This document shows positions 1 through 64,000 of a DNA stretch of 64,000 nucleotides, one piece after another. The notes beneath the pieces were generated by a model. It ran no database searches. It was not told the DNA's origin and was given only the letters and a program-made list of their open reading frames with translations. Within the stretch, counting starts at the first letter, position 1, and each line of letters starts with the position of its first letter. Source of the DNA: an uncultured Vampirovibrionales bacterium. Its GTDB lineage: Bacteria > Cyanobacteriota > Vampirovibrionia > Vampirovibrionales > Vampirovibrionaceae. The DNA lies in NCBI GenBank assembly GCA_964387265.1, contig CAYLWC010000012.1, forward strand, positions 2,737-66,736. The letters run 5' to 3'. The position numbers and the translations under genes were made by a program.

Positions 1-4
1 CCAA

Positions 5-655
5 GTGGCATCCGGGGCCGTACTCGGCGGCTTGCCACAGGATCATAACTTTGGCGGGGAAACCAGTTATGTCCGCATTGGAAATCACACGGTGATCCGG
101 GAATGCGTGACCATTAACCGGGCCACCGGTGAAGGCAAAGTCACCGAGGTGGGGGATGAGTGCATGATTATGGCCTACTCTCATCTGGCCCATAACTGTA
201 AGCTCGGCAACGGCGTGATTCTGGCTAACAACGTCCAGATGGCCGGGTATGTGGAAGTGGGCGATTACGCCTTTATCAGCGGCACCTGTGTCTTTCATCA
301 GTTTGTGCGCATTGGCCGCCTGGTGATTATGAGCGGCCTGAGCGGCTCTCGTCAAGACATTCCTCCCTTTGCCATGACCGACAAGCGTCCCGCTCGGGTC
401 ATCGGCATCAACAAAGTCGGCCTCAAGCGTCGGGGCTTTACGCTAGAGCAGCGGACCCGGATTAAGCAGGCTTTTCATTACCTGTGGTTTTCCAAACTCA
501 ACACCCAGCAGGCCATTGAGGCCATTCGGGCCAATGTCGAGGTGGATGAGAACGTGGAAGAGCTGATTCAGTTTGTCCAAAGCTCCAAGCGGGGGATTTA
601 CCGGCCTGAGCACCCGACCACCGAGCTCCCGGAACCCCATCTGATGGAGGTGTAA
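5..655 (+). CDS. lpxA: UDP-N-acetylglucosamine O-acyltransferase LpxA (5'-partial, runs off window start)
   Basis: Left-handed beta-helix hexapeptide repeats followed by the LpxA C-terminal helical segment (KRRGFTLEQRTRIKQAFHYLW...). The stop overlaps the glmU start (TAAATG). Confidence 0.75.
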   Translation: MASGAVLGGLPQDHNFGGETSYVRIGNHTVIRECVTINRATGEGKVTEVGDECMIMAYSHLAHNCKLGNGVILANNVQMAGYVEVGDYAFISGTCVFHQFVRIGRLVIMSGLSGSRQDIPPFAMTDKRPARVIGINKVGLKRRGFTLEQRTRIKQAFHYLWFSKLNTQQAIEAIRANVEVDENVEELIQFVQSSKRGIYRPEHPTTELPEPHLMEV

Positions 656-2068
656 ATGGGCAGCGTTCACGCCATTGTGATGGCCGCTGGCAAGGGCACC
701 CGCCTTAAAAGCGAGCTCCCCAAGGTCCTCCATCCCTTGTTTGGCAAAGCGCTCTTACGGCGGGTCTTAGACACCCTGAGCCAGTTATCGGTTCAGCAGA
801 CCTATGTCATTGTGGGCCATGGCCGGGATCAGGTGGAACAAGCCCTTGCAACCTGGCAATTGCCCCTGGCCTTGCAAATCGTGGTGCAAGAACCCCAACT
901 GGGGACCGGCCATGCGGTTCAGCAGGTCAAAAACCAGGTGACCTTGTCTGGATCCGTATTGATTTTATCCGGCGATGTGCCGCTACTGCGGCCAGAATCC
1001 CTGCACACTCTGCTAGAAACCCACCAGGCCCAGGGCAATCATTTGAGCATCATGACCGCGCATCTGGAGAATCCCTTTGGCTACGGGCGGGTGCTCACAG
1101 ACAACACGGGCCGGGTGCTGAAAATTGTCGAAGAAAAAGACGCCTCCCCTGCTGAAAAAGCCGTCCAAGAGGTCAATACCGGAATTTATTGCCTGCAATG
1201 GGAATCTATTGCGCCCTTACTGGATGCCCTGTCATCGGAAAACGCCCAAGGGGAGTTTTATCTTACCGATACCATCGCACTGGCGGTGGAAAAAGGCTTA
1301 CAAGTGGGCACCGTCGCCCTGGCTGACGCCCAAGACATGCTGGGGGTCAACAGCCGACACGATCTGGCCCGGTGTCATCAGGTCCTAAACCAACGGACCC
1401 AGGCCCATCTGATGAGCCAAGGGGTGACTATTTTGAGCCCCGAGACCACACTGATCGCCCCGGAGGTCTCAGTGGGGGCCGATACGGTTATTTACCCCGG
1501 CTGTTTTCTGCAAGGGGAGATTACCATCGGGCAGCATTGTGCGGTGGGGCCCCACACCACGCTGATGGGAAGGGTGTTAACCGGAGATCATGTAACGCTT
1601 CAACACTCCCTGGTCCGGGATACAAAAGTCGGGGATCACACCTGGATTGGCCCCTTTGCCCACTTAAGAGACGGGGTGGAAATCAGTCACCATGTGAAAA
1701 TTGGCAATTTTGTGGAAGTGAAAAACGCCAAAATCGGCCACCACAGCAACGCCGCCCATTTGTCATATTTAGGCGATACGGAGCTAGGGGTGGATGTCAA
1801 CATGGGGGCCGGGTCCATTACGGCTAATTATGACCCGGTTCGGGACATTAAGGAAAAAACCATTATTGAGGACGGGGTGAAAGTGGGGTGCAATTCGGTC
1901 TTAATTGCCCCCTTAACAGTCAAAGAGCGGGCCTGTGTGGCCGCGGGTTCTGTGATTACCAAGAACGTGAACCCCTGGGATCTGGCCATTGCCCGAGCCA
2001 AGCAAACGGAAATCCCTGGCTGGGTGAAAAAAGTGGTCAGTGATAAACCGACCGCCCCGTCTGTTTAA
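656..2068 (+). CDS. glmU: Bifunctional GlcNAc-1-P uridyltransferase / GlcN-1-P acetyltransferase GlmU
   Basis: N-terminal MAAGKGTRLKSELPKVLH nucleotidyltransferase motif. C-terminal hexapeptide-repeat acetyltransferase domain. About 470 aa. Confidence 0.9.
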   Translation: MGSVHAIVMAAGKGTRLKSELPKVLHPLFGKALLRRVLDTLSQLSVQQTYVIVGHGRDQVEQALATWQLPLALQIVVQEPQLGTGHAVQQVKNQVTLSGSVLILSGDVPLLRPESLHTLLETHQAQGNHLSIMTAHLENPFGYGRVLTDNTGRVLKIVEEKDASPAEKAVQEVNTGIYCLQWESIAPLLDALSSENAQGEFYLTDTIALAVEKGLQVGTVALADAQDMLGVNSRHDLARCHQVLNQRTQAHLMSQGVTILSPETTLIAPEVSVGADTVIYPGCFLQGEITIGQHCAVGPHTTLMGRVLTGDHVTLQHSLVRDTKVGDHTWIGPFAHLRDGVEISHHVKIGNFVEVKNAKIGHHSNAAHLSYLGDTELGVDVNMGAGSITANYDPVRDIKEKTIIEDGVKVGCNSVLIAPLTVKERACVAAGSVITKNVNPWDLAIARAKQTEIPGWVKKVVSDKPTAPSV

Positions 2069-2084
2069 TGCGTCAGCCCGACGA

Positions 2085-2396
2085 CTATCCGTATGTTCTC
2101 TTGACGCCGCGAACAATGGCTTGGGCCAACCAGTCGAAACAGGGTTTTTTGGCAAAGGCCGGTCCAAATTCATTGAGGATTGCAAAACGAACCCGATCCT
2201 CCAGCGAGATGCTTTGCAAGGATTGGTAGCAGCCTTCCAAATCCATTTGTTCAATTTCGGAGAGAATGGCACTCAGACGCTGTGAGGTCGTCTCCATGGA
2301 TAACTCTTCCGCAGCAAACCACAGCAAGAGCGCTTTCTGCTGTTCCCGTTCCAACTCGGCCAGGAGATCATCAATATGAGGATGTAATTGCTTCAT
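2085..2396 (-). CDS. Hypothetical protein (start taken at the internal ATG, MKQLHPHIDD...)
   Basis: ORF-track frame. Acidic helical protein with no recognisable family. Weak Shine-Dalgarno sequence. Confidence 0.35.
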   Translation of the reverse strand: MKQLHPHIDDLLAELEREQQKALLLWFAAEELSMETTSQRLSAILSEIEQMDLEGCYQSLQSISLEDRVRFAILNEFGPAFAKKPCFDWLAQAIVRGVKRTYG

Positions 2397-2508
2397 GTTC
2401 CACAACTCAGGCTTTCCAGTCCGGGTGGTTCCAGGGGAGTAAGAAGGACCACCCACTGCGTTCGAAAAACACTATACTTAGAAGTATTAAGTATCCCCAG
2501 AAAAAGAA

Positions 2509-3864
2509 TTGCTTGGAATGATGCAATATTTACAAAAATTTAAGCGTCAACGACCATCTCTCTCCCGCTGGTCCCGAATGTTCCTGCTCTGTGGGCTGAT
2601 TCTACTGACAGGTTTCTGGTTTTCCGCATGTCAATCATCGCAAAATCAGAAAACTACCCTCACCCTCTCCACCTGGGGCAGCGCCCAAGAGCTGCAGGTC
2701 TTAAAAGCACTGATTCGTGAGTATGAAATCACCCATCCGGACATTCAGGTTGAGATTCTGCATATCCCTGAAAATTACTACCAGAAACTCCACCTGCTTA
2801 TTGCCGCCAACCAAGCCCCGGATGTGATCTTTACCAACAGCATCAGTTTCCCAACCTATGCCGCCCATAACGTATTTCTGGATTTACATCCCCGACTTAT
2901 TCAAAGCCAGACCCTCTCTGTTGAGGATTTTTACCCGGCCTCGCTCAAGGCATTCACCTGGCAGGATGGCCGCACCCCCCCAATTCTTGGGGCCTTGCCG
3001 CGGGATGTCTCTAACTTGGTGATTTATTACAACCAGGACCTCTTTCAACAGGCCGGACTCTCCCCACCCACAGCCGATTGGGATTGGAATTCCTTTCTCA
3101 AAACCGCCCAAGCCCTCACGAAAGATACCAACGGGGACGGGGGATTGGATCAGTTTGGGATCTCTTTTTACGCTAAACCCCCCTTATTCTGGATGCCCTT
3201 TGTCTGGAGCGCCGGAGAAACCTTGTTCAGCCATAACTTTGAAGATATCCAGCTGTCTGAGGCCAATGCGCTTCAAGCACTTCAGTTTTACGGCGACTTG
3301 CGCAACAAGTATCATGTGGCGCCCCGACAAGTGGAAAGCGGCAGCGCGACAATGAGTCAGATGTTTCTTCAGGGTAAACTGGCCATGATGGTCAGTGGCC
3401 GTTGGAGTGTCCCGGTCCTTCGGGAGCAAGCAACATTTCACTGGGATGTGGTGCCCTTTCCCAAGGGTCCTGTCGGAGAATCCAGGGTTGGCATTGACGC
3501 CTCCGGGTATGCCATTGCCGCCAAAACGGAACATCCCGATGAAAGCTTTGAGCTGGTTGAGTTTTTGCTATCTCAAAAAGCCCTCACCGCCTTTACGGAA
3601 AGTGGCCTGATTATCCCGGCCCGGCCCGATGTCGCCAACAGCCCGGTATTTCTCGCACCCGGACAGACCCCGCAAAATAGCCAAGCATTTCTGGAGGTCA
3701 TCCCCACTGGGGTCCCCACCCACACCCCGCCGCGTTGGAATGAAATCGCTGAAGAACTGACCTTGGCCCTACAAGCCGTCTGGGACGGCAAGCAAACTGC
3801 AGAAGAAGCCGTCATGGCCATCTCCCCAAAGCTGGAGCGCATGCTAAGGACCCGGCCTCAATGA
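2509..3864 (+). CDS. ABC transporter extracellular solute-binding protein (family 1, carbohydrate type), probable lipoprotein
   Basis: N-terminal signal peptide with a lipobox-like ...GFWFSAC. Length and composition typical of CUT1 sugar-binding proteins. Followed by two permease genes with overlapping stop/start codons. The start could instead be an internal Met. Confidence 0.7.
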   Translation: MLGMMQYLQKFKRQRPSLSRWSRMFLLCGLILLTGFWFSACQSSQNQKTTLTLSTWGSAQELQVLKALIREYEITHPDIQVEILHIPENYYQKLHLLIAANQAPDVIFTNSISFPTYAAHNVFLDLHPRLIQSQTLSVEDFYPASLKAFTWQDGRTPPILGALPRDVSNLVIYYNQDLFQQAGLSPPTADWDWNSFLKTAQALTKDTNGDGGLDQFGISFYAKPPLFWMPFVWSAGETLFSHNFEDIQLSEANALQALQFYGDLRNKYHVAPRQVESGSATMSQMFLQGKLAMMVSGRWSVPVLREQATFHWDVVPFPKGPVGESRVGIDASGYAIAAKTEHPDESFELVEFLLSQKALTAFTESGLIIPARPDVANSPVFLAPGQTPQNSQAFLEVIPTGVPTHTPPRWNEIAEELTLALQAVWDGKQTAEEAVMAISPKLERMLRTRPQ

Positions 3865-4760
3865 AATTAAAGGGGTTTTCTGATTTTGAAACCCGCTGGG
3901 CATGGTTGTTTTTGCTACCCTGTGCCTTGGGATTGATCATCTTCACCTATCTGCCCACTCTGGCCTCACTCACCCTCAGCTTTACCTACTGGGATCTGTT
4001 GGGCTCTCCGGTGTGGGTGGGATGGGAAAACTACCAGGAGGTCTTGGTCGATCCCCTATTCTGGAAGACCCTGGGCAATACGGTAAGCTTTGTGATTGCC
4101 ACCGCTGGCTTTGAAGTCACCCTCAGCCTGTTCCTGGCCGTCCTGCTCAATCGGTTGCTGATTGGGAAAAATTTCTTCCGCACTGCCTATTTTTTGCCGT
4201 TTATTACCCCGATGGTCAGCGTGGCTCTGGTCTGGGGCTGGTTGTACGATCCGCAATTCGGGATCTTAAACTGGCTGCTTCAAAGCCTGGGGGTCATCCA
4301 AGCCCCCATCGCCTGGCTGTACAATCCTGATACAGCCCTGGGCTCTATTGTCGCCCTCCGGGTTTGGAAAACCATGGGCTATACCATCGTCATTTTTCTG
4401 GCCGGTCTGCATGCCGTACCAGAATCGGTGTATGAATCGGCCACCCTGGATGGGGCCGGTCCCTGGCAGACGTTCTGGCGGGTTACCCTGCCCATGATCA
4501 CTCCCACACTCTTTTTTGTGACCACCATGGCCCTCATTAACGCCTTTCAGACCTTTGACTCGGTGTATCTCTTGACCCAAGGTGGCCCGGAACACAGTAC
4601 GGAACTGTTGGTCTATTGGATGTTTAAAAACGCGTTTGAATTTTACAAAATCGGCCCCGCTTCTGCCATTGCCTATATTTTGTTTCTCATTATCCTGGCC
4701 CTGACGCTGTTTCAATGGCAACTGCGCAAACGCTGGGTCATGTATGAGGATGAAGCATGA
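3861..4760 (+). CDS. ABC transporter permease (MalF/UgpA-like)
   Basis: Six predicted TM segments. EAA-like motif ESATLDGAGPWQTFWRVTLP. 4-nt overlap with the upstream gene. Confidence 0.8.
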   Translation: MKLKGFSDFETRWAWLFLLPCALGLIIFTYLPTLASLTLSFTYWDLLGSPVWVGWENYQEVLVDPLFWKTLGNTVSFVIATAGFEVTLSLFLAVLLNRLLIGKNFFRTAYFLPFITPMVSVALVWGWLYDPQFGILNWLLQSLGVIQAPIAWLYNPDTALGSIVALRVWKTMGYTIVIFLAGLHAVPESVYESATLDGAGPWQTFWRVTLPMITPTLFFVTTMALINAFQTFDSVYLLTQGGPEHSTELLVYWMFKNAFEFYKIGPASAIAYILFLIILALTLFQWQLRKRWVMYEDEA

Positions 4761-5587
4761 TGCACCGTCAAACCTATCAAGGCTTCATGTTCATGGGCTT
4801 GAGCCTGGGGGCGGTGGTGATGGCGCTGCCCTTTTGGGTGATGCTGGCCACCTCGCTGATGACCCCTCAAGAAACCTTCCAAACCCCACCGCCATTACTT
4901 CCCGCCATTTGGCAATGGGGGAACTACAGCCGGTTGTTTGAATCCATCCCCATGGCCGCTTACTTTTTCAATAGCGCCCTGGTGGCAGTGATCACCACGG
5001 TCTTGCATGTGCTGTTCTGCGCCATGGCGGGCTACGCTTTTTCCAGAATGACCTTTCCCCACAAGAATCTGGTGTTTTTCTTTTTCCTGATAACCCTGAT
5101 GATCCCCCCGCAGGTCAACATTGTCCCCCTGTTTTTCCTGATGAAAAGCCTGGATTGGCTCAATACCTACTGGGCGCTAATTGTCCCTGGGGTGTTTGGG
5201 GCTTTTGGCGTGTTTTTGCTCCGCCAGTGGTTTAATGGCCTGCCCAAAGAGCTGGAAGACGCCGCCCGGATCGATGGATGTAACCCCTGGCAGATTTTCT
5301 GGCGGGTGGCCTTACCCTTGGCCCGTCCGGCCCTTGCGGCGCTTGCGATTTTTGTGTTTATCAACACCTGGAACAGCTTTATGTGGCCTTTAATTGCCGT
5401 ACACTCCGATGGCATGCGCACCTTACCTGTTGGCATTGCCGCACTCAAAGGCAGTTTTCGGGATACCATTGACTGGCCGCTGTTGATGGCGGCTTCCGCC
5501 GTTTCGATTCTACCCATCATCGGGGTGTTCTTGCTGGGCCAACGCCAATTTATGCAAGGTCTGCTCTCCGGCAGCATCAAAGATTAA
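4757..5587 (+). CDS. ABC transporter permease (MalG/UgpE-like)
   Basis: EAA motif DAARIDGCNPWQIFWRVALP. Translationally coupled to the preceding permease. No ATPase gene follows. Confidence 0.8.
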   Translation: MMHRQTYQGFMFMGLSLGAVVMALPFWVMLATSLMTPQETFQTPPPLLPAIWQWGNYSRLFESIPMAAYFFNSALVAVITTVLHVLFCAMAGYAFSRMTFPHKNLVFFFFLITLMIPPQVNIVPLFFLMKSLDWLNTYWALIVPGVFGAFGVFLLRQWFNGLPKELEDAARIDGCNPWQIFWRVALPLARPALAALAIFVFINTWNSFMWPLIAVHSDGMRTLPVGIAALKGSFRDTIDWPLLMAASAVSILPIIGVFLLGQRQFMQGLLSGSIKD

Positions 5588-5599
5588 TTCCTAATCAGA

Positions 5600-5842
5600 C
5601 TACCGGGTGCAGCGAAACAGCACACAGTGCTCTTCCAGCGCCCGCAGCTGCTCGTACGTCACTCCCGCTTCGGAAAGCTCATCCGGCTGAATGTAAAACA
5701 GCTCAATCAACTCTACGGCAGCTTGTATCCGGCAGGGCAGCCGGAGCAGTTGCCGAACATGCCGAATGGCCTGTCGGCGGGTCATTTGACATAAGGGCCG
5801 CGGCGTTTTTTCCTTGATTCGGATTTGTCTGACCCGCTTCAT
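5600..5842 (-). CDS. Hypothetical small basic protein
   Basis: 80-aa ORF convergent with the permease gene. Weak ribosome-binding site. No family recognised. Confidence 0.2.
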   Translation of the reverse strand: MKRVRQIRIKEKTPRPLCQMTRRQAIRHVRQLLRLPCRIQAAVELIELFYIQPDELSEAGVTYEQLRALEEHCVLFRCTR

Positions 5843-6010
5843 CTCTAACTCTCTATCATTTGTTGGTTCACCTTGTGTGCATGCATCCTAAACAAGGATC
5901 TCAACTAACTCAAGAGGGGGGAAGTACTACAACACGCCCTAGCAAAAGGGCAACCATCCACCCCATCATCGGATCAAGCCATCGTTCCAATTTGTTTACT
6001 TCGTAACATT

Positions 6011-6049
6011 CCTGTTATTTGGCCTGTTATTTGGCCTGTTCTTTGGCCT
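6011..6049. repeat. 3.25 tandem copies of a 12-bp direct repeat (CCTGTTATTTGG, CCTGTTATTTGG, CCTGTTCTTTGG, CCTG)
   Basis: Read directly from the sequence. Lies 60-100 bp upstream of the ATG at 6109 and overlaps the candidate -35 element. Confidence 0.8.
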
Positions 6050-6072
6050 GCCATCCAAATCCCTGCGATAAT
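6043..6072 (+). promoter_or_regulatory. Candidate sigma70-type promoter (-35 TTGGCC, 18-nt spacer, -10 GATAAT)
   Basis: Read by eye. The -35 lies inside the last 12-bp repeat unit. The start codon at 6109 is preceded by AAGGAG. Confidence 0.3.
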
Positions 6073-6108
6073 AAAATACGCAAGCAAGTTCGATACAAGG
6101 AGCTCCCC

Positions 6109-6501
6109 ATGGCAAAAGCGATTAATTGGCCCCTGGCCTTTCGGGATGAGGTCTTAGCTGAGGACACTGAGCAAACGTATTGCGCCTTTCGCCTGGGTCG
6201 CCTCTACTATGACAACTCATACTGGGTGCCAGGGGAAATTGTGGATATTCGGGTCAACCACCTCAAGGTACGCAAGGCCGAAGTCATCGGCTCGCTTCTA
6301 TGTGCCCCGCTCCGGGATCTTCCCCCTGATGTGTGGGCCCGGCAAAAATCCAGCCTCCAGACCCTATCGGCCATGATGGCGTTTTTATCCGCCACGTACC
6401 GGCAACCGGTGGATGAGCAGACTGAAGTGACTGTGGTCACCTACCGAAACCACCCGGTCATACCTGAAGAGCTGGAAACGCAGGATGACCCCCACCTCTA
6501 A
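6109..6501 (+). CDS. Hypothetical protein
   Basis: Internal ATG with a strong SD (CAAGGAGCTCCCCATG). The upstream part of the 6019 ORF overlaps the repeat array and is unlikely to be coding. Confidence 0.45.
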   Translation: MAKAINWPLAFRDEVLAEDTEQTYCAFRLGRLYYDNSYWVPGEIVDIRVNHLKVRKAEVIGSLLCAPLRDLPPDVWARQKSSLQTLSAMMAFLSATYRQPVDEQTEVTVVTYRNHPVIPEELETQDDPHL

Positions 6502-6521
6502 CGCCTACGACCAGAAACAAA

Positions 6522-6549
6522 GATACCAGCCCGTTTCGGGGCTGGTATC
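6522..6549. terminator. Rho-independent terminator (bidirectional-capable hairpin GATACCAGCCCG-TTTC-GGGCTGGTATC)
   Basis: Perfect 11-12 bp GC-rich stem. Flanked by AAACAAA upstream and AAAG downstream. On the minus strand it is followed by TTTGTTT, and it sits just after the 6566..6778 ORF. Confidence 0.6.
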
Positions 6550-6565
6550 AAAGTGACCGGAGAAT

Positions 6566-6778
6566 TTATCGGGGGGGCCATAGCCCCGATGCCCGTATCA
6601 GCGAGAGCACCTGATCCACGCTACGGAGCGGAATCCCCTGGCTTTCCCGGTTGGATCGCATGACCTGATCCGTCCAGGAACTTCGGGCTTGCCCGTAGGC
6701 AAGTGTGTCTGCCGATGTGAACCCGATATCATCTCGCTCGGTATCCGTGGCCTGTCGATTCCAGGAATTCCCTTTCAT
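6566..6778 (-). CDS. Small hypothetical protein downstream of flagellin
   Basis: 70-aa ORF with a strong SD (AAAGGAGGCCGAGCTGATATG). No convincing terminator between it and the flagellin gene. Terminator hairpin immediately after it. Not CsrA-, FliS- or FlaG-like by eye. Confidence 0.45.
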   Translation of the reverse strand: MKGNSWNRQATDTERDDIGFTSADTLAYGQARSSWTDQVMRSNRESQGIPLRSVDQVLSLIRASGLWPPR

Positions 6779-6845
6779 ATCAGCTCGGCCTCCTTTCGAG
6801 AGTGAGATGGGTCATTCATGTACCGATGCGTAAAAATACGGCACA

Positions 6846-7673
6846 CTATCCAAGGAGTCGCAAGACGATAGACGCGGAGCTGTTCGCCTGAGACAGGGCC
6901 GACACACCGGCTTGCTGCAGAATCTGCAACCTCGTTAGGTTGGCTGTTTCTGTCGCAATATCGGTGTTTCGAATGGTGGCCTCAGCCGCCGTGTAGTTTT
7001 CTATCCCGATGGCCAGGAAGTTCAACTGGTTTTCCATCACGTTGGTATAGGCACCCACGTTCCCCAGCGCATCGCTCAGGTTATCCATCGCCGTATCCAC
7101 CTGACCCAGCAGGGTATCCGCTTCCGTCGTGCTACTGACGGTCAGCTGCGTCACACCCAGGGCTGCAGCCGTTGCAGTCGCGAAAGCCGAGGAAATATCC
7201 ACTGATTCACCCGAGTTGGCTCCGGTTTGGATAACCACGGTCCCTGGACCCGTTGCAGTCAACAGATCTTTTCCACCATACTTGGTGTTGGCCGCAATAT
7301 CATCAATGTGTGCCGCCAGCGCCGCCAGCTCATTGGTTAAGGCAGCCCGGGCCGATGTATCCAGCGTCCCGTTACTCCCTTCAACGGCAATTTCCCGAAT
7401 CCGCTGCAGATCCTCATAAATGGTCATCATGGCGCCATCCGCAACATTCAGCATACTAAGCCCTTGCTGTACGTTGTTTTGGGCCACTGCCATCCCACGA
7501 ATTTGCGCCCGCATACTTTCTGAAGCAAAAAGCGCGGCAGGTCCATCGGCGGCCCGGTTGATTTTAAACCCTGTAGACAAGCGCTCCAAGCTCTTATTTA
7601 AAGCGAAGCCGTTCTTTTGAATACTCCAAATGGCAGATTGCGCCAACCCGGAAGAGTGAATATACATTCCCAT
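6846..7673 (-). CDS. fliC: Flagellin (FliC/FlaB family)
   Basis: Conserved flagellin N-terminal (…LERLSTGFKINRAADGPAAL…) and C-terminal (…TRLQILQQAGVSALSQAN…) D0/D1 segments. Start placed at the ATG preceded by AGGAAAGGG. Confidence 0.85.
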   Translation of the reverse strand: MGMYIHSSGLAQSAIWSIQKNGFALNKSLERLSTGFKINRAADGPAALFASESMRAQIRGMAVAQNNVQQGLSMLNVADGAMMTIYEDLQRIREIAVEGSNGTLDTSARAALTNELAALAAHIDDIAANTKYGGKDLLTATGPGTVVIQTGANSGESVDISSAFATATAAALGVTQLTVSSTTEADTLLGQVDTAMDNLSDALGNVGAYTNVMENQLNFLAIGIENYTAAEATIRNTDIATETANLTRLQILQQAGVSALSQANSSASIVLRLLG

Positions 7674-8103
7674 AATGTTTCCCTTTCCTTGAGTTTCCCT
7701 GACTTGTTTCCTTACAAGAGATGTGGATGAAATCCACGGTTTTTCACTCAGACAAACACATGAAGACCACAAGGCGATCAGGACACGAGATCCCTTTCAC
7801 TGTCCCAGTCAACAAAAATTGACGCACAACCTGTCGAGATTAAAAGTTTCCCTGTTGCCCTGATGCACCTCGTATGTAATGGCCTTCATAAATTGATGCA
7901 AGGTACGGATATCACTAGCCTGCTTTTCCGTATCCAAACCATGTTTTCTCAACTCAACCCGTTATGGTTGAAAAGCACCTAATAACCCTGATATACCTCG
8001 CTGATGAACCATCCCTCCCAAGAGGGATATACAAGGCATATCGGAGGAAGGTTTTTGATTCTGAAGACCCCCAGGAAAAACCGTTACATTAATTCACAAA
8101 AAT

Positions 8104-8135
8104 CCCCTCCTGATTTCCACCGGAGGGGGTTTTAT
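8104..8135. terminator. Rho-independent terminator (CCCCTCC-N11-GGAGGGG, then GTTTTAT; AAAAA on the other side)
   Basis: Read from the sequence. Lies 14 nt downstream of the minus-strand small ORF that ends at 8149. Confidence 0.6.
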
Positions 8136-8148
8136 AGTGAGGGTCAAA

Positions 8149-8349
8149 CTAGCGGAAAGCCGAAATGGGCACCTGCTGAAGAATGGTCTGAACCTGCCAA
8201 AACTGGCAATCCTGAGCCGATAAGTTCTCCAGTGTAACCTGAACCGTCTTGCGATCAAGGCCAATTGGAAGGGGAGGGCCTCCCAGGGAATTGATGGCAC
8301 CAATAGCACCGTCCAGGTATCGAGCCATCGGCTTTTCAGTTTGTAGCAT
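8149..8349 (-). CDS. Small ORF resembling a flagellin C-terminal segment (possible flagellin gene remnant)
   Basis: Has an SD (AAAGGAGTTGCGCTTATG). Loosely alignable by eye to the flagellin C-terminal D0 segment (LDGAIGAINSLGG… / …LENLSAQD…QVQTILQQV versus MDNLSDALGNVGA… / …IENYTAAE…RLQILQQAG). Sits between the two flagellin genes. Confidence 0.3.
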   Translation of the reverse strand: MLQTEKPMARYLDGAIGAINSLGGPPLPIGLDRKTVQVTLENLSAQDCQFWQVQTILQQVPISAFR

Positions 8350-8447
8350 AAGCGCAACTCCTTTGCGTCATTTAACTATTACATCGGTGAACAAAGGTAA
8401 CTCCTCTCCAGAGAGGATTAGAGTCTGGGTAAATGTTGTTTCATCGC

Positions 8448-9344
8448 TTAATGATTCAACAGAACCGAAAGCGTGGTCTGAGGAATCCGGTTGGTTTGAG
8501 CCAGAACATTGACTGAAGCCTCTTTCAGTATTTGATACTGCACCATCGTGGCAGTTTCCTCGGCAATATCCAGATCCCGAATCTGAGAGTTGGAGATGGT
8601 GAAGTTCTCAATGGAGGTGCTGAGGTTGCTGATCACACTCTCAAACTGGTTTTGATAAGATCCAATATCTGAGCGCATGCGAATCACAGCCTGGATACCC
8701 GCGTTCACATCAGCCAGGAAATCCAACGCATCCTGGCTGCTTTCAATATTAATATCGTTGATCGAGGCAAAGGTCGCACTCGCCCCCACAATGCCAAGAC
8801 CTGCATTAGTCGCCGTGGCCAAGACCAGACCTAAATCAATCATGTTGGTTGTGGCATCGGAATTGGGGCCAATCTGTACCGGTGCTTTGGGAGGGTCCAC
8901 ACCTGGTGTTACCGTTTTCATCGAGCCATCCAGCAGGCTCAAGCCGTTAAACAGGGTGGAGGCCGAAATTCGATCAATATCGTTAAGCCGCGCCTTGATC
9001 TCCTCCTCAATGGAATCCCGGCTGCTGGTGTCGTTGATATCGCTAGCGGCCTGAATGGTCAGCTCCCGAATCCGCTGCAGGTTATCCCCAATCACGGTGA
9101 GGGCGCCTTCGGCAATCTGCAAGACCCCAATCCCATCCTGGGAATTCCTCAAGGCCTGCTCCATCCGTTTAATCTGCCCTACCAGGTTTTGAGAAATCGT
9201 CAGACCCGCAGCATCATCGGCGGCCCTGTTAATTCGAAGCCCCGATGATAGACGTTGCAAAGATTTTTGGTATTGCGCCGTATTTAACGACAGCTGCCTT
9301 TGTGCAATCAGCGATGGAACATTGGTATTAACAACAAGAGACAT
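8448..9344 (-). CDS. Flagellin (second paralog)
   Basis: N-terminus MSLVVNTNVPSLIAQRQLSLNTAQYQKSLQRLSSGLRINRAADDAAG. C-terminus …YQILKEASVNVLAQTN. Strong SD (TTAAGGAGAACGTGTATG). Confidence 0.85.
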   Translation of the reverse strand: MSLVVNTNVPSLIAQRQLSLNTAQYQKSLQRLSSGLRINRAADDAAGLTISQNLVGQIKRMEQALRNSQDGIGVLQIAEGALTVIGDNLQRIRELTIQAASDINDTSSRDSIEEEIKARLNDIDRISASTLFNGLSLLDGSMKTVTPGVDPPKAPVQIGPNSDATTNMIDLGLVLATATNAGLGIVGASATFASINDINIESSQDALDFLADVNAGIQAVIRMRSDIGSYQNQFESVISNLSTSIENFTISNSQIRDLDIAEETATMVQYQILKEASVNVLAQTNRIPQTTLSVLLNH

Positions 9345-9494
9345 ACACGTTCTCCTTAACGTCATTCTAAAAGCCACGTCCTTGTGGCATTTTGAGCGAA
9401 AAGAGTTTCTATCATCCGTATCGGACTGTCTCGGCTCCAACTAAAGGGATCCCCGCCTTGTTTTCCTTCAAGTGGAGGAGAAGTAATTTTCGCC

Positions 9495-9530
9495 TTATCG
9501 CTCCCTTCCAGGCAGGACTTATGATAAAGT
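9495..9530 (-). promoter_or_regulatory. Candidate sigma28-like promoter for flagellin 2 (minus strand: TAAG, 16 nt, AGCGATAA)
   Basis: By eye, 7/8 match to the FliA -10 GCCGATAA with spacing about 1 nt longer than consensus and a weak -35. Lies about 150 nt upstream of the start. Confidence 0.25.
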
Positions 9531-9570
9531 AGAAGGAACGGGCTCAATAGTTGATAGAAAGGGGATTCTT

Positions 9571-10902
9571 GTGAAAATCGCAGTCATCGGATCAGGTTAT
9601 GTCGGGACGGTTACAGGAACCTGTTTGGCCGAACTTGGCCACCAGGTGGTCTGTGCGGATCTCAATGAAAACCTGATGGCCAACCTCCAGAAAGGAATTG
9701 TCCATTTTTACGAGGAGGGGCTAGAAACCCTGATCCGAACCAACCTGGAAGCGGAGCGGCTTCGCTTCACCCCGGACATTACCCAGGCCGTCAAAGACTC
9801 GGAAGTGATTTTCCTGTGTATCGGTACCCCACCATTGCCCAACGGGAAACCCGACATGAACGCCTTGACCCAGGCAGTCAAAACCATTGCCTCTGCTATG
9901 GACGGGTACCGGCTGATCATTGAGAAATCCACCATGCCCATTAAAACAGGCGAGTGGCTAAAAGAAATGCTCAAGGCTGAACTGCCTGGGGATATTCCCT
10001 TTGATATTGCCGCTGTTCCTCAGTTTTTACGGGAAGGCCACGCTATCCATGATTTCATGCACCCGGATCGGGTCATTATTGGGGCCGAGGTTCAACAGGC
10101 CGTGGATACCATTGTAGAAATCTACAGCCCACTCAATACCCCCATTCTGGTCACCGATATCAACAGCGCCGAGTTGATTAAACATGCGACCAACGCCTTT
10201 TTGGCCACTAAAATCTCCTTTATTAACACCATTGCCCAAATCTGTGAAAAAACCGGGGCCGATATCGGCAAAGTTTCTAAAGGTTTGGGGCTGGATAAGC
10301 GGATCTCCCCCGATTATCTTAATGCGGGCATTGGGTATGGCGGAATTTTCTTCCCCAAAGATCTGAATTCCCTCGTCAATATTGCCGATGAGTACCACCT
10401 GAACCTGGATTTACTCAAGGCGGTGGAAACCATTAACCGATACCAGCGGATTAACTTCATTGAAAAAATCGCTGAGTCGGTTGAAGGCGGTATCTCCGGA
10501 AAAACGGTGGCAATCTGGGGTTTGGCCTACCGACCTCATACCGATGATATGCGGGACGCCCCCAGTATCTCCATTATTCGGGGCCTGGAAAAGCGGGGCG
10601 CCAAAATCCGGGCCTATGATCCCTTAGCCATGGATGCCTCAAAACAGCACCTTCGGGGCATCACTTTTTGTGAAACACCCTATAAGGCAGCGCAAGGCGC
10701 AGATGTTATCGCTATCTTGACTGAGTGGCAAGAATTTGGATATCTCAATTTCCTCAAACTTAAAACTGAAAGCGCCTGCCGGGTCATTGTGGATGGCCGA
10801 AACATGTTTAATCCTGAACGGATGAGTACATTAGGCTACAAATACATCAGCATTGGCCGCAAAGCCGTAGAGCCCCAAAAAATCCCGGTTGGAAAAGCCT
10901 AA
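9571..10902 (+). CDS. ugd: UDP-glucose/GDP-mannose dehydrogenase family (likely UDP-glucose 6-dehydrogenase)
   Basis: GTG start after an AGGGGA SD. N-terminal Rossmann motif VIGSGYVGTVTG. Length and domain order typical of nucleotide-sugar dehydrogenases. Confidence 0.8.
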   Translation: MKIAVIGSGYVGTVTGTCLAELGHQVVCADLNENLMANLQKGIVHFYEEGLETLIRTNLEAERLRFTPDITQAVKDSEVIFLCIGTPPLPNGKPDMNALTQAVKTIASAMDGYRLIIEKSTMPIKTGEWLKEMLKAELPGDIPFDIAAVPQFLREGHAIHDFMHPDRVIIGAEVQQAVDTIVEIYSPLNTPILVTDINSAELIKHATNAFLATKISFINTIAQICEKTGADIGKVSKGLGLDKRISPDYLNAGIGYGGIFFPKDLNSLVNIADEYHLNLDLLKAVETINRYQRINFIEKIAESVEGGISGKTVAIWGLAYRPHTDDMRDAPSISIIRGLEKRGAKIRAYDPLAMDASKQHLRGITFCETPYKAAQGADVIAILTEWQEFGYLNFLKLKTESACRVIVDGRNMFNPERMSTLGYKYISIGRKAVEPQKIPVGKA

Positions 10903-10966
10903 GTTCACTTTGCCACCTTCCATCATCCCCGAGCCCGGCTTACAATAAAAGCAGGTTCTTTTTCAG

Positions 10967-11656
10967 GTGGAGAGAGCGTTCATTATGTACCATCCCGACC
11001 GACAAGTATCCCCCATGCCAAAATTCCCGGATAGGGATGTTTTTCCCTCCTTATCCCTGTTTTCGGATCAGGAGGTGGATGAGGCCCGGGGGATGAAGCT
11101 GATCCAGAAGCAGGTGGACTTTCTGGCCTCCCACATGCAAAAACAGCTCATCGAACATGAGCGGGCGCTTACCTGCACCAACCGGGTGTTTGAAGAGTTG
11201 CTGCAAAATATGGATATTCTGGCGCACTTTTTCCAGGAAGCCTTTGAAGCTCGGGAAAGCCAGGCGGGTCGGGTATTTTTCAGCTGCGATGCAGATCGCT
11301 CCCTGGGCATCCTGAACATTCTATGGCACGCCATTAGCTTTACCGTTCGCGGCAATACACGCCCCATGGCCCTGTTCCGCACAGGCCGGGAGCCGTTGTT
11401 TACTGGTCGGATTCTGGCCCTAAGCGGGGACTTCCAGGATCCCAGCAGCCCTCTTTATAATATTCATTACCCCGATATTCTCCAACATGAAGTGGCGTCG
11501 CTCTATCTGCCTGCCGATCCCACAGCCCCGGCGGTGATGAAAATCAAGCATCTGGGCGCCGAAGAGCTATACTTTCATCAAGCCGACGCCGCCCGATCCT
11601 TTTTGCTTAAAACCATTGAAATTGTCTGTGGGGGTGGGTTTTTCCACGAGACTTAG
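10967..11656 (+). CDS. Hypothetical protein
   Basis: 229-aa ORF. No family recognised. Confidence 0.4.
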   Translation: MERAFIMYHPDRQVSPMPKFPDRDVFPSLSLFSDQEVDEARGMKLIQKQVDFLASHMQKQLIEHERALTCTNRVFEELLQNMDILAHFFQEAFEARESQAGRVFFSCDADRSLGILNILWHAISFTVRGNTRPMALFRTGREPLFTGRILALSGDFQDPSSPLYNIHYPDILQHEVASLYLPADPTAPAVMKIKHLGAEELYFHQADAARSFLLKTIEIVCGGGFFHET

Positions 11657-11674
11657 ACCTCTCCCAAACAGCCG

Positions 11675-12127
11675 TCAGGACTCGACCCGTTCTTGAAGAG
11701 TCTGCTCTATCATCAGGGCGATGGAAGGGATCAACCGGCGTTGCAAATCGTCAGGACAGTCGCTTAAAAACTGCATGGCCGAGCGCAAGACCTCATGAAC
11801 ATCGTACCAGCGCCGTCCGGTTGAGGTCGTCTCGTTGTTCCCCACACCGTTCTGAGCCATGTATGCCTCCAGACCCGACACCGACCCCTCGGCCTGGGCT
11901 TCCATCTGATGCTCCACAATAATCTGGATGATGTTTAAGGCAACCTGGGCCTGGTATTTGTCAGGCGCATGCCGCAGTTGCTCCAACGCTTTGGAAAGCG
12001 CCGGATCCTCATCATACCAACGTCGAAAAGCATCATTATCAGCTAAGTTCATAGCACACCGCTTTTTAGCCGCTCCCTCACACTTGCGATCTTGCATCAT
12101 TATACCCAGCCTTTTATTGACATTCAC
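11675..12127 (-). CDS. Hypothetical protein (start uncertain; several in-frame ATG/GTG codons)
   Basis: 150-aa ORF with a twice-repeated RWYD-x-xP motif. No family recognised. Confidence 0.35.
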   Translation of the reverse strand: MNVNKRLGIMMQDRKCEGAAKKRCAMNLADNDAFRRWYDEDPALSKALEQLRHAPDKYQAQVALNIIQIIVEHQMEAQAEGSVSGLEAYMAQNGVGNNETTSTGRRWYDVHEVLRSAMQFLSDCPDDLQRRLIPSIALMIEQTLQERVES

Positions 12128-12157
12128 CCTCCATTCAACCCATAATAAATTACCCTT

Positions 12158-12231
12158 GGCATAGTAGCTCAGTTGGCTAGAGCACGCGGTTCATACCCGC
12201 GGAGTCGCTGGTTCGAATCCAGCCTATGCCA
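12158..12231 (+). tRNA. tRNA-Met, anticodon CAT (elongator type; could alternatively be a lysidine-modified tRNA-Ile2)
   Basis: Cloverleaf hand-folded: acceptor GGCATAG/CTATGCC, D-arm GCTC/GAGC, anticodon stem CGCGG/CCGCG with loop TTCATAC, T-arm GCTGG-TTCGAAT-CCAGC, discriminator A. CCA is not encoded. The anticodon stem lacks the three consecutive G-C pairs of initiator tRNA. Confidence 0.8.
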
Positions 12232-12264
12232 TTTTCCTCATTTCACCGGAAGAGAGAGTGTGTG

Positions 12265-12519
12265 ATGGCCCAAGTTCCCCCACCCCCACAGTTTTCCGTG
12301 CTGGTGTTTCTCAAATCCCTGGCAACACCTGTGGTCTTGTATGCGGAAAACCCCTCCCAGCTTTATGAGGAAATGCGACAGATCATTAAAAGCGCCAACC
12401 CCCACCAACCGAAGCTCCTTGAAAAACAGGGGGTAGGACCGCTAAGAAAAGTATCGTTCCTGGATACCGAACTTTCCGGGGTGGCCATTCAGGTGGATCC
12501 TGTTCTGGGACAGCGCTAA
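12265..12519 (+). CDS. Hypothetical small protein
   Basis: Internal ATG after GAGAGAG. The upstream part of the ORF overlaps the tRNA and is unlikely to be coding. Confidence 0.3.
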   Translation: MAQVPPPPQFSVLVFLKSLATPVVLYAENPSQLYEEMRQIIKSANPHQPKLLEKQGVGPLRKVSFLDTELSGVAIQVDPVLGQR

Positions 12520-12525
12520 CGGCTT

Positions 12526-13506
12526 TTAAGAGGCTTCCAGCATTTTCTTTTTCAAGAGGCTGATGTGCTCCTCTACCTCTTTGGCTTCCTCGGCGTCCAC
12601 CCCTTTTTGGATGTAGCGTTCAAACATCTGGATGGCATCGTTGTAAGCGCCGGTTTTTTCATACGCATACCCTAGGTTGTTATAGGCATTGGCATAGTTG
12701 GGATCAATGGCAATGGCGGTTTGATAGTGAACAATCGCCTGTGTGGGATCTTCTTTGCAGTAATAAGCGAGCCCTAGCTGGTTGTGGGCCTTGGCATAAT
12801 TGGGATCAATGGCAATGGCTTTCTCACTATACTCAATGGTCCCATCCCAGTCGCCCATCTTGGCCAGGGTAATGGAAATTTCGTAATTGGCTTCCAAATT
12901 GTTGGGATCCATTTCCAGAACCTTGCGATACGCCCCCGAGGCTTCGGGAAACTGCATGGATTTATCGTACAGTTTGCCCATAAACAAATAGGCCTCTTTG
13001 TTGTTTCCATCCAGCTCAACCGAGGTTTTGTACGCCTCAATCGCCTGCTCATGCTGTTTTAAAGCCTCGTGTACCAAGCCCAGAATATAAAAGGTATCGG
13101 CATCACTGGCATTGATCTGAGCCGCTTGCTCCAAAATCTTCAACGCCTTCTCAAAATTCTCTTCCCCATAATAAATCAGCCCCAAATTATAGAGGGTCTC
13201 AAAGTCCTGGGGGTTCAGCTCCAGGACTTTCTCAAAGTTTTCCTTGGCCAACGCCATCTCATCCTGACGTTGATAGATCAGCCCCAGATTATAATACACG
13301 TTGGCAAAATCCGGCTTGAGCATTTGGGCTTTATCCAGAAGCGTCAGGGCCTTCTCAAGATCATCTTGCAAGTAGCAATCAATGGCCTTGTTATAGTACC
13401 ACTCAGCCGTACGCCGACTGTTACGAAGCAAAAAGATGACAATGACAACCAACCCTGCCAACAGCAGGATCGCAACGCCAATCATTACGGCCTGGGAAAT
13501 TAACAT
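12526..13506 (-). CDS. Tetratricopeptide-repeat protein with an N-terminal transmembrane anchor
   Basis: N-terminal hydrophobic helix. About 8 consecutive 34-residue TPR units (…AYYNLGLIY…, …AHNQLGLAYY…, …AYNNLGYAY…). Confidence 0.8.
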   Translation of the reverse strand: MLISQAVMIGVAILLLAGLVVIVIFLLRNSRRTAEWYYNKAIDCYLQDDLEKALTLLDKAQMLKPDFANVYYNLGLIYQRQDEMALAKENFEKVLELNPQDFETLYNLGLIYYGEENFEKALKILEQAAQINASDADTFYILGLVHEALKQHEQAIEAYKTSVELDGNNKEAYLFMGKLYDKSMQFPEASGAYRKVLEMDPNNLEANYEISITLAKMGDWDGTIEYSEKAIAIDPNYAKAHNQLGLAYYCKEDPTQAIVHYQTAIAIDPNYANAYNNLGYAYEKTGAYNDAIQMFERYIQKGVDAEEAKEVEEHISLLKKKMLEAS

Positions 13507-13584
13507 AGCACTCTCGCTTCACCCCCTGGATCTCTTAGGGGGGTTCATCTTTATTGTACCTGATAACCGCAAACCCAAGCGACC

Positions 13585-14154
13585 CTAGAGTTCCATTTCC
13601 GAGGTCACATTTCCCTCCAGTGAAATATTGGACAGGTCCAGGTTAAAACGGCAGCGTTCCGCTTGTGACGCGCCAAACTGGTGTTCCAGTTCCACCCCGC
13701 CACTGGCCACCACCTCATCATTTCGGGCGGACCACGCCATATTCGGGGCCTGTAAGTTCACCCGGTTATCCTCATCCTTGGACTGGGCCACGACCCCGCC
13801 ATTCAACTGAACCTGGTTTTCCTTGTTAACATACCGTCCCGCCGGAGCGGTAAAGGTCAACACCGGATTACCGTTTTTATCAAAGAACTCGCCCTTCACA
13901 TTTTTCAGCTTCGCCCCACTCTGATCCTCAAAGTACTGGGCTTCTTCAGCAACAAGATGCCACTTTTTTCGCTCCCCTTCCGTAATCACAAACGAGACAT
14001 TCTGACCCGTCGCCTTGGGGCCTGTTTGCTCCCATTCCGCTTCATTCATTGAGCGGGCATCCTTGTCCATATCCTTTTGCGCCGAGAATATTGCCACGAT
14101 TCCCCCGACCAGAAACAAGGCCAGCAAGATCAACAGCCACTTTTTATACGGCAT
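13585..14154 (-). CDS. lptC: LptC-like LPS-export periplasmic protein (N-terminal TM anchor)
   Basis: Single N-terminal TM helix followed by a beta-rich domain resembling the LptC/OstA fold. The assignment is tentative. Confidence 0.45.
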   Translation of the reverse strand: MPYKKWLLILLALFLVGGIVAIFSAQKDMDKDARSMNEAEWEQTGPKATGQNVSFVITEGERKKWHLVAEEAQYFEDQSGAKLKNVKGEFFDKNGNPVLTFTAPAGRYVNKENQVQLNGGVVAQSKDEDNRVNLQAPNMAWSARNDEVVASGGVELEHQFGASQAERCRFNLDLSNISLEGNVTSEMEL

Positions 14155-14209
14155 GGAACCTCCACATCATTCTCGATTACTAAGAACGCCTTCGGCTGAG
14201 ATTGTTCCA

Positions 14210-15736
14210 TCAGGCCCCGGATGGAGCCGGATTGCTTGGGGCTAAAACAGCATCATACCAGAACTTCTGTTCTCGCGTCCCGATTTCATCCACATGAATA
14301 TGCTTCACTTCCATGTATTCATGCAGGGCCTCTTCACCCAGTTCCCGGCCCAGACCTGATTGCTTGTATCCGCCAAAGGGCGCTTTTTCACTGATTAAAT
14401 GATATTCATTCACCCAGACCGTCCCGGTACGAAGCTGCCGAGCGACCTCCAACGCCTTCTCGGCATCCTGACTCCATACGGCGCCAGATAAGCCATAAGG
14501 GGAATCATTGGCCACCTGTACCGCTTCATCCAAGGTTTTGAATTTGAGAACGGACACCACCGGCCCAAAAATTTCTTCCTGAGCCACCGTCATCGCGTTT
14601 TCCACATCCACAAAGACCGTGGGTTCCACAAAATTCCCCAACTTCAGTTCCGGGTTTGCCGGAGTTCCTCCTCCCAGCACACATCGGGCGCCTTCTTTCT
14701 TGGCCAACTCAATGTAACGCAGGACCCGCTCTTGCTGCTTTTTAGACACCAAAGGCCCCATATCGGTTTCACGGGCAGCCGGATCCCCCAACTGAATTTG
14801 TTTGGCCCGCTCTAAAAAGCGGTTGAGGAACGCATCATAAATACCTTCTTGCAGCAGCAGACGGGTTCCTGCCGTACAACACTGACCGCTGTGGAAAAAC
14901 GCCGCATAGAGCGCCCCATCCACGGCCAGGGTGAGATCGGCATCATCTAAAATGATATTGGCCGATTTCCCGCCCAGCTCCAGCGTGACCCGCTTCAGGC
15001 CATGGCTGGCCTCATGCATGACCTTTTTGCCCACCTCCGTGGAGCCGGTAAAGGCGATTTTATCCACCTGCGGATGCTGGGACAAAGCTGCCCCAGCTTC
15101 TTCCCCCAGGCCGGTGACGATATTCAGCACGCCAGGTGGCAAGTCGGTTTCCGCTACCAGTTTCGCCAGTTCCATCGCCACCGCCGGGGTTTCTTCCGCC
15201 GGTTTGAGCACCACCGTATTTCCAGCCGCCAGAGCCGGGCCAATTTTCCAGATAGCCATTTGCAGCGGAAAGTTCCAGGGAATAATCTGCGCGCACACCC
15301 CTATAGGTTCTCGTACCAAAAGATTCTGGCTGACGCCGTCTTTGGAAAGGGCCTCAATTTTTTGAGTCGTCTCCCGCTTGGCCAGGCGGGCAAAGTAGGC
15401 CAGGTGCTTCCCACTCAGCCAGACTTCCCCTTTGGCTTTACGATAGGTTGAGCCAGATTCCTCAATCATCAGCTTGGTCAGTTCTTTGGAATGCTCATCA
15501 ATTTTTTGGGCAAGCTGGGTCAGGATTTCCCCACGGGCTTCTCCACTCATGGATGGCCAGGGGCCGTGCTCAAAGGCGCGCCTTGCTGCCTGAACCGCTT
15601 TGTCAACATCTGTGGCCTGCCCTCGGGCTACTTTGGCAACCGGTTCCCCGGTAAACGGGTTCACACTGTCAAAAGTCTCGCCCGACACCGCCGGAACAAA
15701 CTGACCGTCAATATACAGTTGATATTCGCGCATCAC
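14210..15736 (-). CDS. NAD(P)-dependent aldehyde dehydrogenase
   Basis: ALDH family signatures (…ELGGKSANIILDDADL…, catalytic Cys region …FFHSGQCCTAGTRLL…). 508 aa. Confidence 0.85.
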   Translation of the reverse strand: MMREYQLYIDGQFVPAVSGETFDSVNPFTGEPVAKVARGQATDVDKAVQAARRAFEHGPWPSMSGEARGEILTQLAQKIDEHSKELTKLMIEESGSTYRKAKGEVWLSGKHLAYFARLAKRETTQKIEALSKDGVSQNLLVREPIGVCAQIIPWNFPLQMAIWKIGPALAAGNTVVLKPAEETPAVAMELAKLVAETDLPPGVLNIVTGLGEEAGAALSQHPQVDKIAFTGSTEVGKKVMHEASHGLKRVTLELGGKSANIILDDADLTLAVDGALYAAFFHSGQCCTAGTRLLLQEGIYDAFLNRFLERAKQIQLGDPAARETDMGPLVSKKQQERVLRYIELAKKEGARCVLGGGTPANPELKLGNFVEPTVFVDVENAMTVAQEEIFGPVVSVLKFKTLDEAVQVANDSPYGLSGAVWSQDAEKALEVARQLRTGTVWVNEYHLISEKAPFGGYKQSGLGRELGEEALHEYMEVKHIHVDEIGTREQKFWYDAVLAPSNPAPSGA

Positions 15737-15812
15737 ACTAGCCTCCCCTAATCATGCTGGACATGTCTTTAACCAGCGTACCAGCAAAAACCGACAGGCT
15801 CAATGCGGGGGT

Positions 15813-16679
15813 TTAGGCAAAGGAGGATTTTTGCATGCTATCCATAAACAAGCGAATGCGCCACATGCCCTGAGTGATCTCTTTGCGAAACTGCTGCAGC
15901 GCCAATTCTAGCCGTGGCTTAAACAGGTCAAGCAAGGTGGGCTTTAACTGCTGGTATTCCGTCTGGAGTTTAACCAACGCCCCATGTAGCCGTTGCCTAT
16001 CCTCTTTTAAGGGCAGCTTGTCCTGTTCTACCAACGCTCTAAAGAGACGGACCACCTGATTTTTAGCTTCCAAGTGGTGAATTTTTAACAGATCCGGCAG
16101 CGTTTGAGTCGGGAGCGGTGCTTCCAACAATAAAAATAAAGGTTCCTTGAGGGCTGAAATGATTTCAGGGCGCACTAACAGGGTCTTGAGGATCCGATCA
16201 GCCGCTTCTGCCCGGTGTGAGCTGGGGGCGGTAAAATCCTGCACCCGCTGAAAGAACTGCCCATACGTCAGCTGAGGAAACTTTTCTCCATCCAGAATTT
16301 GTCGGCACAATGAGGCGACCGGATTGGAAAGCTCATCTTCCCCTTGATACACTTGCATCCCGTCAATGTATAGGGTCCATATGGGGGGGGTTTCCCAAGA
16401 AACGGTTTCCCACATCAACAAAAACACCGAACCAACCGGATTATCCGGGGTGGAAGGCTGCCAACCCGCCGTCCACTGACACCCGGATTTGCTATAGAGC
16501 AAGTCCAAAGGATCTTCGAACTCAAAGGCCAGCCGGGACCAACGCTCGGTAATGATCTGCCGAATCACATCCGGCGCATCCATTTTTAGCAGAGAGTCCG
16601 GCAAGACGGCGGTCAATAAGCGATCCAGCAACGCGGGAGCCGGTTTCAGAGGCGGTGATTCTAAAGCCAAAGTAGACAT
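15813..16679 (-). CDS. Hypothetical protein
   Basis: 288-aa ORF. No family recognised. Confidence 0.4.
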   Translation of the reverse strand: MSTLALESPPLKPAPALLDRLLTAVLPDSLLKMDAPDVIRQIITERWSRLAFEFEDPLDLLYSKSGCQWTAGWQPSTPDNPVGSVFLLMWETVSWETPPIWTLYIDGMQVYQGEDELSNPVASLCRQILDGEKFPQLTYGQFFQRVQDFTAPSSHRAEAADRILKTLLVRPEIISALKEPLFLLLEAPLPTQTLPDLLKIHHLEAKNQVVRLFRALVEQDKLPLKEDRQRLHGALVKLQTEYQQLKPTLLDLFKPRLELALQQFRKEITQGMWRIRLFMDSMQKSSFA

Positions 16680-16694
16680 AATGCAAGTGTAACC

Positions 16695-16710
16695 ATGTTT
16701 TTTGAAACAT
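16695..16710. promoter_or_regulatory. Perfect palindrome ATGTTT-TTTG-AAACAT, candidate operator
   Basis: Read from the sequence. Lies 16-31 nt upstream of the minus-strand start at 16679 and just downstream of the thiolase gene that ends the catabolic operon. Confidence 0.3.
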
Positions 16711-16767
16711 CTACCCTATTAACTCCCCTCAAGCCGATTTATTGCTCCTTCCGTTTCAACACGCCCC

Positions 16768-17982
16768 CTAGAGCTTTTCCACGATGGTGGCAATCCCCTG
16801 CCCCACCCCGATACACATGGTGGCAAGGCCATATCGGGCGTCAGGCCGTCGGTGCATTTCATACAAGAGCGTGGTCATAATCCGCGCCCCGGAAGCACCC
16901 AGCGGATGGCCCAAGGCAATGGCACCGCCGTTGGGATTCACCTTGGCCAGATCCAGCCCCAATTCCCGAATACAAGCCAAGGATTGGGCAGCAAAGGCCT
17001 CATTGAGCTCAATCAGATCAATCTGATCTAAACTCAGCCCGGCCCGTTTCAGCGCCTTTTGCGTGGCCGGAATCGGCCCCAACCCCATGCAAGCCGGATC
17101 CACCCCAGCCACCGCCGTGGAGACAATCCGGGCCAAGGGCTTAAATCCCAGCGTTTGGGCTTTTTCTGCGCTCATCATTAATAAGACAGCGGCCCCATCA
17201 TTGATCCCCGAAGCATTTCCCGCGGTGACAGTCCCCCCCTCCCGAAAGGCGGGTTTCAGTTTGGCCAGGGCTTCTAGCGTCGTCTCAGGCCGAGGGTGCT
17301 CATCGGTTTCTACCACAACAGGTGCCCCTTTGCGCTGGGGGATCACCACCGGCACAATCTCGTCTTTAAATTTTCCGGCGGCCATGGCCGCCTGGGTCTT
17401 TTGCTGGCTCTCCAACGCAAACTGATCCTGATCGGCCCGAGAAATCTGGTATCGTTCGGCCACATTTTCCGCGGTTTCCCCCATCCCGTACGGGTAATGG
17501 AGTTTGGCCAGCTTCGGGTTGGTAAAGCGCCAGCCAATGGTGGTGTCATATATTTCGCCGTTTCTGGAAAAGGCAGTCTCCGCTTTGGCCATCACCAAGG
17601 GCGCCCGCGTCATGCTTTCTACCCCGCCCGCCACATAGCAATCGGCTTCTCCGGCTTGAAGGGCATGGGCCACCTGATTGATGGCCATCAACCCGGATCC
17701 ACACAACCGATTCACCGTCCCGCCACCAACAGAAAGAGGATATTTCGCCAAAAGTAAAGCCATTCGGGCCACATTGCGGTTATCTTCCCCGGCCTGATTG
17801 GCGCAACCCAAAATCACATCCTCAATTTCTTCTGGGTTCAACGCCGGATGACGTTTGAGTAATTCCTCTAACAGCAGCGCCGCCAGATCATCGGGCCGCA
17901 CCTCTTTCAGCGCACCCGCATACCGACCAATGGGGGTACGAATGGCATCGACAATAACCGCCTGATTGACCGCTTGATTCAT
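16768..17982 (-). CDS. Acetyl-CoA C-acyltransferase (thiolase), 3-oxoadipyl-CoA thiolase PaaJ/PcaF-like
   Basis: Thiolase motifs (…[12 protein letters not shown]… with active-site Cys, C-terminal …[12 protein letters not shown]…). 404 aa. Confidence 0.85.
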
Positions 17983-18051
17983 TGGGGGGGGGCTGACCTC
18001 GTTGACCTCACTTTTTCAGTAAACCACAAAGACTGTTTGGGAGCGAATCCC

Positions 18052-18780
18052 TCACACCGGCTGATATGTATAAAAGCCCTGGCCGGTTTTCAAGCCCAGC
18101 TGGCCCGACTGCACCTTTTCTTGCAGCAAGCGCATGGGACGATACCGTTCTTCCCGGTAGCTTTGATACAAGTGCTCCAGAACGGAGAGAATCACATCGA
18201 GCCCCGCCTCATCGGCCCAGGCCAACGGACCTTGGGGATAGTTGGTTCCCAGTTTCATGGCCGTATCAATATCGGCTGGAGTGGCCACCCCTTCCATTAG
18301 GGCAGACGTGGCTTCATTGACCAAGAGAGCAACCGTCCGCCCTAAAATCAGACCCGGCGCATCCGGCACCGGCAGACAGGTGAGATTCAGGGCCTCAAAA
18401 AAGTTTTGACCTTGCTCCCAGCAAGCCACATTCCCGGTCGGCGGCGAGGCCAGCTCAATCACCGGGATATCCCGGTACAGGGGAAAAGGGCCATACGCCA
18501 GTGTGGTGGGGTGATAGACCAGCGCTTGATGCGCCGTCATGTTCAGGCCATTGACCAAGAGTAACGTTTCATGATCCAGATCCAAAAAGCGCAAAACCGA
18601 GGGTAAGGCATCGGGGACGCCGATCTGAAGGACCACCTCAAAAGACATTTGGGTCAAGGCTTCCGGGGACTCCTCCGACAACATCACCCAGTCCATTCCC
18701 GCCTGCTGGCATCGCTGCTTGAGGATTCGTGTAATAGGCTCCTGATCATCCCCCAGAAGCAACACCGATTTAGGCGTCAT
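18052..18780 (-). CDS. 3-hydroxyacyl-CoA dehydrogenase C-terminal-domain protein (PaaH C-terminal-extension-like)
   Basis: C-terminal half matches the 3HCDH C-terminal helical domain (…LGTNYPQGPLAWADEAGLDVILSVLEHLY…GFYTY). The N-terminal part lacks the GxGxxG NAD-binding motif. Overlaps the upstream HADH gene by 11 nt. Confidence 0.55.
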   Translation of the reverse strand: MTPKSVLLLGDDQEPITRILKQRCQQAGMDWVMLSEESPEALTQMSFEVVLQIGVPDALPSVLRFLDLDHETLLLVNGLNMTAHQALVYHPTTLAYGPFPLYRDIPVIELASPPTGNVACWEQGQNFFEALNLTCLPVPDAPGLILGRTVALLVNEATSALMEGVATPADIDTAMKLGTNYPQGPLAWADEAGLDVILSVLEHLYQSYREERYRPMRLLQEKVQSGQLGLKTGQGFYTYQPV

Positions 18781-19642
18781 AGCGGTAAAACCCCCGTCCG
18801 GTCTTGCGGCCCAACCAACCGGCTTCCACCATTTTTTGCTGAATAGGATGCGGCCGGTAGCGAGGCTCTTGGAAATAGGCGTTATAGACCGATTGGGTCA
18901 CGGCAAAATTAACATCAATGCCAATCAAATCCATCAGCTCAAACGGTCCCATCCGAAAGCCTCCCGCTTGCTTGAGGACCACATCGATCACCTCAACGGT
19001 TTCCAGCCCGCCCCCCTGTTCACCCAGGAGTTTAAGTGACTCACTGTAAAAGGGCCGGGCCACCCGGTTGACAATAAACCCTGGCGTGTCCTGGGCCAAG
19101 ACCGGGGTTTTCCCCAGGGATTGGGCAAAGGCGGTTAATGCTTCCACCGTCTCTGGCGCCGTTTGCTTGCCTTGAATGACTTCTACCAGCTTCATTAAGG
19201 GCACGGGGTTAAAAAAATGCAAGCCCGCCACGTGTCCAGGACGCCCTGTGGCCCCGCACAAGGCCGTAATGGAAAAAGACGAGGTGTTGCTGGCAAAGTA
19301 GGTTGTTGGTGGGCAGATTTTATCCAACGCCTGAAAGAGCTGCTGCTTTAAGGCCAGGTCTTCCGGCACCGCCTCAATCACCAGATCCACCCCAGCCATG
19401 GCGTTCAGCTCGGTGGTGGGGCGCAAATTCGCTTGAACTTGTTGGATCTCCGCTTCGGTGACCTTCCCTTTGGCCCGGCCCTTTTCCAGAAACGTGTTGA
19501 TGCGCGATTGAGCCCGATCCAGAAACTCGGCCTTGACATCATACAGCACCACCGGATAGCCCGCCTGAGCCGTCACCTGGGCAATACCTGCCCCCATGGT
19601 CCCGGCCCCTAAAACCCCGACGGTGTTAAACCGATTCGTCAT
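18770..19642 (-). CDS. 3-hydroxyacyl-CoA / 3-hydroxybutyryl-CoA dehydrogenase (PaaH/Hbd-like)
   Basis: N-terminal VGVLGAGTMGAGIAQ Rossmann motif followed by the 3HCDH C-terminal domain. 290 aa. Confidence 0.85.
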   Translation of the reverse strand: MTNRFNTVGVLGAGTMGAGIAQVTAQAGYPVVLYDVKAEFLDRAQSRINTFLEKGRAKGKVTEAEIQQVQANLRPTTELNAMAGVDLVIEAVPEDLALKQQLFQALDKICPPTTYFASNTSSFSITALCGATGRPGHVAGLHFFNPVPLMKLVEVIQGKQTAPETVEALTAFAQSLGKTPVLAQDTPGFIVNRVARPFYSESLKLLGEQGGGLETVEVIDVVLKQAGGFRMGPFELMDLIGIDVNFAVTQSVYNAYFQEPRYRPHPIQQKMVEAGWLGRKTGRGFYRYDA

Positions 19643-20426
19643 AATCGGGGGTCCACTCCGGTAACGTCAACCCGGTGCCTTCCAGGGCCTTTTCAATATC
19701 GGCCTTAAAGGCGTTCCGCACCTCGTCATTATCCCGCTTTTTCAGGCCAAACTGCCGATAAATCTTGTTTTTTCGGGAGCCGGGGCGGCCAAAAATATTC
19801 ATGGTTCGAGGGTACCATTTATTGAGCGCCGCTTGCACCTCATCTTTGGTGACCGGATCGGCGGCCAGTTTTCGTACCCAGGTGTCCCCATGATTGACAT
19901 GCATCATTTCTTCTTTAAAGATCCCCTGAATGGTCCGAACCCATGGGGCGTAACTGCAATCGAGGGCATCTTCCAGCTGATGGCCAGCGCCTCGATCCAT
20001 GCAGAAATTAAACATAATAAAATCGGTCCAGGTTTCAATGGGGTAATAAAAGATATTCACCCGCTTGTCGTCTGAAGCCCGCTGAGTCCCCAGATTGGCG
20101 TTTTCATCGGTAATACGCATGCTCAGCGTGTCATCGAGTTTGGCAATCCGCTCATCCACTTCCACACCCAGATCTTTTAGCAACTTGAACATCCGGTAGG
20201 CGTGATTAACCTCATCTTTCACGATTTGGGCCACCAGGAGCTTTTCATGAATATCGGGGGCCTTCTCAATCCAGGGCACATAGCCATACGCCCCCGACAG
20301 TTCTGAATCGGCCTGCTGCAACATCAGGTTCACCAGCGCCTCGCGGTATTCGGCCGGAACCGGCTCATCGGCTTCCACCTTGTAGCCTTGCCGGAGCTTT
20401 TCAACAAACGCCTCTGTCGTCGTCAT
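19626..20426 (-). CDS. PaaA/PaaC-family ferritin-like di-iron oxygenase subunit (phenylacetyl-CoA epoxidase catalytic-subunit-like)
   Basis: By eye, pattern similarity to E. coli PaaA through the di-iron helices (…WIEKAPDIHEKLLVAQIVKDEVNHAYRMFKLL…, …FKEEMMHVNHGDTW…). No paaB/C/D/E genes adjacent. Confidence 0.5.
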   Translation of the reverse strand: MTTTEAFVEKLRQGYKVEADEPVPAEYREALVNLMLQQADSELSGAYGYVPWIEKAPDIHEKLLVAQIVKDEVNHAYRMFKLLKDLGVEVDERIAKLDDTLSMRITDENANLGTQRASDDKRVNIFYYPIETWTDFIMFNFCMDRGAGHQLEDALDCSYAPWVRTIQGIFKEEMMHVNHGDTWVRKLAADPVTKDEVQAALNKWYPRTMNIFGRPGSRKNKIYRQFGLKKRDNDEVRNAFKADIEKALEGTGLTLPEWTPDYDESV

Positions 20427-20459
20427 GGGAGATCCTCCGTGTTTTCTTTCATGATAGCG

Positions 20460-21287
20460 CTATTTACCGCTAAATTGGGCCACCCGTTTTTCCAGAAAGG
20501 CCGAGACCCCTTCCTGGTAATCATCGGTTCGCCCGGCAATTTCCTGAAGGCTGGCCTCATAGCCCAGATACCGTTCCAGTTCCATGCCCATGGCCAGCCG
20601 TACTGCCCGCTTCATCAAGCCCAGCGCCTTGGTGGGCCCCTGGGCCAACTGTTCCGCCAGCACTTGGGTGGTGGCTTTTAGCTCTGTCTCCGGCACCACC
20701 CGGTTGATCAGGCCCCATTGGAGCGCGGTGGGTGCGTCAATTTTCTCCCCCAGCATCATCATCTCCATGGCTCGTCCCAGTCCTGCCAGACGAGGAAGAA
20801 GCCAGCAGGCCCCGGAATCGGGAATCAGGCCGACTTTGACAAAGGCCTGAATCAAGCTGGCCTTTTCAGACGCCACCCGGAGATCGCAGGCAAAGGCTAG
20901 GCTCGCCCCAGCGCCTGCGGCGACGCCATTGATCATGGCAATCACCGGCTTTTCCATCGTATGGAGCTTGTGAATAATGGGGGCGTAACGCTTTTCGATG
21001 GATTCTCCTAAATGCGGCCGTTGTCCATTGGTCGCCCCCACGCTGCGGCTTTTGAGATCTTGCCCCGCGCAAAAGCCTTTGCCGGCCCCGGTCATCACCA
21101 GACAGCGAACCTGCTTGTCTTTTTCCGCTTCTTTCAGGGCCTTTTGCAGCTCGAAGCTCAGCTCATCGTTAAAGGCGTTGAGCGCCTCCGGCCGGTTGAG
21201 GGTCAGCCACAAGACGCCAGAATCATGAACCTCATAGAGCAGGTGTTCATACATCGTGATTGCCCTTTCCTTTATTGTCCCTTCCAA
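20460..21287 (-). CDS. Enoyl-CoA hydratase/isomerase (crotonase fold; PaaG-like)
   Basis: Crotonase motifs (…LNRPEALNAF…, …GAGKGFCAGQDLK…). Confidence 0.75.
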   Translation of the reverse strand: MEGTIKERAITMYEHLLYEVHDSGVLWLTLNRPEALNAFNDELSFELQKALKEAEKDKQVRCLVMTGAGKGFCAGQDLKSRSVGATNGQRPHLGESIEKRYAPIIHKLHTMEKPVIAMINGVAAGAGASLAFACDLRVASEKASLIQAFVKVGLIPDSGACWLLPRLAGLGRAMEMMMLGEKIDAPTALQWGLINRVVPETELKATTQVLAEQLAQGPTKALGLMKRAVRLAMGMELERYLGYEASLQEIAGRTDDYQEGVSAFLEKRVAQFSGK

Positions 21288-22063
21288 GTAGGCTGACGTT
21301 TTTCCATAAAGGCTTTCATGCCTTCTTTCTGGTCTTCGGAGGCAAACAGCAGGTAAAAGAGCTTACGCTCATAATCCAAACCCAGCTCAATGGTGGTGTC
21401 AAAGGCTTTTAAAATCGCCTCTTTACCCAAACGCACCGCCATGGCCGGTTTCGTGGCAATGGTTTTTGCTAAAGCCTGAGCTTCTTCCAGACAAAGTTCC
21501 GGCATCACCACCTTGTTAATGAGGCCCATCTCCAGGGCTTCCTGGGCGCTAAACTGACGACCGGTTAAAATCAACTCCATGGCCTTGGCTTTTCCCACCG
21601 CTCGAGTGAGCCGTTGTGTGCCTCCAGCGCCCGGAATCACCCCAATACCAATTTCCGGCTGGCCAAAGCGGGCGGTTTCTCCGGCGATAATCATGTCACA
21701 CATCATCGCCAGTTCACACCCACCCCCCAAGCAAAAGCCATTGACCGCCGCAATGACCGGCTTTTTCAGTTTCCGGATCCGGTCCCAGCGGGCCAGTTGA
21801 TCTTGGATCAGCATATCCATCGCCGAGGCTTCCGCCATCCGCTTAATATCGGCCCCGGCGGCAAAGGCCCGCTCATTGCCGGTAATCACCAGGCAACCAA
21901 TGGCAGGATCCTGTTCAAAGGCTTCTAAAGCATCCACCAGTTCCGCCATCAGATCCGGGCTGAGCGCGTTTAAGGCCTCTGGGCGATTGAGCTGGAGAAC
22001 CCCTACCCCATCGGCCTGATGGACCAGGATGTATTGATATTGCGTGGTTGTCACCGCCATCAC
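21272..22063 (-). CDS. Enoyl-CoA hydratase (crotonase fold; PaaF-like)
   Basis: …LNRPEALNAL…ITGNERAFAAGADIKRM… Overlaps the neighbouring gene by 16 nt. Confidence 0.75.
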   Translation of the reverse strand: MMAVTTTQYQYILVHQADGVGVLQLNRPEALNALSPDLMAELVDALEAFEQDPAIGCLVITGNERAFAAGADIKRMAEASAMDMLIQDQLARWDRIRKLKKPVIAAVNGFCLGGGCELAMMCDMIIAGETARFGQPEIGIGVIPGAGGTQRLTRAVGKAKAMELILTGRQFSAQEALEMGLINKVVMPELCLEEAQALAKTIATKPAMAVRLGKEAILKAFDTTIELGLDYERKLFYLLFASEDQKEGMKAFMEKRQPTWKGQ

Positions 22064-22079
22064 TCAACTCCCCCTGTGA

Positions 22080-22967
22080 TTACTGCTTCAAGTTTTCCCG
22101 AATTTGACGATAGTTGGTTTTCCGCTTTTCCACAAACGCGGAGGCGCCCTCAATGGCCTCCTCACTGCCTGCATGGATACTCAGCCAGTCCCGAGCATGG
22201 CTGATGGTCATCCCCCAGGAAAAATCCCGCCAAAAGTTCAGCTGTTGCTTGGTATAGCGGGTGCATTCCGGCAGTTTATCCAGCAGTTTGTCGGCCATGG
22301 CTTCTACCGCTTCATCGAGCTTTTCTCGGGGCACCACTTGATTGACCCAGCCCCACTCCAGGGCCTTTTGCGCCGGGAACTCTTCACACAATAAGAGAAT
22401 CTCTCTTGCCCGGCGATCGCCCACAATCAACGGCAGCCACTGGGTGGCCCCGGCTGCGGCGACTGAGCCATGAGCGGCGCCCACCTGGCGCAGGTAAATA
22501 TCATCGGCGGCAATGGCCAGATCACAAGCGATATTCAGCTCATTACCCCCACCCACCACAATGCCGTTAAGCCGGGCAATGGTGGGTTTGCCAAAATTCC
22601 GGAGCTTTTCATGGAGATCGATAAAGCCGCCCATCCACTTCCAGTAGTCTCGGGGGCGCTCGCCAAAGTACTCATACTGCTCTTTCATATCGGCCCCCGT
22701 ACAAAAGGCCTTGTCCCCAGCCCCGGTTAAAATCAACACCCCCACCTCATCGTCCCAGGAGGCGTCTTCCAACGCGCGGGTAATCTCTTTAAAGCTTTGG
22801 AAGTTAAACGCGTTGTAGCGTTCCGGGCGGTTGAGGGTAATCTTGGCCCGACCGTTGTATTTCTCATAAATAATGCTTTCAAAGCCAAACGAATCCGGCT
22901 GTTGGGGTTGAATTCCCGGATGTTTCACTTTTTGTTGGGTCATATCAGGACACCTCAGCCGGGACAA
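22080..22967 (-). CDS. MenB/BadI-family crotonase (1,4-dihydroxy-2-naphthoyl-CoA synthase-like / 2-ketocyclohexanecarboxyl-CoA hydrolase-like)
   Basis: By eye, pattern similarity to MenB (…GGGNELNIACDLAIAADD…QVG…GS…AREILLLCEEFPAQKALEWGWVNQVVP…AFVEKRK…). No other men genes in the window. Confidence 0.55.
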   Translation of the reverse strand: MSRLRCPDMTQQKVKHPGIQPQQPDSFGFESIIYEKYNGRAKITLNRPERYNAFNFQSFKEITRALEDASWDDEVGVLILTGAGDKAFCTGADMKEQYEYFGERPRDYWKWMGGFIDLHEKLRNFGKPTIARLNGIVVGGGNELNIACDLAIAADDIYLRQVGAAHGSVAAAGATQWLPLIVGDRRAREILLLCEEFPAQKALEWGWVNQVVPREKLDEAVEAMADKLLDKLPECTRYTKQQLNFWRDFSWGMTISHARDWLSIHAGSEEAIEGASAFVEKRKTNYRQIRENLKQ

Positions 22968-23271
22968 TGGGCTCTGCCGTCAGCATGGTAATGTTTTTAG
23001 CGGCAAAGCTCATAATATTAGCCCCGGCGGCTTGGCCTTCAGGAGATTTCATGGCCGCTTTCAAGGACTCCATGCTGTCAAAATACATTTCCGCCATCAT
23101 GTAGTAAGGAGAATCCCCGCCCATGAAATTGCCTCGAAACTTGGTCACTTCCACCTGTTTGAGCCCCGGCATTTTTTTTACCAGCGGCACATGGACCTCA
23201 AAATACTCTTGATCAAACGATGCCGGATCGGCCGGATGGGTGTAGAGCGCAATCAACTTGGCACGGGCCAT
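22945..23271 (-). CDS. EthD-domain protein (stress-responsive alpha/beta-barrel family)
   Basis: Internal ATG with a strong SD (CAGGGAGGGAATATAAAAATG). About 108 aa with an EthD-like pattern. Confidence 0.5.
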   Translation of the reverse strand: MARAKLIALYTHPADPASFDQEYFEVHVPLVKKMPGLKQVEVTKFRGNFMGGDSPYYMMAEMYFDSMESLKAAMKSPEGQAAGANIMSFAAKNITMLTAEPIVPAEVS

Positions 23272-23351
23272 TTTTATATTCCCTCCCTGAAATAAGACAT
23301 TTCCACTTGAGCCGATATTGTCGCACAAACACCAGGCCCTCTACAAGCCAC

Positions 23352-24242
23352 TTAGAGCAGGCTCGGGAAGCCGGATAACTGGACTTCCAACTGCCGGGCA
23401 AATCGCTCCAGAGCAGCACGCGTCACCGTCATACAAGCCGATGAAGAGGTCACCGCCCCTTTCTCTTGAGCCGGGATCATCAGATTCAAGCTGACCTGCA
23501 CGTCCGATCCCTGGGTTATTGCCTGCACCTGCAACACCGACTCTAAAAAGTCGCTCCGAAAATCATCCGTTCCCCGATTTATCACCTGTATCAGCCCCTG
23601 AATTAGCTCTTCCACTTCATAACGCAGCAGAAACGGGGCTTTGTACAAAAGCTCCGGCTGGTCTTCCTGGAAGAGCGTCATTTCACACACCAACCATTCA
23701 TCATAGCGGGTACAAGGCAAGCGGCTTTCCCACTTCAGCAAGACCAAGCCAAACTGGGTTTTACCATCCCGGCTATCCAGAATAGCCCGGTCCACTCCCG
23801 CATCATACAAGCTTGATTCGCTTAAACCCTCGCTGGCTTGACTTTTATCGGAGACAGCCGGAATCACCCCAGCATATAAAGCCGCCACTTGCACCAAGCC
23901 TTGTACTACTGTGCCTTCCCCCACCAGGGTGTTTTCATGCCAGACGGCCACTTGGCTGGTCACACGCTTTGGCTCAATCAGGGTCACGGTGGATTGAATG
24001 CGAAGTTTTGCCCCCAGCGGTGCAGATGCGCGATGATGGACATCCACATGCGCTCCCACCCCTTCCTCACCCGGTTCCAGATACGGTAGAATATGCTGTC
24101 GGGCCGCCCATTCCATATGATAGACCATGGCTGAAGTAGCATACAGCGGATGCACCGGCTGTCCTTCAAATTGAGCCAACATGTCCTCGGTCACGACGGC
24201 CTGAAGCTCAACCTGATGACCCACTAATAATCCCGCTTTCAT
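23352..24242 (-). CDS. Two-domain protein: N-terminal hotdog-fold thioesterase-like domain plus C-terminal domain of unknown function
   Basis: N-terminal segment (…VHPLYATSAMVYHMEWAARQHILPYLEPGEEGVGAHVDVHHRASAPLG…) resembles 4HBT/FlK-type acyl-CoA thioesterases. The C-terminal ~150 aa is unassigned. Confidence 0.45.
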   Translation of the reverse strand: MKAGLLVGHQVELQAVVTEDMLAQFEGQPVHPLYATSAMVYHMEWAARQHILPYLEPGEEGVGAHVDVHHRASAPLGAKLRIQSTVTLIEPKRVTSQVAVWHENTLVGEGTVVQGLVQVAALYAGVIPAVSDKSQASEGLSESSLYDAGVDRAILDSRDGKTQFGLVLLKWESRLPCTRYDEWLVCEMTLFQEDQPELLYKAPFLLRYEVEELIQGLIQVINRGTDDFRSDFLESVLQVQAITQGSDVQVSLNLMIPAQEKGAVTSSSACMTVTRAALERFARQLEVQLSGFPSLL

Positions 24243-24247
24243 AGTCC

Positions 24248-25543
24248 CTATCCCTCCTCTCTCCGGTAGGCCTCCGCCAAAATCTCAATGGGATGGCGCA
24301 CCGACATGAGAATCCCCAGTTGCTGGAGCCCATGGGCAATTTGCAACATGCACCCTGGGTTCCCAGTCACCACCGTCTCAGCACCGGTTTGCTCATAGAG
24401 ATTTTTCAGGTGCTCAATTTTTCCGGCCAAAATCTCCTGACTCAGAACCGGGTGCTCAATGTTATACACTCCCGCACTGCCGCAGCAGGCGTCAAATTCA
24501 GTCAGCGGTACCAGGGTCAGCCCTGGCACTTGGGCCAGCAAGCGAACGGGCTCCTCTTTGATTTTTTGCACATGGTACAGGTGACAGGCGGCATGATAGG
24601 TCAGGGTTTTTTTCAGGGGCTTTGCAAACGGCTTCAGCTTACGTTTGGCCAACAGTTCCATAACATCCACCACTTTGGCGGAAAACTCCCGGACCCGGTC
24701 CCGATACAGTTCGGCCAACAACTGCTCATACGCCTTCATCGTCGAGCCGCATCCAGCGGAGTTCACCACAATCCATTTGAGGTTATGATCCAACAACAGC
24801 TTCAGATTCTGAAGAGCCAGCTCACGGGTAATATCCGTCTCTCCAGCATGATGCCCCAAGGCGCCGCAGCAGGTTTGTTCAGGAATCGTGACAAAATACC
24901 CGTTGGCCACCAGCACCTCGATGGTATCCCAATGGACCGGGTTATAAAATACGTCCATGACGCAGCCGGTAAAAAGTGCGACTTTTTCCCCGGACGGATT
25001 CCCAAAGGTCATGCCCGCTTCCAACTTTTTGATCTCAGGGATTTCCGGTAACAGCGCTTCTCGAATCGCCATGCCAGGAAGCAATTTCAGGATGCCCGTC
25101 TTTCGAAGCACCCTTTGCAGACCGCTCTTTTGATAAAAGCGGAGCAAGGATCCCAGCCTCATCAGCAAAGAATGATTGGGCAGGATGTGTTTTAAGATCC
25201 AGCGTTTCACCCATCGTTGAAGCGATCGGTTTTCCTGGTTTAACGCCTCCCGGCTGGCAATCAACAATTCTCCATAATGCACCCCAGACGGACAGGCGGT
25301 TTCACAGGCATGACATGCTAAACAGGGATCCAGATGGCGGGAGAGTTGCTGAGGATCAGACAACTCCCCTTCCAGCATACTACGCATCAGATACAGACGC
25401 CCTCGGGGAGATTCCGCCTCTGACCCCGTCACACGGTATGTCGGACACGCTGATAAACACATGCCACAATGAATACAAGCTTTCAGCTTATCCAATTCCA
25501 GGTTTAAATTCATTTTTGGGGGGTGGGACATCTCATTATCCAT
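24248..25543 (-). CDS. glcF: Fe-S oxidoreductase, GlcF-like (glycolate oxidase iron-sulfur subunit family)
   Basis: N-terminal 2x[4Fe-4S] motifs (CIHCGMCLSACPTY… CLACHACETACP). Two CCG cysteine-rich domains. Confidence 0.7.
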   Translation of the reverse strand: MDNEMSHPPKMNLNLELDKLKACIHCGMCLSACPTYRVTGSEAESPRGRLYLMRSMLEGELSDPQQLSRHLDPCLACHACETACPSGVHYGELLIASREALNQENRSLQRWVKRWILKHILPNHSLLMRLGSLLRFYQKSGLQRVLRKTGILKLLPGMAIREALLPEIPEIKKLEAGMTFGNPSGEKVALFTGCVMDVFYNPVHWDTIEVLVANGYFVTIPEQTCCGALGHHAGETDITRELALQNLKLLLDHNLKWIVVNSAGCGSTMKAYEQLLAELYRDRVREFSAKVVDVMELLAKRKLKPFAKPLKKTLTYHAACHLYHVQKIKEEPVRLLAQVPGLTLVPLTEFDACCGSAGVYNIEHPVLSQEILAGKIEHLKNLYEQTGAETVVTGNPGCMLQIAHGLQQLGILMSVRHPIEILAEAYRREEG

Positions 25544-25546
25544 TTT

Positions 25547-26764
25547 TTATACCAGGGGGAGCATGCGACTGACCAGGATCTGTTGGGGATCATAGCTGAG
25601 TTTAATCCGGGACATCCACTGTCGAAGCACCCGATCAGAAGGCAAGTTATACAGACGCACCAGAGACTCGTATGGTTCCAGACATTTTAAAATCCGAAAT
25701 ACCGCACCCCAAGTAACAGCAGCCCTAGATAGTTCCTCCAGGGCCTTTTCTAAATCCGATGGCAGCGGCAAGTGTTCTATCCAAACCATCGTTATCAAGC
25801 TAGCCGCCGGTCGTATAAAAATCTGATCCGGTTGACACGGACTGGCCTCCATCTGTTCCAGCGCCGCATGCACTTTTCCGTCTGGCAACGCCATTTCGAT
25901 TATCAATGGCGCATTCCAACTAGCTTGCCACCGCTCAAATAACGTCTGTTCCTCATGTTTTTTCAAAGGTTGGGCCCCCACACTGCCTAGGTCCAGCCCA
26001 CCCAAGACGGATCCCGCCTCTTTCAACACCGACGCTTCCCCAGCCATCCGCAGATAAAGCTGAGCTGCAGCCCCCGAATCAGCATACACTTCGCATTGGG
26101 TCAACGGGAGCGCCTCGTTTAAAATCCGGGTGGCCGCATTCAGGGCTTTTTCTGGATAATCAAAGCCAAATACCCAACTCTTTCGCGCTGCCGCCTTCGC
26201 CTTGAGCTTTAAGACAACAGCGGTCATCACGCCCAACATGTGGTAACTGCCCACGTACAACTTATTAAAATCATACCCGGCCACGTTTTTGACCACTTGC
26301 CCACCGCTATGGGTAATCAGCCCATCAGGGGTAGCAATTTCCAAGCCCAGCACCCAGTCTCTGGGATAACCATACAAGCCAGCTTCCAACGCCAGGCACT
26401 CTTCCGCCAAAATATCGGATACGGTCCAATCCGGCGGGTAGCTGTGCGGAAAGACTTGCTGATGCTGGGCGGTGATTTTTTCCAGCGCACTAGCGGTGAT
26501 ACCCGTTTCCACATGGAGCGTCAGATCTTCTGCCCGATAAGACCGGACGGCGCACAGATCCGATAAGTCCAACCAAAACGGCGTTGCCATTTTTTGCGCT
26601 TCATACCACGATACGGCCATAGGAACCTGCCGGTCCGCAGCCTGCTTTAACAGCTGAGCGACTTGTTCAGCCGTTTGAGGCCGGGCACGCCAACCGTCTT
26701 TCCCGGTCAAGGTCATGGGCTCTACCGGAAAGTCCAGACTTGTCAAAGGACAGGCTAAATCCAT
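25547..26764 (-). CDS. glcE: FAD-binding PCMH-type oxidase subunit, GlcE-like
   Basis: Divergent FAD-binding domain. Sits between glcD-like and glcF-like genes with small overlaps. Confidence 0.55.
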   Translation of the reverse strand: MDLACPLTSLDFPVEPMTLTGKDGWRARPQTAEQVAQLLKQAADRQVPMAVSWYEAQKMATPFWLDLSDLCAVRSYRAEDLTLHVETGITASALEKITAQHQQVFPHSYPPDWTVSDILAEECLALEAGLYGYPRDWVLGLEIATPDGLITHSGGQVVKNVAGYDFNKLYVGSYHMLGVMTAVVLKLKAKAAARKSWVFGFDYPEKALNAATRILNEALPLTQCEVYADSGAAAQLYLRMAGEASVLKEAGSVLGGLDLGSVGAQPLKKHEEQTLFERWQASWNAPLIIEMALPDGKVHAALEQMEASPCQPDQIFIRPAASLITMVWIEHLPLPSDLEKALEELSRAAVTWGAVFRILKCLEPYESLVRLYNLPSDRVLRQWMSRIKLSYDPQQILVSRMLPLV

Positions 26765-28275
26765 AACCCCTCTCCTGCTTTCATGGTATGGGTTAATGCC
26801 GTATGGGTTTCCCCGCAGCCTTTTCGAATGGGGAAGATCTTGGCCGGGTTGGCCAGATTTTTAGGATCAAAGAGCGCCTTAAACCGCTTCATCCGTGTAA
26901 GATCATCTTCTGAAAAAATCCGGTCCATGAACGCCGATTTTTCAATCCCAATGCCATGTTCCCCGCTCAGTGTCCCGCCAACTTCCAGGCACACGTTCAG
27001 GATTTCATACCCACCCGCCAACACCCGTTGGACCATCTCCGCATCATCCGGGTCAAACAGAATATTGGGGTGCAGATTCCCATCACCCGCATGAAACACG
27101 TTACCAATGAGCATCCGGTATTCGGCCCCAATTTCATGAATCCGGCGCAGTACATAGGTCAGCTCGCTCCGGGGAATCACACAATCATGCAAATAAAACG
27201 CTGGCTGATATCGCCCATAAGCCGCCACAGCCCCTTTTCTAGCGGCCCAAAGGGCTTGACGCTCTTGCTCGGTCTCTCCTACCTGAACCTGGATCACTTC
27301 GTGCTGCTCCAAAATCTGTCGGAGCCGCTGTTCTACCTGATTCACCTGCCAGTGGGGCCCATCCAGCTCAATGAGCAAGACCGCCTCACATTGTTCTGGG
27401 AAACCCACCTGAAAGGCTTCATTCACGGCTTTTACGGTAAAGGCATCCATAAATTCCAGTGCCGAAGGGGTCAGCTCTGATTGAATCAGGGTTGCAACCG
27501 TATCTGTCGCTTGGGCCACTTGATCAAACGCGGCCAAAAAGACCCGGATAGTTTGAGGCACAGGGGTTAATCGCACAATTGCCTGGGTGACAATCCCCAA
27601 TGTCCCTTCGGATCCCACCATCACCCCCACTAGGTTTAAACCATGGGCACGCCGGGTTTTTGAACCCACCCAGACCACCGACCCATCCGGCAACACCACC
27701 TCTAGGGCCAGCACATGATCGGTGGTCACCCCGTACTTAATACAATGAATACCGCCTGCGTTCTCGGCAATATTCCCTCCAATAGTACAGGCCGATTGGC
27801 TGGAGGGATCCGGGGCGTAAAATAACCCATGGGGCGCAAGTTCCCGGTTAAGCCAGGCGTTTACCACCCCAGGCTCCACCATGGCCGTGCGGTTTTCAAT
27901 ATCCAGTTCCCGGATCCGGTTCATCCGACTCAAGCTGATGATCACACCGCCTTCAACCGGCAATGCCCCACCTGATAAACCCGTCCCTGCACCCCGTGCC
28001 ACAAAGGGGATCTGGTATTGATGACATAACTGGACTGTCAAAGCCACTTCTTCCGTGGTGGCTGGCAGCACCACCAGATCCGGTCTGGTTTTGATTAAGG
28101 TACAGGCATCGCACTCATAGACCAACAGCTCCTCAGGCTGATCCAGGACAAAGCGACGGCCCAACTTCTGCCGCAGGGGTTGAATCAACCGATCCACCGG
28201 GTATTTTGAACGCGCTTGTGACATCCGACCCGCCTTTTTATATTCGAACGCAAACTGCCTCCTCAGGCAGCTCAA
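26755..28275 (-). CDS. glcD: FAD-linked oxidase GlcD-like (glycolate / D-2-hydroxyacid dehydrogenase family)
   Basis: FAD-binding-4 domain (…VARGAGTGLSGGALP…) and C-terminal FAD-oxidase domain. The start may be the internal Met (MSQARSKY…). Confidence 0.75.
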   Translation of the reverse strand: MSCLRRQFAFEYKKAGRMSQARSKYPVDRLIQPLRQKLGRRFVLDQPEELLVYECDACTLIKTRPDLVVLPATTEEVALTVQLCHQYQIPFVARGAGTGLSGGALPVEGGVIISLSRMNRIRELDIENRTAMVEPGVVNAWLNRELAPHGLFYAPDPSSQSACTIGGNIAENAGGIHCIKYGVTTDHVLALEVVLPDGSVVWVGSKTRRAHGLNLVGVMVGSEGTLGIVTQAIVRLTPVPQTIRVFLAAFDQVAQATDTVATLIQSELTPSALEFMDAFTVKAVNEAFQVGFPEQCEAVLLIELDGPHWQVNQVEQRLRQILEQHEVIQVQVGETEQERQALWAARKGAVAAYGRYQPAFYLHDCVIPRSELTYVLRRIHEIGAEYRMLIGNVFHAGDGNLHPNILFDPDDAEMVQRVLAGGYEILNVCLEVGGTLSGEHGIGIEKSAFMDRIFSEDDLTRMKRFKALFDPKNLANPAKIFPIRKGCGETHTALTHTMKAGEGLWI

Positions 28276-28438
28276 TCCAGAGGAAAAACATGCTTCTTCT
28301 TATTCTAGCCCCAAAACACAGCCCGGTATAGCAAGCACGCGAGACCCACGCCGAAGGTGATAAGATCATAGATACATCACAGATACGCAACCGGTCCAAG
28401 ATAATCCCGTCCCTGTTTCCATTTTACAAGAGGCCTTT

Positions 28439-29023
28439 ATGCCCCCATCTCACGCAACTCAACAGTCCTGCGCCCGACATCCGGCCATCGACACCCGTTT
28501 AACTTGTAGCAGCTGCGAAACCCCCATCTGCCCCCAGTGCATGGTGATGACCGAAGTGGGTCTCAAATGCCCGGCTTGCACGGGCAAAATCACCACCCAC
28601 CTCACCCAGCTCTCTCCCTGGCTATTGATCACTGGCACCAGCCTGGCCGCCTTGTTTGGCTTTGTCTACGGTCACGTGTATCCACTCATACTGAATATTG
28701 GGTTTATCGCCATTTTTGGGGTGCCTGTTCTGGGGCTCATACTCTGCTATCTACTGGGTGGGGGCTGCGGACGTCTGTTGCATCGAGCCGTTCAACACAA
28801 GCAAGGGCGGACGCTGTTTTGGGCCGTCACCGCCGGGGGGCTCGGCGGGTTTTTCTTTAGCCCGCTGGCAGGGGTCTTGCTGGATGGGCTCAATATCTTA
28901 CTGATGGTTCCTGACCTCCTCAAATCCGGCACCTCCAGCCAGTTTATCCTCTGGCGGCTGATCATTCACCTGCTGGCAGCCAGCTTGTTTCTCCGGGGGT
29001 TACAAAGCCCCATTCGTTTTTAG
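28439..29023 (+). CDS. Zinc-ribbon-containing membrane protein, hypothetical
   Basis: N-terminal CSSC…CPQC…CPAC cysteine pairs followed by about 4 hydrophobic helices. Confidence 0.4.
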   Translation: MPPSHATQQSCARHPAIDTRLTCSSCETPICPQCMVMTEVGLKCPACTGKITTHLTQLSPWLLITGTSLAALFGFVYGHVYPLILNIGFIAIFGVPVLGLILCYLLGGGCGRLLHRAVQHKQGRTLFWAVTAGGLGGFFFSPLAGVLLDGLNILLMVPDLLKSGTSSQFILWRLIIHLLAASLFLRGLQSPIRF

Positions 29024-30088
29024 CAGGCCCTCTAAAACCGTTTTATTGGCCTTGGGGAAAGCATATTGAGGAAGTTCTGACACTGGCACCCATTTCCATG
29101 CGGTAGCGGCCCTGGGGTGAGGTTCCCCAGACTGATACACACAACGGTACGCATGCAAGGTGATCTTGAAATGGGTATAGGCGTGTTTGACCGTCTCGAT
29201 TTTCTCGCACACCACAATATCAATGCCCAATTCTTCAGCGATTTCCCGCTGAACCGTGGTTTCCAAAGTCTCATCCGGCTCCTGCTTTCCGCCAGGAAAC
29301 TCCCACAAACCGCCGAGTAACCCTTCAGCCGGTCGCTGTTGAATCAGTACCTGGTTCTCTTTATTCCAAATCACCCCCACGGCAATATCATAATGGGGCA
29401 CGGGCTTGCGCTTGGCTTTAACCGGCAGCTCCTGTTGCATCCCAAAAGCGTATGCCTCACAAAACGGTTGAACGGGACAAAGCAAGCACCGGGGGGCTTG
29501 CGGTAAGCAGACCGTTGCACCCAACTCCATAATGCCTTGATTAAAGGCATAGGAATCATCCGCCTCCTCTAATAAAGCCTCCGAAGCTACCCACATCGTC
29601 TTCTGTACCGCCGTCAACGCCGGATCCTCTTCGATTTTAAAAATCCGGCTAAGAACCCGTTTGACATTTCCATCCAGTAAAGGGTGCCGTTGTCCGTAAG
29701 CAAAGGTCAGAATCGCCCCAGCGGTACTACGGCCAATGCCTGGTAAGGCTTCAACGGCCTCTAACGTTTCAGGAAAGCGGCCCTGGTATTGTTCCGTAAT
29801 AATTTGGGCGGTTTTATGAAGGTTGCGGCAGCGGGCGTAATATCCCAGCCCCTCCCAAGCCTTCATTACTGCCTCTAACGGAGCTTGGGCCAAATCCTGA
29901 ATGGTGGGAAACAACGTTAAAAACTTGGCGTAATAGGCTTTCACCGTATTGACCTGGGTTTGCTGCAACATAATTTCAGACAACCAGATGGCATAGGGAT
30001 CACGGGTATCCCGCCATGGCAACAACCGACCATGTTGGTGATACCAGAGAATTAATGCTTCAGCAAAGCCGTTTTTGGAATGACCCAT
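29000..30088 (-). CDS. mutY: A/G-specific adenine DNA glycosylase MutY
   Basis: HhH-GPD glycosylase motifs, a 4Fe-4S cluster loop (C…C…C…C) and a C-terminal NUDIX-like domain. Confidence 0.85.
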   Translation of the reverse strand: MGHSKNGFAEALILWYHQHGRLLPWRDTRDPYAIWLSEIMLQQTQVNTVKAYYAKFLTLFPTIQDLAQAPLEAVMKAWEGLGYYARCRNLHKTAQIITEQYQGRFPETLEAVEALPGIGRSTAGAILTFAYGQRHPLLDGNVKRVLSRIFKIEEDPALTAVQKTMWVASEALLEEADDSYAFNQGIMELGATVCLPQAPRCLLCPVQPFCEAYAFGMQQELPVKAKRKPVPHYDIAVGVIWNKENQVLIQQRPAEGLLGGLWEFPGGKQEPDETLETTVQREIAEELGIDIVVCEKIETVKHAYTHFKITLHAYRCVYQSGEPHPRAATAWKWVPVSELPQYAFPKANKTVLEGLLKTNGAL

Positions 30089-30105
30089 GACCCATTACTC
30101 GCTTG

Positions 30106-31119
30106 TTACGCCTGGATGGCCGGGTTCACCCTGGCGGCTTCTTGTTGCTCCCACTGCCAGGCCGTTTGGATAATGGCATCCAGATCCTGATATTGAGGAA
30201 CCCAGTTCAGGGTTTCCCGAATTTTCCGCGCGCTAGCCACCAGCGCCGGGGGATCCCCAGGACGACGAGACGCTTCCTGAACCGCGATGGCTTTGCCTGT
30301 GACTCGCCGGCAAGCGTCAATCATCTGCCGTACCGAATACCCATGTTCTGTTCCGATATTAAAGACGGCGGAATCCCCGTTCTGCTCCAGATAGTTTAAA
30401 CTTTTGAGGTGGGCCAGGGCGATATCATCAATATGAATATAATCCCGAATACAGGTACCATCCGGCGTATCATAATCGGTACCATAAATCTGGATAGCCT
30501 CCCGACGGCCCGAAGCCACCTGAAGGATCAAGGGAATCAAATGGGTCTCCGGCTCATGCGCCTCACCCAAGCAGCCATCCGGATCCGCTCCGGCGGCGTT
30601 AAAATAGCGCAGCGAAACGTAACGAAATGCCGGGTACGCTCGAGCAAAGTCCTTGAGCATCTCTTCTACCACCCGCTTGGTAAACCCATACGGATTAACG
30701 GGATGCAGGCGGTGATTTTCATCCAACGGCAAGTATTGGGGATCGCCATAGACGGCACAGCTGGATGAAAAGATACAATGAGAGATTCCAGCCGCACGCA
30801 TGGCAGATAAGAGCTGCAGGGTCCCAAAAACGTTATTGTCATAATATTTTTGCGGATCGGAAACCGATTCCCCCACGTAACAGGAGGCCGCAAAGTGCAT
30901 GACCGCCGTGACCCCATAGGTTCTAAACGTGTCCAGAAGAAGGTCTTGATTGCGGATATCACCCTGAACAAAGGGCGTCTGCTGGAGGAATCGAACATCA
31001 CCGGTGCTCAGGTTATCCACCACCACGACTTTTCGCCCCTGGCCCAGTAACCGCCGGACACAGTGACTGCCAATATACCCTGCCCCCCCAGAGACCAACA
31101 CGGTACCTGTTCCACTCAT
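30106..31119 (-). CDS. galE: UDP-glucose 4-epimerase GalE
   Basis: Start at the internal ATG giving MSGTGTVLVSGGAGYIGSH… The YxxxK motif region is present. About 338 aa. Confidence 0.85.
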   Translation of the reverse strand: MSGTGTVLVSGGAGYIGSHCVRRLLGQGRKVVVVDNLSTGDVRFLQQTPFVQGDIRNQDLLLDTFRTYGVTAVMHFAASCYVGESVSDPQKYYDNNVFGTLQLLSAMRAAGISHCIFSSSCAVYGDPQYLPLDENHRLHPVNPYGFTKRVVEEMLKDFARAYPAFRYVSLRYFNAAGADPDGCLGEAHEPETHLIPLILQVASGRREAIQIYGTDYDTPDGTCIRDYIHIDDIALAHLKSLNYLEQNGDSAVFNIGTEHGYSVRQMIDACRRVTGKAIAVQEASRRPGDPPALVASARKIRETLNWVPQYQDLDAIIQTAWQWEQQEAARVNPAIQA

Positions 31120-31459
31120 CCGAACAACCCCCCAGATTCTGATCCTGCTGAAACTCTTGTTGATACAGAGGGTAGCAATAAAATAGCTCACAGACAATCC
31201 CCGTTGCCGATTCCCCCACACCGGTTCCAAACTATTGGAAATCATTCATAGACAGCACCGCTATTTTTGGCTAGGGTATCTGTTATATAAACTGAGAGAC
31301 CCCAGACAAAAAATTCCCCATTTTGTGATCTGGCCTTGACTGGCAATTGCGTTTACGCATAGTCCTCAGAAATCGAACGTGATTAGATAAAACTAATTTT
31401 TATTCACTAGGGTAAATATCTAAAAATACGTCGGCAGAACATGGAGCTCACTGACACCT

Positions 31460-32866
31460 ATGCAAGCTTTGACACGGGCATGGAATGCCATTTATAGCGA
31501 TCAACCCTACAGCGCAAGCAGAAACTTTTTGATCACCGCCATTTTCTGGCTCGTTTTTGGAACGACGATCGGCCTGGTAGCCGCCGCTCTGATGGCTTGG
31601 CCGGATCTGATTCACAACATTCCCCAGCTTTCATTTGGTCGCATCCGTCCCGTGCACATTAATGCGGTCTTGGTGGGCTGGCTGTCCATGGGGTATGTCG
31701 CTTGCATGTTCTATGTCGTACCGGTTCTGGTGGGGCGCAAAAGCCTGTGGAGTGAGAAACTGGGCAACCTGACCATGATTGCCTGGAACCTGGTGATGAT
31801 TATCGGCTTGACCAGTATTATGAATGGATACACCGAAGCTCGTGAGTACGCTGAATTAAACGGTCCGCTAGACTGGATGGTACTAGCCGCCTTACTCATG
31901 ACGGGGCTTAATGTCTATATGACTGCTTTAACCGGCCCGGAGAAAAAGTGGTACGTCAGCATCTGGTACATTTTGGGCGCGTTGTTCTGGTTCCCCATTG
32001 TCTATATGATTGGGAACCGGGCTTTTATTGCGTTTGATGGCCTGAATGACGCCATTGCCGGGTGGTTCTACGGACATAATATTTTAGGGATGTGGTTTAC
32101 CGTCGGTGGGGTCGGAATTCTCTATTACTTGCTTCCCAAGTTTTCCGGCAACCCGCTTTACAGCCATACTTTATCCATGATTGGCTTCTGGACCATTGCC
32201 ATGTTCTACGCCCCCACCGGAACCCACCACATTCTCCAGTCCCCGGTGCCAGAGTGGCTGAAGGCCATTGCTGTTATCTCCAGCGTTTTCCTGCTGGTGC
32301 CGGTCCTGACGGTTCTGGTGAACTTCTTTATGACCATGAAGGGTAAATGGCACCTCATGGCCGATCACTTGGCCCTGCGTTTTGCGGCTGCTTCTGGGTT
32401 GGCCTACTTGCTCACTTGTATGCAAGGGCCGTTTCAAGCCACCCGAGGGATTAACTGGTATCTGCACTTCAGCAACTGGGTGGTAGGCCACGCGCACTTG
32501 GCACTGCTAGCCACCTTTACCTTTATCGTGTTTTCCGCCAGTTACTATATCATCCCCAAAATTACGGGGCGAAAAATTTACAGCCGTCCGCTCACCATTT
32601 GGCACTTCTGGCTCAGCTTTATTGGCTGGATCTTGATGATGATTTCACTGACCATTGCCGGCTTGATTCAAGCGGCTGGCTGGCATTTCGCCTTGCCCGT
32701 GGATCAGTGGGCCATTGAGATGGAGCCCTACATGGTTGTCCGCTTCATTTCCGGCATCATGATTGTGGCAGGCCAAATACTGTATATGTTAAACATCTAC
32801 AAAACGGTTTTCTCCAAGGAGTATGAGCCCACACCGGCATCTCCCACGGGAATCGCCTACGTATAA
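31460..32866 (+). CDS. ccoN: Heme-copper oxidase C-family catalytic subunit (cbb3-type CcoN)
   Basis: About 12 TM helices. Conserved His ligands (…PVHINAV…, WFYGHNILG, TGTHHILQ, VVGHAHLAL). Followed directly by a CcoO-like gene. Confidence 0.8.
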   Translation: MQALTRAWNAIYSDQPYSASRNFLITAIFWLVFGTTIGLVAAALMAWPDLIHNIPQLSFGRIRPVHINAVLVGWLSMGYVACMFYVVPVLVGRKSLWSEKLGNLTMIAWNLVMIIGLTSIMNGYTEAREYAELNGPLDWMVLAALLMTGLNVYMTALTGPEKKWYVSIWYILGALFWFPIVYMIGNRAFIAFDGLNDAIAGWFYGHNILGMWFTVGGVGILYYLLPKFSGNPLYSHTLSMIGFWTIAMFYAPTGTHHILQSPVPEWLKAIAVISSVFLLVPVLTVLVNFFMTMKGKWHLMADHLALRFAAASGLAYLLTCMQGPFQATRGINWYLHFSNWVVGHAHLALLATFTFIVFSASYYIIPKITGRKIYSRPLTIWHFWLSFIGWILMMISLTIAGLIQAAGWHFALPVDQWAIEMEPYMVVRFISGIMIVAGQILYMLNIYKTVFSKEYEPTPASPTGIAYV

Positions 32867-32898
32867 GGTAACTTAAAGGGAAGAGGCTACCACCGCAG

Positions 32899-33936
32899 AT
32901 GGAACAGAGACTCAATTATCTAATCGCCGGTTGCTTCGTCGCACTGATCTTTTTGACCATTATTTTTGTCACCGCAATTTTGCCAGCAACCACCTTTCAG
33001 CCAGAGCCCACCGAGGCGGCGTTTAATTACGACCTGCCGGAAAATGCCCTGGTTAAAAAAGGGCGGGATGTCTACCGCCGGGAAGGCTGTTTCTATTGCC
33101 ATACCCAGTTTACCCGATATCAGGACCGGGAAAGTGGCGAAATGGTCCAGGCCGGGGATTACGTGTATGAGACCCCTCACCTGCTGGGAAGCGAGCGGAC
33201 CGGGCCGGATCTTTCCAACATCGGTGGAAAATACCCGGATGAATGGCACTGGGCGCACCATATGAACCCGCGGAAAGTGAAGCCGGGTTCCATTATGCCC
33301 TCTTTCTCCTACCTGTCTGATGAGGACATGACCGCCTTGATTGCCTACCTCCAGACCTTGGGGGCCAAACGGGAAGAAGTGGCTCGCCGCGGCACCCCGT
33401 CTCAAGATCCCAATAGTAAACATAAATGGGAAGATCCCCCAGCCACCTGGCTTGAGGCACCTCAAGAAATGCAGGATGACTGGGTGCGAATTGCCGAAAA
33501 CATTGATGTCAACAACTCAGCAATGGCCAACTCGGGACGCGGCATCTTTATGCAAAACTGTGCCGTGTGTCACGGGGTGACCGGCCGGGGGAATGGTCCT
33601 GTCAGCAGCACCATGCTCAAAAAGCCTGCCAACCTGACTCGACCCTTCTATACCGCTTATAGCGATGCCATGTGGTTCTGGAGAATCAAGGAAGGGGTGG
33701 CTGGTACCCGGATGCCTCGATGGGGACGTTCCCTCAGTGAAGAGGACATGGCGTATCTCGTCGCCTTTGTGAAAACCTTGCCGGTAGACGGCTCGATCCC
33801 GGCAGGGGAAATCGAAGTCACCCACTTTGGTCAGCTGGATGATATGAAAGTGATGAGCGAGAACTACAAAGAAATCGAGGAGCTGGGCGTGCTCTTTAGA
33901 AAAAGTCCCTACCATTACGGAGGTGGCCGCGAATGA
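32899..33936 (+). CDS. ccoO: CcoO-like mono-heme cytochrome c subunit with an additional C-terminal mono-heme cytochrome c domain
   Basis: N-terminal TM helix. CcoO motifs (GCFYCHTQ; RTGPDLSNIGGKYPDEWHWAHHMNP). A second CXXCH (CAVCHGVTGRGNGP…MP) in a CcoP-like C-terminal domain. Confidence 0.75.
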   Translation: MEQRLNYLIAGCFVALIFLTIIFVTAILPATTFQPEPTEAAFNYDLPENALVKKGRDVYRREGCFYCHTQFTRYQDRESGEMVQAGDYVYETPHLLGSERTGPDLSNIGGKYPDEWHWAHHMNPRKVKPGSIMPSFSYLSDEDMTALIAYLQTLGAKREEVARRGTPSQDPNSKHKWEDPPATWLEAPQEMQDDWVRIAENIDVNNSAMANSGRGIFMQNCAVCHGVTGRGNGPVSSTMLKKPANLTRPFYTAYSDAMWFWRIKEGVAGTRMPRWGRSLSEEDMAYLVAFVKTLPVDGSIPAGEIEVTHFGQLDDMKVMSENYKEIEELGVLFRKSPYHYGGGRE

Positions 33937-34106
33937 TTTGTCCATCTTGTATTTCCGGTGGAATTGGCCCTGGATACATTGCAGCCTTTGCCATCTGCGC
34001 CCTCTTTTTTATCTCAGCCGCAGCTGTGATGTTCTGGGCTTCCAAGAGCGGGCGGCTTGAAGGGCTGGAAGAGTCCAAGTACAAAATGCTGCAGGATGAT
34101 GAATAA
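33933..34106 (+). CDS. ccoS: CcoS/FixS-like small membrane peptide (cbb3 oxidase maturation), 57 aa
   Basis: Not in the ORF track (shorter than 60 aa). ATG overlaps the ccoO stop (ATGA). One TM helix. Tail …FWASKSGRLEGLEESKYKMLQDDE resembles the FixS tail …LWSLRSGQYDDLDG…ILLDDDD. Extra N-terminal CPSC. Confidence 0.4.
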   Translation: MICPSCISGGIGPGYIAAFAICALFFISAAAVMFWASKSGRLEGLEESKYKMLQDDE

Positions 34107-34120
34107 GGAAGAGGGAAGCT

Positions 34121-34285
34121 ATGAGCGAACCGAATCAGACACCAGATATCCCAGAACGGGTTGAAATGAAAGATTATGAAGAATTTGAAATCGGGGAACA
34201 CAAAGTACCCTGGTTTTTGTGGGTCTTTTTTACTTTCATTGTTCTTTGGGCGTCTGTGTCCTGGATCAAGTTTTTCGGATATTAA
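34121..34285 (+). CDS. Small membrane peptide resembling the CcoP N-terminal anchor helix, 54 aa
   Basis: Not in the ORF track. …DYEEFEIGEHKVPWFLWVFFTFIVLW… resembles the CcoP N-terminal …EEYDNPLPRWWFLLF… segment. SD GGAAGAGGGAAGCTATG. Confidence 0.4.
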   Translation: MSEPNQTPDIPERVEMKDYEEFEIGEHKVPWFLWVFFTFIVLWASVSWIKFFGY

Positions 34286-34308
34286 GCAAAGAGGTTTGGA
34301 TCTTGCCG

Positions 34309-35358
34309 ATGAAGGGATTGTCACAACCATATAGAATACTGGGCCGCCTGGGGCTACCGTTACTGGCGCTCACCGTGCTGGCCACCGGTTGTATTCAGAA
34401 AGCGGACGTTCAGCAAACGGCCCCCGTTGCAGCTGAGCCAATCATTGACCAGAAGTTGGCCATGGATGATTTCCGCTTCCCCTCCAAGGACCCTTCATTA
34501 AAGCGCGGCAAGGAGCTTTTTGAAAGCAACTGTATGCAGTGCCACGCCAATAGTTACTGGCAGCAGCCCAAAGTTCAGCAAAACTTGGCCTATACCACCC
34601 CCATAGATCTATACCTCTTTTTAACCAAGGGAGAAGCACCAAAAACCCTCTTGGTCAATAACGAGCGACGGGAAGTTCTGCCCAAGGAACACGCCCAAAA
34701 CGGTAAGCTGCTTTCCTTCCGCAATAATATGAGTAGTGATGATCGCTGGGCTGTATTATTTTATGCCCGCTACCTGGCCGGAGCCGGTGATTTCCACTCT
34801 CTTCGCAACCGGGTTCCTGATGCGGACATCGGTGCCATTTTTGGAGGAAACTGCGCGGTTTGTCATGGGACGCGCGGGTTTGGCGATGGACCATTGCACC
34901 TGGGTAAAACCGGAAACCATGAAGTCAAAGATGGGGTGATTAAGCATAATATGCTGCCGCCGCCAGCCAACTTCAACGATTATCAACGGCTGCTCAACCG
35001 AACGGACGCCCAACTCTTCAAGTATATCTGCGAAGGGATTTATCCTTCTGCCATGCCGTCCTGGTACGGGAATGTCAGCCGCGATTATGAGACTGGCAAG
35101 ATCAATTTCGTTTTTGATAACGAAATGATCTGGAACCTGGTCCGCCATGTTCGTGGGTTTACCTATGAAAACGACTTGGACGTTGATCCTGACACGGCAC
35201 CCAAAGGATGGATTGACTTCCAAACCTGTCACTCGGTGCCCACCAACCAACCTTGGACAGAGTTGATGAAAAAACACAGCCCCCCGCGCACCCCGCCGGC
35301 CAAGCCTGAGCCGTCGCGTGAAGGTGGCAACGGTCAGCAAGGAGCACATCGCACATGA
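34309..35358 (+). CDS. ccoP: Di-heme cytochrome c lipoprotein (CcoP soluble-domain-like)
   Basis: Internal ATG. Signal peptide with lipobox LATGC. Two CXXCH motifs (CMQCHAN; CAVCHGTRGFGDGP). Confidence 0.7.
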   Translation: MKGLSQPYRILGRLGLPLLALTVLATGCIQKADVQQTAPVAAEPIIDQKLAMDDFRFPSKDPSLKRGKELFESNCMQCHANSYWQQPKVQQNLAYTTPIDLYLFLTKGEAPKTLLVNNERREVLPKEHAQNGKLLSFRNNMSSDDRWAVLFYARYLAGAGDFHSLRNRVPDADIGAIFGGNCAVCHGTRGFGDGPLHLGKTGNHEVKDGVIKHNMLPPPANFNDYQRLLNRTDAQLFKYICEGIYPSAMPSWYGNVSRDYETGKINFVFDNEMIWNLVRHVRGFTYENDLDVDPDTAPKGWIDFQTCHSVPTNQPWTELMKKHSPPRTPPAKPEPSREGGNGQQGAHRT

Positions 35359-36011
35359 TCAACCGACGGGACTTTTTAAAAATTATTGTCAGCATTCCGA
35401 TTCTTGGTGGGCTGGCCCTGTTTGTCTCGCCTCTTTTTCGATACCTCCGGCCTACCTCTGGCCCATTAACCAGCACCAAAATTGATACCTCTGCCGCTTC
35501 CCCCCTGGAGTGGGAAGGGGATGGTGGACTATTTTCCAAGCCCGACATGCCAGAAGGCGAAAGGGAAGTCAGCTTCGACCTGACCGAATTTCCCGCACCC
35601 TGGTCAGCCCATACCTTTACTTTTGGTCAAAGAAGCCGGGAATATACTTTTAGAAATTTTCAGACCACCCAGATTCCGGGTTATGTCGTACGTTTGCCGG
35701 AAGATAAAGACGGGAAACCGGATTTTATCGTGGTCAGCCGCATTTGCCCGCACATGGGGTGCGTGTTCAATTTCTTACCGGAAGCCCATGAAGCAGCCGC
35801 GTACAACTACCCGCAGGCCAAAAACCCCTTGTTCGCCTGTCCTTGTCACCTCAGCGTGTTTGATCCGCTCCAGGAACAGGATATCGGTACTGCCGTAATA
35901 CGCGGCAAAGTGGTCAGTGGTCCGGCGCCTCGTCCACCTCGGCAGTTTACCTGGGCCATTGAAGGCGCTAGATTAGTCATCAAAGAAGCTGAGACCGGAG
36001 GGATTTCCTAG
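35355..36011 (+). CDS. Rieske [2Fe-2S] iron-sulfur protein with Tat signal
   Basis: Twin-arginine RRDFLK plus TM anchor. Rieske boxes CPHMGC … CPCHLS. 4-nt overlap with the upstream gene. Confidence 0.8.
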   Translation: MINRRDFLKIIVSIPILGGLALFVSPLFRYLRPTSGPLTSTKIDTSAASPLEWEGDGGLFSKPDMPEGEREVSFDLTEFPAPWSAHTFTFGQRSREYTFRNFQTTQIPGYVVRLPEDKDGKPDFIVVSRICPHMGCVFNFLPEAHEAAAYNYPQAKNPLFACPCHLSVFDPLQEQDIGTAVIRGKVVSGPAPRPPRQFTWAIEGARLVIKEAETGGIS

Positions 36012-36013
36012 TT

Positions 36014-37465
36014 ATGGCACGTGCATCGTTTGCAGATCTACCGAGTCAAGCCTGGCAGCACGTCAAAGAGCGCATCAATAAAATTGACGTGTTTGATGAA
36101 ACCAAGGTCGACAAGCAAAAAGACTCACCGTGGTACCAATTGGGCAGCATGTACTACCTGTTTTGGGTCGTGGTCATGGCCACGGGTGGCATCCTGATTG
36201 CTTTGTACCTTCCCACTACGGCGCAAGCCTATGATTCGGTTGGCGGACTCTCTCACAATGCCTTGGGCTCCATCCTCCGCGGTCTCCATAAGTACGGGGG
36301 CGATGCCATGATCATTGCCGCCACCTTGCGGATTTACCGGATGTGGTTCTCAGCCGAATACAAAAATAAGGGTGAGTTAACGTTTATTATCGCCATCCTC
36401 TTGTTGGTGGTCGCCATGTACTCCGGGTTGACTGGGTATCTGTTGATTTGGAACCAACGGGCGTTTTGGGCAACCAAGGTCTTTGCCACCTTCCCCACCT
36501 ATCTGGATATCACACCCACCTTCTGGAACTGGCCGTGGGATTTTGAGAACTACAACCGTACCTGGTTAATCCCCAACATCATTGGGGCTGTTACCAAAGT
36601 GATTGGGAACCTGACGCACCAGGGGATGAGTACTTCGCAAATCCTGATGGGGGGCAGCTCTATTGGGCAAGCCACCATGACCCGGTTCTACTCTCTCCAC
36701 TTTGCCTTTTCGCTCATCATGCTGGTTGTTACTGAAATTTACTTCTACAAAAACCGCATGAAACGGATTAACCTGAACCGAGGCGCTGTCTTGACCCTGT
36801 TGGGCATGCTGCTGTTTACCGCCATTATCTTCCCGGCAGAATCCGGCACCCGCGCCAACCCGGAAGTCACTCCGCTACCGATCCTCTCAGACTGGTACTT
36901 CCTGGCGCTGTATCAGATGCTGAAATATATGGATCCCTACTGGGCCACCATCTGGACTGTGGGGATTCCTTTTGTCACCATTGGTCTTACCTTTGTGGAT
37001 TTTGGAAACGAAACCAGCCCGTGGCGGCGGCCCATCTTTACGATGATTGGAATTTTGGCCATCATTGAGTTTATTGTGTTCTCTCTCCTGATTATTGCCA
37101 ATGTGGCCAATATCGAAACGGATCCGCCTTACTGGTTTGCCCACATGATTCTCTTTATCGCCATCGGGCAATTCTGGCACTGGGGTCTGTATAAACAACG
37201 CTTGCCGATGACGGTCTGGGTGTTGTTTAACATGATTACCAGCACCTGGTATCTGATCTTCTGGCATGTGATGGTGGGAGATTATCTGGCCCGATGGATT
37301 GACGGCCTGATGACAGGTACTACCACCCTTGAGAACCCGGCCAACCTGTACTGGAGCCTCATCTGGTTTGTCTTCTCGTTGGTTCAGATGCTGGCAGCTG
37401 GTTTTCTCTTCTGGCAAGACCGCAAGGCCCAGGAAGAAAAACGGCTTGAAGGAGCTACCGCATGA
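36014..37465 (+). CDS. Cytochrome b (long form with fused subunit-IV-like C-terminal part; Qo-site PEWY-like SDWYFLALY)
   Basis: Helix-B motif RGLHKYGGDAMIIAATLRIYRMWF and helix-D motif RFYSLHFAF…, each retaining only the first His. The positions of the second His are Arg and Tyr/Phe. Confidence 0.75.
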   Translation: MARASFADLPSQAWQHVKERINKIDVFDETKVDKQKDSPWYQLGSMYYLFWVVVMATGGILIALYLPTTAQAYDSVGGLSHNALGSILRGLHKYGGDAMIIAATLRIYRMWFSAEYKNKGELTFIIAILLLVVAMYSGLTGYLLIWNQRAFWATKVFATFPTYLDITPTFWNWPWDFENYNRTWLIPNIIGAVTKVIGNLTHQGMSTSQILMGGSSIGQATMTRFYSLHFAFSLIMLVVTEIYFYKNRMKRINLNRGAVLTLLGMLLFTAIIFPAESGTRANPEVTPLPILSDWYFLALYQMLKYMDPYWATIWTVGIPFVTIGLTFVDFGNETSPWRRPIFTMIGILAIIEFIVFSLLIIANVANIETDPPYWFAHMILFIAIGQFWHWGLYKQRLPMTVWVLFNMITSTWYLIFWHVMVGDYLARWIDGLMTGTTTLENPANLYWSLIWFVFSLVQMLAAGFLFWQDRKAQEEKRLEGATA

Positions 37466-37770
37466 TGACCGCTTCCACCCCGAAAAAACAGCCCCTGCAC
37501 CCCATACTCTGGTGGGTGCTGTTTGGTGTGGCCACGTTTCAATTGTCCCTGTGCCTGCAATCGTCCAGAGCGTTTTTCCTGGATACCAACTGGGGGAATG
37601 GCTTGCATTTGCTGGGGATGATTGCCCTGCTGGGTCTGGTGATGGGTGTTTTGATGTATGACAGTTACGTCAAGGAAAAGCACCAAGGGAAAATCCAGCG
37701 GCCGATTCGCTTGTTTGAGTGGCTCTATCAGCGCCAATATTCCAATAAAGGAGGCATGCACGTACTATGA
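37462..37770 (+). CDS. Small membrane protein (2 TM), operon-internal
   Basis: Start overlaps the upstream stop. Two hydrophobic helices. Confidence 0.45.
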   Translation: MMTASTPKKQPLHPILWWVLFGVATFQLSLCLQSSRAFFLDTNWGNGLHLLGMIALLGLVMGVLMYDSYVKEKHQGKIQRPIRLFEWLYQRQYSNKGGMHVL

Positions 37771-38021
37771 AATTGAAGATGAAGGACATTCTGGCCATTC
37801 TTTTAGCCATTCTTGCCAGTGCCGGCATCTTTGGCATGCTGGTGGGCGAGGGCAGCATCGTACCCGCCTCAGATAATGGCGAAATGCTGGAAGGGCTGAA
37901 AATGTACCTGACCGGCTTTGGCTGGATTTGCTTATTGGTCGGGGCAGCCTATGTCCTGACGGGTTATCGGGATCGGGTGGAGACCGATTTGCTTCACCCC
38001 GATGAAGAAGAACAGTCGTAA
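37767..38021 (+). CDS. Small membrane protein (2 TM), operon-internal
   Basis: Start overlaps the upstream stop. Two hydrophobic helices and an acidic tail. Confidence 0.45.
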   Translation: MKLKMKDILAILLAILASAGIFGMLVGEGSIVPASDNGEMLEGLKMYLTGFGWICLLVGAAYVLTGYRDRVETDLLHPDEEEQS

Positions 38022-38036
38022 GGAAGGAGTCATCAG

Positions 38037-39176
38037 GTGTATACCGAACCCTTGCAACGCGCAACCCTCTGGTTAGAAAAAGGGCTGAATGCGATTTTTT
38101 CCCAAAAATACAACCCCTTTTACTACCACGGGGCCCTGCCCAATTACTTTATCTGGGTCCTGTTTCTCTCCGGGCTGCTCTTATTTGCCTACTACATCCC
38201 GACCCTGGAAAACGCCTATAACTCGGTGAGCTACATCACCCACTCCATCCCATTTGGCAACGCGTTCCGAACCATCCATCGCTATGCTGGTGATGGGATG
38301 ATGATCTTTGTGATGCTGCACCTGGCGCGGGTCTGGTTTACCGATCGTTACCGCGAATACCGGATTGTCCCCTGGATTACCGGGGTGATTCTCTTGATTC
38401 TGACCTTCCTGGTAGGGTTAACCGGATATTTGCTGATCTGGGATCAGGAAGCGGTGACGCTCACCAACTTGACCGTCAACTTCCTCAATCAATTGCCGCT
38501 CATCGGACCGCCCACGGCGGAGTTCTTGATTGCCGGAAAAATCATTACCGATTACTCTTTAACCCGGTTCCTCTTTTTGCATTTGGCCATTCCCCTGGCC
38601 CTGATGTTTTTCCTCTGGATGCATTACATTCGGATTACCCGACCGGTGACCAACCCGCCGTTGGCTCTGGTGGTTCTGTTAACTGGGGGGTTATTTACCA
38701 TTGCCGGGGCGTATCCGGTGGAACTGGGAGAAGCCCCCAGCTTAACCGCAGTCAGCTCTACCGTGGAACTGGATTTACTTTACGCCTGGCCCCAATACTT
38801 GGTACTGCAAGGTGTTTCGCCTAGTCTGGTCTGGCTGCTAGTGCTCTTGGTTCCGGTTGGTTTACTGGTGCTACCCTACCTGCAGAAAAAAGCCCTGCGA
38901 GGCCAGTACGCCAACGTCATCCGAGAAAACTGTACAGGTTGCTCCCTGTGCTATCATGATTGCCCTTATGAAGCCATTACCATGGTGGATCGAGGCAACG
39001 ATGGCACCCGGTTCAAGCGTCTGGCCGTGGTGGATCCAGGTCGGTGTTCCAACTGCGGACTCTGTGTTGGCGCATGTGCCTTTAAGGCCATTGAAATCCC
39101 CCGGTGTGAAACTCCGGATGTTCTATCAGAAATTGAGTTAGCTTTAAGCCAGTCTTCCAATAAGGCTTCAGTGTGA
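38037..39176 (+). CDS. Cytochrome b (b6-like, four-His di-heme) fused to a C-terminal 2x[4Fe-4S] ferredoxin domain
   Basis: GTG start. Helix B IHRYAGDGMMIFVMLHLARVWF (H-x13-H). Helix D LFLHLAIPLALMFFLWMHY (H-x13-H). C-terminus CTGCSLCYHDCP … CSNCGLCVGACA. Confidence 0.7.
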   Translation: MYTEPLQRATLWLEKGLNAIFSQKYNPFYYHGALPNYFIWVLFLSGLLLFAYYIPTLENAYNSVSYITHSIPFGNAFRTIHRYAGDGMMIFVMLHLARVWFTDRYREYRIVPWITGVILLILTFLVGLTGYLLIWDQEAVTLTNLTVNFLNQLPLIGPPTAEFLIAGKIITDYSLTRFLFLHLAIPLALMFFLWMHYIRITRPVTNPPLALVVLLTGGLFTIAGAYPVELGEAPSLTAVSSTVELDLLYAWPQYLVLQGVSPSLVWLLVLLVPVGLLVLPYLQKKALRGQYANVIRENCTGCSLCYHDCPYEAITMVDRGNDGTRFKRLAVVDPGRCSNCGLCVGACAFKAIEIPRCETPDVLSEIELALSQSSNKASV

Positions 39177-39189
39177 GGTTTTTGCAACA

Positions 39190-39597
39190 ATGACCAAAGA
39201 AACAAAAATGATTGGAATTGTCTGTGAACGGAGTACCGATCTCACCGATCGCCTGGATGAGAACGGCTATCTGAAAGACAACCCCGATGTCAAAGTCATC
39301 ACCGTGCCGTGTAGTGGGATGATCCAGCCGATTATGCTGGAAACCGCCCTGAAAAAAGGCGCTGATGGGGTTTTCACCTGTGGCTGCCGGATCGGAGATT
39401 GCCACTACCGGGAAGGGAATAAATTCCTTCGCGAGCGCCTCCTAGGCAAGCGGATGCCCAAGCTGAAGCCCAATGTGGATAAAAGTCGCATTCAAGCCTA
39501 CTGGCTCTCGGCGCTAGAATACGATAAATTTAAAGACATGGTGAATGAATTCCATGAAACCTGTCAAAAGAAAGAAACAACGGCTGAAAAGTCATAG
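39190..39597 (+). CDS. MvhD/FlpD-family protein (methyl-viologen-reducing hydrogenase delta-subunit-like [2Fe-2S] domain)
   Basis: Motif …VPCSGMIQPIMLETALKKGADGVFTCGCRIGDCHYREGN… matches the FlpD/MvhD Cys pattern. 135 aa. Lies 14 nt after the cyt b-ferredoxin gene. Confidence 0.55.
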   Translation: MTKETKMIGIVCERSTDLTDRLDENGYLKDNPDVKVITVPCSGMIQPIMLETALKKGADGVFTCGCRIGDCHYREGNKFLRERLLGKRMPKLKPNVDKSRIQAYWLSALEYDKFKDMVNEFHETCQKKETTAEKS

Positions 39598-39742
39598 AGG
39601 AGAAGGTTGTTCTCATGGATAAGCGGGAAGATATTTCACTGTTTTTGAAGAATGTTTGGTTCTTTCTGTTTTATTTTGCCCTGTTACTGATGATTGCCAG
39701 CTTTGGCTTGATTGCAGAAACTTAAAAAGAGAGAGGAAAACC

Positions 39743-40150
39743 ATGGTCCATCACCCAGAACGCTCTGAACAAGAGTCCAAGCCTGGATATCGCATCCAGT
39801 GGTTCTTTCATGAATTCTGGCCAATCCTACTCTTTGGCTCCTTTTTTGTAATTATGTGTGCATTGCCCCTGATTTTATCGAGTCAATTTGCGGCCATGCG
39901 GGATTTTTCCACCTCGGATATCGTCTGGGGTCCTTATGGCTTATTGATTATCGGGGCCTTTTTGGTGGCCATCCTGCTGACGTTTTTTGCGCCCCGGTTG
40001 CTGGCTTGGTATCTCTTCCTCCTGGGTGTGTTGGCCTTGGTGTTGGCCGAAGGCACGGCGGCCTTCCGCGTGGGCGCCTCGGTTGCTATTGTATTTCTGG
40101 GCTTTGTCCTCTTTGGCATCTTTGTTCTCCCGCAAAAGCGTAACAAATAG
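39743..40150 (+). CDS. Hypothetical integral membrane protein (about 4 TM)
   Basis: Internal ATG after a GAGAGG SD. Hydrophobic. Preceded by a 36-aa hydrophobic mini-ORF (39614..39723). Confidence 0.4.
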   Translation: MVHHPERSEQESKPGYRIQWFFHEFWPILLFGSFFVIMCALPLILSSQFAAMRDFSTSDIVWGPYGLLIIGAFLVAILLTFFAPRLLAWYLFLLGVLALVLAEGTAAFRVGASVAIVFLGFVLFGIFVLPQKRNK

Positions 40151-40173
40151 CCTGGGAACAATCGCGCAAAAAC

Positions 40174-40203
40174 TTGTCATGCAAATTGGCTTTGTGCTAC
40201 AAC
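40174..40203 (+). promoter_or_regulatory. Candidate sigma70 promoter for rpsP (-35 TTGTCA, 18-nt spacer, -10 TACAAC)
   Basis: By eye. Weak -10. 35 nt upstream of the rpsP ATG. Confidence 0.2.
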
Positions 40204-40238
40204 ATTAAAAGTCCAGACAAATAGGAGATTGCACTTGC

Positions 40239-40664
40239 ATGGTTAGAATTCGGTTAAAGCGTATTGGTCGTAAAAAGCGCCCTTTCTATCGGATTGTGGT
40301 GACGGATAAACGGAACCGTCGGGATGGAGCGGCCTTGCAAGAGCTTGGATACTACAACCCCATCTTGAAAGAATTAAAGCTGGACAAGCAAGCGGCCCTG
40401 GAGTGGATCGCCAAAGGCGCTTCCGCCAGTGAAGCTGCGCAACGGCTGATTGATAAAGCCAGCGAGAATGGTGAACTGGTTAAGCTGGAAGTCAAAAAAC
40501 AGCAACAGCTCTCCAAAAAGGCCAAAGCCAAAGCGGAAGCGGAACAGCAAGCTCAAACGGAAGCCGCTTCAGCCGAAACTGCAGCCCCTCCGGCTGAGGA
40601 AGCCCCGGCAGCAACTGCTGAGGCAGAAGCTCCCGCCCCGGAAGAGGCAGCCCAAGAGGCCTAA
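40239..40664 (+). CDS. rpsP: 30S ribosomal protein S16 with a long Ala/Glu/Lys-rich C-terminal extension
   Basis: N-terminus MVRIRLKRIGRKKRPFYRIVVTDKRNRRDG… is canonical S16. A low-complexity tail of about 55 aa follows. Confidence 0.85.
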   Translation: MVRIRLKRIGRKKRPFYRIVVTDKRNRRDGAALQELGYYNPILKELKLDKQAALEWIAKGASASEAAQRLIDKASENGELVKLEVKKQQQLSKKAKAKAEAEQQAQTEAASAETAAPPAEEAPAATAEAEAPAPEEAAQEA

Positions 40665-40705
40665 GCGCCAGCACCTCACACCACTGTTTTATATAAACCA
40701 AAAAA

Positions 40706-40732
40706 CCGACCAGATCCTCTGGTCGGTTTTTT
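40706..40732. terminator. Strong bidirectional Rho-independent terminator (AAAAAA-CCGACCAG-ATCCT-CTGGTCGG-TTTTTT)
   Basis: Read from the sequence. Serves rpsP on the + strand and the convergent minus-strand gene ending at 40755. Confidence 0.8.
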
Positions 40733-40754
40733 CGATACCTTGCCGTATACCGGC

Positions 40755-41729
40755 TTAGCGGGCGGCTTTTTCCGGGGGGGCATTCTCCAAAACGGCCAGG
40801 GCATCTGGCCCCACCAGCATGGCTAGCGCATTTCTGGCTTTAAGATAAGCTTGCCGGGTTTGGAGCTCTTCTTGATAAGCCGCATCTTGCAGCGACGTGA
40901 CAATGGGCTGAAACACCGGCTCAATAGGACTTTCCTCAGCCCGGATCTGCAGGACCCGATGGGCTTCTTGGGCCAAATTCCACCGCTCGCGAGCATGGCG
41001 AAAATCATAGTAGCGTTCAATAACCTGCGTTTGCAGGGCTTCCACCTCTTTGGCCAAAATGACCATATCGGCATCGGTTACCCGCATCTTGGACATATCG
41101 GTCCCGTCGGCAAAAAGCATATCTTCTAGCATGTTGCTGCCAATCAGCCCGGCAGGGGTACCGGTCCACATGGAGCTTGCGACACCACCCAGGCGGGTCA
41201 CATTCTGCAAGAGGCGTTTTGCCAGACCATCGTTTTCAACCGGCTCCCCAGTCGCATCCCGACGTGACAGCTTTTCAATGGCATACCGAATCGCTCCGCT
41301 CCGCTCAACCGCCGCTTGCCACAACATCCCAATGTCCTTGGCCGCCAGCTCTTCATCATCCCGAAGCTCATGGTAAATGGCTCGAGCTTCCAGGTTCAGG
41401 GCCTCGCTCATTTCAACCAGCGTCTTTCGGGTCTCCGGGTCCAAGCCCTCCGGCAGAGCCAGCGCTGGCGGATTCTTTTCCGCCGGGGTCGATGTTTTCT
41501 TCAAACGCTCCGATGCCTTTGTCTTTTGGCTTGTGGTTTTCTTGGCGTCTGAGGCCTTTTTCTGCACGGCCTCTTTTTTGACGTCTTTCTTTGCCGCCCG
41601 CTGCGTATCCAGCAGCATGGGCGGGTTTTTTTCAGCCGCCGCCACCGGAATCGTCACGGACAGGGCCAGCAGTAACCCCAATACAGTGATAGTGCCTGTT
41701 TTCATTCTCTGTTGCATGTGCCCACTCAC
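40755..41729 (-). CDS. Secreted hypothetical protein (helical; TolC/outer-membrane-efflux-protein-like repeat?)
   Basis: Signal peptide. Shares the motif MLWQAAVERSGAIRYAIEKLS and a similar C-terminus with the upstream paralog. Confidence 0.4.
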   Translation of the reverse strand: MSGHMQQRMKTGTITVLGLLLALSVTIPVAAAEKNPPMLLDTQRAAKKDVKKEAVQKKASDAKKTTSQKTKASERLKKTSTPAEKNPPALALPEGLDPETRKTLVEMSEALNLEARAIYHELRDDEELAAKDIGMLWQAAVERSGAIRYAIEKLSRRDATGEPVENDGLAKRLLQNVTRLGGVASSMWTGTPAGLIGSNMLEDMLFADGTDMSKMRVTDADMVILAKEVEALQTQVIERYYDFRHARERWNLAQEAHRVLQIRAEESPIEPVFQPIVTSLQDAAYQEELQTRQAYLKARNALAMLVGPDALAVLENAPPEKAAR

Positions 41730-42871
41730 TCCTTGACCTGATCATCCGCCACGGGCAGATCCGGGGGCGGTGGCCCCACCAGACCGGACGGGACAGTCGC
41801 CATCGTCGCATCCGTTTGGCTCTTTAAGGTAGGGGTTAATTCCAGCTGCTCGGGCAGCTCCTGGGGCAGTTGGGGGGCCTGCCCAGCCGCAAATTGGGCG
41901 GATTCTTCCGGGTTAACCAACAGAGCCAGTTGCAGATCCGAAACCGGCTCGGGTCCGGCCAAACGTTCCAGCTGAATCCGGTATATTTTAGCCTGTTGCC
42001 TTAGCTTCAACTCATTCAGCGAGGCTTGGTAATAGGTCCGGGCGGCGGCCGTGATGGCCAATGCGTTTCTAGACTGCAGCGCCTCCGTATACAGGGCGTT
42101 GTTTTTCAACACCAGCTGGTGGGCTTCTGTCAGTTGCAACAAGGTATTTTTATAGCCATGATAATTTTCAACCAGCCGCACCTTTAGTTCATCAATGAGA
42201 CCTGCCAACTGAATCTGCTCGGTGGGCGTCAGAATATCCCCCGCCGGTTGCGGGTTGCCATTGACCATGTTTTGAGCCGCGTTCCCCAAGGCCATCGCCG
42301 TCATGTTCTGATAATAGCTGCTTCCACCTGCAACACCGGGCATCATGGTGGCCCCCATCGTGGCGCCTTGAATCATCAGGCTCAGGGTCTTTTTCATAAA
42401 CTGGCTGGATTTTTTAGGCTGCAGATCCACCGGGGTGCTGAGCTTTTCCAGAGAAAAGCGAATCACCGGATTACGTTCCACGGTGGCTTCCCACAGCTGC
42501 CGTAAATCCGCCTCATCCAGTTTTTGCTGCATGGTTTTTAATTCCTGCAGAGGCTCGGTGGTATACTGTACCCCCAACTCTGTCTCCAATTTTTGAATTT
42601 TCGGGGTGACCTTGAAGGCCGGGGTGGTCACTGCAGTCAAAGCCACCGGCTCCACCGCGTTATCCTCAGATGGCTGAAAGTGTTCCGGGGTCAGGGGGCC
42701 ATTGATCACAGCCAGAGGCGGTAAAAAGTTCCGCTGGGGTAATTTCAATTCTTCTTGCGTTGCTTCTTTTTTCTTCTCTTTCCCCCAAGCAAACACAGCC
42801 GTTGGCGCCAAGGCCAGCATGGGAGCTAAAAGCAGGATAATCCCAACTTTCGCACTATGTATCAATCGCAT
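41726..42871 (-). CDS. Secreted hypothetical protein, paralog of the downstream gene
   Basis: Signal peptide. Motif LRQLWEATVERNPVIRFSLEKLS. 4-nt overlap with the next gene. Confidence 0.4.
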   Translation of the reverse strand: MRLIHSAKVGIILLLAPMLALAPTAVFAWGKEKKKEATQEELKLPQRNFLPPLAVINGPLTPEHFQPSEDNAVEPVALTAVTTPAFKVTPKIQKLETELGVQYTTEPLQELKTMQQKLDEADLRQLWEATVERNPVIRFSLEKLSTPVDLQPKKSSQFMKKTLSLMIQGATMGATMMPGVAGGSSYYQNMTAMALGNAAQNMVNGNPQPAGDILTPTEQIQLAGLIDELKVRLVENYHGYKNTLLQLTEAHQLVLKNNALYTEALQSRNALAITAAARTYYQASLNELKLRQQAKIYRIQLERLAGPEPVSDLQLALLVNPEESAQFAAGQAPQLPQELPEQLELTPTLKSQTDATMATVPSGLVGPPPPDLPVADDQVKE

Positions 42872-43021
42872 GGTGACTCCTATCAGGCCGTTTTTTGAGG
42901 ATCGGGTTTGGTGGTAACATCATCATACTGCTTTCTCCTTGTATAAACCAGCAGCCATGGTATTGATTTCCATCACGACGTGGAATTGTAAAAAAAGTTT
43001 ATACCCGCTTCGCTCCCCAGT

Positions 43022-43669
43022 CTAGTACTGCTGGATTTCTTCGGACCCACTCACCGGACGGGCATTTTGTAAATCCATGGCATAGTAAGATCCCGGCTCA
43101 ATATACCCTTCTGCGGCATACCCCCGTTGCTGTGGTGTCCCAGCAAGCGGTTCTGCCGAAAACACCAGCCCGGATATTTGCGTTAACCCCTTATAGCTAT
43201 AACGATCAAACACCAGTAAGTGCCATGGTCCCCCATACACTGGTGGTAAAGGCTGGCCCGCTTCACTATGGCAAAGCAATGCTTTGCCTGATAGGGCATC
43301 GGCCAGCGGCAAACACTCCTGCTCCCCGGCCAGGTTTACCTGATGAATAAATTGGGCTTCCGGCAACGGGTTGACCCGCCGGATCAACTCTTCCAATAAA
43401 ACCCCTTGCCACTCGGAGCGATACGTCCAGCCCCCCACATCCACCAGTCGCCGGTTTTGGGTAACCTGAGGCCAGCTTTTCAACTCGGCATCCGTAAACT
43501 GGCCTGGATTTTCCACCAAGCCACTTATCGTTAGGATCCATTCATGCGGCTGGATGGACACTATTCCTTGTTGATACACGGCAGGCCAAGGGCGGGCAGT
43601 CGCCAGGGGGTTCTCCTGGGCAGCCGTGGCTTGGGAACGGGTGTATAAACTATGAAACATGGAAGCCAT
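43022..43669 (-). CDS. Molybdopterin-binding oxidoreductase domain protein (sulfite-oxidase / YedY-MsrP family)
   Basis: Moco-binding-domain pattern by eye. Shorter than MsrP and no Tat signal seen. Confidence 0.45.
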   Translation of the reverse strand: MASMFHSLYTRSQATAAQENPLATARPWPAVYQQGIVSIQPHEWILTISGLVENPGQFTDAELKSWPQVTQNRRLVDVGGWTYRSEWQGVLLEELIRRVNPLPEAQFIHQVNLAGEQECLPLADALSGKALLCHSEAGQPLPPVYGGPWHLLVFDRYSYKGLTQISGLVFSAEPLAGTPQQRGYAAEGYIEPGSYYAMDLQNARPVSGSEEIQQY

Positions 43670-43843
43670 TGTATCACAAGGTCAGCCCGGAAAAGAGGAT
43701 CGATCCCCCAGCCGGTCCGTCCTCAGAGCCGAAGTCGAAACTTTTGGTTGACCTGGCACGTCTCCAAAATCAACGTTTTCTTTTTCGGGGAAACGTGTTT
43801 ATGGTATATCATAGAAAAAAGGAAGAGCAGGGTTTTCCACCAG

Positions 43844-44929
43844 ATGAACCACCATTTTTTTGATTCCCCCCGGTTTTTGGGCAAGGGCCTAAGCGTGTTG
43901 ATGCTTTCTCTTGCGCTTCTATCACCCTTGGCCCAAGGTTCTTTTGCCACCTCCACCCAAAGCGAGACTGTCCGTATTCAGGCGGATCATCAGATTTACA
44001 ACATGGAAACCAAGCAATACCAACTCAAGGGCAATGTTCACGTGGCCTATCAGAACATGACCATCTCGGGCAGCGAAGCCACGATGGATGTGGATGCCAC
44101 CGGCCAGCCTTCAATCGCCAAATTCACCAACCGGCCTTCCTTTAAGAGGATCGCACCGGATAAAGGGGAAGACAAAATCGTGGCCGACACCATCTCAATT
44201 TATCTTAAAGACAACTCATTTGGGGCTGAAGGAAATGTCCAGTCGCAGATTACCACGGTGGCCAGCGATCCTTTTACCATCCGGGCCGATGTACAACGGT
44301 TTGATTCAGCCCGAAACATCATGACCGCTGATGGTAAGGTCAATGTCCTGTACCAGGGGACCGCCGCCTCCAGCGCCCGGGCCATGGTGCGGATGGCAGG
44401 CGGCAAGGCGGAACGAGTCATTTTTTCAGGGGGTGCCAAAGTTGATAAGGAAGACAGCCAGGTCACAGGCGAAAAAATTACCGTCCTGGTGGATTCCGGC
44501 AACCTAATTGCGGAAAACAATGTCAAAACGGTCGTCACCCAAAAAAATAACAACGACAAGATTTATATTTACTCCGATTACCAGCAATATGACAAGGCCT
44601 CCGATCAAATGCTGGCCAGTGGTCATGTCAAACTGATTTTTGGCGATTACGTAGCCACCGGTCCCAAGGCCACATTTAAGCTCAAAGGGAACGATCTGGA
44701 CCGGATTCTACTCACAGGCCGCCCCACGATTAAAGACAAAGAACGGGTGATTACAGCGGATACCATTGTCATTACCACCAACCCCAAGAATTTTGACGCC
44801 AAAGGCAATGTCAAAATCCAGTTTCAGGCCAAAAAGCAGCCTGCTACGGCTACCCCCGCCGCTCAACCCACATCGGCAGGCAGTAGCGCTCCCCAGCTCC
44901 CGGAAGATACCTTTAATGAAGAATTTTAG
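43844..44929 (+). CDS. lptA: LptA-family periplasmic LPS-transport protein with tandem OstA-like domains
   Basis: Internal ATG giving a signal peptide (…LMLSLALLSPLAQGS). Repeated OstA-N beta-jellyroll segments. Followed by lptB and lptF/G. Confidence 0.6.
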   Translation: MNHHFFDSPRFLGKGLSVLMLSLALLSPLAQGSFATSTQSETVRIQADHQIYNMETKQYQLKGNVHVAYQNMTISGSEATMDVDATGQPSIAKFTNRPSFKRIAPDKGEDKIVADTISIYLKDNSFGAEGNVQSQITTVASDPFTIRADVQRFDSARNIMTADGKVNVLYQGTAASSARAMVRMAGGKAERVIFSGGAKVDKEDSQVTGEKITVLVDSGNLIAENNVKTVVTQKNNNDKIYIYSDYQQYDKASDQMLASGHVKLIFGDYVATGPKATFKLKGNDLDRILLTGRPTIKDKERVITADTIVITTNPKNFDAKGNVKIQFQAKKQPATATPAAQPTSAGSSAPQLPEDTFNEEF

Positions 44930-44944
44930 AAGCGTTTTTGCTAA

Positions 44945-45664
44945 ATGACCCTGACTGTTCAACACCTGTTTAAAAGCTATGCGGGCCGTCCCGTGGTCAA
45001 TGATGTTTCCTTCGACGTCAAGGAAGGGGAAATTGTGGGACTCCTGGGCCCCAATGGTGCCGGGAAAACCACCACCTTCTACTCAGTGGTGGGGATTATT
45101 CAGCCTGATCAGGGCCGCGTATTACTGGATGACAATAATGTCTTGGGTCTACCGATTCATCAGCGCGCCCGGGCCGGGATTGGCTACCTGCCCCAGGAAA
45201 CGTCCGTATTTCGCAAGCTGACAGTGGAAGAGAACCTGCAACTGGTGCTGGAGTTTCAACCCATTTCCGGGAAAGAACGAAAAGCCCGTATCGATGCTTT
45301 ATTGCAAGAGTTTGGCGTCGAAAAACTCCGGAAAACCCCAGCCATTCAGCTTTCCGGTGGGGAGCGTCGCCGGGTGGAAATTGCCCGCGCCATTGCCTCC
45401 AATCCCCGGTATTTATTGCTGGATGAACCGTTCACCGGGATTGACCCCATTGCCATTCAGGACATTCAAAAACTGATCGCCCTGCTCAAAACCAAGGGGC
45501 TGGGCATCCTATTGACCGACCACAACCCGAAAGCCACCTTGTCCATCGTGGACCGGGCCAACATTATCCATGACGGCAAGCTGATTTTCTCCGGTACCAA
45601 CGTGGAAGTGGCGGTCAATGACATGGTTCGAAAGTATTACCTGGGCGAAGACTTCGCTTTATAA
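44945..45664 (+). CDS. lptB: LPS export ABC transporter ATP-binding protein LptB
   Basis: Walker A GPNGAGKTT, signature LSGGERRRVEIARA, Walker B LLLDEPF. 239 aa. Confidence 0.85.
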   Translation: MTLTVQHLFKSYAGRPVVNDVSFDVKEGEIVGLLGPNGAGKTTTFYSVVGIIQPDQGRVLLDDNNVLGLPIHQRARAGIGYLPQETSVFRKLTVEENLQLVLEFQPISGKERKARIDALLQEFGVEKLRKTPAIQLSGGERRRVEIARAIASNPRYLLLDEPFTGIDPIAIQDIQKLIALLKTKGLGILLTDHNPKATLSIVDRANIIHDGKLIFSGTNVEVAVNDMVRKYYLGEDFAL

Positions 45665-45679
45665 GACAGGACGCTCCTT

Positions 45680-46810
45680 GTGCAACGCTCTCGTTTCATC
45701 ACCACCCTGGACTGCTACCTGTTTGTTGAACTGAGTTTAACGATTCTCTTTGGCGTGGTGTTGTTCAGTGTCATCTGGCTTGCGCCGGATACGTTGTTTA
45801 AACTCATTCAGTACGTGTTTGCCGGGAAAATCACAGTGCCTCAAGCGGCCTTGATTTTTGCCTATCATATCCCGCCGGTCCTTCAGCAATCCGTCCCCAT
45901 TGCGGTCTTAATGGGCAGTATTTTTCTGTTTCAACGACTTAGCCAGAGTTATGAGCTGGTGGCCATGCAAGCCAGCGGGATCTCCCCCATGCGCATGCTA
46001 CAGTCCGTACTGCTGGTCGGGCTGCTTTTTGGCTTGATCCACCTGGCCGCACAAGAATGGATTACCCCTAAGACCAGCCCCTTGCTGGAAAGTCAATACC
46101 GCGCCCTGGAACTGAAAGACCATCCTGACCGCAACTTTGTGTTTGTGGAAAAAAATCATGAAGGGCGGCTCGATAAATTTTTCATGATCGGCCAACTCCA
46201 GCAAAACGCCTTGCGGGATTTTATCATTCTCTATTATGACGATAACGGAGAAGGGGGCGTTCGGATTTCCCGGATTCTTCGAGCCGCCTCCGGGGGATGG
46301 AATCACAAAACCAAGCAATGGCAGCTGATGAACGGGATTGAGTATGTCCTTAGCGAAGAAGGGGTCTACCGGGAGATTCGGCCTTTTGAGGAGCAGCAGA
46401 TCCGTACCGATAAATATGCTGCCAAATTGCTGGACTACAGCCGGGTCAACCCGATGGATATGGATGGTAAAACCCTAAGGCGTTATATTAACCTGCTTGA
46501 TGAGGGGGGGCAGCGACAAGACATCCCGTTTTTCCGAGTTCGTTTTCATCAAAAATGGGCGGGGCCCTTGGCCGCGGTGGCCTTTGCCTTGCTGGGCGCC
46601 TTGCTGGGGATGGAGCGGGTCCGTACCAGTCGCAGTTTCAGCCTGACTTTTGGCGCCATGACCATTTTCTTTTACAGCATCCTCGTGCCGTTTGCCGCCA
46701 ACCTGGGTAGCCTTGGGCTGGTCCACCCGGCCATTGTCGCCTGGTTCCCGCTGGTTATCACCCTTAGCCTCGCGTTGCTGCTACTCCGCATCCGTCCATT
46801 GGAAAGCTAG
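45680..46810 (+). CDS. LPS export permease LptF/LptG (YjgP/YjgQ family)
   Basis: GTG start. Six TM helices with a large periplasmic loop. Lies after lptB. Confidence 0.7.
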   Translation: MQRSRFITTLDCYLFVELSLTILFGVVLFSVIWLAPDTLFKLIQYVFAGKITVPQAALIFAYHIPPVLQQSVPIAVLMGSIFLFQRLSQSYELVAMQASGISPMRMLQSVLLVGLLFGLIHLAAQEWITPKTSPLLESQYRALELKDHPDRNFVFVEKNHEGRLDKFFMIGQLQQNALRDFIILYYDDNGEGGVRISRILRAASGGWNHKTKQWQLMNGIEYVLSEEGVYREIRPFEEQQIRTDKYAAKLLDYSRVNPMDMDGKTLRRYINLLDEGGQRQDIPFFRVRFHQKWAGPLAAVAFALLGALLGMERVRTSRSFSLTFGAMTIFFYSILVPFAANLGSLGLVHPAIVAWFPLVITLSLALLLLRIRPLES

Positions 46811-46885
46811 CCAAAGCAAAGGATAACGCCTTCCTAAAAAATCGACTACAATGAAAACAGCGGGTCGTGAAGGTGCTGGTTTGGC

Positions 46886-47962
46886 ATGACCAAATTTAAA
46901 AACTATTATCACATTCTGGAGCTGGGCGAATTTGCCGATGGCGAGGCCATTAAGGCCGCTTATCGTAAGCTGGCCCGCCAGTACCACCCTGATGTGAACC
47001 CCAGCGATGCGGCTGGGGAAAAATTCAAGCTGCTCAATGAAGCGTATGACGTCCTCGGTGATCCGGATAAGAAGGTCCTTTACGACCAGTCACTCAAAAT
47101 TGTCCAGAAAAAAGTCACCAAGCCTGCTGAAGCCAAAACCACCGCTGGGGCCTCCGGTAAAAAAGCCTCCCCGCCCCCGTCCTCTTCCGATCTCCGAGAC
47201 AAAACCGCCGCTTCCATTAACGAGTTATTTGAAAGCTTCCTCAAAAAAGGCTTGGGGGGCGTCCCACCCCAGGACAACAAAACAAAACACTCCCACAAGA
47301 AAGAGCAAGACGGGGTGTTTAAAAACAACCGGAAAGATAATAAAGCCACCCGAGGTCAGGATGTAACGGTGGAAGCCAGCATCACTCCTATGGAAGCGCA
47401 GCAAGGCGTGGTCAAGACCGTCAATGTGCAGCACAACGAGGTCTGCAAACGCTGTAATGGCACTGGGAAAATCAACGGCAGCCAATGTGGCACCTGCCAT
47501 GGCGAAAAGATCATGATTCGGCTGAAAAAAATTGATGTCCGCATCCCCGCAGGCGTTAAACAGGGCTCCAAGGTCCGGGTGGCCGGAGAAGGAGGCCGGG
47601 GACAAAACAACGGAGAGAACGGGGATCTGTTTCTCCAGATCCAGATTGCCATGGACCCGTCCTTACGGATTGAAGGGCTGGATGTTTACGGAGAAGCTGT
47701 TATTTCGGTGCTAGAAGCCGTATTGGGTGGAGAGATTAACGTCCCCACCCTGGCTGGATCTTATAAAGTCACCATCCCCCCACTCAGTTCCACCGGCAAA
47801 GTTCTCCGGCTCAAGGAGCAGGGCGTACAAAACGGCCAGCTCAAGGGCGATCACTTTGTAACCCTGAAAATCATGGCCCCCGAAAGCCTGACGGCCAAAG
47901 AAAAAGAACTGTATGAAGAATTGGCTCGACTGCAAAAAAACGCGGCTCGGAAAAAAAGCTGA
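46886..47962 (+). CDS. DnaJ-domain protein (J domain, single CxxCxGxG pair, DnaJ C-terminal domain)
   Basis: YYHILELGEFADGEAIKAAYRKLARQYHPDVN (HPD motif). CKRCNGTGK…CGTCHGEK. Directly upstream of fliP. Confidence 0.7.
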   Translation: MTKFKNYYHILELGEFADGEAIKAAYRKLARQYHPDVNPSDAAGEKFKLLNEAYDVLGDPDKKVLYDQSLKIVQKKVTKPAEAKTTAGASGKKASPPPSSSDLRDKTAASINELFESFLKKGLGGVPPQDNKTKHSHKKEQDGVFKNNRKDNKATRGQDVTVEASITPMEAQQGVVKTVNVQHNEVCKRCNGTGKINGSQCGTCHGEKIMIRLKKIDVRIPAGVKQGSKVRVAGEGGRGQNNGENGDLFLQIQIAMDPSLRIEGLDVYGEAVISVLEAVLGGEINVPTLAGSYKVTIPPLSSTGKVLRLKEQGVQNGQLKGDHFVTLKIMAPESLTAKEKELYEELARLQKNAARKKS

Positions 47963-48120
47963 TTTTCCGTTTCCCCACACAAAGGCCTACCCTGTTGAAT
48001 GCACCCCTCCACCTACATCCTTTGGATGATGATCGCTGGCGGGAAAAAATCCATAATGTGGATGAGAGGTGTGAAAAAAGACCCCGAAACATTCGGAAAA
48101 AGTGTCGGAAAGGTTCTGTT

Positions 48121-48894
48121 GTGGAATTTCAAGTGAGGATACCGGTATGGTGGAAAGCCAGCGCTCTGCTCTGCCTGATTGGGCTGGTTTTGCTCATGCC
48201 CCATGCGTCAGCACAAGTAGGGCTTCCCACCATGGATATTCGCATTGGCGAGGCCAACTCCCCGGAGGACGTCAGTAAAGGCCTCCAGATCCTGATTCTA
48301 CTCACGGTGCTAACCCTGGCTCCGGCTATTTTGGTGATGGCCACTTCTTTTACCCGCATTGTCATTGTGCTGTCTTTGGTTCGTCAAGCCATCGGTACCC
48401 CAACTTTACCACCTAGCCAGGTGATTATCGGACTCTCGCTCATTTTGAGCTTTTTTGTCATGTCCCCGACGTTTACCCAGATGAATAATGAGGCTCTGCA
48501 GCCCTATCTCAAAGGGGAAATGAAACAGGAGGTGGCATTAGACAAGGGGCTTCAGCCATTACGAACCTTTATGTTCCGACAAACCGCTCAAAAAGACCTT
48601 CAGCTCTTTATGGGGTTGGCCAAACTGAAAAAACCCAAAGTAGCCGCCGATATCCCCACCTATGTATTGCTGCCAGCCTTTGTAATCAGCGAGCTGAAAA
48701 CCGCGTTCCAGCTGGGTTTTATTATCTTTCTGCCTTTTATCATCATTGACGTGGTGGTTTCCAGCATCCTGGTGTCTATGGGGATGCTCTTTTTGCCCCC
48801 GACCACCATCTCGCTACCCTTCAAGATCGTGCTGTTTGTCCTGGTGGACGGCTGGTACCTGATTACCCAATCCCTGGTTTCCGGGTTCTTATAA
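48121..48894 (+). CDS. fliP: Flagellar export apparatus protein FliP
   Basis: GTG start after GGAAAGG (a GTG at 48133 is also possible). Signal-like N-terminus. Conserved …GLQILILLTVLTLAPAILVMATSFTRIVIVLSLVRQAIG…. Confidence 0.85.
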   Translation: MEFQVRIPVWWKASALLCLIGLVLLMPHASAQVGLPTMDIRIGEANSPEDVSKGLQILILLTVLTLAPAILVMATSFTRIVIVLSLVRQAIGTPTLPPSQVIIGLSLILSFFVMSPTFTQMNNEALQPYLKGEMKQEVALDKGLQPLRTFMFRQTAQKDLQLFMGLAKLKKPKVAADIPTYVLLPAFVISELKTAFQLGFIIFLPFIIIDVVVSSILVSMGMLFLPPTTISLPFKIVLFVLVDGWYLITQSLVSGFL

Positions 48895-48910
48895 AGGAGT
48901 GTAATCCCCC

Positions 48911-49189
48911 ATGGACGTGGCATCGTTAACTGAAATCCTGCAAAAGGCCATTTGGATGATGATTCTGCTATCGGCCCCGATTTTATTGGTCAGCATGGTC
49001 GTCGGTCTGGGCATTTCCATCTTCCAGGCCGTCACCCAGATTCAGGAAGCCACGCTGACGTTTGTCCCCAAAATTTTTGCGGCCTTTCTGGTACTCGCCA
49101 TGCTGAGCCCGTGGTTTATCGGTACCATTGTGGACTATTCCGGCGGGCTATTTCGAGAGCTTGCCGTCATTGCCAAGAAGCCCAAATAA
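48911..49189 (+). CDS. fliQ: Flagellar export apparatus protein FliQ
   Basis: 92-aa two-TM protein with a FliQ-like sequence. 16 nt after fliP. Confidence 0.8.
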   Translation: MDVASLTEILQKAIWMMILLSAPILLVSMVVGLGISIFQAVTQIQEATLTFVPKIFAAFLVLAMLSPWFIGTIVDYSGGLFRELAVIAKKPK

Positions 49190-49203
49190 AGGAGTCTGGT
49201 GTA

Positions 49204-49977
49204 TTGGATTTAAGCCTACTGACCGTTCAGACCGTGATTGCCTTTCTGCTGATTCTGTTTCGTATCAGCGGGATGATCGTCAGTGCGCCCCTGCTCAACA
49301 ACCCGTCAATCCCTGCCCAAAGTAAAATTGGAATGGCGCTGGCCCTTTCCCTCATCCTCTTTCCTCTCCACAGCAATAACCTGGTTGTCCCCACCGATCT
49401 CATCCAGTTTACCGTGCTTGGCTTTCAGGAGATCGTCCTGGGGCTGTTGCTGGGCTTTGCCGCCAATTTGGTGTTTATCAGTCTGCAGATGGCGGGTGAA
49501 TTTATCAGCGTCCAAATGGGCCTCTCCATCTCCAGCGCCCTGGACCCCATTACCGGGACTCAAACCCCCACCATCGGACAGTTGTTTTTGTATTTTGCGA
49601 TTTTGATTTTCCTGACCCTGAACATCCACCATGCCTTAATCTTAGGGGTCCATCACAGCTTTGAATGGGTCCCCCTGGGCAACTTCCTGAGCCATGGCGG
49701 ATTGATGACCGAGCGCTTTGTCCGCCTGAGTTCTGAGATGTTTATTCTGGCCCTGATGGTCGGTGTGCCCGTCATGGGGATTATGCTGCTCACAGAAGTG
49801 GCCTTGGGCTTTATGGCCAAAGTCATGCCGCAGATGAATATTTTTATGGTCGGCTTGCCCTTAAAAGTAGCGGTGGGGCTCCTCACCATACTGGTCTGCA
49901 TGCCCTATCTGGCCGAGCTACTGGGCAATCGTTACGCCGATCTGGTTCAGCAACTGACGCGCTTGTACGCGACTTAG
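49204..49977 (+). CDS. fliR: Flagellar export apparatus protein FliR (TTG start inferred)
   Basis: In-frame TTG 9 nt after AAGGAG that overlaps the fliQ stop. The ORF-track extension upstream overlaps fliQ and is rejected. About 257 aa, 6 TM. Confidence 0.7.
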   Translation: MDLSLLTVQTVIAFLLILFRISGMIVSAPLLNNPSIPAQSKIGMALALSLILFPLHSNNLVVPTDLIQFTVLGFQEIVLGLLLGFAANLVFISLQMAGEFISVQMGLSISSALDPITGTQTPTIGQLFLYFAILIFLTLNIHHALILGVHHSFEWVPLGNFLSHGGLMTERFVRLSSEMFILALMVGVPVMGIMLLTEVALGFMAKVMPQMNIFMVGLPLKVAVGLLTILVCMPYLAELLGNRYADLVQQLTRLYAT

Positions 49978-49986
49978 GAGACGTTC

Positions 49987-51075
49987 ATGGCCTCAGACAA
50001 TAAAACTGAAAAGCCAACGCCCCGAAAGATCCAGCAAGCACGGGAGCAAGGCCAGGTCGCCAAAAGCCAGGATATGAACAGCGCCATCTCTCTAGGGACT
50101 GCCACCTTGGGGATTGCCTTTATCGGCCCCTATACCTTCACCATGGTTTATTCCATGATGCAGTACAGCTTGTCCCATCTCTCCGCTCGCCCCATGACCC
50201 TGGCCAGCTTCAGCCAGACGTTACAGCAAACCATTGAGTCCATTGTCTGGTTGTTGTTCCCTTTTCTACTGATGATGCTGTGTATGGGGGTTTTAAGCAA
50301 CCTGGTTCAAATCAAGCCGCTGTTTACCGTCAAACCCCTAATGCCCAAATTGGAAAAGATCAACCCACTCAAAGGTTTTCAACGCCTCTGGTCCCTGAGA
50401 TCCATTGTGGAAGTGGTCAAATCCCTGATTAAAATGACTGTTATCGGCGTCTCCGGGGTGTTGATTATCAAGGGACACATAGGGGAATTGATGATGCTGG
50501 GGTCGGTAGAAGTATCCCTGGCCTGGAGCACCATTTTTCAAGTCATGGGACAGATTGCCCTTTGGGCAACGATTCTGTTTCTGATACTGGGCATGGTGGA
50601 CTGGTGGTATCAGTCGTATGAGCTGGAAAAACAACTGCGCATGACCAAGCAGGATATTAAAGACGAGCGGAAAAACCAGGAAGGGGATCCCATGATCAAA
50701 AGCCGAATCCGGCAAGTGGGGATCCAGATTTCCAAAAACAAACAGCTGGCCATGGTTCCCACCGCCGATGTGGTGATTACCAACCCGACCCACTTTTCCA
50801 TTGCCATTCGCTATGATCCCGATGAAGCCCCGGCCCCCCGCGTCATCGCCAAGGGTCAAGACCACTTTGCTTTCAAGATTCGGGAAGTGGCCAAGGAGCA
50901 TAACATTCCGTTGGTGGAAAACAAACCCCTGGCTCGATCGCTGTACGCGATGGTGGAAGTGGAGCATATGATTCCCCCGGAACTGTTTGTGGCGGTGGCT
51001 GAGGTCATGGCCTTTGTCTTTTCCAAGAACAAGGGCCGAAAGCTGCATAAACTGAAAGGGAGACGTCCCTCATGA
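49987..51075 (+). CDS. flhB: Flagellar export apparatus protein FlhB
   Basis: N-terminal MASDNKTEKPTPRKIQQAREQGQVAKS. Autocleavage motif NPTH (VITNPTHFSIAIRYD). Confidence 0.9.
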   Translation: MASDNKTEKPTPRKIQQAREQGQVAKSQDMNSAISLGTATLGIAFIGPYTFTMVYSMMQYSLSHLSARPMTLASFSQTLQQTIESIVWLLFPFLLMMLCMGVLSNLVQIKPLFTVKPLMPKLEKINPLKGFQRLWSLRSIVEVVKSLIKMTVIGVSGVLIIKGHIGELMMLGSVEVSLAWSTIFQVMGQIALWATILFLILGMVDWWYQSYELEKQLRMTKQDIKDERKNQEGDPMIKSRIRQVGIQISKNKQLAMVPTADVVITNPTHFSIAIRYDPDEAPAPRVIAKGQDHFAFKIREVAKEHNIPLVENKPLARSLYAMVEVEHMIPPELFVAVAEVMAFVFSKNKGRKLHKLKGRRPS

Positions 51076-53180
51076 GTACGGTTCAGGATAAACTGGCGCC
51101 CATCAACTGGAAGAACCTGCTCCGGCACAATGATGTGCTGCTGGCCGTCGGCATGGTGCTGGTGGTCACCATGATGGTCATTCCCTTGCCTTCGATGATC
51201 CTGGATATTCTGTTGACCATTAACCTGGCGCTGGCTATCACCATTTTGCTGGTGACCCTGTATACCCAGGAACCCCTGCAGTACTCTACCTTTCCCACCA
51301 TTTTGCTGATTTCCACCCTGTTTCGTCTGGGGCTGAACGTCAGCTCCACCCGCCTGATTCTGCTTTACGGAGACGCCGGGCAGGTCATTCACGCCTTTGG
51401 GAGCTTTGTCATTGGCGGCAATTACGTGGTGGGTTTGCTCATTTTTATCATCCTGATGATCATTAACTTTATCGTCATTACCAATGGGGCAGGCCGGGTT
51501 TCAGAAGTGGCGGCCCGGTTTACGTTGGACGCCATGCCGGGAAAACAGCTCAGCATTGATGCCGAGTTGAACGCCGGCATGATTGATGAAAAAGAAGCCA
51601 AGCGCCGACGGACCCAAATTCAAAAAGAAGCCGATTTTTACGGGACCATGGATGGTGCCAGCAAGTTTGTTAAAGGCGACGCCATTGCCGGGATTATCAT
51701 TACCATTATTAATATTATCGGCGGTCTGATTATCGGGGTGGTTCAGTTGGGAATGCCCCTGGAAGAGTCCGCAACAACCTTCACGGTCCTGACAGTTGGG
51801 GACGGGTTGGTTTCCCAGCTCCCAGCCCTGATCATCTCCTCTGCCACCGGTATTCTGGTGACCCGGGTCTCCAGCAACGACACTTCTCTGGGCGATGACA
51901 TTGGCGATCAGATGTTTACCAACCCCAAGGTGCTGTCTATTGTCGGCATCCTGCTGTTTCTGATGGGATTGGTCCCTGGGTTGCCCAACCTGCCCTTTAT
52001 GCTGATTGGGATCATCGCCATCGGCAGCAGTTTCCTGCTGGTTAAGAACAAGAAAGAAGCCGAAGCCGCCGCAGAAGAAGCCAAGCAACAGGCCAAAACC
52101 CAGCAGAAAAAGAAAACCACCACGGAGAATGTATTGGATCTGCTGCATGTAGAAACCCTGGAGTTGGAGATTGGCTACCGACTGGTGCCGCTCATTGAGC
52201 CGGATGCCGGAGGCGACTTGCTGGAACGGATTTCTCAAATTCGCCGCCAGGTTGCACTGGAATTGGGGTTTGTGTTGCCCTCGGTTCGCGTCCGGGACAA
52301 TTTGCAGTTATCCCCCAATAAGTACAACATCAAGCTTCGGGGCGTGACCATTGATTCCGGGGAAGTCATGTCGGACCTGTGGCTGGCCATGAGTACGGAT
52401 CCTGACATTACCGAGGAGATCGAAGGTATCGAAACCCGAGAGCCGGCCTTTGGCTTGCCAGCCTTGTGGATTGCCGAGGATCAAAAAGAGCGGGCTGAAG
52501 TTGCCGGGTATACGGTGGTCAGTGCATCAGCGGTTATTTCCACCCACCTGACGGAGGTCATCAAACGATATTCCGCCGAAATTTTAAGCCGCGCTGATGT
52601 TCAAAACCTGCTGAACAATGTGAAAAAGGACAATGAGGCTCTGGTTAGCGATCTGGTTCCTGATGCCCTCACCGAAGCCGAAATCCACCTGATTCTGCAA
52701 AATCTACTCCGGGAAAACGTATCCATTCGAGACATGGTGACCATACTGGAAGCCATGAGCTATCATTACCGCGTCAGCAAGGAGCCCGATTACCTGACCG
52801 AGCAGTGTCGGATGGCCCTGTCCCGCAGCATCTGCAAGCAATACCAGAACCCGGATACGGGAGAACTCCCCGCGTTGACGCTAGACCCGGCTCTGGAGGA
52901 ACAAATAGCCCAAGGACTCACACCAGATGGGCAAGTTCTGGCCCTGGGTCCAGTTCTAACCCAAGGCCTGCTCAATGGATTGAACCGAGAAATTGAAAAA
53001 ATCATTTCCGAACAAGGAATCCAGCCGGTAATTTTGTGTAACGCCCGACTACGACTTCCTCTTCGGAGACTACTTGAAAGAATGCTCCCGCAAATTGCCG
53101 TTCTTTCCTATAATGAAATTGGACCTACCGTGAAAGCCACTGCCGTGGGTTCTGTCCGACTGGATACAGCCCAAAATTGA
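51072..53180 (+). CDS. flhA: Flagellar export apparatus protein FlhA
   Basis: 702 aa. N-terminal 8-TM domain with FHIIP-family motifs plus a large cytoplasmic domain. 4-nt overlap with flhB. Confidence 0.9.
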   Translation: MSTVQDKLAPINWKNLLRHNDVLLAVGMVLVVTMMVIPLPSMILDILLTINLALAITILLVTLYTQEPLQYSTFPTILLISTLFRLGLNVSSTRLILLYGDAGQVIHAFGSFVIGGNYVVGLLIFIILMIINFIVITNGAGRVSEVAARFTLDAMPGKQLSIDAELNAGMIDEKEAKRRRTQIQKEADFYGTMDGASKFVKGDAIAGIIITIINIIGGLIIGVVQLGMPLEESATTFTVLTVGDGLVSQLPALIISSATGILVTRVSSNDTSLGDDIGDQMFTNPKVLSIVGILLFLMGLVPGLPNLPFMLIGIIAIGSSFLLVKNKKEAEAAAEEAKQQAKTQQKKKTTTENVLDLLHVETLELEIGYRLVPLIEPDAGGDLLERISQIRRQVALELGFVLPSVRVRDNLQLSPNKYNIKLRGVTIDSGEVMSDLWLAMSTDPDITEEIEGIETREPAFGLPALWIAEDQKERAEVAGYTVVSASAVISTHLTEVIKRYSAEILSRADVQNLLNNVKKDNEALVSDLVPDALTEAEIHLILQNLLRENVSIRDMVTILEAMSYHYRVSKEPDYLTEQCRMALSRSICKQYQNPDTGELPALTLDPALEEQIAQGLTPDGQVLALGPVLTQGLLNGLNREIEKIISEQGIQPVILCNARLRLPLRRLLERMLPQIAVLSYNEIGPTVKATAVGSVRLDTAQN

Positions 53181-53194
53181 GTTGAGGCCCCCGC

Positions 53195-53521
53195 ATGAAA
53201 CTGACTACCAAAATTACCGGTCTGTGCGCCTGCAGCGCCGTCATCCTGACCATCTATACCGGGGTCTTTAACGGCATGGCGCCTCTGGAAATCATCTCCT
53301 TAGCGATCCCAGGGGCCGCTTTGGCGAGTTTTTTCGGGTATCAGATCGGGGATATTTTGTCTAAGCCCAAAGGAAACCCTCACAAGCGTTCCCGGAAAAA
53401 AGCCGAGAAAAAGCAAAGCACTCCCCAAGCAGAACCCATTGCTCCCATCACCGGAAATGAAACCTTTTTATCAGACCTAGAAACCCCTTTGATCGAAGAA
53501 AATTCCCCATTAAATGACTAA
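53195..53521 (+). CDS. Hypothetical small membrane protein downstream of flhA
   Basis: 108-aa ORF with two hydrophobic helices and a Lys/Pro-rich tail. Not FlhF. Confidence 0.35.
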   Translation: MKLTTKITGLCACSAVILTIYTGVFNGMAPLEIISLAIPGAALASFFGYQIGDILSKPKGNPHKRSRKKAEKKQSTPQAEPIAPITGNETFLSDLETPLIEENSPLND

Positions 53522-53559
53522 TCACCCTTTGAATAAACTCTTTTCTGGCAATTAAGGGG

Positions 53560-53587
53560 GGCATTTTCAGGAAATGCCTTATTTTGG
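53560..53587 (+). terminator. Rho-independent terminator (GGCATTT-TCAGG-AAATGCC then TTATTTTGG)
   Basis: Read from the sequence. Ends the fliP–flhA transcription unit. Confidence 0.55.
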
Positions 53588-53593
53588 TATAAT
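53585..53593 (+). promoter_or_regulatory. Extended -10 promoter element TGgTATAAT
   Basis: Exact TGnTATAAT about 70 nt upstream of the CDF-fusion gene start. No strong -35 seen. Confidence 0.4.
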
Positions 53594-53663
53594 GGGAGCA
53601 AGATAGGTGATCCCATTAAAGATTTAAAATCAGTGTTCGATATTCATAATGTCGGTTCAGTGA

Positions 53664-55556
53664 TTGGATGTCATAACTATCGCAACGTACATGGAATCAA
53701 ACGAACCTCCTGGAAGTAGTAGCGCAACCGGCGCATTGCGGACCCCCGAAGTCATTGGATCTCGAGGGTTTATCTACTATCATGCCCAGCAATCCATTAT
53801 CGTGGCCCTGGCGATTAATTTCTGCATCGCCGCCATCAAGTTTCTGGCTTGGTTTATTTCCCGCAGCCCATCCATGCTCAGTGAGGCATTGCACTCGCTC
53901 GGCGACGGCATCAACAGCATTGCCCTGCTGATCGGCTTACGCCTCAGCAGCCGGTCTCCCGATGAAAGCCACCCGTTTGGATATGGACTGGAAGCCAGCG
54001 TTTGGGCCATTCCCGCCTGTGCGTTTTTGCTGATTTTTTCTCTGCTTGCCGTTTGGGAAGGCTGGAGTCGCCTGCTGGATCCCCATGAGGCCTATCACCT
54101 TCTCCCTGGTTTTGAATGGGTTGATCCCTTCGCTATTTCTGTTGTGGTCTTGCTCATCAGCATCATTCTAGAAGTCCTGGCGGTGCGCAATGCAGTTTGG
54201 GCCATCCAGGAAGAAGTGGGCCTCAAGGCCCGCGGCCTGCCTGGATTTATTGAGGCCTACCGGCATATTAAGCATGTGGTGGCCCCTACTACCCGTTTTG
54301 TCTTTTATGAAGAAACCATCGCCTTGCTGGGGGCAATTCTGGCGCTCATTGCCATCTCCCTTTCCCATTATTCCGTAGAACTCGGTTGGCTGTCGCCCCA
54401 ATTTGCCCACTGGCCCGATGCCCTTGCTTCTATCATCATCGGTTTGATGCTCATGGGGATGTCCATTTATCTCTTCATTCATAACCGGGGCATTTTAACC
54501 GGAACCGCCGCCTCACCGAAAACCGAGCAGCGAATTTCGGATCTGGTTCTGAATCTGCATGGGGTTTCAGAGATTCATGACCTGAAAACCGTCGACCGGG
54601 GACCAGCAGGCTTGACCATCCACATGCAGGTGGAAGTCGAGCCGGACACCATGGTGAAAGACGTGGATGATTTGACAGAGCGCATTAAGGATAAAATCCA
54701 GGACCGGATCAGTAACGTCAGCCAAGTATTTATTGAGGTCCTGGCCGATGAGTCCGACGTGGAGTGGGGCAAAAAATTCATCGCCCTCATTGAGCAAGGC
54801 CGGGTGGAAGAGGTGCTCAACGCCCGGGAAGAAATTCTTTTGCGCAATGTCTACGATTTCACCGAATCCACCGTCCAGGATGTGATGGTCCCTCGGACCG
54901 ACGTGGATGCTGTGGCCCTCAGTACCCCGCTGGAAGAGGTTGCGGATTTGATTCTGGAAACCGGTCATTCCCGTCTGCCAGTTTACGGCGAGGACATGGA
55001 TGATATTGTGGGCATTGTCCATGCCCGGGATGTCTTTGAGCGGATTCGGAAACAGGAGATGACCATCCCGCTTTCAGAGCTGATTCGGGAAATTGACATT
55101 TACCCGGAAAACAAGCCCGTCACCGACTTATTGGAAGATTTTAAGCGCAATAAAATCCAGATGGCCGTGGTGGCCGATGAACATGGGGGTTTTGCCGGTC
55201 TGGTTACCATTGAGGACCTGATGGAAGAGATTGTCGGGGAGATCTGGGATGAGCATGATGAGGAGGATTCCCTGCTGGAGGTGCTGACCCCTAACCAGGT
55301 GCTGATCAGCGGCAAGTACAACATTGAGGATTTAAACGAAGAACTGACCTTGAATGTCCCATCCGATGAATTTAAAACCATTGGTGGCTTTGTCTTTGGC
55401 CAGTTGGGCCGTGAGCCGGATCAAGGCGATGCGGTGACCTTTGAGGAGTTGACTCTGACGGTCCAAGAAGTGGAAGGTCCCCGGATTGTTTCTATTCTGA
55501 TTACCTCACCGGTCCCCTTCGAGCTGGAAAAAGTCCAGGAGCCTTCAGAACCCTAG
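53664..55556 (+). CDS. Fusion transporter: cation diffusion facilitator (6 TM plus cytoplasmic dimerisation domain) fused to a CBS pair and a CorC/HlyC transporter-associated domain
   Basis: CDF motifs (…SEALHSLGDGINS…SPDESHPFGYGLEA…). Then CBS pair (…VMVPRTDVDAV…IVGIVHARDV…). Then CorC_HlyC-like C-terminus (…GGFVFGQLGREPDQGDAVTFEELTLTVQEVEG…). An alternative start is the ATG at 53691. Confidence 0.65.
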   Translation: MDVITIATYMESNEPPGSSSATGALRTPEVIGSRGFIYYHAQQSIIVALAINFCIAAIKFLAWFISRSPSMLSEALHSLGDGINSIALLIGLRLSSRSPDESHPFGYGLEASVWAIPACAFLLIFSLLAVWEGWSRLLDPHEAYHLLPGFEWVDPFAISVVVLLISIILEVLAVRNAVWAIQEEVGLKARGLPGFIEAYRHIKHVVAPTTRFVFYEETIALLGAILALIAISLSHYSVELGWLSPQFAHWPDALASIIIGLMLMGMSIYLFIHNRGILTGTAASPKTEQRISDLVLNLHGVSEIHDLKTVDRGPAGLTIHMQVEVEPDTMVKDVDDLTERIKDKIQDRISNVSQVFIEVLADESDVEWGKKFIALIEQGRVEEVLNAREEILLRNVYDFTESTVQDVMVPRTDVDAVALSTPLEEVADLILETGHSRLPVYGEDMDDIVGIVHARDVFERIRKQEMTIPLSELIREIDIYPENKPVTDLLEDFKRNKIQMAVVADEHGGFAGLVTIEDLMEEIVGEIWDEHDEEDSLLEVLTPNQVLISGKYNIEDLNEELTLNVPSDEFKTIGGFVFGQLGREPDQGDAVTFEELTLTVQEVEGPRIVSILITSPVPFELEKVQEPSEP

Positions 55557-56179
55557 GATCGAACCGGTAACCGACTTTGAACCAAGGCCATCACCTGCTG
55601 GTGCAAGGCATCAACCGGAGTGTCCGCATTCAACACCTGAATTCGCTCCGGGTGCCGTTTGGCCAATTGCAGATACCCGTCTCGAACCCGATCGTGAAAC
55701 GCCTTGGCTTCCCCTTCCATGCGATCCACCGCGCCTCGTTGGGTCACTCTAGCAGCCAGCCGTTCGGGGCTGGCATCCAGCAAAATGGTTAAATGCGGCA
55801 AATGCCCCTGGGTGGCCAGCCGGTTTAGCTCCTCAATCATCTCAACAGATAATCCCCGCCCGTACCCCTGATACGCTACGGTGGAATCGCCATGGCGATC
55901 GCACAACACCACCTTTCCCGCCTCCAAAGCGGGCAACACCACCTCTTCCATATGTTGGGCCCGATCGGCCATAAAGAGCAACAGCTCACTAAGCGGGGAG
56001 ACGGCATGGGAAGAATGTAGCAAGATCTGGCGCAATTCCTGCCCAAAAACGGTTCCACCGGGGTTTCGAGTTACCACGACTTTGAGCCCTTGCTGACGCA
56101 GGGCTTCGGCGCACCGCTCAATCTGGGTGGATTTCCCCGACCCGTCAATCCCTTCAAACGTGACAAACAACCCCGTCAA
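55553..56179 (-). CDS. tmk: Thymidylate kinase
   Basis: P-loop FEGIDGSGKST, DRH motif region (…LCDRHGDST…). 208 aa. Confidence 0.85.
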   Translation of the reverse strand: MTGLFVTFEGIDGSGKSTQIERCAEALRQQGLKVVVTRNPGGTVFGQELRQILLHSSHAVSPLSELLLFMADRAQHMEEVVLPALEAGKVVLCDRHGDSTVAYQGYGRGLSVEMIEELNRLATQGHLPHLTILLDASPERLAARVTQRGAVDRMEGEAKAFHDRVRDGYLQLAKRHPERIQVLNADTPVDALHQQVMALVQSRLPVRS

Positions 56180-56182
56180 TGT

Positions 56183-57877
56183 TTAGTCCACCTGCTCCTC
56201 GACCATTTGTTCCTGTCGTTCCGGGGCCTTGGCTTTCTTGGCGGGCAGAATGCGCAAGCGCCGGTTGGGTTCATCCCCCACACTCTCACTCATCAGGTGA
56301 TGACGCTCCACCAACTCATGCTGCAAGCGACGAATATAGGAGCGCCGTGGGGCCAGTTCCAACGCATGGGCCTCGGATAAGACCGTTTGAACCGCTTCTT
56401 CAGCCTCTTTAAGCGCCAATTCAGTTTCATCTTCGTATGTGGCGCTGGCCAATTGCCCGGCAAACGTCCCGGCTTCCGCGTCTAGGGCTTCCCGAAGCGC
56501 CCGCTGAATCTGGGGCATGGTATTGGTTTTGGCGTAATACACCGGCACTTCATAATCCTGAGCCAGCTTTAGGATCTTGGAACCAGGCCGGGCATTGCCT
56601 TTCAGGGCGATCACGGCGTTGGCATCGTAGATGTTGCGGGTCACCTTAATATGATGCAAATTCAACCGCTCCAGAATCCGATCCACGAAGGCTTTGCTGA
56701 TGGCATACAAGAACAGACGGACCTCGGCCTGATCCGTCGGCACCGGGGCCTCATCCCGGTTGTGGGGCACCATGCTTAAAGTCGGGACCGCCTCTTCCAG
56801 CGGGGCCTCTAAGGCTTTGAAATCGCTTTTCAGCACCCGGGTCTTCCCGGTTTCGGTATCGATTTTGCGAATTTCCGGAAACAGCGTCCATCCCCGCAGC
56901 AGGTGATCCACCGCTTCAGCCACATCGGGGTACACAGCCAGGGTCTGCCGGTCCCGGATCTCGATACACACATCAAAGGTCGGTTTTTTGGCCCGTTCCA
57001 ACACCGTTTTCTGGGTCATTCGGCGCTTGGCCTCTTCATCTCCCAAGGTCACCGTCTCAACCCCACCAATCAGATCGGAAAGCAGCGGGTTTTTCACCAC
57101 ATTTTCCAACGTATTCCCATGGGCGGTCGCCACCAACACCACGCCCCGTTCCGCAATGGTCCGAGCCGCCAAGGCCTCTTCCTCAGCCCCGATTTCATCC
57201 ACCACGATCACTTCCGGGGTATGATTCTGCACCGCTTCCAGCATCACTTCCTTTTGACGATCCGGGGAGCTGACCTGCATGCGCCGAGCTCGACCCACAG
57301 CCGGGTGAGGGATATCCCCGTCTCCGGCAATTTCATTGGCGGTATCCACAATAACCACCCGTTTCTTCAGCTCATCGGCCATCAGCTTGGCCACTTCCCG
57401 CAGCTTGGTGGTCTTTCCCACCCCAGGACGCCCCAAGAGCAGAATGCTCCGGCCTGATTCCACGATATCTCGAATACTTTCAATGGTACCGGTCACCAGT
57501 TTTCCCACGCGACAGGTCAGCCCCACAATAACCCCTTGACGGTTTCGAATGGCGCTGATCCGGTGCAGAGTTCGTGGAATCCCGGCCCGGTTGTCGGCGG
57601 AAAAATACCCCACCTGCTTGACCACATAGTTGATTTCATCCAAGGTCACTTGCTGTTCACTCAGCTCCACCATGTGGCCCTCAGAAAACCGGGCTTCCGG
57701 CGGGCGACCCAGATCTAAGACAACTTCTATCAGGTCATCCAAGTCATGCTTTTGAATGGCCCACTTGACCCGTTCTGGCAGAACATCTATCAGGAGTTGT
57801 AAATCGGCTTCGATGGAAAATCCCTCTAACCCTTCATGGGAATCAAAATGATACGGTTGCTGTGGATGCGCTGACAC
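56183..57877 (-). CDS. AAA-type ATPase with C-terminal R3H-like domain (SpoIIIAA/Ycf45 family)
   Basis: Walker A LLLGRPGVGKTT, Walker B VIVVDEIG. Long N- and C-terminal extensions. Lies 4 nt upstream of tmk. Confidence 0.6.
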   Translation of the reverse strand: MSAHPQQPYHFDSHEGLEGFSIEADLQLLIDVLPERVKWAIQKHDLDDLIEVVLDLGRPPEARFSEGHMVELSEQQVTLDEINYVVKQVGYFSADNRAGIPRTLHRISAIRNRQGVIVGLTCRVGKLVTGTIESIRDIVESGRSILLLGRPGVGKTTKLREVAKLMADELKKRVVIVDTANEIAGDGDIPHPAVGRARRMQVSSPDRQKEVMLEAVQNHTPEVIVVDEIGAEEEALAARTIAERGVVLVATAHGNTLENVVKNPLLSDLIGGVETVTLGDEEAKRRMTQKTVLERAKKPTFDVCIEIRDRQTLAVYPDVAEAVDHLLRGWTLFPEIRKIDTETGKTRVLKSDFKALEAPLEEAVPTLSMVPHNRDEAPVPTDQAEVRLFLYAISKAFVDRILERLNLHHIKVTRNIYDANAVIALKGNARPGSKILKLAQDYEVPVYYAKTNTMPQIQRALREALDAEAGTFAGQLASATYEDETELALKEAEEAVQTVLSEAHALELAPRRSYIRRLQHELVERHHLMSESVGDEPNRRLRILPAKKAKAPERQEQMVEEQVD

Positions 57878-57934
57878 TGGGTGATGTCATCTCCTTCCGT
57901 TGCCGGGGAAACCGTCCCAACCGGCTCCCCGTGG

Positions 57935-58948
57935 TTAGGCTTCAGTACTTATTATAGCGGATTTTGCCCGGACTTTAAACTCCCGTACCAAAGTAGCTGC
58001 CGCCGCCAAGGCTTCCCCTTCCTGAGCAGGACCAAACAGAAATGGCCACACTTTTTGCCGGGCATACGTCCCCATACCCACCCCCTGAATCATGTGATAG
58101 GCGGATTGCTGAAGATACTGCGCCGTTTGGTGATTGATTCCCCCGGAAATGGTTAAAAACACCTGCCCCGCTTCCAGCCAGGGCCGGAGCCTGTCACAGC
58201 TCAAACGAGCCGCCTCCAGGGCAGGTACTGATGATTCAGGCGCTTTAGATCCAGACATGGGCTTACCGTCGATCTGGGCAATAATGGGGTATGAGCTAAA
58301 GTGAATCAGCTGCTGCACACAGGCTTCCCACTGGTCCACTGGCACCTCATCCGGGCGGAAACACAATGCCAGTAACTTTCCTTGCAAGGCACGTTGGTGT
58401 TGATCTAAAAAGCGCTCCAGCATATAGGGATCCCCGTAGCGGGTGTGCAGCTCCACGGCCTCTACCCCAGGATCTTGCAGTACCGTTTGAATTTGAGCCT
58501 CTACCAAAAATGGATGTAACTGTAGGGCCTGTGTCGGGCAGATGTCTACACAGCGACCACAGCCATAACACAGGGGCTGGGCAATCTCTAACCCCCCTGC
58601 CCCTAGCTCAATGGCCTCCGTGGGACAAACCGGCATACAGGCATCACACAGCACACAGTCAGCGACCTGAAGCTCAATTTTGCGAAAATGGGGATCGGGA
58701 TCCAAAGGCAGGCTCACCATCACCACAGGCCAGGAACGTTCTTTGGGCAAGTATGATAACCCCTTCCGCACCGCGGCCAGCACCTGGGGATCCGGGGCCA
58801 CATCCAGACAATTCACCCCCGCTTGCCCATACACGCGCGCCAATGCCTCAAGGGCAGCCGTCTCGGTCAAACTCCCCCCGCCAATCAGCTTAAAAAAACG
58901 CCCCTGCCGCAAGGCCTGAAGCATCTGGGTTTGACTGGCCGTGAGCAT
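57935..58948 (-). CDS. 4Fe-4S ferredoxin-domain protein, LdpA-like
   Basis: Start at the internal Met. N-terminal …GRFFKLIGGGSLTETAALEALARVYGQAGVNCLDVAPDP… resembles the LdpA family. Two CxxCxxCxxxCP motifs (CVLCDACMPVCP; CYGCGRCVDICP). Confidence 0.45.
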   Translation of the reverse strand: MLTASQTQMLQALRQGRFFKLIGGGSLTETAALEALARVYGQAGVNCLDVAPDPQVLAAVRKGLSYLPKERSWPVVMVSLPLDPDPHFRKIELQVADCVLCDACMPVCPTEAIELGAGGLEIAQPLCYGCGRCVDICPTQALQLHPFLVEAQIQTVLQDPGVEAVELHTRYGDPYMLERFLDQHQRALQGKLLALCFRPDEVPVDQWEACVQQLIHFSSYPIIAQIDGKPMSGSKAPESSVPALEAARLSCDRLRPWLEAGQVFLTISGGINHQTAQYLQQSAYHMIQGVGMGTYARQKVWPFLFGPAQEGEALAAAATLVREFKVRAKSAIISTEA

Positions 58949-59157
58949 CGTTTTTTGCTCCCTATCCGTCTGGGACACGTAACACACCGGATGGTTTCTT
59001 ATTGTACGATTGCCCCACGCAATTACCAAGTAACAAATCCTCCGTGCGACCGTCATAGAAAAAGAGCCCCTTCCTAGGGGGCTTCAATTTGGAGTATCCC
59101 TGATGCGACTCCGTTGGTAAACTGGTATAAGCAGCAAGAAAATAAAATCTCAGGCAT

Positions 59158-60153
59158 ATGACCCAAACACCGTTGTTACAGATTCAGGATCTCTCGGTTT
59201 GCTTCCCAACCGAGGACGGCCCCGCCTGCGCCGTCAACCACCTGTCCCTGACCTTGGGCTCTGGAGAAGTATTGGGGCTGGTTGGAGAATCGGGCTGTGG
59301 AAAAAGCATGACCAGCATGGCCGTTTTACGGCTGATTCCCCCACCTGGGGAAATTGAAAGCGGACAAATTCTGTTTCAGGGTCAGTCTTTGCTGGATCTG
59401 CCCTTATCAGACATGCAGAAAATCCGGGGCGCCCAAATCGCCCTGATCCCTCAAGATCCCCTGACCTCGCTCAACCCGGTGTACACGGTGGGCGATCAGA
59501 TCATTGAAGTGCTTCAGCTGCACCAGGGATTAAGCAAGCAGGATGCCCGCAAACGGGCCGCCGAGCTTTTGGAAGAAGTGCGCATCCCCAATGCCAGGGA
59601 GCGCCTGGATAATTATCCCCATGAATTTTCAGGTGGGATGCGGCAACGGGTCATGATTGCCATGGCGCTAAGTTGTCGTCCCGCTCTGCTCATTGCCGAT
59701 GAGCCGACCACTGCGCTGGATGTAACAGTACAGGCCCAGATTCTGGATCTGTTACGCAACATTCAAAAAGAACACGGCACCGCCATCTTGCTCATTACCC
59801 ATGATCTGGGAGTGGTGGCTGAAATGTGTGATCGGGTGGCGGTGATGTATGCCGGACGCATTGTGGAACAGGCTCCGGTTCGGGAGATTTTTCAACACCC
59901 CCGTCATCCCTACACCCAAGGACTTCTCCATTCTCTGCCCACCCGGACCCACGAGAGATTGGAGCCCATTGAAGGGCATCCCCCCACACTCACTGAAATT
60001 CCGATCGGTTGCGCCTTTGAACCACGCTGTCGAGAACGGATGGACATCTGTACCACCGCCTTCCCGCCAGTTAGCCACGTGCTTCCGAATCACCAGGTGT
60101 GTTGTTATTTAATGAATCAAACGCCCGTGGAAGTAACGCCCCCAACGGGGTAA
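59158..60153 (+). CDS. Oligopeptide/dipeptide ABC transporter ATP-binding protein (OppD/DppD-like)
   Basis: Walker A GESGCGKS, signature [15 protein letters not shown], Walker [14 protein letters not shown]-terminal oligopeptide-transporter Cys-rich tail. No permease or substrate-binding genes adjacent. Confidence 0.8.
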
Positions 60154-60529
60154 GCTCCACATCCCCCGTAACCGGATGAGCGGTAATCACCAGGGCGTCT
60201 TTCGACAAAAATTCCGCCAGCACCTGACGACAGGCCCCACAGGGCATGACCGCTCCCTGGGGCATTTTTTCCGCCCAAACCGCCAGGGCCTGAAATTGTC
60301 GGTGCCCCTGCGCCACAGCCTGGGTCATGGCCACCCGTTCGGCACATAGAGTAAGGCCATAGCTGATATTCTCCACGTTCACGCCAGTGACGACCGTCCC
60401 ATCGGATAGCAACAACGCCGCACCCACCGGAAACTGACTGTAGGGAGCATAGGCGTGCCGGGCCGCCTGGCGGGCCTGAGCTAAAAGGGACTGCGCCTCA
60501 TTCGCCGTCAGGGATTGCTGAACGCTCAT
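60071..60529 (-). CDS. cdd: Cytidine deaminase
   Basis: Zinc-binding motifs CAERVAM … PCGACRQVL. 152 aa. Its 3' end overlaps the convergent oppD-like gene by 83 nt. Confidence 0.8.
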   Translation of the reverse strand: MSVQQSLTANEAQSLLAQARQAARHAYAPYSQFPVGAALLLSDGTVVTGVNVENISYGLTLCAERVAMTQAVAQGHRQFQALAVWAEKMPQGAVMPCGACRQVLAEFLSKDALVITAHPVTGDVELTPLGALLPRAFDSLNNNTPGDSEARG

Positions 60530-60543
60530 TGAGTATTATCCTC

Positions 60544-61827
60544 CTACTGAGCTGCCAGCCGATGCTTCTTCTCCAAATACTGAATGGCCCGCTGCAGCTG
60601 GGGATCCGTTTGATCTAGGAAATCCTTTTCGGTATATTCCACCACAATGTCCGGGGCAATGCCCTTGTGATCGATATCCGTTCCCTTGGGGGTAAAGTAC
60701 TTGGAAATGGTAATGTTCAGACCAGAGCCATCCGGCAGGGGATTAATTTTCTGGACCAGACCCTTACCGTACGACTGGGTCCCGATGAGGGTGGCCCGAC
60801 GGTGATCCTTGAGGGCGCCACTGAGAATCTCGCTGGCGCTGGCGCTTCCGCCATCAATCAAAATCACCATCGGCTGATTCGCATTCTGCCCAGGATAGGC
60901 CCGGTATGTTCGTCGCTCCTGCTTTCGGTTCACAATGGAGACAATATCGCCTTTTTCCAGAAACATATCGGCAATGGCCACCGCGTTATCCAGTAACCCG
61001 CCATAATTACCGCGCAGATCGAGAATAATGGCCTTTTTATCTTTCATCTTCTGCAAAATTTCATGCATCTCTGCTGTGGCCGTCTCACTGATAAAGCTGT
61101 TGAGCCGGACGTAGCCAATGCGATCATCCTCTAACTCTTCAGTAAAGACGGACTTGAGCCGGATCTCCGCCCGAACGATCTCTTCCACAACCGTTTTTTC
61201 TCCCCGGCGAATGGTCAATTTCACCGCAGTGCCCTCTTTCCCCCGGATGCGATCCGCGGCCTGCTCCACCGTCATGCCAGCCGTTTCCTGGCCGTCAATT
61301 CGAATAATCTGATCTTTGGCCTTCAAACCAGCGGCCTCTGCCGGTGTGTCCTCCAGCACGGAAACCACCTGAAGCTTGTTATCCCGAACCCCAATTTGAA
61401 TACCGATCCCATACAACCGGGAGTCAATGCTCAGGGTCTGCTCACGCATGTCTCGGGGTGGGAGAAAGCGGGTATACTCATCATTCAAACTGGCTAACAT
61501 GGTCTGAATCGCCACATAGGCGTCTTCAGGATCTTTGAGTTGACCTTTATAGCGATCCTTCCAGCGATACCAATCCTGATGGTTGAAGGAATCATCCACA
61601 TACTCTTCCAAAATCATATGCCAGGCTTCTCGGTAGATGTTCTCCGGCTGAGCTGGAGACAACGAAGCCACAGGTGATTGAGGCGACAACGGGTTTGAGC
61701 TTTTAAACAGACTGCAGCCCGTCAATCCCATTAGCAATAGCAGGAGCCCGCATAGGAACCAGGCCAATACGGGCATCGCTCGGCAGGCCCTGAAGGGTCC
61801 ACCCGACAGTTGAAAAAGGTGATTCAT
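60544..61827 (-). CDS. Carboxyl-terminal processing protease (S41 family) with PDZ domain
   Basis: Signal peptide/TM. PDZ region. S41 catalytic region (…LIDGGSASASEILSGALKDHRRATLIGTQSYGKG…). Confidence 0.85.
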   Translation of the reverse strand: MNHLFQLSGGPFRACRAMPVLAWFLCGLLLLLMGLTGCSLFKSSNPLSPQSPVASLSPAQPENIYREAWHMILEEYVDDSFNHQDWYRWKDRYKGQLKDPEDAYVAIQTMLASLNDEYTRFLPPRDMREQTLSIDSRLYGIGIQIGVRDNKLQVVSVLEDTPAEAAGLKAKDQIIRIDGQETAGMTVEQAADRIRGKEGTAVKLTIRRGEKTVVEEIVRAEIRLKSVFTEELEDDRIGYVRLNSFISETATAEMHEILQKMKDKKAIILDLRGNYGGLLDNAVAIADMFLEKGDIVSIVNRKQERRTYRAYPGQNANQPMVILIDGGSASASEILSGALKDHRRATLIGTQSYGKGLVQKINPLPDGSGLNITISKYFTPKGTDIDHKGIAPDIVVEYTEKDFLDQTDPQLQRAIQYLEKKHRLAAQ

Positions 61828-61841
61828 GGAGAAATATCTGG

Positions 61842-63059
61842 TTAGTGCGTGTACTCGTCCACGTTCGGCATGTTACCGCCAGACGTGTTGGAGAGAATGA
61901 AGAGATCGATAATCTCGGACAACTCGTTGGCCTTGCCCTGATAGTACTTGATATCCGTTTCCAGCTTCCGAATCACGGTTTTGTACTCTTCAATCTTTTT
62001 AATATTGGCCCGCACGGCATCCAACATTTCTGATTGTGCCGATTGCGCTTCTGACAGCACATCTTCCATGGAGATACCCATGGCTTCCATGGTCAAGCGG
62101 ATGATTTGGGCGCCCGTTTGCTTGGTCACCCCTTCGGGCAACTCATTCACCAGGCGAATCAAGGTTTTCACGTTTCCGCTAAATTCGGTATCGATATCCT
62201 GAGCCAGATCCGCCATGTTAGGCCCTGGAACCGAGGCAAAGCTGGATTGCCGATCCATAAGACCTTCTGCCTCAGGGGCATAGCTGGATGCAGCCTCAGG
62301 GAGATCATCGCCAAATGATAAAGGGGCTTTCGATAAATCTTTGTAACCAGACAGGTCAGCCATATTTCCTCCAGAAACACGTTTTTCTTTTAACGACATA
62401 GTATTAGAACCGGGAGCCTTAGCGCTTGTCAACCCTTGGGACAAGGCTGCTTGCTTGGAGATCCGATGGGCCGGTGGGTGGACATAAACTTGCTCCGCCA
62501 GTGGCGCCTCTTGATTTCCCAAGGATAGTGTATCATTAAAACTCGATTTTGTATCAGGTGCAGCCAATTTTACCCTATTTTCTTGAGGAGTGGAAACAGA
62601 ACTGGCCGGGGTTTGAGCCGGAACCTGGGGAGATGGAGCGGGCAAGGAGGAATCCTCCAGATGGGTGATCACCTCTTGCAATTGATCTTTCAGCCGCGCT
62701 GCTGATTCTTGCAGGGCCGGGTCCAATGCCTCAACGTCTTCATCCCCTGTTTCCAGCAACAAACTATACACCGAGGCCCCATCCTCCAAGCGATCTCCTC
62801 CTTCACCCAAAGGCAGAACTTTATCAATCCCATCTCGAGGCTCTAAATCCGCCTGAGGCCCTTCGACATCGGTAGTATCAGCAGGATATGCCAGGGAAGC
62901 TTCCTCCAGGGAGTTGGCCAAGGCCTGACTCCAGGCATTGACCATGGTCTCATCCGAAGTCGGTCCCGTATTGTTTCCATTCACGGAAGATTTCAGGGCT
63001 TCCAGCAGCTTGCTTTTAAATTCTTTTGACACTTCTTCCGACATCTTTTTAAGGGACAT
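61842..63059 (-). CDS. Hypothetical protein (Ser/Pro-rich middle, conserved-looking C-terminal ~120 aa)
   Basis: Start taken at the second ATG, which has an AGGAAAA SD. No family recognised. Confidence 0.4.
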   Translation of the reverse strand: MSLKKMSEEVSKEFKSKLLEALKSSVNGNNTGPTSDETMVNAWSQALANSLEEASLAYPADTTDVEGPQADLEPRDGIDKVLPLGEGGDRLEDGASVYSLLLETGDEDVEALDPALQESAARLKDQLQEVITHLEDSSLPAPSPQVPAQTPASSVSTPQENRVKLAAPDTKSSFNDTLSLGNQEAPLAEQVYVHPPAHRISKQAALSQGLTSAKAPGSNTMSLKEKRVSGGNMADLSGYKDLSKAPLSFGDDLPEAASSYAPEAEGLMDRQSSFASVPGPNMADLAQDIDTEFSGNVKTLIRLVNELPEGVTKQTGAQIIRLTMEAMGISMEDVLSEAQSAQSEMLDAVRANIKKIEEYKTVIRKLETDIKYYQGKANELSEIIDLFILSNTSGGNMPNVDEYTH

Positions 63060-63205
63060 TCGGTTTTTCCTGCATTTCTCAGCCATGTCAGACTTTTACC
63101 CATTGTACCACCTGACTCGAATTCATGAGAGAGTCGGGACCCCAACCAAGTGGACCGAGGAGGCTCTACTGGCTTTACTTATGGGAAACTGCTAGAATAA
63201 CCCCT

Positions 63206-64000
63206 ATGCACCCTGCACCGATCAAGATGATTACCGATGCCACCCTGGTTCTTCCACAGGGCCAAGTTCAACAAGGCACGCTCCTGATTGAGGGGAACCG
63301 GATTCACTCCATTCAGACCAGTGCCCCTGGCGCCTTGCTCTTGAACCGAGAAGACGTGGAGGTGGTATCTGGCAAGGGATGCTTTTTGACCCCAGGATTG
63401 ACCGAACTGCATTTTAACGGGGCCCTGGGTTGTGATCTCAATCAAGCCAGTATTTCCGAGATTCAGCAGATGCTGGGACAGCTCCCGAAATACGGGATTA
63501 CCAGCCTGTTACTGACCGCCCTGACCGCGCCGCTGGAAGATATGATCACCACCCTGAGCACGCTGGAAGAAGCCATTCATTATCAAAACCCCAAGCACAG
63601 CCGCATTTTAGGCATTCACCTGGAAGGCCCCTTCCTCAACCCCCAATATCGGGGGACCCACCCGATTCATGCCATCCGACCAGCGGTCTTAGATGATCTG
63701 GTACTACTCACCTCCCCCAACGTCAAAATGGTCACCCTGGCCCCAGAAAAAGATCCTCAATTCCAGCTGACCCATTACCTGCTGGAAAAAGGCATTCGCG
63801 TCTCGGCGGGGCATACGGCCGCCACTTTGCAGGAGATGACCCTAGCTATCAGCCATGGCATTCGAAGCGTAACTCATCTGTTTAACGCCATGCGCCCGTT
63901 GCATCACCGGGAACCCGGCATTATCGCAGCCAGCCTGAACAACGATTTGGTCTACACCCAGTTTATCGGGGATGGTGTTCATGTACACCCGGAAGCGTTG
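63206..64000 (+). CDS. nagA: N-acetylglucosamine-6-phosphate deacetylase NagA (3'-partial, runs off window end)
   Basis: N-terminus …LVLPQGQVQQGTLLIEGNRI… and metal-binding HxH-type region (…TELHFNGALGCD…), typical of NagA amidohydrolases. Confidence 0.7.
   Translation, partial: MHPAPIKMITDATLVLPQGQVQQGTLLIEGNRIHSIQTSAPGALLLNREDVEVVSGKGCFLTPGLTELHFNGALGCDLNQASISEIQQMLGQLPKYGITSLLLTALTAPLEDMITTLSTLEEAIHYQNPKHSRILGIHLEGPFLNPQYRGTHPIHAIRPAVLDDLVLLTSPNVKMVTLAPEKDPQFQLTHYLLEKGIRVSAGHTAATLQEMTLAISHGIRSVTHLFNAMRPLHHREPGIIAASLNNDLVYTQFIGDGVHVHPEAL

What the first reader, a model, noticed from the sequence alone, without database searches (positions are those of the whole stretch)
36014..39176. Two cytochrome b paralogs; the Qo-type one has lost both high-potential-heme histidine ligands
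Cytochrome b binds heme bL through the first His of helices B and D, and heme bH through the second His of each (H-x13-H in B, H-x13/14-H in D).

In the long cytochrome b (36014-37465), helix B reads LHKYGGDAMIIAATLRIYRMWF. Arg occupies the second-His position. Helix D reads SLHFAFSLIMLVVTEIYFY and has no second His. This predicts a single-heme (bL-only) protein that still has a PEWY-like Qo motif (SDWYFLALY).

The short cytochrome b (38037-39176) keeps all four His (IHRYAGDGMMIFVMLHLARVWF; LFLHLAIPLALMFFLWMHY) and carries the ferredoxin domain.

Electrons from the Qo site would therefore have to leave the first cytochrome b via bL. They would pass to the hemes and Fe-S clusters of the second cytochrome b instead of reaching a Qi site.
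Basis: partly seen in the sequence, partly recalled or inferred. Interest (0 to 1): 0.7.

Follow-up and report, generated by a model that had tools for sequence, protein, structure and literature searches.

The report
Two-cytochrome-b respiratory complex, one single-haem
This respiratory gene cluster of a non-photosynthetic relative of cyanobacteria pairs a quinol-oxidising cytochrome b that has lost the ligands for one of its two haems with a second, complete cytochrome b wired to cytoplasmic iron-sulfur proteins. The design is conserved across several bacterial phyla and probably sends one quinol electron into the cell instead of back to the quinone pool.

Summary
The long cytochrome b (36014-37465) keeps both haem bL histidines (H92, H229). 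At the two haem bH positions it has Arg106 and Tyr243. The short one (38037-39176) keeps all four His and carries a 2x[4Fe-4S] domain. An MvhD-like gene follows it.

This is a clade trait, not a pseudogene or a misalignment. None of the 120 database homologues or the 80 species loci examined has a bis-His bH site. The Qo motif LSDWYFL is invariant.

The gene order cbb3 oxidase, dihaem c, Rieske, long b, two small membrane proteins, short b-Fd, MvhD recurs in Vampirovibrionia and Acidobacteriota. It also recurs in Pseudomonadota, Armatimonadota and Bacillota MAGs.

A Caldisericia variant has no oxidase. It adds HydB/HydG-like NAD(P)-binding subunits next to MvhD.

Best reading (inferred, about 50%): the two paralogues form one cytochrome b pair. 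The Qo electron leaves the single-haem subunit by bL-to-bL transfer. It then crosses the membrane through the second subunit into the Fe-S chain.

The direction of flow, the acceptor and the heterodimer itself are untested. I found no published description of this pairing. I rate it a new variant of a known kind.

The parts
31460..32866 (+). cbb3-type (C-family) haem-copper oxidase subunit I, CcoN-like
   Evidence: PF00115 at 282.8 bits. TIGR00780 ccoN at 275.9 bits, below its cut-off. It is the first gene of the conserved cluster in the loci that reach that far upstream.
32899..33936 (+). CcoO fused to a second c-type cytochrome domain
   Evidence: PF02433 FixO at 124.1 bits plus PF00034/PF13442. 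NF011054 at 149.7 bits.
34219..35358 (+). Dihaem c-type cytochrome. The probable real start is the ATG at 34309, with a lipoprotein-like signal (LATGC). It is the presumed link between Rieske and the oxidase.
   Evidence: Two PF00034/PF13442 stretches. CMQCH and CAVCH motifs are in the translation. Conserved position in the loci.
35355..36011 (+). Rieske [2Fe-2S] protein with a twin-arginine signal (MINRRDFLK)
   Evidence: PF00355 at 20.4 bits, TIGR01416 at 40 bits. CPHMGC and CPCHLSVF boxes and GKVVSGPAPRP are invariant in 78 loci. The box-II 'SY' is SVF here, which fits a low- or middle-potential Rieske (inference).
36014..37465 (+). Long cytochrome b (483 aa): b6-like N-terminal bundle fused to a subunit-IV-like part, plus extra C-terminal helices. 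bL ligands H92 and H229 are present. bH positions are R106 and Y243. E241 is invariant. The Qo motif is SDWY.
   Evidence: AF2 model with a 90-sequence alignment: pLDDT 82, pTM 0.82. All top Foldseek PDB hits are cytochrome b of bc1 complexes; the best is 6kls_B.
36887..36898 (+). Qo (PEWY-type) motif S292-D-W-Y295 of the long b
   Evidence: LSDWYFL is invariant in 80/80 loci. The cd loop SGLTGYLLIWNQRAFWATKVFATFPTY is nearly invariant.
37462..37770 (+). Small membrane protein 1 (102 aa). Its start overlaps the stop of the long b.
   Evidence: ORF. Homologues or positional equivalents lie between the two b genes in the loci examined in detail; L090 shows only one small gene there. No Pfam or NCBIfam hit.
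37767..38021 (+). Small membrane protein 2 (84 aa). Its start overlaps the stop of small protein 1.
   Evidence: No family hit.
38037..39176 (+). Short cytochrome b (six helices, A to F) with four His (H81, H95, H182, H196), fused to a C-terminal 2x[4Fe-4S] ferredoxin domain (Cys 299-309 and 337-347; 38931-39077)
   Evidence: In 74 loci the four His are invariant and the eight Cys are present in 73 of 74. The n-side residues H31 and WFTDRY are invariant.
39190..39597 (+). MvhD/FlpD-like iron-sulfur protein (135 aa), cytoplasmic
   Evidence: PF02662 at 89.5 bits. PDB 5odc_D at E 1.1e-20. Cys12, 41 and 71 and the C64-G-C66 segment are conserved in 72 loci.
39656..40150 (+). Membrane protein of unknown function. 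The probable start is the ATG at 39743. Conserved only within Vampirovibrionales, so its membership of the system is uncertain.
   Evidence: phmmer hits ('TMx') in most Vampirovibrionales loci but not in other phyla. No family hit.

Best explanation
The cluster encodes a Rieske/cytochrome b complex, most likely built into a supercomplex with the co-encoded dihaem cytochrome c and cbb3 oxidase. Its cytochrome b core is made of two different paralogues instead of two identical subunits.

The long subunit holds the working quinol-oxidation (Qo) site but only the outer haem, bL. When menaquinol is oxidised there, one electron goes to the Rieske cluster, then to the c haems, then to the oxidase and O2.

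The other electron reduces bL of the long subunit. That subunit has no bH and therefore no Qi site. The electron can only leave sideways, to bL of the neighbouring short subunit. This is the bL-to-bL step known from bc1 dimers.

From there it crosses the membrane: bH of the short subunit, then the two [4Fe-4S] clusters of its fused ferredoxin domain, then the cluster of MvhD, then a cytoplasmic acceptor.

In a Caldisericia variant, the acceptor side is an NAD(P)-binding flavoprotein module. In the oxidase-linked form found in this window, the acceptor is not encoded in the cluster.

Shown: the ligand pattern, the domain content, and the conservation and synteny across phyla. Inferred: that the long b binds one haem, that the two b proteins pair, the path, the direction and the acceptor.
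For: 1. The bH ligands are replaced in every member examined. The helix-B position is R or K. The helix-D position is Y, R or F in the 80 loci (with W and H in other homologues and cluster representatives). The bL His residues and LSDWYFL are invariant. The Qo-forming cd and ef loops are the most conserved parts of the long b across phyla. In the short b the same loops are poorly conserved.

2. In 74 loci the short b keeps four invariant His, and the eight Fe-S Cys are present in 73 of 74. Its n-side loops are invariant.

3. The order Rieske, long b, two small membrane proteins, short b-Fd, MvhD holds in all loci long enough except two of 80. It also holds in four further, more distant contigs, one of which shows a single small gene between the two b genes. 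Stop and start codons overlap, or the gaps are at most 15 nt.

4. Caldisericia loci L082 and L083 carry Rieske, short b-Fd, MvhD, a Fer4 protein, a HydB-like protein (PDB 9nez_B, E 1.6e-34), a HydG/AsrB-like FAD/NAD-binding protein, a long b with Arg at B2, and two small proteins. This shows that the Fe-S chain talks to cytoplasmic pyridine-nucleotide chemistry.

5. From established knowledge of bc1 structure and of engineered Rhodobacter complexes: the two bL haems of a dimer are close enough for electron transfer. Diphaem b plus cytoplasmic Fe-S subunits is a proven transmembrane wire in nitrate reductase (NarI/NarH).

6. A similar exit to a cytoplasmic NAD(P) reductase has been proposed for anammox Rieske/cytochrome b complexes (PMC12954380).
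Against: - No structural or biochemical evidence shows that the two b proteins pair. No multimer model could be run.
- Two Vampirovibrionales MAG loci (L018, L020) keep the single-haem b and both small proteins but have no short b or MvhD nearby.
- No acceptor is encoded in the oxidase-linked clusters. No HydB/HydG-like gene occurs in the window.
- Reducing a low-potential acceptor from menaquinol against the membrane potential is energetically tight (own estimate).
- A Qi site on the short b cannot be excluded from sequence.
- Some clade members keep His at the helix-D position. The canonical bH-propionate Arg (R109) and the helix-A Gly (G44) stay invariant. An unusual second haem is therefore not strictly excluded.
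Confidence: 0.5

Rival explanations
1. Asymmetric Q cycle with an added cytoplasmic input. The two b proteins do pair. The short subunit keeps a working Qi site, so the bL electron ends on quinone as usual: one Qo on the long subunit, one Qi on the short one. The ferredoxin domain and MvhD carry electrons in the opposite direction. They feed low-potential cytoplasmic reductant (ferredoxin, or NAD(P)H in the Caldisericia form) to bH/Qi. This would be a hard-wired version of the ferredoxin-to-quinone route discussed for cytochrome b6f.
For: - The short b keeps helix E and highly conserved n-side residues. These include an invariant His31 next to the position of the b6 haem-cn cysteine.
- NAD(P)H or ferredoxin to menaquinone is downhill, unlike the forward route.
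- Melainabacteria are reported to have a complex I lacking the NADH module (PMC6349859), so ferredoxin-linked respiration is plausible.
- The HydB/HydG-like module in L082 could equally be an NAD(P)H dehydrogenase.
Against: - It does not explain why the long subunit lost bH in every lineage.
- Known Qi residues of bc1 or b6f (His201/Asp228, or the Cys of haem cn) are not recognisable in the short b.
- For the anammox complexes, PMC12954380 argued that such an input would waste energy compared with a proton-pumping complex I.
Confidence: 0.25
2. Two functionally separate membrane modules that merely share an operon. The long b forms a homodimer with Rieske and works as a non-electrogenic quinol:cytochrome c oxidoreductase. 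Its bL electron is returned to quinone or semiquinone at the partner Qo site. Short b-Fd plus MvhD is an independent NarI/HdrE-like module that links quinol to a cytoplasmic partner.
For: - L018 and L020 retain the long b without the short b or MvhD.
- Kao & Hunte (PMC4122944) describe FeS/MvhD-fused cytochromes b in clusters without any Rieske protein, so the short-b type can exist alone.
- The short b keeps a conserved ef-loop Asp that could serve a quinol site of its own.
Against: - Co-occurrence is near-universal, in fixed order with translational coupling, across five or more phyla and in two different cluster contexts: with an oxidase, and with an NAD(P) module.
- A Qo-to-Qo short circuit is what bc complexes are built to avoid (established knowledge).
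- The n-side loops of the long b are invariant although it has no bH or Qi. This suggests that a partner docks there.
Confidence: 0.15
3. The long b still binds a second haem at the n-side through non-histidine or mixed ligation (Tyr243 or His at the helix-D position, with Arg/Lys106 nearby). It then runs a modified but complete bL-to-bH chain of its own.
For: - Several clade members have His at the helix-D position (P0249, P0250, P0253, P0254, P0256).
- Arg109 (the canonical bH-propionate partner) and Gly44 are invariant.
- Tyr-ligated haems exist in other proteins (own knowledge).
Against: - The helix-D position varies across the clade: Y, R or F in the loci, and H or W in other members. The helix-B position is always R or K. 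No consistent ligand pair exists.
- No other His lies in helices A to D.
- The helix-C n-side Gly that packs on bH is relaxed to A, G or S.
- Invariant Glu241 plus R/K106 looks like a buried salt bridge replacing the haem (inference).
Confidence: 0.08

Closest known systems
Canonical cytochrome b of bc1 / b6f complexes (for example PDB 6kls_B, 1pp9_C, 2zt9_A)
   Same: - Same fold.
- An adjacent Rieske gene.
- A PEWY-type Qo motif and cd loop in the long b.
- bL ligands in both paralogues, and all four His in the short b.
   Different: - Canonical complexes are homodimers of one b with four invariant His and a Qi site.
- Here there are two paralogues (28% identity). One lacks both bH ligands. 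The other ends in Fe-S clusters.
'PDWF-FeS clade' cytochromes b (Magnetospirillum magneticum AMB-1, Turneriella parva; Kao & Hunte 2014, PMC4122944)
   Same: - Cytochrome b with a 4Fe-4S domain and an MvhD module.
- Homologues of the short b carry an xDWF-like ef-loop motif with a conserved Asp.
   Different: - Those were described as lacking a Rieske protein in the cluster, with MvhD fused.
- Here MvhD is a separate gene, a Rieske protein is present, and a bH-less partner b is present.
- That study discarded every sequence lacking any of the four His, so the partner would have been filtered out.
Anammox Rieske/cytochrome b complexes with NAD(P) oxidoreductase subunits (Kuenenia kuste4569-4574, kustd1480-1485; PMC12954380)
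   Same: - The proposal that the low-potential Qo electron leaves through the n-side haems into cytoplasmic Fe-S clusters and flavin, instead of reducing quinone.
- The Caldisericia variant found here (L082) has an analogous NAD(P)-binding module.
   Different: - The anammox complexes are modelled as homodimers of a complete b6/subunit-IV pair with haem cn, multihaem c subunits and a different reductase.
- They have no bH-less paralogue.
- The window's cluster has no NAD(P) module and is linked to a cbb3 oxidase.
Pyrobaculum cytochrome b lacking the second bH histidine (noted in PMC4122944)
   Same: A natural cytochrome b predicted to have lost haem bH.
   Different: - An archaeal lineage-specific loss of one ligand.
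- No paired FeS-fused paralogue is reported.
Engineered asymmetric cytochrome b-b fusions in Rhodobacter capsulatus bc1 (own knowledge; not checked in the library)
   Same: Those constructs knock out haems or sites in one half of the dimer. They show that electrons cross between the two bL haems.
   Different: They are artificial constructs. Here the asymmetry would be natural and obligatory.
Dihaem b plus cytoplasmic Fe-S redox loops (NarI/NarH, HdrE/HdrD, QmoC)
   Same: A transmembrane wire of two b haems delivering electrons to or from cytoplasmic Fe-S clusters. MvhD-type connector domains also occur in QmoB and HdrA2 (NF040770 hits).
   Different: - Those b subunits are of unrelated folds.
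- They have no Rieske partner and perform no Qo-type bifurcation.
bc-oxidase supercomplexes (Pseudomonas bc1-cbb3, PDB 8smr; actinobacterial III2IV2 with dihaem QcrC)
   Same: A dihaem c plus oxidase associated with a Rieske/b complex. 8smr chains appear among the sequence and fold matches.
   Different: - Those have canonical homodimeric b.
- In Pseudomonas the genes are not in a single operon with the oxidase.

Membership tests
Cytochrome b of Rieske/cytochrome b complexes: long ORF | N-terminal four-helix cytochrome b domain (PF00033/PF13631) | tested here: met
   PF00033 at 73.7 bits and PF13631 at 58.7 bits, both above cut-off. Fold match to bc1 cytochrome b.
Cytochrome b of Rieske/cytochrome b complexes: long ORF | Four histidine ligands (two in helix B, two in helix D) binding haems bL and bH | tested here: not met
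   Only H92 and H229 are present. The bH positions are R106 and Y243. This holds for the whole clade.
Cytochrome b of Rieske/cytochrome b complexes: long ORF | C-terminal/subunit-IV part with a PEWY-type Qo motif | tested here: met
   PF00032 at 31.9 bits. The motif is SDWY, with LSDWYFL invariant. Pro to Ser is an unusual variant.
Cytochrome b of Rieske/cytochrome b complexes: long ORF | Rieske iron-sulfur protein encoded next to it | tested here: met
   35355-36011; PF00355; cluster-binding boxes invariant.
Cytochrome b of Rieske/cytochrome b complexes: long ORF | Qi (quinone reduction) site next to haem bH | tested here: inconclusive
   Without bH ligands a Qi site has no electron supply. 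The pocket itself cannot be judged from sequence, and no coordinates were available.
Cytochrome b of Rieske/cytochrome b complexes: short ORF | Four histidine ligands | tested here: met
   H81, H95, H182 and H196 are invariant in 74 loci.
Cytochrome b of Rieske/cytochrome b complexes: short ORF | PEWY-type Qo motif and conserved cd loop | tested here: not met
   No PF00032 hit. The ef loop reads ELDLLY, with only Asp246 conserved (73/74). The cd loop is poorly conserved.
'PDWF-FeS' cytochrome b (Kao & Hunte 2014): short ORF | Cytochrome b fused to a non-Rieske 4Fe-4S domain, with an MvhD module | tested here: met
   Fer4 families on residues 290-355. MvhD is the next gene rather than fused.
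'PDWF-FeS' cytochrome b (Kao & Hunte 2014): short ORF | PDWF motif, and no Rieske protein in the cluster | tested here: not met
   The window has LDLL at the motif (homologues have xDWF). A Rieske gene is in the cluster. No phylogeny against the named members was made.
Anammox-type Rieske/b complex with NAD(P) oxidoreductase | NAD(P)/FAD-binding reductase subunit in the cluster | tested here: not met
   None in the window (phmmer of L082 HydB/HydG-like proteins against all window ORFs). Present only in the Caldisericia variant.
MvhD/FlpD iron-sulfur protein | PF02662 domain with the cluster-binding cysteines | tested here: met
   89.5 bits against a cut-off of 22.3. Aligns with 5odc_D. C41, C66 and C71 match. 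The N-terminal CCxxC is reduced to a single Cys12. Cluster type was not tested.
cbb3-type oxidase (context) | CcoN plus CcoO subunits | tested here: met
   PF00115 and PF02433 are above their cut-offs. The NCBIfam equivalog scores are below their cut-offs, so this is a divergent member.

The most novel reading that the evidence does not exclude
This would be a natural, obligatory heterodimeric cytochrome b. Electron transfer between the two bL haems would be the only exit from the Qo site. The complex would use quinol-based electron bifurcation, pulled by a directly attached cbb3 oxidase, to reduce a low-potential cytoplasmic carrier (ferredoxin-like or NAD(P)+) in aerobic heterotrophs. That is a respiratory complex III with no Q cycle, exporting reducing power instead.
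Probability: 0.3. Interest if true: 0.85.

Novelty: new variant of a known kind. Interest (0 to 1): 0.7.

Why it matters
The four haem histidines of cytochrome b are treated as invariant. At least one large survey discarded sequences lacking any of them (PMC4122944).

Here a whole clade lacks the bH pair yet keeps a strictly conserved Qo site. Relatives were found in 298 species genomes in the scan, and the loci examined in detail come from at least five phyla. The clade member is almost always encoded with a complete, Fe-S-fused paralogue.

If the two subunits pair, three things follow:
- Nature has built the asymmetric bc dimer that biophysicists had to engineer. The physiological role of bL-to-bL transfer becomes directly testable.
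- It gives a second, aerobic example of the disputed idea, so far argued mainly for anammox bacteria, that Rieske/cytochrome b complexes can deliver low-potential electrons to the cytoplasm.
- It changes how 'Complex III' should be read in Vampirovibrio, Obscuribacter and many Acidobacteria. Those genomes are used to argue about the origin of aerobic respiration and of the b6f complex in Cyanobacteria.

Tried and rejected
- Pseudogene or frameshift: rejected. The ORF is intact, identical to a database protein, and shows strong purifying selection.
- Helix mis-assignment: rejected by three concordant alignments.
- Alternative His ligands elsewhere in helices A to D: none exist. A His three residues further on in the Acidobacteria helix D is lineage-specific.
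- Haem cn (b6f-type): rejected. The Cys35 position is Gln in the long b and Tyr in the short b.
- Single-sequence AF2 of the long b was useless (pLDDT 46). The alignment-based model is good. The tool returns no coordinates, so the bH pocket and any interface could not be inspected. No multimer prediction was possible.
- A conserved acceptor gene downstream of MvhD: none found in six lineages. PFOR genes after MvhD in L089 and hemE/hemN-like ORFs (recognised by eye) in L044 are lineage-specific.
- Literature: eight full-text searches found no description of the bH-less paralogue or of the pairing. Dibrova et al. 2013 is not held. Soo et al. 2017 and ten Brink et al. 2013 did not turn up in the searches and were not read. 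Prior mention there cannot be excluded.
- Names for the distant clade members could not be obtained.

Full report
**What is in the window.**
Positions 31460 to about 40150 on the + strand carry a tight gene series:
- a CcoN-like oxidase subunit;
- a CcoO-cytochrome c fusion;
- a dihaem cytochrome c;
- a Rieske protein with a Tat signal;
- a 483-aa cytochrome b;
- two small membrane proteins (102 and 84 aa);
- a 379-aa cytochrome b fused to a 2x[4Fe-4S] domain;
- an MvhD/FlpD-like protein;
- a membrane ORF.

Family assignments come from Pfam and NCBIfam. From Rieske to MvhD the genes overlap by 4 nt or are separated by at most 15 nt. This suggests coupled expression. The S16 ribosomal protein gene follows. 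The named database homologues are from Vampirovibrio, Vampirovibrionales and Melainabacteria. The window therefore comes from a non-photosynthetic relative of Cyanobacteria.

**Check of the observation.**
phmmer against sequences of solved structures aligns the long b to cytochrome b6 (E 4e-23). Its '...lrglHkygg...atlRiyrmwf' lies over '...irsiHrws...milHvfrvyl'. Its '...trfyslHfafslimlvvteiyfy' lies over '...tryysaHtfvlpwliavfmlfHfl'.

BLASTP of the long against the short b gives 28% identity and E 7e-26. It places R106 opposite H95 and Y243 opposite H196. The short b aligns to b6 with all four His in register. No other His occurs in helices A to D of the long b.

The first His of helices B and D ligate bL, and the second ones ligate bH. 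This is established knowledge for bc1 and b6f, and PMC4122944 names the four ligand residues. The Cys that binds haem cn in b6 is absent from both paralogues.

**It is a conserved trait.**
Among the 120 best database homologues of the long b (46-100% identity):
- the helix-B position is R (99) or K (21);
- the helix-D position is Y (119) or W (1);
- the bL His residues are invariant apart from one gapped sequence;
- a Glu two residues before the lost helix-D His is invariant.

A scan of one genome per species found 298 genomes encoding a relative. The 80 best loci include:
- Vampirovibrionales, Obscuribacterales and Caenarcaniphilales;
- Holophagaceae and Solibacteraceae (Acidobacteriota);
- MAGs labelled Gammaproteobacteria, Proteobacteria and Armatimonadetes.

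In all 80 loci the bH positions are non-His (R/K, and Y/R/F) and LSDWYFL is invariant.

A search of 1.8 billion cluster representatives gave 27 hits at E below 1e-30; most are members or fragments of this clade. Below that come ordinary cytochromes b, almost all with four His. Some clade members keep His at the helix-D position while helix B has Arg. These may be intermediates in the loss.

An AF2 model built on 90 homologues is confident (pLDDT 82). It matches only cytochrome b of bc1 complexes in the PDB.

**The partner.**
In 74 loci the short b keeps four invariant His, and the eight Cys are present in 73 of 74.
- Its cd and ef loops are weakly conserved apart from one Asp. In many homologues this Asp sits in an xDWF-like motif.
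- Its n-side segments are invariant: H31, next to the b6 Cys35 position, and WFTDRY.
- In the long b the opposite holds. The Qo-forming loops are nearly invariant across phyla.

By homology to b6, and with six helices, the ferredoxin domain lies in the cytoplasm. MvhD has no signal peptide. It aligns with MvhD of the Hdr/Mvh structure (5odc_D, E 1e-20) with most cluster cysteines in place.

**Synteny.**
Searching all ORFs of the 80 loci with the window's proteins gave the same order wherever the contig was long enough. That order is CcoN, CcoO-c, dihaem c, Rieske, long b, two small membrane proteins, short b-Fd, MvhD. The only exceptions are two Vampirovibrionales MAG loci, L018 and L020, which end after the small proteins.

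Four further contigs found through distant representatives show the same order. One is from a Firmicute-like MAG that encodes SpoIIR.

A different context exists in loci L082 and L083. Their GroEL is 97% identical to that of a Caldisericia MAG. The gene order there is:
- Rieske;
- short b-Fd;
- MvhD;
- a Fer4 protein;
- a sulfhydrogenase-beta-like protein (PDB 9nez_B, E 1.6e-34);
- a HydG/AsrB-like FAD/NAD(P)-binding protein;
- a long b with Arg in helix B, Tyr in helix D and PDWY;
- two small proteins.

No oxidase or cytochrome c is present. L086 has the same flavoprotein directly upstream of its long b. The pair of b paralogues is therefore an old, portable unit. In one branch its Fe-S end is joined to pyridine-nucleotide chemistry.

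**Most likely mechanism.**
The long b can oxidise quinol with the Rieske protein, but it has nowhere to send the second electron except sideways from bL. In bc1 dimers the two bL haems are within electron-transfer distance (established knowledge).

A long/short pseudo-dimer would give this path: bL(long), bL(short), bH(short), 2x[4Fe-4S], MvhD, then a cytoplasmic acceptor. The other electron goes through Rieske and the c haems to the cbb3 oxidase.

I consider it the best-supported reading, at about 0.5. It is still an inference from ligand pattern, conservation and synteny.

The invariant n-side loops of the haem-less half of the long b would make sense as a docking surface for the Fe-S module. 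That, too, is inference.

The acceptor in the oxidase-linked form is unknown. No candidate lies in the cluster or in the window.

Energetically, the forward route from menaquinol needs a strongly oxidised high-potential branch and a reduced quinone pool (own estimate). PMC12954380 discusses the same issue for the anammox complexes.

**Rivals.**
- (a) About 0.25. The pair exists, but the short b has a Qi site, and the Fe-S chain is an input from ferredoxin or NAD(P)H.
- (b) About 0.15. The two b proteins work in separate complexes. L018 and L020, and the Rieske-less FeS-fused b proteins in the literature, speak for this. The near-universal coupling in two different cluster contexts speaks against it.
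- (c) About 0.08. The long b binds a second haem through unusual ligands. The variable residue at the helix-D position and the constant R/K in helix B speak against it.

**Comparison with what is known.**
Genome papers on Vampirovibrio and Obscuribacter list this cluster simply as Complex III, or as a Complex III/IV fusion with petB and petC (PMC4451040, PMC4040986, PMC6349859).

Kao & Hunte (PMC4122944) described FeS/MvhD-fused cytochromes b without Rieske partners. They noted a bH-less b in Pyrobaculum. They removed all sequences lacking any of the four His, which would have hidden the long paralogue.

The anammox Rieske/b complexes with NAD(P) reductase subunits are the closest proposed functional analogue, but they are homodimeric with full haem sets (PMC12954380).

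I found no description of a bH-less Qo-type b paired with a complete Fe-S-fused b. Several key subscription papers could not be read.

**Verdict.**
It is a new variant of the Rieske/cytochrome b complex. It is widespread and conserved. It offers a natural test case for inter-monomer electron transfer and for quinol-driven reduction of cytoplasmic carriers.

Noticed in passing
L018:9400-10400 and L020:9430-10000: Two Vampirovibrionales MAG loci keep the oxidase, Rieske, single-haem b and both small proteins. They have no short b-Fd or MvhD downstream; unrelated genes on the opposite strand follow. Either the module moved elsewhere in those genomes or it was lost.
   Followed up: partly
L082:946-8471 and L083:4053-11578: A Caldisericia variant of the system has no oxidase or cytochrome c. 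It has a Fer4 protein plus HydB/ShyB-like and HydG/AsrB-like NAD(P)/FAD subunits between MvhD and the long b. Its long b (686 aa) carries an insertion of about 300 aa, rich in charged residues, in the p-side A-B loop.
   Followed up: partly
L085:9001-10755, L088:9001-10251; proteins P0249, P0250, P0253, P0254, P0256: Some clade members have His at the helix-D bH position while helix B has Arg. One of them is in a MAG that encodes the sporulation protein SpoIIR. This could be an evolutionary intermediate or a five-coordinate haem.
   Followed up: no
window 38127-38129 (His31 of the short b): An invariant His lies at the n-side start of helix A, next to the residue that aligns with the haem-cn cysteine of cytochrome b6. 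AlphaFold3 models of anammox complexes place an extra haem on a His in a comparable region (PMC12954380). It could be a cofactor ligand or a quinone contact.
   Followed up: no
window 36734-36736 (Glu241) and 36338-36340 (Arg109) of the long b: There is an invariant membrane-embedded Glu two residues before the lost helix-D His. The canonical bH-propionate Arg is retained although bH ligands are absent. A salt bridge replacing the haem is a guess.
   Followed up: no
L089:7131-9833: 2-oxoacid (pyruvate):ferredoxin oxidoreductase genes lie on the same strand about 200 bp after the convergent fixS-like gene that follows the small ORFs downstream of MvhD. This may hint at a ferredoxin link or may be coincidence.
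   Followed up: no
L044:11797-14266: Two ORFs directly follow MvhD in one Cyanobacteriota MAG. By eye they resemble haem biosynthesis genes (hemE-like and hemN-like); they were not run through a family search.
   Followed up: no
window 34219-34308 and 39656-39742: The mechanical ORF starts of the dihaem cytochrome c (GTG 34219) and of the last membrane ORF (TTG 39656) are probably too early. Internal ATG codons at 34309 (followed by a lipoprotein-type signal) and 39743 are more plausible starts.
   Followed up: partly
window 40755-42871 (- strand): Two adjacent ORFs of 324 and 381 aa lie directly downstream of the S16 gene, on the opposite strand. Their N-termini look like signal peptides by eye. 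They were not examined.
   Followed up: no
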